Assembly (NCBI GenBank): GCA_044220955.1
Contig: JBGAQA010000067.1
Span: 1 to 36,963 of the forward strand
Direction of reading: 5' to 3'
DNA: 36,963 bases
Source of the DNA: Sandaracinaceae bacterium
GTDB lineage: Bacteria; Myxococcota_A; Polyangia; Polyangiales; Sandaracinaceae
Below the pieces are notes generated by a model. It was given only the letters and a program-made list of their open reading frames with translations. It was not told the DNA's origin and searched no databases. The position numbers were made by a program, and so were the translations under genes. Positions 1 to 36,963 of this stretch are shown piece by piece; position 1 is the first letter of the stretch, and each line of letters starts with the position of its first letter.

Positions 1-97
1 GGAGCGGGCTCGTGAGCTCGGCGGCCCGCTCCTGGGCGCCACACGGCGCGCTGGAGAGCAGGACCACGAGGAGCGCGGCGATTCGCCCCGCGCTCAA
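1..97 (-). CDS. N-terminus of a probable secreted protein, running off the left edge of the window
   Basis: A TTG at 97-95 overlaps the TGA stop of the upstream kinase (TTGA coupling). It translates to MSAGRIAALLVVLLSSAPCGAQERAAELTSPL, a signal-peptide pattern (basic N-region, hydrophobic core, small-residue cleavage region). Not in the ORF track. Confidence 0.6.
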   Translation of the reverse strand, partial: MSAGRIAALLVVLLSSAPCGAQERAAELTSPL

Positions 98-1380
98 GCC
101 GCCTCGGCGCCGGGTCCCTGATCGCTGGGGCTCGCGAGCCCGCCCATCAGCGCGACGTAGGTGCGGATGTCGGCGAGCACCTCGGGCGCGAGCCCGACGA
201 ACGCGAGGCCGATCGCCTTCTGACCGCGACGTGTGCGCGCCCAGCGCGTGATCGCCTCGCACACGACGACGCGGCCGGAGCCGGGGAGCGGCATCCGGAG
301 GCTGACCTGCTCGCCCTCGCGGATGTTCGCGTCGGTCACGACGAGCAGGCCGCCCTCGGACACGTCCTCCGTGCGGCCGTCGGCCGTGCCGGTCGACGAG
401 AGGATGCGCACCGGGGTCACGAAGGGCGCGCGCGCGAACTGTCGCCGGGCCGGCGCGCCGGCGCTGTCCGTACGATCGAGGAGCCGCAGCCCACGGGTCG
501 AGCGAGGCATCGAGGCGAGCAGCGCGGCTGCGAGCGCGTCCGCGCGCGGAAAGCGCGCCGCAGGATCGCGCGCCAGGGCTCGGAGGATCACGGCCTCGAG
601 GGCCGGGGGCACCTCCGGGCGCTTCTCCCGGATCGAGGGAGGGTTCTTGCCCGCGAGCAGCGCGGTGACGACGAAGGTGGGCGTGCCGGCGAAGGGCACG
701 TCGCCCATGAGGCACTCGTACAGGGTGACGCCGAGGCCGTAGATGTCCGTCGCCGGGCTGGGCGGAGCGCCGTCGATCAGCTGCTCGGGGGCCATGTACT
801 CGACGGTGCCGAGGACCTCGCCGTCGTGCGTGAGCTTTCGATCGATCACGTCCTCGTCGCCCGGCACGGACGCGATGCCGAAGTCGAGCAGCTTGAGCGA
901 GTCGCCTGCCGCGCCGCGCTGTTCGACCAGGACGTTCCCCGGCTTGACGTCCCGGTGCACGACGCCGCGATCGTGGACGAACGCGAGCGCGGCGCCGAGC
1001 TGCGCCCCGATCTGCACGACCGCCTCGACGTCGAGGCCCCGCCGGGCGACGACGAAGCTCGAGAGCGAGCGCCCCTCGATCATCTCGAGGGCGAGGAACG
1101 TCCCGTGGACGGGGCACGTTCCAGCGTCGAGGATCGACACGACCCCCGGGTGTCGCACCATCGAGAGAGCGCGCGCCTCGCGCAGCAGGCGCGCGTGGAC
1201 CGCGGGCCAGTCGAGCGCCGCGCGCGTGAGCGTCTTGAGCGCGATGGGGCCGCGCAAGGTCACGTGCTCGGCCTCGTGGACGATGCCCATGCCGCCGCGA
1301 GCGATCTCGCGCTTGACGCGGTAGCGGCGATCCACCATCGCGGACGGCCCTGCCTCGACGTAGCGCTCTTCGACGCTCAT
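94..1380 (-). CDS. Hanks-type Ser/Thr protein kinase with a C-terminal PilZ (c-di-GMP-binding) domain
   Basis: Kinase motifs ARGGMG, ALK, HRDVKPGN, DFG and APE are intact. The C-terminus has the PilZ signatures RRQFAR (RxxxR) and DVSEGG (DxSxxG). Start taken at MSVEERY (1380), which overlaps the upstream EAL gene stop (ATGA). Confidence 0.92.
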   Translation of the reverse strand: MSVEERYVEAGPSAMVDRRYRVKREIARGGMGIVHEAEHVTLRGPIALKTLTRAALDWPAVHARLLREARALSMVRHPGVVSILDAGTCPVHGTFLALEMIEGRSLSSFVVARRGLDVEAVVQIGAQLGAALAFVHDRGVVHRDVKPGNVLVEQRGAAGDSLKLLDFGIASVPGDEDVIDRKLTHDGEVLGTVEYMAPEQLIDGAPPSPATDIYGLGVTLYECLMGDVPFAGTPTFVVTALLAGKNPPSIREKRPEVPPALEAVILRALARDPAARFPRADALAAALLASMPRSTRGLRLLDRTDSAGAPARRQFARAPFVTPVRILSSTGTADGRTEDVSEGGLLVVTDANIREGEQVSLRMPLPGSGRVVVCEAITRWARTRRGQKAIGLAFVGLAPEVLADIRTYVALMGGLASPSDQGPGAEAA

Positions 1381-2579
1381 CGCTCGCTCCTGCTCTGAAG
1401 GTGGCTCCGCAGCGCCCCGGGCGGCGGAAGGGTCACCTCGGCGAAGCCACGCTGCGGGCGCCCGAAGTGGTAGCCCTGGAGCGCGTCGCAGCCGAGACCG
1501 ACGAGCGTGTCGCGCTCGGCGACCGTCTCGACGCCCTCCGTGACGACCTGCATCCCGAGGTCCTCGCAGACCCGGCACATGCTCAGGACGAGCTGCTGCT
1601 TGGTGCGGCTCGCGTCGACGCCGCGCACGAGCGACATGTCCAGCTTCACGACCTCCGGCTCGAGCCGGCTGAGGCTGGTCAGGCCGGCGTATCCGGCGCC
1701 GAGGTCGTCGATCGCGAGCCGGTAGCCCTGCTCGCGCAGGGTGGCGACGCGATCTCCGAGGTCGTGCACGTCCTCGAGCGACGCGCGCTCGGTGATCTCG
1801 AGGACGATCCGGCGCGCGAAGGGCGCGAGCGCGGAGTCCGCGGCGTAGAGCGCGTCGTCGCGCAGATCGTGCGGGTGCAGGTTGATGAAGAACGCGACGT
1901 CGGCGGGCGCCATCGGGATGGCCTGCGCGACCCGCTCGCGGACCCTGCGTCCGAGCTCGTTCAGGCGCCCGAGCTTCTCGGCGGTCGCGAGCAGATCCGG
2001 AGGGCTCTTCAGCGTGGGCTCGTCGGTCCGCAGCAGCGCCTCGTACCCGATGACCTGCGCCTTCTGCATCGACACGATCGGCTGGAAGGCCATCCAGAGC
2101 GTCGAGAGCGCGCTCTCGAACCGGACCTCTCGGCCGGCCTGGTCGCTCGCGTGCTCGATCGGATGGCCCAGCGCCCCGCCCGCGGCGCGCTGCAAGAGGA
2201 GCAGGCGGTGCAGGCGGGTGGCCCGGACCACGGCCTCGCGCAGGGCGGCGGCGGCCACGGGCTTGGTCAGGTACGAGTGCGCCCCGTGGTTGACCGCGTC
2301 CTGAGCGCTCTCGAGCGTCGGGCAGCCCGTGACCAGCACGACGGGCACGTCGAGGTCGGTCGCGCGGACCGCCTTCAGGAGATCGATGCCCGAGCTCTCG
2401 GGAAGGTCGATGTCGCTGATGACCACGGAGTAGCTGCCCTGGCGCAGCGCGCTGAGCGCGTCCCGGCCGCTGCCGACCGCCGTGACCCGGTAGTCCGGCG
2501 AGAGGACGCGCTCGTAGGCGCGCCGCAGCAGAGCGTCGTCCTCGACGACCAATACGGACGCGGTGCTGTTCGGCGACAT
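1377..2579 (-). CDS. Response regulator with an EAL c-di-GMP phosphodiesterase domain (REC-EAL)
   Basis: N-terminal receiver (VVEDD, SDIDLP, VTG, TKP) and EAL motifs YEALLR, NL, EITE, DDLGAGY, KLD, EGVET, QG. A GGGAGG SD lies upstream. Confidence 0.93.
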   Translation of the reverse strand: MSPNSTASVLVVEDDALLRRAYERVLSPDYRVTAVGSGRDALSALRQGSYSVVISDIDLPESSGIDLLKAVRATDLDVPVVLVTGCPTLESAQDAVNHGAHSYLTKPVAAAALREAVVRATRLHRLLLLQRAAGGALGHPIEHASDQAGREVRFESALSTLWMAFQPIVSMQKAQVIGYEALLRTDEPTLKSPPDLLATAEKLGRLNELGRRVRERVAQAIPMAPADVAFFINLHPHDLRDDALYAADSALAPFARRIVLEITERASLEDVHDLGDRVATLREQGYRLAIDDLGAGYAGLTSLSRLEPEVVKLDMSLVRGVDASRTKQQLVLSMCRVCEDLGMQVVTEGVETVAERDTLVGLGCDALQGYHFGRPQRGFAEVTLPPPGALRSHLQSRSER

Positions 2580-2615
2580 GGTTCCCTCCCCGGCGACGTC
2601 ACTCGGACGTCCTGG

Positions 2616-2643
2616 CTAGCGGCCGTCGCGGCCCCGACCTTGA
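2616..2643 (-). promoter_or_regulatory. Putative sigma28 (FliA-type) promoter of the REC-EAL / kinase-PilZ operon
   Basis: Minus strand reads TCAAG-N15-GCCGCTAG. It resembles the sigma28 consensus (TAAA/TCAA-N15/16-GCCGATAA) and has the same spacing as three other copies in this island. Confidence 0.65.
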
Positions 2644-2711
2644 GGCGAAGTGGCGAGCGGCGGCTCGGGCGCGGTATCTTCGTGAGGGGGTGGTGCGAAT
2701 TGGTGGGAGGG

Positions 2712-4142
2712 ATGGCGCGGACGTTCGGCGGCATGCGCATACTCGTCGTCGAGGACTCGCCCGAGCTCCGGCGGAGCCTGGAGCGGCACCTCAGGCGCGC
2801 GGGCGCCGAGGTCCTGGCGACGGAGTCGATCGACGTGGCCGTCGCCGCGCTCTCCGAGGCGCCGGGCTATCGGGCCCTCGTCCTCGACATGGGTCTGCCG
2901 GGAGGACGCGGATTCGACGTGCTCGACCGCCTGCCCAAGCGCGCCCAGCGGCCCGCGGTGATCGTCATCACCGGCGAGGCGACGCTCGAGACCGCGATCG
3001 GCGCCCTGCGCGTGGGAGCCGTCGACTACCTGATGAAGCCCTTCTCGCTGGACGCGCTGGACGCGGCCCTGGCGCGCGTCACGAAGAAGCAGTCCGGCAG
3101 CTTCGCGGTGGACATCCCGCCGCCGACGCCGCTCGACGACTGGCGCGCGCAGTACGCGCCGTCTCTGCTCGGGCACGATCGCGAGTTCCTGCGCGCGCTC
3201 GAGGTCCTGGCCCGCGTCGCTCCGACCGACTGCTCCGTGCTGGTGCAGGGCGAGACCGGTACGGGCAAGGAGCTCGTCGCGCGGGCCCTGCACGTCTCGA
3301 GCGGCCGCGGCTCCAAGCCCTTCGTCGCGGTGAACTGCGCAGCCATCCCCGAGCCGCTCATGGAGAGCGAGCTCTTCGGCCACGCGCGCGGCGCCTTCAC
3401 GGGCGCCGACAAGGCCCGCACGGGGCGCTTCGGGCTCGCGGACCAGGGGACCCTGTTCCTGGACGAGATCGGCGAGCTCGCCCTGCCGACGCAGGCGAAG
3501 CTGCTGCGCGCGCTCCAGGAGAAGGAGATCACCCCGCTCGGAGACAGCCAGGCGCAGCCGCTCGACGTGCGGGTCGTCGCGGCGACGCACTGCGACCTCG
3601 AGCGGATGGTCGACGAGCGGCGCTTCCGCGCCGACCTGCTCTACCGGCTGGACGTGATCCGGGTGGCGCTGCCGCCGCTGCGCAAGCGCCCGACCGACAT
3701 CCCGCTGCTCGTCGCCGCGATCGTCGAGCAGATCTGCCGCCGGCGCAGCATCCACGTGACCGGCGTCGAGCCCCCCGCGATGCAGGTGCTGGCCGCGCAG
3801 CCGTGGCCCGGCAACGTCCGGCAGCTCCAGAACACCCTGGAGCGCATCCTGCTCCTGAGGACCGCGGGCCCGATCACGCTCGAGGACGTCGCGGTCGCGA
3901 TCCCGGGAGGCCCGGCCCACGCGCCGACGGGTGACGCGCTGGAGCCGGTCCTGCCGGACGACGGCCTCGACCTGCGCGAGGCGGTCGAGCGCTACGAGGG
4001 GATGCTCATCCGACGCGCGCTCGAGCGGACCGGCTGGAACAAGAACCGAGCGGCGGCGCTGCTGAGGATGAACCGCACCACGCTGGTGGAGAAGCTCAAG
4101 AAGCGCGGCTGGTCGCCCGTCGAGGACCCGGACGAGCCCTGA
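2712..4142 (+). CDS. Sigma54-dependent response regulator (REC-AAA+-HTH), FleQ/FlrA-like
   Basis: Receiver domain (VVEDS, LDMGLP, KP), Walker A GETGTGKE, ESELFGH, GAFTGA, LFLDEIGE and WPGNVRQL. The C-terminus LPDDGLDLREAVERYEGMLIRRAL..AAALLRMNRTTLVEKLKK resembles the FleQ/FlrA HTH. Start is the ATG at 2712 (GGGAGG upstream) or at 2733. Confidence 0.9.
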   Translation: MARTFGGMRILVVEDSPELRRSLERHLRRAGAEVLATESIDVAVAALSEAPGYRALVLDMGLPGGRGFDVLDRLPKRAQRPAVIVITGEATLETAIGALRVGAVDYLMKPFSLDALDAALARVTKKQSGSFAVDIPPPTPLDDWRAQYAPSLLGHDREFLRALEVLARVAPTDCSVLVQGETGTGKELVARALHVSSGRGSKPFVAVNCAAIPEPLMESELFGHARGAFTGADKARTGRFGLADQGTLFLDEIGELALPTQAKLLRALQEKEITPLGDSQAQPLDVRVVAATHCDLERMVDERRFRADLLYRLDVIRVALPPLRKRPTDIPLLVAAIVEQICRRRSIHVTGVEPPAMQVLAAQPWPGNVRQLQNTLERILLLRTAGPITLEDVAVAIPGGPAHAPTGDALEPVLPDDGLDLREAVERYEGMLIRRALERTGWNKNRAAALLRMNRTTLVEKLKKRGWSPVEDPDEP

Positions 4143-4177
4143 GGGCCCGTCCGCTCGCTCGGTCCCGAGGTCGCGCG

Positions 4178-4357
4178 TCAGCCGAGCGAGCGGGTTGCCG
4201 CTTCGCGGATCATCGCGTCGGCGACGAGGTGCGCGTCGACCGGGAGCCGGCCCGCGGCCAGGAGCGCGCGCAGGCGCTCGACCCGGACCTCCGGCGGCTC
4301 GTCGCGCGGCCTCACGGTCGCGCTCGCACCCTCGCTGTCGCGCAGCTCGCTCTTCAT
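4178..4357 (-). CDS. flgM: Small FlgM-like anti-sigma28 factor (59 aa)
   Basis: Manual translation: MKSELRDSEGASATVRPRDEPPEVRVERLRALLAAGRLPVDAHLVADAMIREAATRSLG. The C-terminal RVERLR..LAAG...VDA..VADAMI matches the FlgM sigma28-binding helices. It has an AGGAG SD and lies directly downstream of fliA. It is shorter than any ORF in the track. Confidence 0.8.
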   Translation of the reverse strand: MKSELRDSEGASATVRPRDEPPEVRVERLRALLAAGRLPVDAHLVADAMIREAATRSLG

Positions 4358-4392
4358 GGGGGGCTCCTACGGCGCTCCGGGCGCCTACACCC

Positions 4393-4420
4393 CCATCGGA
4401 CGGTCCCGACCGGCACTTGA
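4393..4420 (-). promoter_or_regulatory. Putative sigma28 promoter of flgM
   Basis: Minus strand TCAAG-N15-TCCGATGG in the fliA-flgM intergenic gap. A sigma28-driven flgM promoter is the classical negative-feedback arrangement. Confidence 0.7.
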
Positions 4421-4446
4421 GCGCCCGCGCGCAGCGCCTCGGTCCT

Positions 4447-5175
4447 TCAGACCGCGCCGTACTCCTCGCCGACGCCGTCGCTCGCCAGCCTGGCCCGCAG
4501 CCGCGCGACCGCGTCCCCCAGGATCTGGCAGACCCGGCTCTCGGTGACGCCGAGGATCCGGCCGATCTCCGACTGCGTGCACTCGTGCTGGTAGTAGAGG
4601 GCGAGCACCTGCTGGGTGCGCTCCGGCAGGGCCTGGATGGCGCTCGCGAGGCGGCTCCGCAGCTCGGCGTCCGCGAAGAGCGCACCCGGATCGAGCGCGG
4701 CGCTCGCGACGTCGTCGGGGTCGTGCTCGCCGAGCCGTCCGATCGCCGTCGCGCTCGAGAGCTCGACCGCGAGCTGCTGGTACTCGGCCAGCGTCAGCCC
4801 GAGCGCCGCGGCGATCTCGTCCTCCGACGGCGCACGCGAGAGGCCGTGCTCCAGGCGCGCGATCGCGCGGGAGACCTGGGCCATGCGCGCCCTTCCGTGG
4901 CGCGTCATCACGTCCGCGCCGCGCAGCTCGTCGAGGATCGCGCCGCGGATCCTGCACTCGGCGTAGGGCTCGAAGCGGTCGTTGCGCTGGGGGTCGTACC
5001 CGTCGACCGCGCGCATGAGGCCCTCCGTGCCTGCCGAGACGAGGTCGTCGACCTCGATGCTCGGCGGCAAGCGCCGCGCGACGCGGAACGCGATGCGGCG
5101 GACGAGCGGGTAGGCGAGCTCGAAGAGCCGCTTGCGGTCGGACGAGCTGCGGGGCGAGGAGAGGGTCGCGTGCAT
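4447..5175 (-). CDS. fliA: RNA polymerase sigma factor, FliA/WhiG (sigma28) family
   Basis: YPLVRRIAFRVARRLPPSIEVDDLVSAG.EGLMRAVDGYDP, YAECRIRGAILDELR..D, and region 4 LPERTQQVLALYY..ECTQSEIGRILGVTESRVCQI. Start at MHATLS (5175); the longer track ORF is a GC-rich read-through. Confidence 0.93.
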   Translation of the reverse strand: MHATLSSPRSSSDRKRLFELAYPLVRRIAFRVARRLPPSIEVDDLVSAGTEGLMRAVDGYDPQRNDRFEPYAECRIRGAILDELRGADVMTRHGRARMAQVSRAIARLEHGLSRAPSEDEIAAALGLTLAEYQQLAVELSSATAIGRLGEHDPDDVASAALDPGALFADAELRSRLASAIQALPERTQQVLALYYQHECTQSEIGRILGVTESRVCQILGDAVARLRARLASDGVGEEYGAV

Positions 5176-5187
5176 GAGAGGACCCAC

Positions 5188-5203
5188 TGCACGGCCCGCG
5201 CCA
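5188..5203 (-). promoter_or_regulatory. Putative sigma54 (-24/-12) promoter of fliA
   Basis: Minus strand TGGCGCG-GGCC-GTGCA versus consensus TGGCACG-N4-TTGCW, with exact GG-N10-GC spacing. The predicted +1 (~5177) nearly coincides with the ATG. Confidence 0.7.
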
Positions 5204-5266
5204 CGGGTGGCGAGGCGCACGATCCGCACGATCTCGCGACCCCGCCGCGCGCCTCGGGGGCCGGAG

Positions 5267-5303
5267 CGTCGGAATCCCGTCGGTGAGCGCCAAGCGCTCG
5301 ACG
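5267..5303. promoter_or_regulatory. Candidate tandem enhancer (UAS) boxes for the sigma54 activator
   Basis: Two imperfect CGTC-N8-GACG palindromes (cGTCGGAATCCCGTCg, core 5268-5281; cGCCAAGCGCTCGACg, core 5289-5302), 21 bp apart, about 90-125 bp upstream of the predicted fliA start site. Confidence 0.4.
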
Positions 5304-5348
5304 GCCCGGGGCGGCCGGAGAGGCGGCGCTCTCCCAGTGGGGCGCGCC

Positions 5349-6386
5349 TCAGCGACCCTCGGCCGGCCGGGTCTGCTCGGGGTGGCCCGAGCGGGTGATC
5401 CGCCCCGACGCGGCCGGCCCTGAGCTGCGCGGGACCGCCTCTCCGGCATCGTCGGCGGCGAGCGGGTCCGTCGACCGAGGCATCGCCGCTCGAAGCACGT
5501 TCCGTCCCGCGGCCTTGGCCGCGTAGACCGCGCCGTCGGCGCTCGCGATCAGCGCCGCGACGCTCCGCTCCGACAGATCCCGGAGATCCGCGACGCCCAG
5601 GCTCGCGGTCACGGTCGCGACCGTGCCCTCGAAGCGGGCGGCGGCGATGGCGCGGCGGACGCGCTCGCCGAACGCCGTCGCGCCCTGCCGGCCGGTGTGA
5701 GGCAGGAGCACCGCCAGCTCCTCGCCGCCGTAGCGCGCCGCGACGTCGGAGGTCCGGACGATCCCGCCGATCGCCCTGCCGACGCCGGCGAGGACCCGAT
5801 CCCCGGCGAGGTGGCCGTGCTCGTCGTTGACGCGCTTGAAGTGATCGAGGTCGATCATCACCAGCGAGAGGGGCAGCTCGTAGCGCACGGCGCGCGTGAC
5901 CTCGAGCTCCAGCGCCTGGTCGAGCGCGCGCCGGTTCCTGAGCCCCGTCAGCGCGTCGGTGCGCGAGAGCTCGGCCAGGTGGCGGTTCGTCGCGAGCAGC
6001 TCCTCGTGCAGGCGCCGCAGGCGCAGCTGCGTCTGCACGCGCGCGACGAGCTCTCGCGGGTGGAAGGGCTTGGTCACGTAGTCCGCCGCGCCAGCCTCGA
6101 AGAGCACCGCCTTGCGCTCGGGGTCGGGCTCGCCCGTCAACATCACGACGGGCACCTCGGCGAGCTCGGGCCGGGACCGCACGAGCGCGAGGAATCGCGC
6201 CCCGTCGCAGAGGGGCATCTCCAGATCGCAGAGGACCAGGGCGGGGCGCTCGGCGATCATCGCGCGCAAGCCGGAGAGGCCATCGCCCGCCTCGACGACG
6301 CGGTCGGCCAGGCCCGTGGTCGTGAGCAGCTGCGCGGTGACGCGGCGCACGGACGCGCTGTCGTCGATGACCAGCAGGGTGGTCAT
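5349..6386 (-). CDS. Response-regulator diguanylate cyclase (REC-GGDEF, WspR/PleD-like)
   Basis: Receiver (VIDDS, CDLEMP, LTG, TKP), a coiled-coil linker, TDALTGLRNRR, DLDHFKRVND, I-site RTSD and active site GGEEL. Confidence 0.93.
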   Translation of the reverse strand: MTTLLVIDDSASVRRVTAQLLTTTGLADRVVEAGDGLSGLRAMIAERPALVLCDLEMPLCDGARFLALVRSRPELAEVPVVMLTGEPDPERKAVLFEAGAADYVTKPFHPRELVARVQTQLRLRRLHEELLATNRHLAELSRTDALTGLRNRRALDQALELEVTRAVRYELPLSLVMIDLDHFKRVNDEHGHLAGDRVLAGVGRAIGGIVRTSDVAARYGGEELAVLLPHTGRQGATAFGERVRRAIAAARFEGTVATVTASLGVADLRDLSERSVAALIASADGAVYAAKAAGRNVLRAAMPRSTDPLAADDAGEAVPRSSGPAASGRITRSGHPEQTRPAEGR

Positions 6387-6436
6387 GCCGGTGAGGCCCG
6401 ATCGCGCAGGTGGACGGTCGTGCCCATCGTCGGGGT

Positions 6437-6464
6437 AGAGCGGCCGCCGGCACCCGGACCTTGA
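6437..6464 (-). promoter_or_regulatory. Putative sigma28 promoter of the diguanylate cyclase
   Basis: Minus strand TCAAG-N15-GCCGCTCT. It shares TCAAGGTC and GCCGCT with the copy at 2616-2643. Confidence 0.65.
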
Positions 6465-6541
6465 GCCCGGGCCGGGGACCGATCGGCGCCGCGGCCAGCT
6501 CGGATCGGCCGGTCTCCGTGCGCTCCGGGCACGACTCCGGC

Positions 6542-8179
6542 TCAGGGCCGGGTGCCCGCGGGTCGAGGCGGCGCGTGCGCGATCGCGGCCCGCAGCGCCT
6601 CGAGCGCCAGGGGCTTGGTGAGCACGGCCCGCACGCCCGCCTGCAGCAGCGCGGCCCGACGCTGGTCGTCGACGAACCCGGTCATGATGAACACCGGCGG
6701 CGGCGAGGGGTCGGTGGCGACCATGGCGCGGTACGCCGCCTCGCCGTCGAGCACGGGCATGTCGAGATCCATGAGCACGAGGTCCACCCCCTGCGGGTCG
6801 CGCTTCAGCGCCTCGATCGCCGCCCGGCCGTCGCCCGCCGCGAGCGCGCGATGCCCCTCGCGCTCGAGCAGGCGGCAGAGGCCGCGGCGCGAGATCGGCT
6901 CGTCCTCGACGACGAGGATCGTCCGCGGTGAGGTGGAGTCGCGACGAACGAGCCCGATGGGGGTGCGGCTCTCGGCGCGGGCGGTCGCGAGGAGCGCCGG
7001 AAGCACGAGGCGGAACGTCGCGCCTTTCCCCTTCGCGCTCCGGCACTCGACGGTGCCTCCGTGCGCCGTGACGATGTCGTGCACGTTCGCGAGCCCGAGG
7101 CCCGAGCCCGCCTCCGGCCCCTTCGTGGTGAAGAAGGGCTCGAAGATGCGCGCCCGCGTGGCCTCGTCCATCCCGATCCCGTCGTCGGCGACGGTGATCG
7201 TGGCGTGATGTCCCGCGACCGCGACGCGCTCGGCGTCGACGTCGCTCGGGGTCGAGTGCCCGAGCGAGACGCGCAGCTCACCGCCCCGCGGCATCGCGTC
7301 CCGCGCGTTGAGGAAGAGGTTCAGCAGCACCTGCTGCAGCGGCCCGTGCTCCCCGCGGACGTGGATGTTGGGCACGATCTCGGCCCGGATCTGGATGGTC
7401 CGCGGGAGCGTCCGCCTCGCCAGCTCCGTGGCCTCGTGGACGAGCGTCGAGAGATCGACCTGCTGGTGCTCCGTGGGGCGGCGCCCGGTGAGGGCGAGGA
7501 TGCGGCGCGTGAGGTCGGCCCCGAGCTGGGCGGCCGCCCCGAGATCCTCGAGGCTCTCGCGCACGTCCGGATCGTGGAGCGTGCGCGCCGGATCGAGCTG
7601 CGCGAGGAAGTGAACGTTCATCACGATCCCGCCCAGGATGTTGTTGATGTCGTGCGCGATGCCCGCGCCGAGCCGTCCGATCCCCTCGAGCTTCTGGCGC
7701 TGCAGGATGCGCTCTTCCAGGGGGTCGACGTGCGCGAAGAGCAGCACCGTCTCGCCGATCTGGATGCGGTCTCCGAAGCGGATCGGCTCCCGGGTCGCGC
7801 GCCGGCCGTTGATGTCCGTGCCGTTGCGGCTCCCGAGGTCGGAGAGCTCCCACTCTCCGTCGGGCCGCCTCTTGAGCGTGGCGTGCTTGCGGGAGGCCAT
7901 CGAGTCGGCGAGGGCGACGCCGCACTGCGGATCGCGGCCGATCGTGTTGGACTCGTCGAGCGCGTACCGTCGCCCGACCGACTTCCCGTGCAGCACGACG
8001 AGGCGAGCGGCGGGCAGGCCGACCCGTGCGGGCGGAGGCCTCGTCGCGGGCAGCGCGCTGCCGGCGAAGGGGGAGGGGAAGTCGAGCGTCACGGTCGGAT
8101 CCGGACGGCGCCCGCGCCGCGCCGCGTCGTCGGGCGGCACGACCGAGGGCGTGTTCTCGTCGTAGTCGTCGTCGGTCAC
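6542..8179 (-). CDS. Cytoplasmic hybrid histidine kinase with an N-terminal FHA domain (FHA-HisKA-HATPase-REC)
   Basis: FHA motifs IGRD, SRKHA and DLGSRNGT; H-box IAHDINN; N-box QVLLNLFLNARDAM; DDGIGM, FEPFFTTK, GSGLGL; C-terminal receiver. The GTG at 8179 overlaps the upstream stop (GTGA); alternative start at 8197. Confidence 0.92.
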   Translation of the reverse strand: MTDDDYDENTPSVVPPDDAARRGRRPDPTVTLDFPSPFAGSALPATRPPPARVGLPAARLVVLHGKSVGRRYALDESNTIGRDPQCGVALADSMASRKHATLKRRPDGEWELSDLGSRNGTDINGRRATREPIRFGDRIQIGETVLLFAHVDPLEERILQRQKLEGIGRLGAGIAHDINNILGGIVMNVHFLAQLDPARTLHDPDVRESLEDLGAAAQLGADLTRRILALTGRRPTEHQQVDLSTLVHEATELARRTLPRTIQIRAEIVPNIHVRGEHGPLQQVLLNLFLNARDAMPRGGELRVSLGHSTPSDVDAERVAVAGHHATITVADDGIGMDEATRARIFEPFFTTKGPEAGSGLGLANVHDIVTAHGGTVECRSAKGKGATFRLVLPALLATARAESRTPIGLVRRDSTSPRTILVVEDEPISRRGLCRLLEREGHRALAAGDGRAAIEALKRDPQGVDLVLMDLDMPVLDGEAAYRAMVATDPSPPPVFIMTGFVDDQRRAALLQAGVRAVLTKPLALEALRAAIAHAPPRPAGTRP

Positions 8180-8850
8180 GTCGGCGGCCCCAGCCACGCC
8201 CGCGCCGCGACCCCGTCCGGGCCCTGCTCCAGGGGCTCCGGGCGCCCGATCTGCGCGAGCAGGAGCTCTGCCGACGCGCTCGTGACCTCGCCCAGACCGG
8301 GGTGGGGCTGCACGCGCACCTCGAGGCGCGGGCCCGGGGCCGACTCGAGCGTGACCGAGAGGACGGGCGCCGGTGTGGTCTGCGGGCGCACCTCGCGGAC
8401 GAGGACGACGAGCAGGCGTGCGAGCGCGTGCGCGCTGGAGGCGGCGAGCTCGACGCCGCCCGCGCCCTCCGGCAGGCGGTTCGCGACGCGGACGCGGCGG
8501 CTGAGCGCGGATCGCGCGAGCTTCAGCGAGCGCTCGATGATCACCTGGGCGCCGGCGCGCTCGTCCACGCCCCCTCGGGCGTACGCGGCGACCTCCTGGC
8601 AGAGGTCGCGGAGGTGCTCGCTGGCGCTCACCACGTCGTCGAGGATCTCCTTGAGCTCGAGCACGCGCTCGTCGGTCGGGAGCTCGTCGACCAGCTGCCG
8701 CGCGACGGTCGCGTTGGACGTCACCGCCGAGAGCGGACTGTTGAGCTCGTGCACGACGCTCGCGACGATCGCCATCGACGCGGCGTCGTTCGACTCGACG
8801 AGCGCGCGCACGGTGGAGGCAGAGACCGGATCGGCGCGTTTCGAGGTCAC
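8176..8850 (-). CDS. HisKA-containing protein with a degenerate ATPase domain (pseudo-histidine kinase, possible phosphotransferase)
   Basis: Intact H-box VVHELNSPLSAV and a DHp-like helix pair. No N-box Asn, DxGxG, F-box or canonical G2 box is recognisable downstream. Confidence 0.7.
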   Translation of the reverse strand: MTSKRADPVSASTVRALVESNDAASMAIVASVVHELNSPLSAVTSNATVARQLVDELPTDERVLELKEILDDVVSASEHLRDLCQEVAAYARGGVDERAGAQVIIERSLKLARSALSRRVRVANRLPEGAGGVELAASSAHALARLLVVLVREVRPQTTPAPVLSVTLESAPGPRLEVRVQPHPGLGEVTSASAELLLAQIGRPEPLEQGPDGVAARAWLGPPT

Positions 8851-8872
8851 GGCGGCTGGATGGTACTACGGA

Positions 8873-9340
8873 CTACTCGAGGACGATCTCGACGTCGATG
8901 TCGTCTGCGCTCGCGTCGGGCGCCGGAGGGAAGGCCGGGGGCACCAGCGTCGGCGCCAGCCGCGGGGGCGCGGCGAGGAGCCGGACGATCTTCGCCTCGA
9001 GGTCGGCCGACCGGAACGGCTTCGTCAGGTAGTGCCGCGCCCCGGCGTTGATGCCCTCGACCATGTCGCGCGGCGCCGTCCGGGCGGTGAGCATCACGAT
9101 CGCTACGCCCGCGTACCGCGGATCGCTCCGCAGCGCGCGCGCCAGCTCGAGCCCCGAGCGGCCGGGCATCATCACGTCCGTCAGCACCACGCGTGGAGGA
9201 GGATCGCGCCGCAGGAGCCCGAGCGCCTCGTCGGCGCTGGAGGCGGTGGTCACGTGCGCGACTCGAGCGAGCGCGACGGCGAGCAAGCGCCGCAGGTCGT
9301 CGTCGTCTTCCACCACGAGAATGCTGGGCAGGGTCGCCAT
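8873..9340 (-). CDS. Single-domain response regulator with a Pro-rich, acidic C-terminal tail
   Basis: MATLPSILVVEDD..TDVMMP..MLTA..TKPF, then the tail PPAFPPAPDASADDIDVEIVLE. This is the last 155 aa of the 1312-aa track ORF. Confidence 0.9.
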   Translation of the reverse strand: MATLPSILVVEDDDDLRRLLAVALARVAHVTTASSADEALGLLRRDPPPRVVLTDVMMPGRSGLELARALRSDPRYAGVAIVMLTARTAPRDMVEGINAGARHYLTKPFRSADLEAKIVRLLAAPPRLAPTLVPPAFPPAPDASADDIDVEIVLE

Positions 9341-9347
9341 GTCCAGG

Positions 9348-9375
9348 GTATCGACCGTCGGCCGTCGTTTCCTTA
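9348..9375 (-). promoter_or_regulatory. Putative sigma28 promoter of the receiver / pseudo-HK / FHA-HK operon
   Basis: Minus strand TAAGG-N15-GTCGATAC, ending 7 nt before the ATG (leaderless geometry). Spacing matches the other three copies. Confidence 0.6.
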
Positions 9376-9424
9376 GCGCCCGAGGTACTGGCCCTGCCGG
9401 GTGCCCGCGCGTAGAGACGTCGCG

Positions 9425-9835
9425 ATGCCCATCTTCCACATCGATCTGCTCGACGACGGCGCGCCGCCCGACGCGGCGCTGCCCAAGAAGCTGGCCGACG
9501 CGCTCGGGGCGCTGCTCGGCGCGGCGCCGGGGCACGTCTGGGTTCGCGTCACGCGCTGCGCCCCCGCCGACTACGCGGAGAACGGGGACGCGCCCGTGCC
9601 GCGCTGGGCGTTCGTGCGGGTGATCCTGCGAGCGCTGCCTCCCGAGATCCCGCCGCCGGGCCTCAAGACGATCCCGGCGAGCGAGGCGCTCGCGGGCAGG
9701 GCCCACGCGATCGCGGGCCTGGTGGCGGCGCACACGGGGCGCGCGCGCGCCGACGTGCACGTCTACTTCGAGCCGCCGGCGGCGGGCCGCATCGCGTTCG
9801 GAGGCGAGCTCGTCCCCTCGTACGAGCCGCTCTGA
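9425..9835 (+). CDS. Tautomerase-superfamily protein
   Basis: Begins M-P-I-F-H-I-D, placing Pro-1 as in the catalytic residue of this superfamily. It has two apparent beta-alpha-beta halves and ends in GRIAFGG. Confidence 0.65.
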   Translation: MPIFHIDLLDDGAPPDAALPKKLADALGALLGAAPGHVWVRVTRCAPADYAENGDAPVPRWAFVRVILRALPPEIPPPGLKTIPASEALAGRAHAIAGLVAAHTGRARADVHVYFEPPAAGRIAFGGELVPSYEPL

Positions 9836-9849
9836 CGCGGCGGGGACCC

Positions 9850-11151
9850 TCACGTCGCGGCGCCCGTCTCCAGGTACGTGCCGAAGCGCTCCCGGTAGGC
9901 GCCGAAGCGCTCCCGGATGCGCTCCGGCGGCAGGCCGAACTCCTGCGCCGTGTACTCGTGCCGGCCGTGGGCGTGCTGCGGGTGGTCGCGGAGCCAGCGC
10001 TGCATGTTCTGCTCCGCGGCGCCGGAGAGCGTCGCGCCGAAGCGCGCGTAGATCTCGCGCACGGCGGCCATCGGATCGGCGGTGAGCGCCCGGTACGAGA
10101 GATCGACGAAGGTGGTGCCGGGGTGCGCGTCGCGCGCGCGGAGCGCAGCGTCGGTCCACTCGCCGAGGTGCTCGAGCATCTCGCGCCCGACCGCGTCGCC
10201 GCGCACGTGGTCGTGGAACGCCTCGCGCATCGTTCGAAACAGGCTGGCCTCCGAGAGGACGACCGACACGGGGTCGCGATGGGTCATCACGATGCGCGCG
10301 TCCGGATACACCGACAGGATCGCGGCGAGCCCGAGCAGGTGCATCGGCGCCTTCAGCACCCAGCGCTCGCCGCGGCAGCGCCACCCGAGCAGCTGCAGCT
10401 GGAGCCGGTGGCGCGCGTAGAGCGGGGCGAGATCCTGGTGATAGAGCCACTCGGCGTACTCGGGTAGGTCCAGCCCGACGAGGAACCAGACGCTGCGCAG
10501 GTCGTTGGCGAAGAGGTTGATGCACTCCTCGGGCTCCGCGGCGCCGATCGCGTGGATCGCGCGGAAGCCCGGCGCGAGCCGGTGCAGGATCGCCAGGTCG
10601 CGGTCGACGCTCGCGATGCGCGGATCCCGCTCGTACGTCGCGCGCTCCGGAGGAGGGCAGGGACGATCCATCTCCCACTGGCGAGGCACGCGATGCGCGG
10701 GGTCCTGCGCGAGCAGGCGGTGCAGGAGCGTGGTGCCCGTTCGCGGGAGCGCGACGATGAACCAGGGCTGCACGATCGGCTCGCGCAGGATCGCGGGGCT
10801 CGCGGCGAGCGTGCTCTGGATCGCCGCGTGGTTGCCGAGGCGCTGCGCGACGGTGCGGCGAAGGAAGGCGCGGCCGAACGTGGTCAGGCGCGGCTGGCTG
10901 GCGGCGGAGCCGAGGAGGCGCCTCACGGCCTCCCGCACGGCGGGATCGAGCGGGGCGCTGCTCGACGCCTCGGCGCGCGCGAGCGCCCGCTCCGGATCCA
11001 GCGAGACGGGCTCGATCCCGAGGCGGCCGAGGCCGCGCCCGAGCGCGTTCAGCCCTCGGACCGGCAGCGGTGCCCGCGGGCGCTCGCGCCGGTCGGCGCT
11101 GCCCGTGCTGACACGGCCCCTGGCCACACTGCTCATGGCCGCACTGTTCAT
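9850..11151 (-). CDS. PAPS-dependent sulfotransferase family protein
   Basis: 5'-PSB loop FIVALPRTGTTLLH, EEC, WVLKAPMHL and 3'-PB motif MTHRDP..S. The start is uncertain (11151 or 11136) because of the tandem repeat. Confidence 0.88.
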   Translation of the reverse strand: MNSAAMSSVARGRVSTGSADRRERPRAPLPVRGLNALGRGLGRLGIEPVSLDPERALARAEASSSAPLDPAVREAVRRLLGSAASQPRLTTFGRAFLRRTVAQRLGNHAAIQSTLAASPAILREPIVQPWFIVALPRTGTTLLHRLLAQDPAHRVPRQWEMDRPCPPPERATYERDPRIASVDRDLAILHRLAPGFRAIHAIGAAEPEECINLFANDLRSVWFLVGLDLPEYAEWLYHQDLAPLYARHRLQLQLLGWRCRGERWVLKAPMHLLGLAAILSVYPDARIVMTHRDPVSVVLSEASLFRTMREAFHDHVRGDAVGREMLEHLGEWTDAALRARDAHPGTTFVDLSYRALTADPMAAVREIYARFGATLSGAAEQNMQRWLRDHPQHAHGRHEYTAQEFGLPPERIRERFGAYRERFGTYLETGAAT

Positions 11152-11165
11152 GGCCGCACTGTGTC
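11121..11165. repeat. Three imperfect 15-bp tandem repeats over the sulfotransferase start
   Basis: TGGCCACACTGCTCA / TGGCCGCACTGTTCA / TGGCCGCACTGTGTC at 11121, 11136 and 11151. Confidence 0.85.
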
Positions 11166-11196
11166 AGAGAACGAGGGCGAGGAGCGAGCGCGGCCG

Positions 11197-11916
11197 CTAT
11201 CGCCGACGGCGGAGCACGGCGCCGATCGCCAGGCCGAGCACCACGTTCACCGCGAGCATCCCGCCGAGCAGGAGCCGCAGCGCGGGCGCCGAGCCTCGCG
11301 TCACCAGGATGGGGCCGAGCGCGACCAGCGGCTCCGCGGCCGCCGTCCCGGCCGGCATCACCGTGCTCACGACGGTCACGCGCTCCGGCGCGAGCCCCGG
11401 CACTGCGCCGGCGACGATCGCGCGCACGGCCGCCTCGTCCACCGTCGCGCCGCGTCGCGCGCGCACGAGCACGGACGCCACCGCGACCGGCGGCGCCTGA
11501 TCCATCGGCACCACGCTCGGGTCCGGGAGGCCCACGTGCACGCGCGCGTCGTGCACGCCGTCGAGGGCCTCGATCGAGCGCGCCAGATCCACCGCGAGGG
11601 CCGCCGACCGCCGGGCGCGCTCCTCGCCAGCCGTGGGGATGAGGCTCGGCTCGGCGTACGCCTCGGCGGTCCCGGCCGCGTCGGCGCGCGGAAGGCCCTC
11701 CTCGCGCAGCACGCCCAGCGCCCGGCCGACGTCGGACTCGGCGATCACCACGTCGCAGCCCTCGCCGCCTCGTCCCCCCTGGGTCGTCGCGCCGATGCCG
11801 CGCTCGCCCAGCGCCACGACGATCTCGTCCGCCTGCGGCTCGCTCAGCCCGCGCTCGAGCACTGCCGTGCACGCGGTGAGCGCGAGCACGATCCCGAGTC
11901 CGGCCACGCGCCTCAC
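11197..11916 (-). CDS. Type III secretion inner-membrane ring lipoprotein, SctJ/YscJ/EscJ family (orphan)
   Basis: Lipobox LTAC, then GLSEPQADEIVVAL..GI, GLPR, SLIPT..EERAR...LARSIEALDGVHDARVHV, ASVLV, IVAGAVPGLAPERVTVV, and a C-terminal TM helix with a basic stop-transfer (RRRR). Confidence 0.85.
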   Translation of the reverse strand: MRRVAGLGIVLALTACTAVLERGLSEPQADEIVVALGERGIGATTQGGRGGEGCDVVIAESDVGRALGVLREEGLPRADAAGTAEAYAEPSLIPTAGEERARRSAALAVDLARSIEALDGVHDARVHVGLPDPSVVPMDQAPPVAVASVLVRARRGATVDEAAVRAIVAGAVPGLAPERVTVVSTVMPAGTAAAEPLVALGPILVTRGSAPALRLLLGGMLAVNVVLGLAIGAVLRRRR

Positions 11917-12031
11917 GCGCGGAGATCTCGCAGACGCGCGGGCTCGACGTCAACGTGCCCTGGTGGCGGGCGAGCCCGCGCCGCGGCGCGCGTCGTCGTG
12001 GCGCGGCGAACGAGCGGCGCGCCGTGGTAGC

Positions 12032-13255
12032 GTGATCGCCCTCTTGTCGAGCCTCGCTTCCCTCGCTCCCATCGGTCGCATCGGCCGCTACGACGTGCTC
12101 GGGCGTCTCGCGCAGGGCGGGATGGCGGAGGTCTTCCTCGCGCGCTCGTCGGGGGCCGCCGGCGTCGCGCGCTTCGTCGTGCTCAAGCGCATACTCCCCG
12201 CGGCCGAGAAGAACCTCGACGCGACGGGCGCGTTCGTGACCGAGGCCCGCCTGCTCGCGAAGCTCTCGCACCCCTCGCTCGTCTCCATCGAGGAGTTCGG
12301 CCAGGACCAGGGCAAGCACTTCCTGGTGATGGAGTGGGTGCGCGGCGTCTCGCTCCGGCGCTTGCTCGAGGCGGCCAAGGCGCGCGGCGGGATCCCGTGG
12401 CCGATCGCGGTCCGCATCTTCGCCGATCTGGCCGGGGCGCTCCACCACGCGCACGTCGCGAAGGACGAGCGCGGTCGACCGCTGGGCGTCGTGCACCGCG
12501 ACGTCACCCCGGAGAACGTGATCGTGAGCTGGGACGGCTCGCCCAAGCTGCTCGACTTCGGGATCGCCAAGTCGAGCATCGATCCGCAGAAGACCCAGAT
12601 GGGCGTGCTCAAGGGCAAGCTCCAGTACATCGCCCCGGAGCAGTACCAGGGGCTGCCGCTCGACGCGCGCAGCGACGTGTTCGCGCTCGCCGTCTGCATG
12701 TACGAGGCGCTCACCAGCGAGTCCCTCTACGCCCGCGCGAGCGAGTACGAGACGGTGGCGGCCATCGTCCTCGATCCCACCGTGCCCAAGGTGCGCGCGG
12801 TCCGCCAGCACGTGCCCGAGGAGCTCGACGCGATCGTGGGCGCGGCGCTCGCGAAGGATCGCGACCTGCGGACCCCGACGGCCGACCGCGTGTCCGCCAC
12901 GCTGGAGAAGCTCCTCGTCGACATGCGGCAGAGCGTGCGCGACGCGGACGTCGCGAAGTACCTCGCGCAGATCTTCCCGGGCGAGTCGGGGCGCGATCCA
13001 CAGCTCGACCGCTCCCCCCTCGCGGGAGCCGCCGGCCCGCGGCGCCGGAGCGCGAGCAAGGAGATGGAGGCGATGGTGCTCGGCGCCGAGGCCGACCTCG
13101 ACGCGGACGCGCTCGCCGCGAGCGGGCGCGGCCGGGGCCGCTCGGTCCTCGGGCTCATGTTCGTGGCGCTGCTCTGCGCGGCGGGCCTCTTCGCGTGGGC
13201 GACGCTCCGCGCGGTCGAGCCCGCCGGGGCGCCGCCGGCGAGCAGCGCGCCCTAA
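12032..13255 (+). CDS. Membrane-anchored Ser/Thr protein kinase
   Basis: QGGMA, VLK, HRDVTPEN, DFG, APE and a C-terminal TM segment. The start is uncertain (GTG 12032 or TTG 12044). Confidence 0.9.
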   Translation: MIALLSSLASLAPIGRIGRYDVLGRLAQGGMAEVFLARSSGAAGVARFVVLKRILPAAEKNLDATGAFVTEARLLAKLSHPSLVSIEEFGQDQGKHFLVMEWVRGVSLRRLLEAAKARGGIPWPIAVRIFADLAGALHHAHVAKDERGRPLGVVHRDVTPENVIVSWDGSPKLLDFGIAKSSIDPQKTQMGVLKGKLQYIAPEQYQGLPLDARSDVFALAVCMYEALTSESLYARASEYETVAAIVLDPTVPKVRAVRQHVPEELDAIVGAALAKDRDLRTPTADRVSATLEKLLVDMRQSVRDADVAKYLAQIFPGESGRDPQLDRSPLAGAAGPRRRSASKEMEAMVLGAEADLDADALAASGRGRGRSVLGLMFVALLCAAGLFAWATLRAVEPAGAPPASSAP

Positions 13256-13304
13256 ATCGAGTTGGGCGCCGCTCGCACCGGCTCGCCGCCCGACGCGCGC
13301 GGCG

Positions 13305-15197
13305 CTACTGGCTCGCGTCGAACGCGAAGCTCGCGCCCATGCGCGGCGCGCCGAAGCTCGGGAAGTGCGCCGCCGCGACCGCGCGCTGCACGCACGCCTG
13401 GAACGAGGGGCTGCCCGCGTCCACGCTCGAGCCGAGCACGCTGCCGCTGCCGGCGATCGCGATGTTGATCCGCACGCGCCCGAGGTGGCCGCCGCTGCGC
13501 AGCTCCGCGCCGACGCAGGGGAAGAACGAGTTGATGCGGCCGTTCATCACTCCGGCGACCTGGGCGGGCGAGAGCCGGCTCTCGCTTCCGCCTCCCGTCG
13601 CGGAGCCGATGTCGGCGACCTGGCTCATCGCCTCCTCGTACGACGTGCCGCCGCCGCCTGCGCTGCCGCCGGAGTGCCGCGGGCCGTGGTGCGCCCCTCC
13701 GCGCGGCGGATCGGGCAGGATGCCGGCCGTGCCCTCGATCTCGATGTCACCGCGATCGTAGAGGTCCGCGATGTCGGCGCCGGCGATCTCGTGGCTCTGC
13801 TCGGCGCCGCGCGTGAGGAAGAAGACGACCAGGACGATCCCGACGACGCCGAGGACGGCGGCGGCGATCACGAACTTCGCGGCGTTCGACGCCTTCTCGG
13901 TCTTGGCCGACTGCACGATCGCGACCTTCTCGGCCTCGGCCTGCGCCTTGATCTTGTACTGCTCGACGAACTCGAGGAACTCCGGGTAGTCGCGCGTCTT
14001 GCGGCGCTCGCCCGTGTCCATGTTCAGCAGCACGTGGTCGCCGAGCACCTCGCCCTTGGCGATGAGCCCGACGAGCTCGCGCCCCGAGAAGGGCCCGTGG
14101 TCGAGGCCGTCCTTCTGCGCCATCCAGCGCGCCGCGTCGTTCTCGGTGATCTTGGAGATGATCTTGCCGAGGTCGACCATCGCGCTCGCCTGCGCGGGCG
14201 GCGGAGCGCCGACGAGCGAGGGACGGAACTCCTCGTGGATCGACACGCGCTGACCGATCTGCGGCACTTCGCCGGCGGGCTTGGGCGCGGTCATGGCCGG
14301 CGGCATCTGCGACTTGCGCTTGGCCTCGTCGACGTCGATGTCGATCTCGAGGCTCGCGTCGTGCCCCATCATGTTGCCGAGCGCGCGCTTGACCTCCATC
14401 GCGCTCTGGTAGCGCGCCGCCGGATCGGCGCTCAGGCAGCGGAGCAGGATCTGATCGAGCTCCGGCTTGCCCTCGGGGTGCGCGCTCGAGGGCGGGACGA
14501 AGTCGTCGGTCGGGGCGCGGCCCGTCGCGAGCGCGTAGAGCACGCCCCCGATCCCGAACACGTCGCTCGCCACGCTCGCGGCCGCGCCCGACGCCCGCAC
14601 CTCGGGCGCGAGGTAGAGCTGCTCGCCGGCGCCGAGCGCCATGGGACCGGCGGTCTTGAGCAGCGCCCGCGCGATCCCGATCTCGGCGAGCTTCACCTTT
14701 CCGTTGGACACCCAGACGACCGCGCTGCGCACCGCGCCGTGGCACGCCTTCTTGACGTGGAGCACCGAGAGGCCCTCGCAGAGCTGCGAGACGAGATCCA
14801 CGATCTGAGCGAGCGGTAGCCGCTGTGCCGAGGTCCGCGTGTCGGCGACCGTCTTGCCCTCGAGCCACTCGCACGCGACGAAGCGCGCGCCGCTCTTCTC
14901 GCCGCCCATGCCGAACGTCGTGATGGCGTTGCGGTGCACGATGGCCGAGGCGACCTTCAGCTCCGCGCGCAGGATCTCGAGGTCCGCCGGCGTCGCGAAG
15001 AGGGCGGGCGCCAGGATCCGGAGCGCGATGCCCTTCTTCGTCTTCTGGTCGCGGGCCTTCCACACGACGCCGACGCCGTCCTCGCTCGCGGGCTCGATCA
15101 GCTCGAAGCGGCCGCCGAGCACGGCGCCAGGCGCGAGGCCCGCGGCGGCCGAGGCAGCCTGGCCCGGGGCGCCCCCTGCAGGAACGGCGGATGTCAT
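13305..15197 (-). CDS. Pseudokinase - GYF_2 - TM - AgmX/PglI (TonB-C-like) domain protein
   Basis: Kinase fold with degenerate motifs (ALR for the VAIK Lys, HGAVRS for HRDLKP, EIG for DFG) but APE and SDVF retained. Then GYF-like WMAQKDGLDHGPFS, a TM helix, a Gly-rich linker and LSPAQVAGVM...PC...RINIAIAGSGSV...ACV..AV....FP. Confidence 0.75.
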   Translation of the reverse strand: MTSAVPAGGAPGQAASAAAGLAPGAVLGGRFELIEPASEDGVGVVWKARDQKTKKGIALRILAPALFATPADLEILRAELKVASAIVHRNAITTFGMGGEKSGARFVACEWLEGKTVADTRTSAQRLPLAQIVDLVSQLCEGLSVLHVKKACHGAVRSAVVWVSNGKVKLAEIGIARALLKTAGPMALGAGEQLYLAPEVRASGAAASVASDVFGIGGVLYALATGRAPTDDFVPPSSAHPEGKPELDQILLRCLSADPAARYQSAMEVKRALGNMMGHDASLEIDIDVDEAKRKSQMPPAMTAPKPAGEVPQIGQRVSIHEEFRPSLVGAPPPAQASAMVDLGKIISKITENDAARWMAQKDGLDHGPFSGRELVGLIAKGEVLGDHVLLNMDTGERRKTRDYPEFLEFVEQYKIKAQAEAEKVAIVQSAKTEKASNAAKFVIAAAVLGVVGIVLVVFFLTRGAEQSHEIAGADIADLYDRGDIEIEGTAGILPDPPRGGAHHGPRHSGGSAGGGGTSYEEAMSQVADIGSATGGGSESRLSPAQVAGVMNGRINSFFPCVGAELRSGGHLGRVRINIAIAGSGSVLGSSVDAGSPSFQACVQRAVAAAHFPSFGAPRMGASFAFDASQ

Positions 15198-15376
15198 GTC
15201 GGATGCGAACCTAGCGGACGGGCGGGCTCCCGTTCAAGGGCCGATGGCGCGCACGCGCGCGGCTTTCTGCCCACAAGGTGCGCGCCGCGTTGACCTCGTC
15301 GCCCGTCCCCGCGTACGCTCGCGGCCACGCGCAGTCGTCCGATTGCGCCGCGACCGCACGGAAGGACACGGGCCGA

Positions 15377-16216
15377 ATGTTCCGAGCGAGGTTCTGGGGC
15401 GTGCGCGGAAGCATCCCGACGCCGGGGCCCGACACAGTCCACTTCGGCGGCAACACCAGCTGCGTCGAGGTGCGCTGCGGCGATGCGCGGATCGTCTTCG
15501 ACGCGGGCACGGGGCTGCGGCTCTGCGGCAATTCGTGGCTCAAGGACATGCCGCTCACCGTGCACCTCTTCTTCAGCCACGTGCACTGGGACCACATCCA
15601 GGGCTTCCCGTTCTTCGCCCCCGCGTTCGTGAAGGGGAACGTCATCCAGATGTACGGGCGGGCCAACACCGGAAGCACCGTGGAGACGGCGCTCGCCGGA
15701 CAGATGGAGACGCCGAATTTCCCGGTGCACCTGCGCGAGCTGCCGGCGCGCCTCGTCTTCAACGACATCCATCCCGGCGAGGCGGTCGAGGTCGCTCCGG
15801 GAGTGCGCGTCACGAGCGCGGAGGGCAACCACCCGGGTGGCGTCTTCGCGTACCGGGTCGACTACGAGGGCAAGTCGCTCGTGTACGCGACCGACACCGA
15901 GCACTACCCGAGCCCGGCCGGCCCGGACCCGAAGCTCGTCGCGCTCGGCAAGGACGCGGACGTGTTCGTCTTCGACACGATGTACACGCCCGAGGAGTAC
16001 GAGGGAAAGAACGGCGGCATCCCGAAGATCGGCTGGGGGCACGCGCACCTCGACGCGGGCCTGGCGCTGATCGCCGCGGCCAACGCGAAGAAGTACGTGC
16101 TCTTCCACCACGATCCTGGCCAGTCCGACGCCGCCGTGCGCGACAAGGAGCGCCGCGCGAAGGAGAAGCACCCGGACTCGATCTGCGCGTACGAGGGCCT
16201 GATCCTGGATCTGTGA
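15377..16216 (+). CDS. MBL-fold metallo-hydrolase (phosphodiesterase-like)
   Basis: FWGVRGSIP, GGNTSC, DAGTG, SHVHWDHIQG (HxHxDH), HPGG, TDTEH, WGH and FHHDP. Confidence 0.9.
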   Translation: MFRARFWGVRGSIPTPGPDTVHFGGNTSCVEVRCGDARIVFDAGTGLRLCGNSWLKDMPLTVHLFFSHVHWDHIQGFPFFAPAFVKGNVIQMYGRANTGSTVETALAGQMETPNFPVHLRELPARLVFNDIHPGEAVEVAPGVRVTSAEGNHPGGVFAYRVDYEGKSLVYATDTEHYPSPAGPDPKLVALGKDADVFVFDTMYTPEEYEGKNGGIPKIGWGHAHLDAGLALIAAANAKKYVLFHHDPGQSDAAVRDKERRAKEKHPDSICAYEGLILDL

Positions 16217-16257
16217 TGCTTCGGGCGCCTGCGAGCCGACCCGCGTATGATCGCGCC

Positions 16258-17757
16258 ATGCGCGTGACGCACACGCTCGTCGCCTGTCTGCTCGTGCTGC
16301 TCGTCACGGCCGGCCGCGCCTGGGCCCAGACCGATCCTCTGGAGGTGGCCCGCTCGCACATGGAGCAGGGCCAGGCTTTCTACCTGCAGGGGCGCTTCGA
16401 CGAGGCCGCGACCGAGTTCGAGCTGGCCTTCGAGGCGCAGCACTTCAGCGCGTTCCTCTTCAACGCCGCCGTGTCGTACGAGAACGCGGGCCACCTGGCG
16501 CACGCCGTCACGCTCTTCGAGCGCTACCTGGAGGCAGAGCCCGAGGCGAGCGACGAGGACGAGGTGCGCGCGCGCCTCTCCCACCTCCGGGAGCGTGTCG
16601 CCGCGCGCGCGGCGGAGGCGGCGCTCGCGGCCGAGCACGCCGTCGACACGCCCGAGGCCACGCCCGAGACGGCCGCCGAGGGGAGCGCGGTCGCCGAGAT
16701 CCCGCCGGCCGAGGCGAGCCCGCCGCCGGCGGCGCTGCCGGAGGACTTCAAGTCGCTCGTGAACGTCCGCACGGAGCCGCTGGGCGCGACCGTGCGCATC
16801 ACCGACGCGTCCGGGGCCCTGGTCGAGGCCGGCAGCTCGCCCGTGTCGCAGACGCTGGAGGCGGGTCGCTACCACATCGCGATCCACCACCCCGACTTCA
16901 ACCAGGCCGACGCCGACATCGAGGTCGCGCCCGGGCACGTCTACCTCATCCAGATCAACCTGAGCCAGGGCGAGTTTCTCGGCTACCTGCGCGTCGTCAG
17001 CGATCCGCCCGGGGCCTCCGTCTTCGTCGACGACCACGACGCGGGCGCCCGCGGCGTCACCCCCTTCGAGGGGCCTGCGCGCGTGGGCGCGCACCACGTG
17101 TGGATCGAGCGCGCTGGCTACGAGACCATCGAGCAGGACGTGGAGGTCCAGCTCGGGCGCGACTCGGAGACGGAGGTCGCCCTCGAGCGTGCGTCCACCG
17201 GCCGCATCCGCGTGATCGGCAACGTGCGCGGCGCCGCCATCTTCGTCGACGACGTGGAGTCGGGCGCCGTCCCCTGGGAGGGCGAGCTGCGCTCGGGCAT
17301 GCACACCGTCCGTGTCGTCGCGGACGGCATGAAGCCGTGGGAGCAGGGCGTCGAGATCGCGCGCGGGCAGCTGACGCCGGTGCGCGTGCGCCTGCATCCG
17401 TCGCCAGGTCGCGGGGGCGCGTACATCGCCGGCGCGTTCACCGGGCTCCTGCTCGCGGGTGGGATCACCATGACCGTGCTCGCGAACGAGTGGACGACCC
17501 AGCTCGCGGGCGAGCGCGCGAACGGCACGCTCGCGTCGGACGACCCGCGCATCGATCAGGGCTTCGCCTTCAGCATCGCGCAGTACTGCGGCTACGGCCT
17601 CTCGGCGATCCTGCTCGGCGTCACGATCTACTACGCGGTGTACGACGACCTGCCGCCCTCGGAGGCGACCGTGCTGGAGCCGCGCGACTGGGCGGTGATG
17701 CCCCTGCTCGATCCGCAGACGGGGATCGCGGGCGTCGCGGCTCGAGGGAGGTTCTGA
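16258..17757 (+). CDS. Secreted/envelope TPR and multi-PEGA domain protein
   Basis: Signal peptide ending AWA-Q, TPR-like helices, and three PEGA-like repeats (TEPLGATV, SDPPGASVFVD, NVRGAAIFVD). Hydrophobic C-terminal segments, ending in GRF. Confidence 0.85.
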   Translation: MRVTHTLVACLLVLLVTAGRAWAQTDPLEVARSHMEQGQAFYLQGRFDEAATEFELAFEAQHFSAFLFNAAVSYENAGHLAHAVTLFERYLEAEPEASDEDEVRARLSHLRERVAARAAEAALAAEHAVDTPEATPETAAEGSAVAEIPPAEASPPPAALPEDFKSLVNVRTEPLGATVRITDASGALVEAGSSPVSQTLEAGRYHIAIHHPDFNQADADIEVAPGHVYLIQINLSQGEFLGYLRVVSDPPGASVFVDDHDAGARGVTPFEGPARVGAHHVWIERAGYETIEQDVEVQLGRDSETEVALERASTGRIRVIGNVRGAAIFVDDVESGAVPWEGELRSGMHTVRVVADGMKPWEQGVEIARGQLTPVRVRLHPSPGRGGAYIAGAFTGLLLAGGITMTVLANEWTTQLAGERANGTLASDDPRIDQGFAFSIAQYCGYGLSAILLGVTIYYAVYDDLPPSEATVLEPRDWAVMPLLDPQTGIAGVAARGRF

Positions 17758-19489
17758 TGATGCGCTCCCTTCTCGCGGCCCTCGCGCTCACCCTGGCGCT
17801 CGGCGCGCTGCCCTCGTGTGACGCGCTCGACCCGACGTCGTTCGAGCGGATCCGGCAGTCGTCGGAGATCGTCATCGCCCGCAGCCCGGGGGGCGGCAAC
17901 GGCGCGACGGGGTTCGGCGCCGTGCTGCTCGGCTTCGGCACCTCGTTGCCGGACACCGCCATGCCCGCGCGTCCGGTCCGCGCGTCGCGCTTCGCCGTGT
18001 CGGGCGGTGCGAGCGGGCCCTACGCGGTGTATGCGGCGTTCGACGAGCACGTCGTCGACGCGCGCACGACGAGCGGCCTGCTCGTCACGGCCGGGCCCGA
18101 CGCGCGCTACACGGGCTGTGTCGCGGCGCAGTTCTGCGGGGAGGGCAGCAGCATCTCCTTCGCCGAGACCGACGTCTGGCACCAGGACGCCGCGACGACG
18201 CGTCAGGGCTGCGTCATCGTCCCCTCGGGCAGCGCGATCGTCGACTCCCGTACGGGCGATCACCGCGAGCAGGTCCAGATCCGGTGCGAGCCGAGCTCCT
18301 CGCAGGTCCAGCCGATCGACGTGCCGGTCGAGCGCGTGAACTTCGGCGTCTCGGCCACGTCGCTGCCGGACGAGCACCCGCTCGGCGCGGCCATCTTCGG
18401 CGCGCCGGGGGACGCTCGCGGCAACGGTGGGCTCTACCGCCTCGACGACTACCCTCTCAACGGCTTCGTCCGCGTCGATCTCGCGGGGACGCCGCCCGGA
18501 GCCGGCATCGGCCGAACGATGGCGAGCGCGGCCCTGGCCGACGGCACGATCCTGCTCGCGACCGGCGCCAGCGACCGCCCCGACGATCCGCTCGTGGTCG
18601 TCGCCACCCTCGACACGACGGGGACGGCGGTGCTGCGCGCGTGCCTCCGCGGTCACGGCACGCGCTACGGCTCGTCGCTCGCGTTCGGCGACTTCGACGA
18701 GGACGGCGTGCCGGACCTCGCGATCGGCGCGGGCGTCTGGCAGCCCGAGCAGCTCGCCTCGCAGCACGTCGATCAGCCGATCGACCTCTTCTCCGGCGAC
18801 GCCCTCGTGCGCGGCCGCGCGCTCGGGTGCGAGCTGCCGCCGGCGACGCCGCTCTCGCCCGCGCGGACCCTTCCGTGCGCGAGCGACACCTCCGCCGGCT
18901 TCGTCTGCGCCGCCGGCACGCAGGACACCTACACGGGATTCGGCGCGTCGATCGCGGCCGGCGACGTGAACGCGGACGGCCACGTCGACCTCGTCGTCGG
19001 GGCGCCCCTGTCCAACGTGCGCGCCGCGGGCGCGGGCGTGGTGCGGGTGTTCGCGGGCGGGGGCGACTTCGCTTCGCTGGGCGAGGGCACGGCGGAGCGC
19101 CGCGCCACGCTCACGTACTCGAGCATCGCCACGGGCGCTCGGCTCGGCGCGGCCGTGTCCCTCGTGCCCGGCGTCGACCGCTTCGAGATCGTGGCGGGCG
19201 CGCCCGGCGCCTCGCGCGTCGCGCTCTTCCTCTGTTCCGGCATCGTCGGCGATCGCCCGCAGGACTTCGCGGGCCGGAGCGTCACGCACGGCTGCGTGCT
19301 CACCGCTCTGCCGGGACCGGGCGCGGACGCGGGCACGGGCGGCGATGCGGGCGGGCCGCGAGACGCGGGGACCGACGCGGGCGCCGTGCGTGACGCGGGG
19401 ACGGACGCGGGCGACGACGCGGCCCGACCACCCGCGCAGGACGCGGGGGACGTGGACGCGGGCGCGGACGCCGACGTGGACGCAGGCTG

Positions 19490-19490
<1 letters not shown>
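17757..19490 (+). CDS. FG-GAP (integrin-alpha-like beta-propeller) lipoprotein with a DAG-repeat tail
   Basis: Signal peptide with Cys (LPSC), FGAPG, GDFDEDGVPDLAIGA, GDVNADGHVDLVVGAP and AGAPG. TGATG overlaps with both neighbours. Confidence 0.85.
19325..19487 (+). repeat. Low-complexity coding repeats (GACGCGGG; Asp-Ala-Gly units)
   Basis: Repeated DAG triplets at the C-terminus of the FG-GAP protein. Confidence 0.8.
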
Positions 19491-20980
<1,490 letters not shown>

Positions 20981-21014
20981 GCGAGAGCGCGGAGCGAAGA
21001 GGCGCTCGGGTCAC

Positions 21015-21073
21015 GGGGTCACTCCACCGAGTGCCAACCCTTGGAGATCACAGCCCTCGTGTGGAGTGACCCC
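21015..21073. repeat. Intergenic 13-bp perfect inverted repeat with a 33-nt spacer (REP/MITE-like)
   Basis: GGGGTCACTCCAC (21015-21027) and GTGGAGTGACCCC (21061-21073), with partial extra copies at 21008-21014 and 21082-21089. Confidence 0.75.
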
Positions 21074-21147
21074 ACGTGCGCGGAGTGACGCCGCGTGCGC
21101 GCTTGCCCGCGCTTGCCCGCGCGCCCGACCGGCGCGACCCTGCGGCC

Positions 21148-21696
21148 GTGCGCATCGTCGTCGCGCTCGCCACCCTGCTCTGCATCGACGGCTGCTCGCG
21201 TCGCGGCGTGCATCCGGACGCGACGTTCGGCGACACCGCGCTCGTCGACGCCGGCGCGCCGATCGACGCCCGGCCTGCGACCGACATGGGCGCGCCGCGC
21301 GACGCCTTCAGCCCGATCGATGCGCGCCCCGCGGGCGACTCCGGCCGCGACGCGGCGACCGTGCGCGACGCCGGCTCGCCCGGAGGCGGGCTCGACCCCC
21401 AGCTCGACGTGCCGCCCGCGGGCAATGACGTCTGCGCCTCGCCCGGCTCGCTCTCCGAGTGCCCCGGGATCGCCGTCTGCCGGTTCTACTCGGCGACCGA
21501 GGGCCGCTGCGAGAGCTGCTCGGCGTGCGGGAACCTCTTCGCGTCGTGCGCGAGCGGCGAGGACTGCGACATCCTCTTCGTCTGCTTCCAGGGCCAGTGC
21601 ACGAACTTCTGCACGCTCGGCACCAGCGAGTGCGGCGCGCCCTCGGACTGCATCGACATCGGCCATCCGGACCGCGGCGCTTGCCGTCCTCGCTGA
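21148..21696 (+). CDS. Cys-rich putative lipoprotein
   Basis: Short signal with Cys (IDGC), a DA-rich linker and a C-terminal Cys-rich domain. The GTG start at 21148 is inferred. Confidence 0.7.
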   Translation: MRIVVALATLLCIDGCSRRGVHPDATFGDTALVDAGAPIDARPATDMGAPRDAFSPIDARPAGDSGRDAATVRDAGSPGGGLDPQLDVPPAGNDVCASPGSLSECPGIAVCRFYSATEGRCESCSACGNLFASCASGEDCDILFVCFQGQCTNFCTLGTSECGAPSDCIDIGHPDRGACRPR

Positions 21697-21707
21697 TCAC
21701 CCGCGGA

Positions 21708-22421
21708 TCACCCCTGGGACTCCCACCCCTCGTCGGCCTCGCCGGGCATCACCCTCTCCTGCGGTCCCGTCTGCGCAGGGGTCTCGTGCGGGACGCGATC
21801 GGGACGGGCGAGCAGATCGAAGTGCCGCACGAAGTCGGCGAGCGTCCCGCGCTGGGCGTCGTCGAGCACGAAGGTGTCGCCGCAGATCCTGCCCCGCACG
21901 TCGCGCGCGAGGGCCATCGCGCGCACGGCTTCGATCGGCAGCTCCATCCGGACGGCGTCGTACACGCCGCCGTGCATCGGCGCGCCGATGTAGCTCGCGG
22001 TGATCGGCAGCGGCGTTCCGTCGAGCGTCACGCTGACCTCGCACGCGGCGCTCCATCGCGCCGACGGGCTCGGCGCGTCGACGATCGTGCTCACGGTCAG
22101 CTCGTTCTCGCGAGGGTGCGCGAAGAGGCGGACGGAGCCCCAGCCGTAGAGGGTGTGGGGGACCGACCACGGCACCTCGGCCCGCAGCGCCGGCAGGGCG
22201 TTCGGAGCCTCCTCGATCCGCACGCGGCCCGAGAGCGGTCGCCCGTCGGGGAGCGTCACCGAGCGCGCCGCCACGGTGGTGGGCAGCGACGGTGGCGCGC
22301 TCGCCGCGAGCGCCGGTGCCGGGGGGCCGAGCGCGCGGCCCGTGATGCCGCCGAGCACGAGCACGCCCAGCAGCGCGAGGCTCCGCGCCCTTCCTCGTGC
22401 CCGCCGCGGCGTCCCCCGCAT
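21708..22421 (-). CDS. Hypothetical exported or membrane-anchored protein
   Basis: Basic N-terminus, one hydrophobic helix, then a globular domain. The start is uncertain. Confidence 0.6.
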   Translation of the reverse strand: MRGTPRRARGRARSLALLGVLVLGGITGRALGPPAPALAASAPPSLPTTVAARSVTLPDGRPLSGRVRIEEAPNALPALRAEVPWSVPHTLYGWGSVRLFAHPRENELTVSTIVDAPSPSARWSAACEVSVTLDGTPLPITASYIGAPMHGGVYDAVRMELPIEAVRAMALARDVRGRICGDTFVLDDAQRGTLADFVRHFDLLARPDRVPHETPAQTGPQERVMPGEADEGWESQG

Positions 22422-22564
22422 GGGTCCCCGAGCGTAGCTGGCCGGACTGTGAAGAGAGAAGGGCATCGCGCCGGGCAACCCGACCCGCCCTAGACCCGGC
22501 GGCTCGTCTGGAGCTTGGTTTTTTCCGGGCGCAGTGCCTCCGGTCGTCTACTCTCTGCCACCCC

Positions 22565-23167
22565 ATGACGAGCCGGCGCGAGGCGAAGGCCCAGACCCAG
22601 CAGCGTCTGCTCGACGCCATGCTCGCGATTCTCCACGAGTCCGGCCCCTCGGGGCTCACCACCGGCCGCATCGCGGAGCGCGCCGGGCTCGCCCAGCCGA
22701 CCTTTTACGTGCACTTCCCGGACCTCGACCGGGCCATGGAGATGGCGGCGGACGAGGCCGGGGCCCGGCTGATCCGGATCCTCGCGTCGCAGCGCGCCGC
22801 GGTCGAGGGCGCCGGCCGTGTCCCCGGCGGGCGCCTCCGGCTGGCCTTCCGGGCGGCGCTCGAGGGGTTCGCCGCGGACCGGCAGACGACGGAGCTGTTC
22901 CTGCGCCACCGCCGTGACACCGCCTCGCCGTTCGCGGCGCGCTTCCGCACGGTCCTGGCCACCGGCCGGGACCAGCTTCGTGACATGCTCGCGAGCGGCG
23001 GCGTCGCGAGCGCGGACGTCGTGGCCGTGCTGGTGCTGGGCATGGTGACCGGCACGCTCGAGAGCATCCTCGACGGCCGCATCACCGACACGGAGGTCGC
23101 GGTCGACCGGCTCGTCGAGGCGACGCGGGCGCTCCTCCAGCCCCCGGGTGCTCATGCGGCGACGTGA
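22565..23167 (+). CDS. TetR/AcrR family transcriptional regulator
   Basis: HTH LTTGRIAERAGLAQPTFYVHF. Confidence 0.9.
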   Translation: MTSRREAKAQTQQRLLDAMLAILHESGPSGLTTGRIAERAGLAQPTFYVHFPDLDRAMEMAADEAGARLIRILASQRAAVEGAGRVPGGRLRLAFRAALEGFAADRQTTELFLRHRRDTASPFAARFRTVLATGRDQLRDMLASGGVASADVVAVLVLGMVTGTLESILDGRITDTEVAVDRLVEATRALLQPPGAHAAT

Positions 23168-24443
23168 CGACGAGACTCAGCAGATCTACAGCCCCGCGGT
23201 GCAGCCGCGGGCGGACGCCCCGTCCTCCGGCGTGGCGTGGGGCGAGCCCGCGCAGGGCGTGCGCTTCGGGCTGCGAGCACCTCAGGGCGCCGTCGAGGCG
23301 GGGAGCAGCATCCAGCTCGAGCTGCTCTGCGAGAACAAGGGCCTGACGCCCGTGTGGCTCTTCGGCTTCGTCAAGAAGTACCCCCGGGCTCTTCGGGTGT
23401 CGCCCCCCAAGCCCGACCGCCCGTACATCCGCGTGTCGTTCGGCGACGTCAACGTGCTTCACCCGCCCGAGGCGTTCGTGCGCCTCGAGCCCGGGGCGAT
23501 CGCGACCACCGGCCTCGATCTCTCCTTCGCGTTCGATCGGCGCGGCGCCGGGGCGTTCTCGGTCGTGTTCGCCTACGAGCCCGTGCGCGCCGCCGGCATG
23601 GTCCGCCCGTGGCGGTCGCGTGACGGGGGCGTACCGCTCACCGGCATCGCCGAGGTCAGCGTCGAGCGCGCGCGCGCGCTGCGGGAGGCGGGGGTCGACG
23701 CCGCGACCGAGGCAGCGCTCGACTCGCTCCTGGCCGCGGGCGATCCGAGCACGGTCGAGCGCTTGCGGGCGCTCGGTCGCGGGGGCGCGGTGTACGCCGC
23801 GCGCCGCGTCGCGCGCGTGGTCGCCGGCGGCTCGGAGGCGGCGCTCGGCTGGCGGGCGCTCGACGCCCTCGAGCTGCTCGGTCCGGAGAGCCTCGCGGCG
23901 CTGAGCGCGGCGCGCGACGAGGTGCCGCACGCGGCGCCCGCGATCGACTTCGCGCGCGAGTGGCTCGAGCACCGCTTCGGGCAGACGCCTTCCGCGTACG
24001 ATCTGCCCTTCGTCACCGCGCTGACGCAGCTCATCGAGCAGCCCGACCGTCGCGGCAACTTCGTCCTGAGCTGGTCGCCCTACGACTCGCCCATCCACGG
24101 CGCGCTCCGGATGGAGATCTTCGGCAACGGCGATCGCATCGTCGTCGTGCGCCCTCCGGGGCAGGCCGTCCCTTCGACGCGCCGCACCCGGCTGGGACCG
24201 ATGCACATGACGGCGATGCTCGACGCCGTGCTCATGTCGGGCGCCTGGATGCTGCGCCCGCTGCGCACACAGGGCCTGCCCGACGAGCCGCGCCCGGCGC
24301 TCGAGATCCAGCTGCAGCTCGGCGAGACGTTCGCCCGCAAGATCTCGATGTGGAACGGGGAGTGGCGCCAGGGTCCCGCCTTCCGACTCGCGGACATCCT
24401 CGATCGCCTCGCGTCCGGGACCGCGGAGCGGACGGGTCGCTGA
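23154..24443 (+). CDS. Hypothetical protein
   Basis: Long ORF with protein-like composition, overlapping the TetR stop. It has a beta-rich N-terminal part, an Ala/Leu-rich helical middle and a separate C-terminal domain. Confidence 0.7.
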   Translation: MRRRDDETQQIYSPAVQPRADAPSSGVAWGEPAQGVRFGLRAPQGAVEAGSSIQLELLCENKGLTPVWLFGFVKKYPRALRVSPPKPDRPYIRVSFGDVNVLHPPEAFVRLEPGAIATTGLDLSFAFDRRGAGAFSVVFAYEPVRAAGMVRPWRSRDGGVPLTGIAEVSVERARALREAGVDAATEAALDSLLAAGDPSTVERLRALGRGGAVYAARRVARVVAGGSEAALGWRALDALELLGPESLAALSAARDEVPHAAPAIDFAREWLEHRFGQTPSAYDLPFVTALTQLIEQPDRRGNFVLSWSPYDSPIHGALRMEIFGNGDRIVVVRPPGQAVPSTRRTRLGPMHMTAMLDAVLMSGAWMLRPLRTQGLPDEPRPALEIQLQLGETFARKISMWNGEWRQGPAFRLADILDRLASGTAERTGR

Positions 24444-24525
24444 ATTCGCCGCGCCGGGCGGCCGGGCGGGGCGGAGCGCACGGCGGGGGGCTCGAGGCCG
24501 CGCGGTCGGTGTATACCTGCATCCC

Positions 24526-24984
24526 ATGAGCCGCCTCGCCCAGGTCGTCGTCGCCGCCACGGACTTCTCCGAAGCCTCCGAGCTCGCCGTGCGCGCGGCG
24601 GCCGTCCTCGCGGCGCAGAACGAGGCGAGGCTCGTGGTGGTTCACGTGCACGTGCCCCCGGACACCACCGCCCTGGTCCCCGACCCCGTGACGGGGCTGA
24701 TGATGGCCGACACCCTCACCCGGGAGGAGCTGCACGACGAGCTCCGTGCCCTCGTCCGGCGCGTGATCCCCGACGCGCGCGGCGTGACGACGGCGGTCGC
24801 CACGAGCCGGCGACCGGCCGACGGCATCTGCCACTACGCGCAGCACGTCGGCGCGGACGTGGTCGTCGTCGCGACGCACGGGCGCTCGGGCGCGGGCCGC
24901 CTCCTCATCGGGAGCGTCGCCGAGGAGGTGGTCCGCAAGGCGGGCTGCCCGGTGCTCACGCTCCGCTCCAAGGCCCCGAGCTGA
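24526..24984 (+). CDS. Universal stress protein (Usp family)
   Basis: VVAATDFS and VVVATHGRSG...IGSVAEEVVRKAGCPVL. Confidence 0.93.
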   Translation: MSRLAQVVVAATDFSEASELAVRAAAVLAAQNEARLVVVHVHVPPDTTALVPDPVTGLMMADTLTREELHDELRALVRRVIPDARGVTTAVATSRRPADGICHYAQHVGADVVVVATHGRSGAGRLLIGSVAEEVVRKAGCPVLTLRSKAPS

Positions 24985-24995
24985 GAGGTCCGACG

Positions 24996-25691
24996 ATGCC
25001 CATCGTGTCCTACGAGGCCCGCGGCGACGCTGCCCTCGTCCGCATGGACGACGGCAAGGCGAACGCGCTGAGCGAGGCGCTGATGGGCGAGCTCGACCTC
25101 GCGCTCGACCGCGCCGAGCGAGAAGCGAAGGCCGTGGTGCTGACGGGGCGGGCCGGGAAATTCTGCGCCGGCTTCGACCTGAAGACGATGATGGCGGGCG
25201 TCGATCAAGCCCGGGCGCTCGTGACGCGCGGGGCCGGGACGCTCATGCGGCTCTACCTGCACCCGCAGCCGCTCGTCATCGCTTGCAGCGGGCACGCGCT
25301 CGCGGGAGGCGCGCTCGTGCTCCTCACCGGGGACGTGCGGATCGCGGCCCGCGGCGCGTTCAAGATCGGCCTGAACGAGGTGCAGATCGGGATGCCCGTG
25401 CCGGTGCTCGCGATGGAGCTCGCGCGCGATCGCCTCGAGCCCCGCTTCCTCGTCCGCTCGACCCTGTTCTCGGAGGTCGTGGACCCGGACGCCGCGCTCT
25501 TCGCGGGGTTCGTCGACGAGGTCGTCGGTGAAGAGGAGCTGCTCGAGCGCGCGCTCGCGGAGGCGGGCCGGCTCTCGGCGCTCCCGCGGGACGCGTACGC
25601 GAAGACCAAGACGATTCTCCGGGAGAAGACCGTGAAGTACGTGCGCGACATGCTCGCGACGGACATGGCACGGCTCACTCCGCCGGGCTGA
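24996..25691 (+). CDS. Crotonase / enoyl-CoA hydratase family protein
   Basis: DDGKANAL, FCAGFDL, GHALAGG and IGLNEVQIG. Confidence 0.92.
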   Translation: MPIVSYEARGDAALVRMDDGKANALSEALMGELDLALDRAEREAKAVVLTGRAGKFCAGFDLKTMMAGVDQARALVTRGAGTLMRLYLHPQPLVIACSGHALAGGALVLLTGDVRIAARGAFKIGLNEVQIGMPVPVLAMELARDRLEPRFLVRSTLFSEVVDPDAALFAGFVDEVVGEEELLERALAEAGRLSALPRDAYAKTKTILREKTVKYVRDMLATDMARLTPPG

Positions 25692-27084
25692 TCGCGCTTC
25701 GGCGGAACCACGCGTACGCCGGTACACCGCTCGCCACGAGCGCGGTCCCGATCAGCGCCTCGGTGGGGGCGCCGACGAAGATGTAGACGGTGAAGAAGCC
25801 AGCGCCCGCGAGGAACACCAGAGGTGTCAGGGGGTAGAGGGGTACGCGATACGGCCGTGCCGCGAGGGGCCGCTCGCGGCGCAGGACGAGCACGCCCGCG
25901 ACGGTGAGGGCGTTGAAGACGAGGGACGCGAACGTCACGTACGTGAGCAGCGCGTCGTAGCTGCCGCTCAGGCAGAGCACGCAGCTCCAGGCCGCCTCGA
26001 GCCAGAGGGCGCGCGCGGGCGTGTGGAAGCGCGGGTGCACCGCCGCGACCGGCCGGAAGAAGAGTCCGTCGCGTGCCATCGCGTAGAGCACGCGCGCGCC
26101 GCCGAGGATGAGCCCGTTCACGCACCCGAACGTCGAGACGAGGATCGCGATCGCCACCGCGATCCGCCCGGGCGTGCCGAGCGCGATCGTGGCGACCTCG
26201 GCCGCGACGCGGTGCTCCTCGACGTCGGCGAGCGCGCTCATGGGGATCACGTACACGTACGCCGCGGTCGCGGCGGTGTACGCGAGCGTCGTCACCAGCG
26301 TCCCGAGGATCAGCGCTCGAGGCAGGGTCTTCTCCGGCTCGCGGACCTCCTCGGCGGCGAACGTGACCGTGTTCCACGCGTCGTACGCGAAGAGCGCCTT
26401 GCTCATCGCCACCCCGAGGGCCGCGAAGAACCCGAGGCCTGCCGCGCGGGCGACCGGGCCGAGCTCCGTGCTCGCGAGCGGTGCGAGGTTGCTCGGCGAT
26501 CCCCGGCCGAGCGCGAACGCGACCACCACGAGCACCAGGACCGCCACGACCTTGAGGACGGTCAAGACGTCCTGCACCAGAGCGCCCTCGCGCACGCCGC
26601 GCACGTTCACCAGCGTCAGGACGAGGATGACGGCGCAGCCGACGACGCCCGCCGAGCTGATCGAGAGCGGCCCCACCGAAAAGAGCACGTCCGCCTCTCC
26701 GACCGGCAGGCCCAGCACGCCCAGGTACTTCGCGAAGGCGATCGCGACCGCGGCGTTGAAGCCGGTCTGGATGACGAGGAAGAGCGTCCAGCCGTAGAGG
26801 AACGCCGCGGGGCGGCCGAACGCCTCTCGCAGGAACACGTACTGCCCGCCCGCGTGCGGCATCATCGCGGCGAGCTCCGCGTACGAGAGCGCGCCGACGA
26901 GCGTCAGGATCCCGCCGACGATCCAGAGGCCGAGCAGCACGCCGGGCGACGCGATCTGTCCGGCCATGATCGAAGGCGCGATGAAGATCCCCGAGCCGAT
27001 CATGGAGCCGACGATCAGCGTCGTCGCCGAGAAGGTGCCGAGGCGGCGCTCGAGCGCGGGCTCCCTGGGGGTCGGGGTCGTCAC
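25675..27084 (-). CDS. APC-family amino acid permease
   Basis: IVGSMIGSGIF, YAELAAMMPHAGGQYVFLREAFG, FAYDAWN, EEVREPEKTLPRA and many TM helices. GTG start at 27084. Confidence 0.93.
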   Translation of the reverse strand: MTTPTPREPALERRLGTFSATTLIVGSMIGSGIFIAPSIMAGQIASPGVLLGLWIVGGILTLVGALSYAELAAMMPHAGGQYVFLREAFGRPAAFLYGWTLFLVIQTGFNAAVAIAFAKYLGVLGLPVGEADVLFSVGPLSISSAGVVGCAVILVLTLVNVRGVREGALVQDVLTVLKVVAVLVLVVVAFALGRGSPSNLAPLASTELGPVARAAGLGFFAALGVAMSKALFAYDAWNTVTFAAEEVREPEKTLPRALILGTLVTTLAYTAATAAYVYVIPMSALADVEEHRVAAEVATIALGTPGRIAVAIAILVSTFGCVNGLILGGARVLYAMARDGLFFRPVAAVHPRFHTPARALWLEAAWSCVLCLSGSYDALLTYVTFASLVFNALTVAGVLVLRRERPLAARPYRVPLYPLTPLVFLAGAGFFTVYIFVGAPTEALIGTALVASGVPAYAWFRRSAISPAE

Positions 27085-27119
27085 GTCCTCGGCTCGGGCG
27101 ATCGCATCGTGTGCGCAGC

Positions 27120-27959
27120 TCAGCGAAGGACGAGCGGGGCGCCAGCCGCCGGACGCAGGCGCAGGGAGAACGTCGGCGCGCCGGTCTCGCGCACCTCGAG
27201 CAACGCGTGCTCTGCGTCGTAGAGCAGGAGCGGCGAGGGCGTGGAGTCGACGCCAGCACGCAGCCAGCGGAGCGGCAGCTCCGGGGTCCAGGGCAGACCC
27301 TCGTCGGAGACGCAGCGCACGTCGGGGGCCGGCTCGTTGTAGGGGAACACGCGCGCGTCGCCGCAGCGCACCTCCGCCGCGCAGAGGCCGCGACCGAGCG
27401 CGCGCAGCGTCAAGAGGCAGTCGGGGCCGAACGAGGCCGGCTGGAAGCCGGTCTGGCTCGTCACGTGCGCGGCCATCACGAGCGTTGGTCCCCCCGCACG
27501 CCGCGCCGCCAAGAGCGCGTGATCGAGCTCCTGGGCTTGCGCATCGTGCGCCTGGTCGATCTGGTCGAGCTCGCGGCGGGCGGCGTCGCGCTGCTGCCGG
27601 AGCTGCTCGAGCTCGCCCTCGCAGGTGCTCAGGTCGGCGTCCGTGCGCGCCTGGATCCGGACGCTCTCGCTGCGCCAGCGCGAGAACGCCTGGTAGCCCA
27701 CGTAGCCCAGCAAGAGCAGCGCGGCGGCGAGCACCGCCACCCACACCCGCAGGCGCTGGTTGCGCGCCATCCACGCGGGCGAGACCCCCCGGTCGAGCTG
27801 CGCCTTCTCGCCTGCGAGCGCGGCGAGGCGCTTGCGGAGGTCGTCCACCTCGGCGGCGCGCAGGTTGGACGCCTCGAGATCCTTCCTCGCGGCCTCGAGC
27901 TCGCGCTCGAGAACGTCGATGCGCTGCAGTCCTGCTTCGCGATCGTCACGGAAGCCCAC
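27120..27959 (-). CDS. Hypothetical single-pass membrane protein with coiled coils
   Basis: N-terminal coiled coil, a TM helix, a second coiled coil and a Cys-containing C-terminal domain. Confidence 0.7.
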   Translation of the reverse strand: MGFRDDREAGLQRIDVLERELEAARKDLEASNLRAAEVDDLRKRLAALAGEKAQLDRGVSPAWMARNQRLRVWVAVLAAALLLLGYVGYQAFSRWRSESVRIQARTDADLSTCEGELEQLRQQRDAARRELDQIDQAHDAQAQELDHALLAARRAGGPTLVMAAHVTSQTGFQPASFGPDCLLTLRALGRGLCAAEVRCGDARVFPYNEPAPDVRCVSDEGLPWTPELPLRWLRAGVDSTPSPLLLYDAEHALLEVRETGAPTFSLRLRPAAGAPLVLR

Positions 27960-28009
27960 GCATGGAGCCTAACAGGGGTGGCTCGATCTTTTTCGTGGCT
28001 CGTGTAGGA

Positions 28010-28795
28010 ATGCAGAGCGTGCTCAGGCTCCTCTTGCCCCCCTCGGTCGGCGTGGCGCGCGCGCGCGCGCGCGGGGAGCTGCTCGAGGCGTCGCTGTCGA
28101 TCGAGATGGGCGAAGAGGTCCTCGTCTCGGTCGCCGACGACTACGCAGCGATCGCCCGCGGCGTGCGCGAGGGCGCGGCAGAGATGGTCTGGGCTCCCGC
28201 CGCCGTCTGCGCCGACGTGGAGCAGGACGCGCGCGCGGTGTGGAAGACCGTGCGCGAGGGTCGCTCCGAGTACCGCTCGGCGCTGGTCGGGCGGGTCGAG
28301 GCGCGGCTCGCGCTCGAGCGGCTGATGGGCAAGCACGCGGCGTGGGTCGACGCCCTCTCGGTGGGCGGCTATCTGCTCGTCCGCCAGCACCTGCGCGAGC
28401 GCGGGATCGATCCCGAGGCGACGTTCGCATCGCAGCAGTTCGTCGGAACGCACCCGGCGGCGCTCGAGGCCGTCCTCGAGGAGCGCGCCGACGTCGCCGC
28501 CGTGTCGGTGCCCGGCCCGCACCCGGAGCACGTGACGCAGGCGCTGGCGCTCCACGCAGGCCGCGCGGGCGCGATGGGCCTCGCCGCCATCTGCGTCACC
28601 GATGCGGCTCCGAACGACGCGCTCGTGCTCACCAAGGCGCTCGATCCCGCTCGCGCGCAGGCGCTCATGGCGCGGGTCTTCCCGGCCGCGGGGCGCGGCA
28701 AGATCGCGGCGCTCTGCCTCGCCATGGAGTCCGAGGGGTTCGAGCGGGCCCACCCCGGCGAGTACGCCAGGCTCAGGGCGCTCTCGAAGCGCTGA
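28010..28795 (+). CDS. PhnD/SsuA-like substrate-binding-fold protein without a signal peptide
   Basis: YRSALV, AAWVDALSVGGYL, FVGTH.AALEAVLEERADVAA and PND motifs of the phosphonate-binding family. Confidence 0.75.
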   Translation: MQSVLRLLLPPSVGVARARARGELLEASLSIEMGEEVLVSVADDYAAIARGVREGAAEMVWAPAAVCADVEQDARAVWKTVREGRSEYRSALVGRVEARLALERLMGKHAAWVDALSVGGYLLVRQHLRERGIDPEATFASQQFVGTHPAALEAVLEERADVAAVSVPGPHPEHVTQALALHAGRAGAMGLAAICVTDAAPNDALVLTKALDPARAQALMARVFPAAGRGKIAALCLAMESEGFERAHPGEYARLRALSKR

Positions 28796-28812
28796 TCGGC
28801 GGGGCCGGCGGC

Positions 28813-29346
28813 TCAGCCGCGCGAGAGCGGCCAGCGGCCTCGGACGAGCCGCACGGTGATCACGTACGCCACGAGGGCGACGATCCACGCGACGCTCGGA
28901 TCGAGCCCGGCGGCGCGGCAGCCATACTGCGCGGCGAAGTAAGCGCCGAGCGTCACGGGGATCGTGGCGAGCTGGCGGAGCGCACCCTCGGCGCCCGAGG
29001 CGAACCTGTGTCCGGAGCGCTCGAGCGCGCTCCGCTGCTCGGGCGAGAGCACGTACCACGCTCGCTCGGGCGCGCCCGAGGTGCGCCGGCAGACGCGGCG
29101 CGGATCGCCCGCGCCGCCGAGCGCCTGGTTCGCGAGCGTGCTCAGGCGCAGCTCGATGCCCTCGCCCGCTCGGGCGGCGCTCGACCGTGCGAGCTGCGAG
29201 ACGAAGTCCCGATCTCGGGGCTCCGGCCGCCACGAGACACCCTGCTCGGCCAGGAACGCCGACCAGCGCCGCAGATCGTCGTCGGCGGACGCGGCCGACC
29301 ACGCGGCGGTGAAGGAGGGGAGCGCGGCGAGATCGACGTCGGTCAT
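28813..29346 (-). CDS. Hypothetical protein with C-terminal hydrophobic segments
   Basis: The ORF fills the gap between neighbours on the same strand as the EamA gene and has two C-terminal hydrophobic stretches. Confidence 0.55.
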   Translation of the reverse strand: MTDVDLAALPSFTAAWSAASADDDLRRWSAFLAEQGVSWRPEPRDRDFVSQLARSSAARAGEGIELRLSTLANQALGGAGDPRRVCRRTSGAPERAWYVLSPEQRSALERSGHRFASGAEGALRQLATIPVTLGAYFAAQYGCRAAGLDPSVAWIVALVAYVITVRLVRGRWPLSRG

Positions 29347-29376
29347 GGCAATGGCGGGCAGGATGTCAGGTTCCCG

Positions 29377-30246
29377 TCACTTCGCCCGCTCGCCGGCGAC
29401 GAGCGCCCCGCCGCCCGCGACCATCAGCGCGCCCACGATCGCGAGAGGGCCGAGGGGCTCGCCGAACACGGCCCATCCGAGCGTGCACGCGACGAGCGGC
29501 TCGAAGAGCGCGAGCACGGCGGTCCGGGCCGCGCCGAGGATGCGCAGGCCGTGCACGAACGCCAGTCCGGCGATCACGCCGGGCAGGACGACCGCGGCGC
29601 CGAGCGGGACGAGGTCGCGCGCCTCGACGTCGAAGATCGCTCGGCCCGCGAGCGGCAGCACCAGCAAGGCGGCGATCGCCGAGTGGTAGCCCATCGCCCT
29701 CACCGCGCCGATTCGCTCCACGAGGCGGCCGAGCATGAACACGCACGTCGCGTACGCGACGGCGCTCGTCAGCCCGAGCGCTGCGCCGAGCAGCACGTCG
29801 CCGGTGCGTGCTTCGGGCCTCCATGGCTCGAGCACCAGCGCGAGGCCGCCGAACGCGAGCAGTGCCGCGGGGATCGCGCGAGGCGCGCGCGAGCCGTCGA
29901 CGAAGGGCGCGGCGATCGCGACGAGCACGGGCGCGACCGAGTGCGTGAGCACCGCCACGGCGACGCTCGTCGTGCTCATCGCCGAGAAGAAGGTCGTGAC
30001 GTTCGTCGCGTTGCATGCGGCATACGCGAGGAGCCACAGGACGCTCGCCCGGTCCCAGCGCGGCCTCACCGGATCGCGGCCGAGCAGCGGGAGCGACGCG
30101 AGGAACACGCCGACGAGGAGCAGCGGTGCGGTCACGGTGCCGGGCAGCCCGGTCGGACGCAGGAACACGCTCCACGAGCCCCAGGACGCGGCCGCGAGCA
30201 GCACCCCCAGCACGCCCGAGAGCCGTGACCTGAGAAACGCGGTCAC
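29377..30246 (-). CDS. DMT/EamA family transporter
   Basis: About ten TM helices in two repeats; GAARTAVLALFEPLVA and FGEPL. Confidence 0.9.
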   Translation of the reverse strand: MTAFLRSRLSGVLGVLLAAASWGSWSVFLRPTGLPGTVTAPLLLVGVFLASLPLLGRDPVRPRWDRASVLWLLAYAACNATNVTTFFSAMSTTSVAVAVLTHSVAPVLVAIAAPFVDGSRAPRAIPAALLAFGGLALVLEPWRPEARTGDVLLGAALGLTSAVAYATCVFMLGRLVERIGAVRAMGYHSAIAALLVLPLAGRAIFDVEARDLVPLGAAVVLPGVIAGLAFVHGLRILGAARTAVLALFEPLVACTLGWAVFGEPLGPLAIVGALMVAGGGALVAGERAK

Positions 30247-30265
30247 GGAGTGGGGGGCGTGGGCG

Positions 30266-30991
30266 TCACGCGGGCGCGCCTTCCTCGAGGCTCGCGAGAT
30301 CCACGCCCTCGAGCGGGTCTGCGTCGCATGCCACGACGTCCGCCTCGAGCTGCGTCCCGAAGTGCCCGAGCCAGCGCTCGATCACCTCGTCCATCGTCGG
30401 GGGCGCGTCGAGCTCCACGGCGAGCGACGTGACGCCCTTGTCCGCGATCCCGCACGGCACGATCAGCCCGAAGTGGGCCAGGTTCGTCCGCACGTTGAAC
30501 GCCAGGCCGTGCATCGTGACCCAGCGGCTGATGCGGACGCCGATGGCGCCGATCTTCCGGTCGCCGAGCTCCGTCGAGCGCAGCCACGTCCCGTTCAGCC
30601 CGGCGATGCGCTCGGCCGCCAGCCCGTAGCTCGCCGCCAGCCCGATCATCGTCTCCTCGAGGTCGCGGACGTAGCGGCGCACGTCCTGGCGGTCGGGGGC
30701 CAGATCGAGGATCGGGTAGCACACCATCTGTCCCGGCCCGTGGTAGGTCACGTCGCCGCCGCGGCCGACCTCGTGGACCTCGACGCCGCGCGCGCGGAGC
30801 CCCTCGCGCGGAACGCGGAGGTTGTCCTCCTTCGCGCCGCGCCCGAGCGTCACGACCGGCGGGTGCTCGAGCACCAGCAGCGTGTCGGGCACGAGGCCCC
30901 GCTGGCGCGCGGCGACCAGGCGCTCCTGGAGCGCGTGGGCCTCCGGGTAGCGCACGGTGCCCAGCCGAAACGTGTGCACGCGCCGTCGCAT
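30266..30991 (-). CDS. lipB: Lipoyl(octanoyl) transferase
   Basis: LEHPPVVTLG, RGGDVTYHGPGQMVCYPI, KIGAIG, TMHGLAFN and IVPCGI. Confidence 0.96.
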   Translation of the reverse strand: MRRRVHTFRLGTVRYPEAHALQERLVAARQRGLVPDTLLVLEHPPVVTLGRGAKEDNLRVPREGLRARGVEVHEVGRGGDVTYHGPGQMVCYPILDLAPDRQDVRRYVRDLEETMIGLAASYGLAAERIAGLNGTWLRSTELGDRKIGAIGVRISRWVTMHGLAFNVRTNLAHFGLIVPCGIADKGVTSLAVELDAPPTMDEVIERWLGHFGTQLEADVVACDADPLEGVDLASLEEGAPA

Positions 30992-31021
30992 CCAGGCACA
31001 ACTACCCCATCGCGACGCGCC

Positions 31022-31037
31022 AGGCACGGGGGTTGCT
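31022..31037 (+). promoter_or_regulatory. Putative sigma54 promoter of the Cys-rich lipoprotein gene
   Basis: AGGCACG-GGGG-TTGCT, near consensus with exact spacing, 22 nt upstream of the ATG at 31060. A GAGAGG SD lies between them. Confidence 0.7.
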
Positions 31038-31059
31038 GACGCTCGGCCGAGAGGCTCCG

Positions 31060-32004
31060 ATGGCACACCTTCGCGCACTGCTCGTCTCGTCGCTCGTCGT
31101 CCAAGCCATGATCGCGGCCGGCTGCAGCGAGGCGCACAGCCCCCTCACCGACGCCGGCTCCGCTGGCGGCGACGGCGCCGCCGACGCCTGGAGCGCGCCG
31201 GACGGCCAGACGGTCGACGCCTGGGTGCCCGGCCCCGTCGACGCCTGGGTGCCCGGCCCCGTCGACGCGCACGTCACCCCCGCCTCGTGCACGGCCGACG
31301 ACGCGCAGCCGATGGTTTGCCCGTCCGCGATCTGCGACGGTCTCGACTCCTACGCATGGGACGGTGAGCGCTGCACCCGGATCGACTGCGGCACCTGCAT
31401 GGGCGCCGACTGCGGCCACCTCCCGACCTCGCAGGCCGCGTGCGAGGCCGCCCACGCGTCCTGCGTCCCCCAGATGTGCCGCGCGACCGGCGGCCAGTGG
31501 CTGTTCTGGGCACAGGAGTGCCACCACTACCAGTGCGGCCTGCCGCTGCCCTCGGAGTGCCTGGTCGGGATGCCGGTCTGCAACTGCGGCGCTCACCGCA
31601 GCTTCGACGTCGCGCGCGGCGGCTGCTTCGACGACGACAGCTGCCCGGAGGTCGACCCGCTCCCGCCGCAGACGCTCTGCGAGTCCACCGGCGGCACCTG
31701 GTCGCGCGGGATCTGCTGCAACACGCGCTGCGGGCAGTTCTGTGACCTCGACTGCGCCGCCGACGCGTGCGCGTGCGGTCCGCTCCAGGTCTTCGACGCC
31801 CTCCGCGGGTGCGTCGACGACGCGGAGTGCCACGTCCACACCGTCGGACAGGAGTGCGACGCGCAGGTGCGCTGCCAGGACGGCCTGCTCTGCTGCCAGC
31901 ACTGCGGCGGGGCGGGGTGCAGTCCGACGATGAATTGCCAGGCTCCGCTCTGCGACTCGGATCCCTTCGTCGACGTGTGCGGGAACAACCTGCTCGCGCC
32001 CTGA
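31060..32004 (+). CDS. Cys-rich lipoprotein
   Basis: Signal peptide with lipobox AAGC, a low-complexity linker, then a very Cys-rich region with two C..TGG.W repeats. Confidence 0.8.
   Translation: MAHLRALLVSSLVVQAMIAAGCSEAHSPLTDAGSAGGDGAADAWSAPDGQTVDAWVPGPVDAWVPGPVDAHVTPASCTADDAQPMVCPSAICDGLDSYAWDGERCTRIDCGTCMGADCGHLPTSQAACEAAHASCVPQMCRATGGQWLFWAQECHHYQCGLPLPSECLVGMPVCNCGAHRSFDVARGGCFDDDSCPEVDPLPPQTLCESTGGTWSRGICCNTRCGQFCDLDCAADACACGPLQVFDALRGCVDDAECHVHTVGQECDAQVRCQDGLLCCQHCGGAGCSPTMNCQAPLCDSDPFVDVCGNNLLAP
31213..31268 (+). repeat. Perfect 24-bp in-frame tandem duplication (VDAWVPGP x2)
   Basis: GTCGACGCCTGGGTGCCCGGCCCC at 31213 and 31237, plus a partial third copy. Confidence 0.9.
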
Positions 32005-32088
32005 CGACCCGGCCCGGAGGCGGGGGCGATGCGAGGCCCGTGTGCGCTAGGTCATCTCGCGGCGCTGCGGCGCGCGTAGAGCCCGTGT

Positions 32089-33462
32089 GTGCCGCATACC
32101 GTCTTCGAGCCCTTCCGCATCAAGAGCGTCGAGCCCATCCGGGTGACCACGCGCGCCGAGCGTGAGTCGCTCCTCGCCGTCGCCCGCTTCAACCCGTTCC
32201 GCCTGCACTCGGACGACGTCGTCCTCGATTTCCTCACGGACTCGGGCACGGGGGCGATGAGCGCGCGGCAGTGGGGTGCCGTGATGGTCGGCGACGAGAG
32301 CTACGCGGGCTCGCCGTCCTACTTCAGGCTCGAGAAGGTCGTCCGCGATCTCACCGGCTACAACCACCTCATCCCGACGCACCAGGGCCGCGCCGCCGAG
32401 CACATCCTCTTCCACGTCGCGGCCAAGCCGGGCGACGTCATCCCCTCGAACACGCACTTCGACACGACGCGTGCGAACCTCGAGGTCCGCGGCTGCGAGG
32501 CTCTGGACCTGCCGACGGCGGTCGCGCTCGAGCCGCGCAGCCCGCATCCCTTCAAGGGCAACGTCGACCTCGCGCGCGTCGAGGCGCTGCTCGCGCGCGA
32601 CGCGGCGCGCGTGCCCTTCGGGATGGTCACGATCACCAACAACTCGGGCGGTGGGCAGCCGGCGAGCCTCGAGAACGTGCGCGCCTACAAGGCGCTGCTC
32701 GCGCGCCATGGCAAGCCGCTGATCATCGACGCGTGCCGCTTCGCCGAGAACGCGATGTTCGTGAAGATGCGCGAGCCGGGGCAGGGCGAGCGGAGCGTTC
32801 GCGAGATCGCGCAGGAGATGTTCGCCCTGGGCGACGGATGCACCATGAGCGCCAAGAAGGACGGCATGGTGAACATCGGCGGCTTCCTCGCGCTCAACGA
32901 CGACGCCTGGGCGGAGCGCGCGCGCCAGATGCTCGTGCTGACCGAGGGCTTCCCGACGTACGGCGGCCTCGCGGGGCGCGATCTCGAGGCGCTGGCCGTC
33001 GGGCTCGAGGAGGTGCTCGACGAGGCGTACCTGCGCTACCGGCTGCGGACGGCCGAGTTCCTCGGCGAGCGCCTGCGCGCGGCCGGCGTGGCGATCATGG
33101 AGCCGACGGGCGGCCACGCGGTCTACCTCGACGCGCGCTCGTTTCTGCCGCACGTGCCGCGGGAGCAGTACCCGGCTTGGGCGCTCTCGTGCGCGCTCTA
33201 CCTCGAGGGCGGGATCCGCGGCGTCGAGATCGGCTCGGTCATGTTCGGCAAGCGCCTGCCCGACGGGACGGAGACGTACGCGCCGCTCGAGCTGGTGCGC
33301 CTGGCGTTCCCGCGCCGCGTCTACACGCAGAGCCACTTCGAGTACGCCGCGGAGGTCATCGCCGAGCTGAAGGCGAAGGCGAGCGACGTCCCGGGCGTGC
33401 GCATCGTCGAGCAGGCGGCACACCTGCGGCACTTCACCGCGGCGCTCGAGCCGGTGGCCTGA
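32089..33462 (+). CDS. tnaA: Tryptophanase (beta-eliminating lyase, PLP-dependent)
   Basis: EPFRIKSVE, LTDSGT, THQGR, HFDTT, PLP-lysine motif SAKKD and C-terminal LRHFT. These are tryptophanase-type residues, versus SGKKD and LRFFT in tyrosine phenol-lyase. Confidence 0.88.
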   Translation: MPHTVFEPFRIKSVEPIRVTTRAERESLLAVARFNPFRLHSDDVVLDFLTDSGTGAMSARQWGAVMVGDESYAGSPSYFRLEKVVRDLTGYNHLIPTHQGRAAEHILFHVAAKPGDVIPSNTHFDTTRANLEVRGCEALDLPTAVALEPRSPHPFKGNVDLARVEALLARDAARVPFGMVTITNNSGGGQPASLENVRAYKALLARHGKPLIIDACRFAENAMFVKMREPGQGERSVREIAQEMFALGDGCTMSAKKDGMVNIGGFLALNDDAWAERARQMLVLTEGFPTYGGLAGRDLEALAVGLEEVLDEAYLRYRLRTAEFLGERLRAAGVAIMEPTGGHAVYLDARSFLPHVPREQYPAWALSCALYLEGGIRGVEIGSVMFGKRLPDGTETYAPLELVRLAFPRRVYTQSHFEYAAEVIAELKAKASDVPGVRIVEQAAHLRHFTAALEPVA

Positions 33463-33490
33463 GCGAGCGGGAGCGTGGGCTGCCCCTGAT

Positions 33491-34468
33491 TCAGGGCTGG
33501 CAGCTCGAGCGCCGGAACGTGTACGCCGCGTCCACGTCTCGACCCCCGTCGTTGTTCAGCGTGTGCAGCTGATCATGCTCGACGTCGAACGTGCCCGAGA
33601 AGTGGTCGGGGTTGTACCCGAACACCGGCGAGGCGCACTCCACGTGCGCGACGTGGTGCTCCTGCGCTCCGAAGTCGAAGCTCTCGCCGTGCACGCTGCC
33701 GTGCGCCCGCATCTCGACGGTGTAGTCCCAGCCCTCGGGCGAGCACGGCGGCGGGCGCGTATCGGACGGGAGGCCGCGCCACATGCGCGTCCGGATCGTG
33801 CCCGTGAGGTGGTCTCCCTCGCGCCGGATGCTCAGCGTGAAGCGCGCCCAGTCGCGGAACTCCGGCGAGTAGCGGTGGGCGGTCCAGGTGCCCGCCAAGG
33901 GATCGGGGCAGCGCGAGGCGGCCTCGAGGATCGCGACGTCGCCCAGCGCCGAGCCCCCGAGCGCGCCGCCGACGCTCCCCGCGAGCAGCGCGCGGATCCG
34001 CGCGTCGTCGCGTCCCCCGAGCCGTCCGGAGTCGGTGGCCCTGTCGCCAGTGCCCGCCGCCTCGATGGCGGCCGCTGTCCCGCTCGGGGTCTCGGCGACG
34101 CTCGGGGCGAGCGAAGCGACCGGCTCGGCGCCGTCCGGCTCGGGCGGGAGCACCCGGCTCGCGGGGCGCGTCGTCGGCGCCGCCTGCGCGCGCGTCGCCG
34201 CGGTCGGCGGCGTCGGGTCCGGCTCGGGCACGCCGATCGCCGGATGCGGGGTCTCCGCCTCCCGCCCCTCTACCGTCACCTCGAAGGTCGCGCCGCCGCC
34301 GCCCTCACGCCCGTCCTCGCCGCGAGACGGCAGCGCGTGCGCCCCGAACGTCAGGCGCCACGCGAGCGCCAGGTGCACGAAGCTCGAGAGCGCGAGCGCC
34401 CACGAGAGGGACACCCGCGCCGAGATCGGCCGCGTCCTCGCGAGCGGCGGAAGGACGCTCAGATCCAT
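33491..34468 (-). CDS. Hypothetical membrane-anchored protein with a TonB-like N-terminus
   Basis: TM helix with SxxxH (ALSSFVHLAL), a Pro/Ala-rich linker and a C-terminal beta-rich domain with four Cys. Confidence 0.65.
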   Translation of the reverse strand: MDLSVLPPLARTRPISARVSLSWALALSSFVHLALAWRLTFGAHALPSRGEDGREGGGGATFEVTVEGREAETPHPAIGVPEPDPTPPTAATRAQAAPTTRPASRVLPPEPDGAEPVASLAPSVAETPSGTAAAIEAAGTGDRATDSGRLGGRDDARIRALLAGSVGGALGGSALGDVAILEAASRCPDPLAGTWTAHRYSPEFRDWARFTLSIRREGDHLTGTIRTRMWRGLPSDTRPPPCSPEGWDYTVEMRAHGSVHGESFDFGAQEHHVAHVECASPVFGYNPDHFSGTFDVEHDQLHTLNNDGGRDVDAAYTFRRSSCQP

Positions 34469-34475
34469 CGTGCGA

Positions 34476-35099
34476 TCAGGCGGCCTCGGCCGCGGGCGCC
34501 GGCGCGGCGCCACGCTTCTTGCTGGCGCGCGAGCGGATCCACAAGAAGGCCCCGAGCGCGCCCGCCGCGCACGCGAGCACGAGCAGCACCGGCATCACGA
34601 ACACGAGCGCGAGCATCGCCGCCGCGACGCCGTCCTCGGCGAACGAGAGCATCGGGTTCGCGAGGCCGAAGGTGAACGTCGACGACGCCGCGCGCGCGGC
34701 GAGCTTCGTCGCGTGCGGCACCATCGCCGTGGGTGCGCCGACGCAGAGCCCGAGCACGCACGCGACGAGCGGGCTGTCGATCTCGTACATCGTGGAGGCC
34801 GCCAGGAGCGCGCCCGCGGCCGGGCGGACGACGGTGCCGATCGCGTCGAGCGTGTGGTCGACCGCGGGGATCTTGTCACCCACCAGCTCCACGACGCTCG
34901 CGACGCCGAAGAGGCCGATGGCCGGCCAGGACGCGACGAACTGGAACGAGTCGCCGAGGTGGACGACGCCCAGGCGCGCCATGACGCCCGCGGCCAGCAG
35001 CGGCAGCCAGGCGCGGATCCCGGCGACGGCGGCGAGGCCGACCGCGAGGGCGAGCGTCCCGGTCCAGGTTCCGATCGAGCTCCAATCGATGGCGTCCAT
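34476..35099 (-). CDS. DUF4126-like membrane protein
   Basis: GLAAVAGIRAWLPLL, ELVGDKIPAVDHTLD..GTVVRPAAGA and NPMLSFAED. Confidence 0.85.
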   Translation of the reverse strand: MDAIDWSSIGTWTGTLALAVGLAAVAGIRAWLPLLAAGVMARLGVVHLGDSFQFVASWPAIGLFGVASVVELVGDKIPAVDHTLDAIGTVVRPAAGALLAASTMYEIDSPLVACVLGLCVGAPTAMVPHATKLAARAASSTFTFGLANPMLSFAEDGVAAAMLALVFVMPVLLVLACAAGALGAFLWIRSRASKKRGAAPAPAAEAA

Positions 35100-35180
35100 G
35101 ATGGCCTTTCGACGCGGCCGGCCCGCGATTCTTCGAGATCTTACGCCGTCGCCGCCGAATTCGCCCGCCGGAGGTCGCGG

Positions 35181-35744
35181 TCAACGCTTGAAATACGCGA
35201 CCGTGTCCGGGCGAAAGAGGACGTAGAGCCACCAGGCGTTGGCGCCCATCACGACCGTGGCGACGACCGCGTAGCCGCTCTGGCCGCGCATGGCCACGAA
35301 CAGCATCGCGGCCAGGCCGATGCCGAGCACGCCACCCGCGATCGCGAGCGTGCGCGCCCAGGGCTTGCCGGTGACCAGCGCCCCCATCGTCCCGAGCTGC
35401 AGGACCAGGGTCAGGACGCTGCGGGTGTGCACGGCCTCCGCGACGTCGATCAGGCCCAGGACGGCGACGGTCGCGAGGAAGATCCCGGGCAGATCGCGGG
35501 TGCCGGTCGGCGCGGCCGCCGCGACCGAGCCGGCCGGGAGCGGCGCGCTCGGAGGCGGCGGCGCCACGAACGACGCGCGGCCCGTCTCGATCACGGTCGG
35601 CTGCGTGCTGTCGGCGCGCGAGGTCCCGGCGTCGGCCAGGATGTTCCCGTCGGCGTCCACCTGGCCGCAGTTGGGGCACGTGTAGACGCCGAAGCGCAGG
35701 AGCGTGAGGTCGGCGGTGCGGCAGCGCTCGCAGCGGAGGCCCAT
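35181..35744 (-). CDS. Hypothetical protein with an N-terminal zinc ribbon and C-terminal membrane domain
   Basis: CERC...CPNC, a Pro-rich linker and about four TM helices. Confidence 0.75.
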
Positions 35745-35800
35745 CCCCCGAGGCTACTTTCTGTCGCGCGTCGGCCGCAACGATCCTACCTTCGGCCGCC

Positions 35801-36963
35801 ATGATCCCCCGCTACACCCCCGCCGAGTACGAAGAGCTCTGGAGCCCGATCGCCCGCTACCGCACCTGGCTCGAGATCGAGCTCGCCGCCTGCGAGGCGA
35901 TGGAGCGGGCCGGGGTGGTGCCGACGGGGACTGCGGCGAGCGTGCGGCCCGCGATGGAGAAGCTCAGCCCGGAGCGGATCGACGAGATCGAGCTCGAGAC
36001 CAGGCACGACGTGATCGCGTTCCTCACGCACGTCGAGGAGCTCGCCGGCCCGCCGGCGCGCTGGCTGCACCGCGGGATGACGTCGAGCGACGTGCTCGAC
36101 ACCTCGCTGGCGCTGCTCCTCGTGCGCGCGACCGACGGCATGCTGAAGCGGCTCGACCTGCTGCTGGCGGCGCTGGCCAAGCGCGCGCGCGAGCACGCGA
36201 GCACGCCCATGATCGGCCGATCGCACGGCATCCACGCCGAGCCGACGACGTTCGGCGTCGCGCTCGCGGGGCACCACGCCGAGCTGGCGCGCGGGCGGGA
36301 GCGCCTGAGGGCGGCGCGGGCCGAGATCGCCTTCGGCAAGATCGCGGGCGCGGTCGGGACCTACGCGCACCTCACGCCGGCGATCGAGGCCGACGCGCTC
36401 GGCAAGCTCGGGCTCTCGCCGGAGACCGTGGCGACGCAGATCGTCCCCCGCGACCGGCACGCGGCGCTGCACCTCGCGATGGCGCTCGTCGCGGCGGGGA
36501 TCGAGCGCTTCGCGACCAACGTGCGGCACTGGCAGCGCACGGAGGTGCTCGAGGCCGAGGAGCCCTTCGCGAAGGGCCAGAAGGGCTCGAGCGCGATGCC
36601 CCACAAGCGCAACCCGATCCTCAGCGAGAACCTGTGCGGCCTGGCGCGCGTCGTGCGTGCCGCAGCGATCCCCGCGCTCGAGAACGTGGCGCTCTGGCAC
36701 GAGCGGGACATCAGCCACTCGGGCGCCGAGCGCGTGATCATCCCCGACTCGCTGATCCTCATCGACTACCTGCAGCACCTTGCGATCCGCGTCGTCAGCG
36801 GGCTCGTCGTCGACGCGGAACGGATGCGGGCGAACATCGACCTGACGCACGGCGCGCTGTTCAGCCAGCGCGTGCTGCTTGCGCTCGTCGCGCAGGGACG
36901 CACGCGCGACGAGGCCTACCGCATCGCGCAGGAGTCCGCGCAGGAGGCGTGGGACACTGCCAC
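35801..36963 (+). CDS. purB: Adenylosuccinate lyase (partial, runs off the right edge)
   Basis: Manual translation: MIPRYTP..., [31 protein letters not shown], signature [11 protein letters not shown] and [10 protein letters not shown]. Absent from the ORF track because there is no stop in the window. Confidence 0.96.

Follow-up and report, generated by a model that had tools for sequence, protein, structure and literature searches.

What can a sigma-28 factor, FliA, be doing in a genome whose assembly keeps fliA and flgM while the flagellar structural genes are absent from it? The question is raised by the window, by which is meant the whole 36,963-nt contig of a Sandaracinaceae bacterium that was analysed. 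It is also the larger point that an earlier note overlooked when it read four minus-strand strings in this DNA as sigma-28-type promoters of the adjacent FliA. With a probability of about 0.7, we take these motifs to be working promoters of that FliA, by which a c-di-GMP signalling island would be switched on in a myxobacterium without flagellar structural genes in its assembly. The island has nine genes:

94..1380, minus strand: Ser/Thr kinase fused to PilZ (RxxxR and DxSxGG motifs), its start overlapping the EAL stop
1377..2579, minus strand: REC-EAL phosphodiesterase, catalytic motifs intact
2712..4142, plus strand: REC-AAA-HTH sigma-54 activator with GAFTGA
4178..4357, minus strand: FlgM of 59 aa, without the N-terminal half of the flagellar copies (84-101 aa)
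4447..5175, minus strand: fliA (sigma-28), the sole copy above the family cut-off
5349..6386, minus strand: REC-GGDEF cyclase with GGEEL and an RxxD I-site
6542..8197, minus strand: FHA - histidine kinase - REC hybrid
8176..8850, minus strand: HisKA-only protein in which no ATPase domain was found
8873..9340, minus strand: single-domain response regulator (REC), likely the first gene of a REC-HisKA-FHA/kinase unit

The junctions between these genes are bridged by contigs from four runs of four studies; among RNA data sets, the search listed none with the island. The dN/dS against a same-genus relative (G002) is 0.33-0.45 for fliA and the EAL, kinase, cyclase, REC and activator genes. The neighbouring gene at 9425-9835 gave no Pfam family match. 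A Hypr-type cyclase was considered and rejected: the Asp of the GHxxGD motif, which we take to correspond to D344 of PleD, points to plain c-di-GMP. For the Hypr-type comparison, PleD D344 goes back to PMC9140294.

All four strings were found again at the coordinates given, on the minus strand and with a 15-nt spacer in each. Together with a site of the sigma-54 type they are as follows, the bits being those of the matrix described below:

2616..2644, minus strand: candidate sigma-28-type promoter before REC-EAL/kinase-PilZ; 18.9 bits; 36 nt from the ATG at 2579
4393..4421, minus strand: candidate sigma-28-type promoter before flgM; 24.6 bits, the top site of the genome, relatives' flgM having the same motif; 35 nt from the ATG at 4357
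6437..6465, minus strand: candidate sigma-28-type promoter before REC-GGDEF; 16.4 bits; 50 nt from the ATG at 6386
9348..9376, minus strand: candidate weakened sigma-28-type promoter before REC; 9.1 bits, degenerate -35; 7 nt from the ATG at 9340
5188..5203, minus strand: sigma-54-type (-24/-12) site, 12 nt before the fliA start

Common to the four sigma-28-type sites, and overlooked before, are a C preceding the -35 box and a CG directly preceding the -10 box. In the fourth, the -35 box brings 2.3 of 12.4 bits, and taken alone this site is weak, as 38 of 6,379 genes reach at least 9 bits within 90 nt (0.6% level). Sitting 7 nt before the start, it is predicted to give a leaderless REC transcript; relatives' motA genes have a similarly short promoter-to-start distance.

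The motif in relatives and across the genome

A first de novo motif search was made on 81 regions upstream of relatives' flagellin, flgM, fliD and motA genes, among which none came from this genome, and it learned a lineage consensus, CTCAAG-N13-CG-N-CCGA(T). When a scoring matrix built on 49 of the 78 distinct sites was scanned over the 7.5-Mb genome, the flgM, phosphodiesterase and cyclase sites ranked 1, 13 and 42 among 1,207 matches above 9 bits. Within 5,739 upstream regions, more than 20 bits are reached by 4 sites (mean 0.23, maximum 2, in 40 simulated third-order Markov sets), more than 18 bits by 5 (mean 0.68, maximum 5) and more than 16 bits by 7 (mean 1.6, maximum 7), the enrichment at 16-18 bits being equalled by the best of the 40 simulations. 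Three of the seven matches above 16 bits lie within the nine-gene island (hypergeometric 6e-8), and shifted spacers give no upstream site above 20 bits, against the four with N15.

Do the orthologues of the island genes have the same site? When 23 regions upstream of orthologues, again none of this genome, were searched de novo, the motif was recovered once more, and 19 of the regions contain CTCAAG. The other four belong to three genomes in which FliA was not found (G001, G003 and G030, G003 being 81% complete), and the orthologues of these FliA-less relatives are without the site altogether. Nine of the 13 REC-EAL orthologues have at least 15 bits, two have 11-12 and two less than 5; five of six REC-GGDEF orthologues have 20.6-24.0 bits; and REC orthologues have 20-23 bits in four cases, including three of the four closest at 20-22. 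In a background of 2,385 genes, 0.7% reach 15 bits and 0.08% reach 20 bits. The REC-EAL site here equals the best orthologue sites with a 15-nt spacer; at the cyclase and REC sites, every site-bearing orthologue scores higher than this genome, which is consistent with decay. Because an independent motif fits the four sites, orthologues keep them and FliA-less genomes are without them, they are likely sigma-28 promoters, and the assignment to the adjacent FliA gains support from the two de novo searches and from the orthologues. A lineage-specific sigma-28 consensus is thus now available for polyangial myxobacteria.

How local is the regulon? The earlier note spoke of a local regulon. It is not only local, as higher scores than those of the two c-di-GMP sites are reached at three places on other contigs. 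The third-best site of the genome lies before a duplicate type IV pilin gene (contig C222), which is without a sigma-54 motif whereas 25 of 36 other pilin genes have one; the pilin site is not conserved, at least 15 bits being found in 1 of 36 other pilin upstream regions. As to two further candidates, no homologue covering the N-terminus of a PAS-kinase (C54) was found, and a Cys-rich protein (C236) had no Pfam family match. Judged from these sites, the regulon is likely to consist of the c-di-GMP island, that is, the cyclase, phosphodiesterase, PilZ-kinase and kinases, and a few distant genes including the duplicate pilin.

fliA, FlgM and the proposed circuit

FliA scores above both family cut-offs (214.5 against 201 and 210.8 against 189.6 bits), and its gene is single and intact. 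Unlike operon copies, it stands outside the flhF-flhG-fliA-flgF operon. In a tree of 18 rows it nevertheless clusters with the flagellar-operon copies (SH-aLRT 96, UFBoot 98), and grouping with island copies is disfavoured (AU p 0.014 and 0.034, with a warning by the program of few replicates); fliA therefore appears to be a relocated operon copy. Its upstream site was scored with a sigma-54-type consensus; rpoN is present in the genome. A site scoring at least 9 was found at 9 of 17 non-operon fliA copies and at 0 of 11 flagellar-operon copies, a good one being missing at the other 8 of 17, and the relatives were scanned in a wider window than the background. No terminator-like site was found between the cyclase gene and fliA, and transcription from the cyclase promoter may continue into fliA.

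The short FlgM covers only positions 48-87 of an 89-position profile, and the N-terminal export region is missing. A model of it with FliA reached an ipSAE of 0.71 against 0.00 for the best control, although likeness to a solved complex, presumably 1RP3, may explain the pass; among solved pairs 116 of 157 pass the mark used, and among mismatched pairs 2 of 215. Between runs, agreement covers at least 71% of contacts, partner pLDDT is at least 61, and the modelled interface on FliA is 172-208, region 4. Flagellar export substrates are known to carry an N-terminal signal (PMC3372961). Among other orphan loci, FlgM was found in G016 (weakly, E 0.02) and at three second copies in genus g7, and was not found in ten, G111 and G114 among them. 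A candidate in G027 was rejected, as it matched only a profile containing itself.

How might such an island work? The neighbouring sigma-54 activator would drive transcription of fliA. FliA would then drive flgM most strongly, as a negative loop, next the phosphodiesterase with the coupled PilZ-kinase, and then the cyclase, whose possible read-through into fliA would make a positive loop; the REC-HisKA-FHA/kinase genes would be transcribed weakly. Because flagellar export is absent, the short FlgM would be retained in the cytoplasm and either degraded by proteases or out-titrated. A local c-di-GMP level, set by phosphorylation of the receivers, would be sensed by the PilZ-kinase; the phosphothreonine made by this kinase may in turn act on the FHA-kinase, and the outputs may include the duplicate pilin, the exported Cys-rich protein and the PAS kinase on other contigs. 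The module would be the signalling arm of an ancestral late-flagellar regulon, retained after the structural arm was lost. A bolder extension, which we regard as doubtful, is that sigma-28 has been rewired from flagellin to the C222 pilin, with enzymes and kinases gathered near fliA, itself relocated, and near a mini-FlgM that has lost its export region, to run a surface-motility or adhesion switch that arose repeatedly and independently across Polyangiales. In such a closed loop, c-di-GMP would act on the kinase, and phosphothreonine on the FHA-kinase, which would act on the receivers and on the sigma-54 activator, and so back on fliA.

Could the island instead be a decaying relic, in which true sigma-28 promoters by descent are fading, FliA is held inactive by a stable FlgM that cannot be exported, and the enzymes use other promoters? 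Decay of this kind would account for the cyclase site (16.4 bits against 20.6-24.0 in five orthologues), the REC site (9.1 against 20-23 in four), a flgM dN/dS of about 1.0 in a crude estimate over 49 codons, and a FliA branch of 0.18 where sister copies have 0.03-0.09. It fits poorly with a flgM site that tops the genome, an EAL site as strong as the best comparable orthologue sites, and a fliA dN/dS of 0.33; nor would it lead one to expect a sigma-54-type site before fliA at its island position, or scattered targets brought together beside fliA, and none of the sites is left in the three FliA-less relatives. We consider the relic unlikely, and prefer working promoters.

Absent flagellar genes and the weaker readings

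The assembly, of 72% GC, is 87.9% complete. Of 34 flagellar query proteins, 23 had no match at E<=0.01, among them the two flagellins and the proteins of rod, hook and rings as well as FliF/G. Flagellin, rod and FlgEFG were also sought by family and gave no match in this 87.9%-complete assembly, and flagellin, cap, hook-junction and motor genes were not found in it as sigma-28 targets. Is the organism flagellated after all, its clusters having been missed, with the island as a second sigma-28 locus like that of the flagellated genus g7? The incomplete assembly leaves room for this; the same-genus relatives G002 and G004 have full flagellar sets; in four genomes (G011, G024, G029 and G031) a second fliA copy adjoins this activator, and a short FlgM is present in three of these; and one relative's assembly (G005, 88% complete) lacks its main flagellar cluster and fliA with the promoters still present. 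Even so, two or three separate clusters would all need to be missing here, the genes flanking relatives' flagellin cluster lie in the interior of contigs C290 and C279 with non-flagellar neighbours, and the tree places this fliA with operon, not island, copies. A hidden flagellum thus seems quite improbable, and loss of the structural arm is the reading with which we continue.

In our sample of the order, a flagellin family match was found in 65 of 161 genomes, 12 of 76 FliA-positive genomes have no flagellin, and FlgEFG was found in 0 of 13 FliA-positive, flagellin-free genomes. The similar islands of G111 and G114 gave no strong site by the matrix (best 9.4). Myxobacteria are still said to lack flagella (PMC10746217), and flagellar genes have been noted in novel Myxococcota genomes (bioRxiv 10.1101/2021.07.06.451402). 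Flagellated genomes, those with FliA and no flagellum, and those with neither make a comparison set for late-flagellar parts outlasting flagellum loss.

The earlier note also gave the cyclase and phosphodiesterase sites a shared variant -10 box; read further, this FliA would have shifted to prefer GCCGCT, which would define a private, co-induced pair. The two sites do have CTCAAGGTC and GCCGCT in common, and the pilin site likewise has CCGCT. But the A at that position occurs in 42 of 49 training sites; the two top-scoring sites of the genome, and three of its four best upstream sites, carry CCGAT; CCGCT is usual before relatives' motA (5 of 6) and is absent from every cyclase and phosphodiesterase orthologue site; a weak E. 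coli FliA site, cvrA, also has it (PMC4183435); and regions 2.4 and 4.2 of this FliA show conservation with those of relatives. A shifted specificity is very improbable, and GCCGCT is, on these comparisons, a tolerated weaker -10 variant. The spacing, called invariant, is 15 nt at all four sites but 14 nt before three phosphodiesterase orthologues. Co-induction of the two enzymes stays plausible, but is ancestral rather than private, as flagellated relatives possess both sites, and is probably unequal here, since all five flagellated orthologues have a stronger cyclase site. It is unlikely that these two enzymes set the net c-di-GMP of the whole cell, given 22 GGDEF and 5 EAL domain matches genome-wide.

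Chance matches in 72% GC DNA, for which speak the 0.6% level of the fourth site and a loose pattern fitting all four sites that is no commoner genome-wide at N15 (26 matches) than at six other spacers (23-96), are largely refuted and have practically negligible probability, given the ranks by the independent matrix and an orthologue conservation far from the 0.7% and 0.08% of background. Motif frequency exceeds background above 20 bits with the relatives' matrix, and not with the loose pattern. Counts of this pattern were dropped as a test, the regulon being small and CTCAAG frequent in coding DNA, and its count inside the window (4 at N15, 0 at other spacers) is circular, the pattern being drawn from these very sites. 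Canonical TAAAG/GCCGATAA had no match at any spacer tried, and a sigma-70 scan of 1-10,000 gave no site.

Known sigma-28 and c-di-GMP systems

Neither an orphan FliA/FlgM nor the control of c-di-GMP enzymes by sigma-28 is new, and the surprise is moderate. In the literature searched, mainly outside subscription journals, no sigma-28 regulon of Myxococcota was described.

Non-flagellated Legionella (L. oakridgensis) keep an orphan FliA-FlgM after the flagellar regulon has gone, and flgM is under sigma-28, as it is here at sequence level; FleQ-type activators are retained as well in some species, a GGDEF/EAL gene, lpp0952, belongs to the L. pneumophila FliA regulon, and FlgM degradation has been reported (PMC5655016). 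Unlike in Legionella, the targets here cluster in a single island that includes a cyclase, a phosphodiesterase and a PilZ-kinase; only the C-terminal half of FlgM is left, and a sigma-54-type site precedes fliA.

In actinobacterial WhiG regulons a sigma-28 has been turned to c-di-GMP enzymes and type IV pili, also in non-flagellated taxa, and the WhiG1 consensus starts with CTCA, as here (PMC12871210). In the WhiG-RsiG switch the anti-sigma factor has the motif E(X)3S(X)2R(X)3Q(X)3D (PMC8325347), whereas the anti-sigma here is FlgM-like; the 59-aa protein itself has neither this motif nor any Gln. WhiG2 Lys57/Gly61/Arg62 are not all matched in FliA, the aligned residues being Arg26/Phe30/Arg31. 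Since Phe30 aligns to Gly61 and the RsiG motif is absent from the 59-aa protein, a c-di-GMP-armed complex is not predicted, and arming of the WhiG-RsiG type was rejected.

In E. coli, yhjH and ycgR likewise put a phosphodiesterase and a PilZ reader under sigma-28, and flgKL has TCAAG as its -35, resembling the sites here; in the E. coli sites shown, the pentamer is followed by a 14-nt spacer and GCCGATAA, where here there are 15 nt and CG-N-CCGA(T) (PMC4183435). Unlike in E. coli, a cyclase is among the targets, the PilZ domain forms part of a kinase fusion and no motor is present to be braked. The fusion has a counterpart in Myxococcus xanthus Pkn1, a Ser/Thr kinase with a PilZ domain predicted not to bind c-di-GMP (PMC8316039); the kinase-PilZ protein here has both binding motifs and, unlike Pkn1, is coupled to a phosphodiesterase under putative sigma-28 control.

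Sites, genes and motif of the island

We infer that the c-di-GMP island at the 5' end of the window is what remains of the signalling side of a flagellar regulon, brought together in one place. The four sigma-28-type strings that the earlier note had described on the minus strand between positions 2616 and 9375 were all re-found exactly there, with 15-nt spacers. All four also share a C ahead of the -35 box and a CG directly ahead of the -10 box, so the common motif is longer than was first stated.

Genes of the island (window coordinates)
94-1380, Ser/Thr kinase-PilZ, overlapping the stop of the EAL gene
1377-2579, REC-EAL, downstream of a site
2712-4142, sigma-54 activator
4178-4357, FlgM-like protein of 59 aa, downstream of a site
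4447-5175, fliA
5349-6386, REC-GGDEF (cyclase), downstream of a site
8873-9340, lone REC, downstream of a site
Further members: FHA-histidine kinase-REC and a HisKA-only gene

In the island proteins the catalytic, I-site, PilZ and receiver motifs are intact, and FliA is 75-79% identical to named records, which are from Sandaracinaceae. At least half of the window's words are present in nine runs from three studies, all sludge or bioreactor metagenomes. Contigs from four runs in four studies bridge its gene junctions, so that a mis-join is unlikely. One contig in one run has a 15-base deletion at window position 11133, inside a short direct repeat where a sulfotransferase gene begins.

A loose pattern that accommodates all four sites shows no excess across the genome, with 26 matches at N15 and 23-96 for six alternative spacers; an independent model was therefore built from relatives. 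Gibbs sampling of 81 upstream regions of the relatives' flgM, fliC, fliD and motA, this genome being excluded, gave CTCAAG-N13-CG-N-CCGA(T). Removal of duplicates (78 left) and leave-one-out trimming yielded a matrix of 49 sites from 28 loci (29 fliC, 8 flgM, 6 motA, 6 fliD). With this matrix, the flgM site (24.6 bits) ranks first in 7.5 Mb, the EAL site (18.9 bits) 13th and the cyclase site (16.4 bits) 42nd; the REC site scores only 9.1 bits. Upstream matches number four above 20 bits against 0.23 expected (maximum 2 in 40 simulations), five above 18 against 0.68 (maximum 5) and seven above 16 against 1.6 (maximum 7). Six shifted spacers gave no upstream match above 20 bits, and three of the seven matches above 16 bits fall in this island (p 6e-8).

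The idea that the -10 variant marks a new specificity finds no support. A occupies core position 4 of CCGA in 42 of the 49 training sites, C in 5 (all motA) and T in 2; GCT forms also precede the relatives' flagellin-linked cyclase. GCCGCT was found before none of the EAL or cyclase orthologues, and CCGAT is present in three of this genome's four best upstream sites. Judged by these sequences, GCCGCT is a tolerated, weaker variant without new specificity. E. coli sites tabulated in PMC4183435 have a spacer one base shorter than here.

Conservation and history

EAL orthologues (n=13) have sites of at least 15 bits in nine cases, 11-12 bits in two and below 5 in two; three of the nine have a 14-nt spacer, and one, in the unpublished genome G026, sits 398 nt upstream with a small gene in between. 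Cyclase orthologues (n=6) score 20.6-24.0 bits in five and 5.9 in one, and the closest REC matches (n=4) 20.3-22.4 in three and 0.2 in one. Among 25 more distant REC matches, one reaches 22.7 bits (G031, entered into later counts post hoc, after its score was seen) and the others stay below 8. Among 2,385 background genes, 0.7% reach 15 bits and 0.08% reach 20. A second de novo search in 23 orthologue regions recovered the motif again, with CTCAAG in 19; the remaining four belong to G001, G003 and G030, genomes where FliA was not found. G005 is a counter-case: it keeps sites and flagellins, and FliA was not seen in its 88% complete assembly, which has only one FlgEFG match.

How did fliA come to this place? 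Its order in the relative G002 is flhA-flhF-flhG-fliA-flgF, and G011, G029 and G031 have a second fliA in a similar island, beside their motAB-flagellin cluster and with a short FlgM. The FliA studied here clusters with the operon copies (support 96/98), and an AU test (18 rows; 5,000 replicates, with a program warning; constrained trees run fast) rejects grouping with island copies (p 0.014, 0.034). Two traits are those of islands. One is the sigma-54-type site at 5188-5203 before fliA. Sites scoring at least 9 precede nine of the 17 fliA copies outside the operon and none of the 11 within it, against a background of 2.9% over 60 nt; the scan of the relatives took in a wider 245 nt. The other is that FlgM covers profile positions 48-87 only. 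Relocation or gene conversion of fliA would explain operon-type sequence together with island traits. In G002 and G005 the cyclase and REC genes sit elsewhere, and the genes flanking the cyclase there adjoin each other here on contig C111.

By crude estimates, uncorrected for GC bias, dN/dS against G002 is 0.33-0.45 for coding genes and about 1.0 for flgM, the latter over 49 codons. A FliA-FlgM model scored 0.71 (best control 0.00; at least 71% of contacts agree, and partner pLDDT is 61 or higher), with a pass mark reached by 116 of 157 solved pairs and 2 of 215 mismatched pairs. A similar complex has a solved structure, so the pass may reflect likeness only.

Flagellar genes in this genome and across the order

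Flagellin, rod and FlgEFG queries have no match in this 87.9% complete assembly. G002 and G004 supplied 34 flagellar proteins as queries, of which 23 likewise have no match at E<=0.01 (of 23 submitted queries, Pfam confirmed 20 as flagellar). FliA (80%) and FlgM (45%) land in the island; FliI, FliP, FliQ, FlhB and FlhA match single genes on five other contigs (32-52%), and FlhF, FlhG, MotA and MotB give weak partial matches only. The flanks of the relatives' flagellin cluster lie inside contigs C290 and C279, beside non-flagellar genes. Loss of the flagellum is likely, the assembly's completeness keeping this short of proof. Closest relatives carry complete flagellar gene sets.

Single type III export genes without flagellar neighbours were seen on six contigs; they resemble the dispersed non-flagellar type III set of myxobacteria.

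Scattered type III genes
Window 11197-11916, minus strand, SctJ-like
C7:1413-3113, FlhA/SctV
C240:18029-18640, FliP/SctR
C44:55835-57022, FliI/SctN
C32:580-1110, FlhB-like
C33:31910-32113, FliQ-like
(C-numbers, contigs of this genome, G000)

Among 161 genomes of the order, a sample of incomplete genomes in which kin are non-independent, FliA is found in 76 and a flagellin-family match in 65; FliA occurs without flagellin in 12 and flagellin without FliA in 1. FlgEFG was detected in none of those 12 or G016. Sites of 15-25 bits are kept near fliA or an EAL gene in G016, G017, G026 and G027. In flagellin-free G111 and G114, of a different family, GGDEF, kinase-PilZ, EAL and fliA stand in a row (L218:6358-12036, L219:4690-10308); there the matrix gives no strong site and FlgM was not detected.

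Several other arrangements were met. A 24-25-bit site points away from the activator in flagellin-free G026 and G017 (L063:2660-2983, L065 around 8247), preceding in G026 a 107-aa protein without Pfam match. Flagellated relatives have an FlhG/MinD-like ATPase with C-terminal PilZ beside motAB and an HDOD protein (L053:17665-18963). Two have strong sigma-28-type sites before the flgB operon (L214:1395, L125:8296), which is usually transcribed early.

Proposed circuit and wider targets

Sigma-54 and its activator would produce FliA. FliA would in turn drive flgM, closing a negative loop, as well as the phosphodiesterase and the PilZ-kinase coupled to it, the cyclase and, weakly, REC-HisKA-FHA/kinase. 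Transcription from the cyclase may run on into fliA; no terminator-like site was found between the two genes. Without a flagellar exit route FlgM would be degraded or titrated, and receiver phosphorylation would then fix local c-di-GMP, as the earlier note had guessed. Co-induction of the opposing enzymes would be ancestral, and the relative strength of the sites suggests that it favours the phosphodiesterase. The observation of the note stands, its interpretation in part only.

Non-flagellated Legionella retain FliA and FlgM, with flgM sigma-28-dependent and FlgM apparently degraded, according to the account in PMC5655016; the island is proposed to work like that orphan module. E. coli FliA drives yhjH and ycgR (as described in PMC4183435), and WhiG regulons are predicted to cover c-di-GMP enzymes and pili (in the predictions of PMC12871210). 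Unlike in WhiG-RsiG, the RsiG motif is missing from the FlgM-like protein and WhiG Gly61 from FliA. The island is neither an RsiG system nor an export checkpoint.

The four sites had been taken as a local regulon of FliA, but the predicted regulon is not purely local. The second-best site in the genome (23.9 bits) precedes a 600-aa Cys-rich repeat protein without Pfam match (C236:29480-31282, L132:2481-4283), whose homologue near the G031 flagellar cluster has its own 20.2-bit site. Others precede a PAS-kinase-REC on C54 (21.8 bits) and a HAMP-adenylate/guanylate cyclase on C11 (17.4 bits); further, weaker candidates appear once spacers of 14-16 are allowed. The third-best (22.5 bits) precedes a type IV pilin (C222:150905-151474, L130:4906-5475), which stands alone as a duplicate of the C298 pilin (72-74% identity). 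The latter has a sigma-54 motif upstream and a sigma-54 activator nearby; the duplicate is without the motif. Upstream of 36 other pilins, one locus with too little upstream DNA being left out, the sigma-54 motif occurs in 25 and a sigma-28 match of at least 15 bits in 1. The pilin is a possible new sigma-28 target. The genome has 22 GGDEF and 5 EAL matches, which makes local control of c-di-GMP likelier than global.
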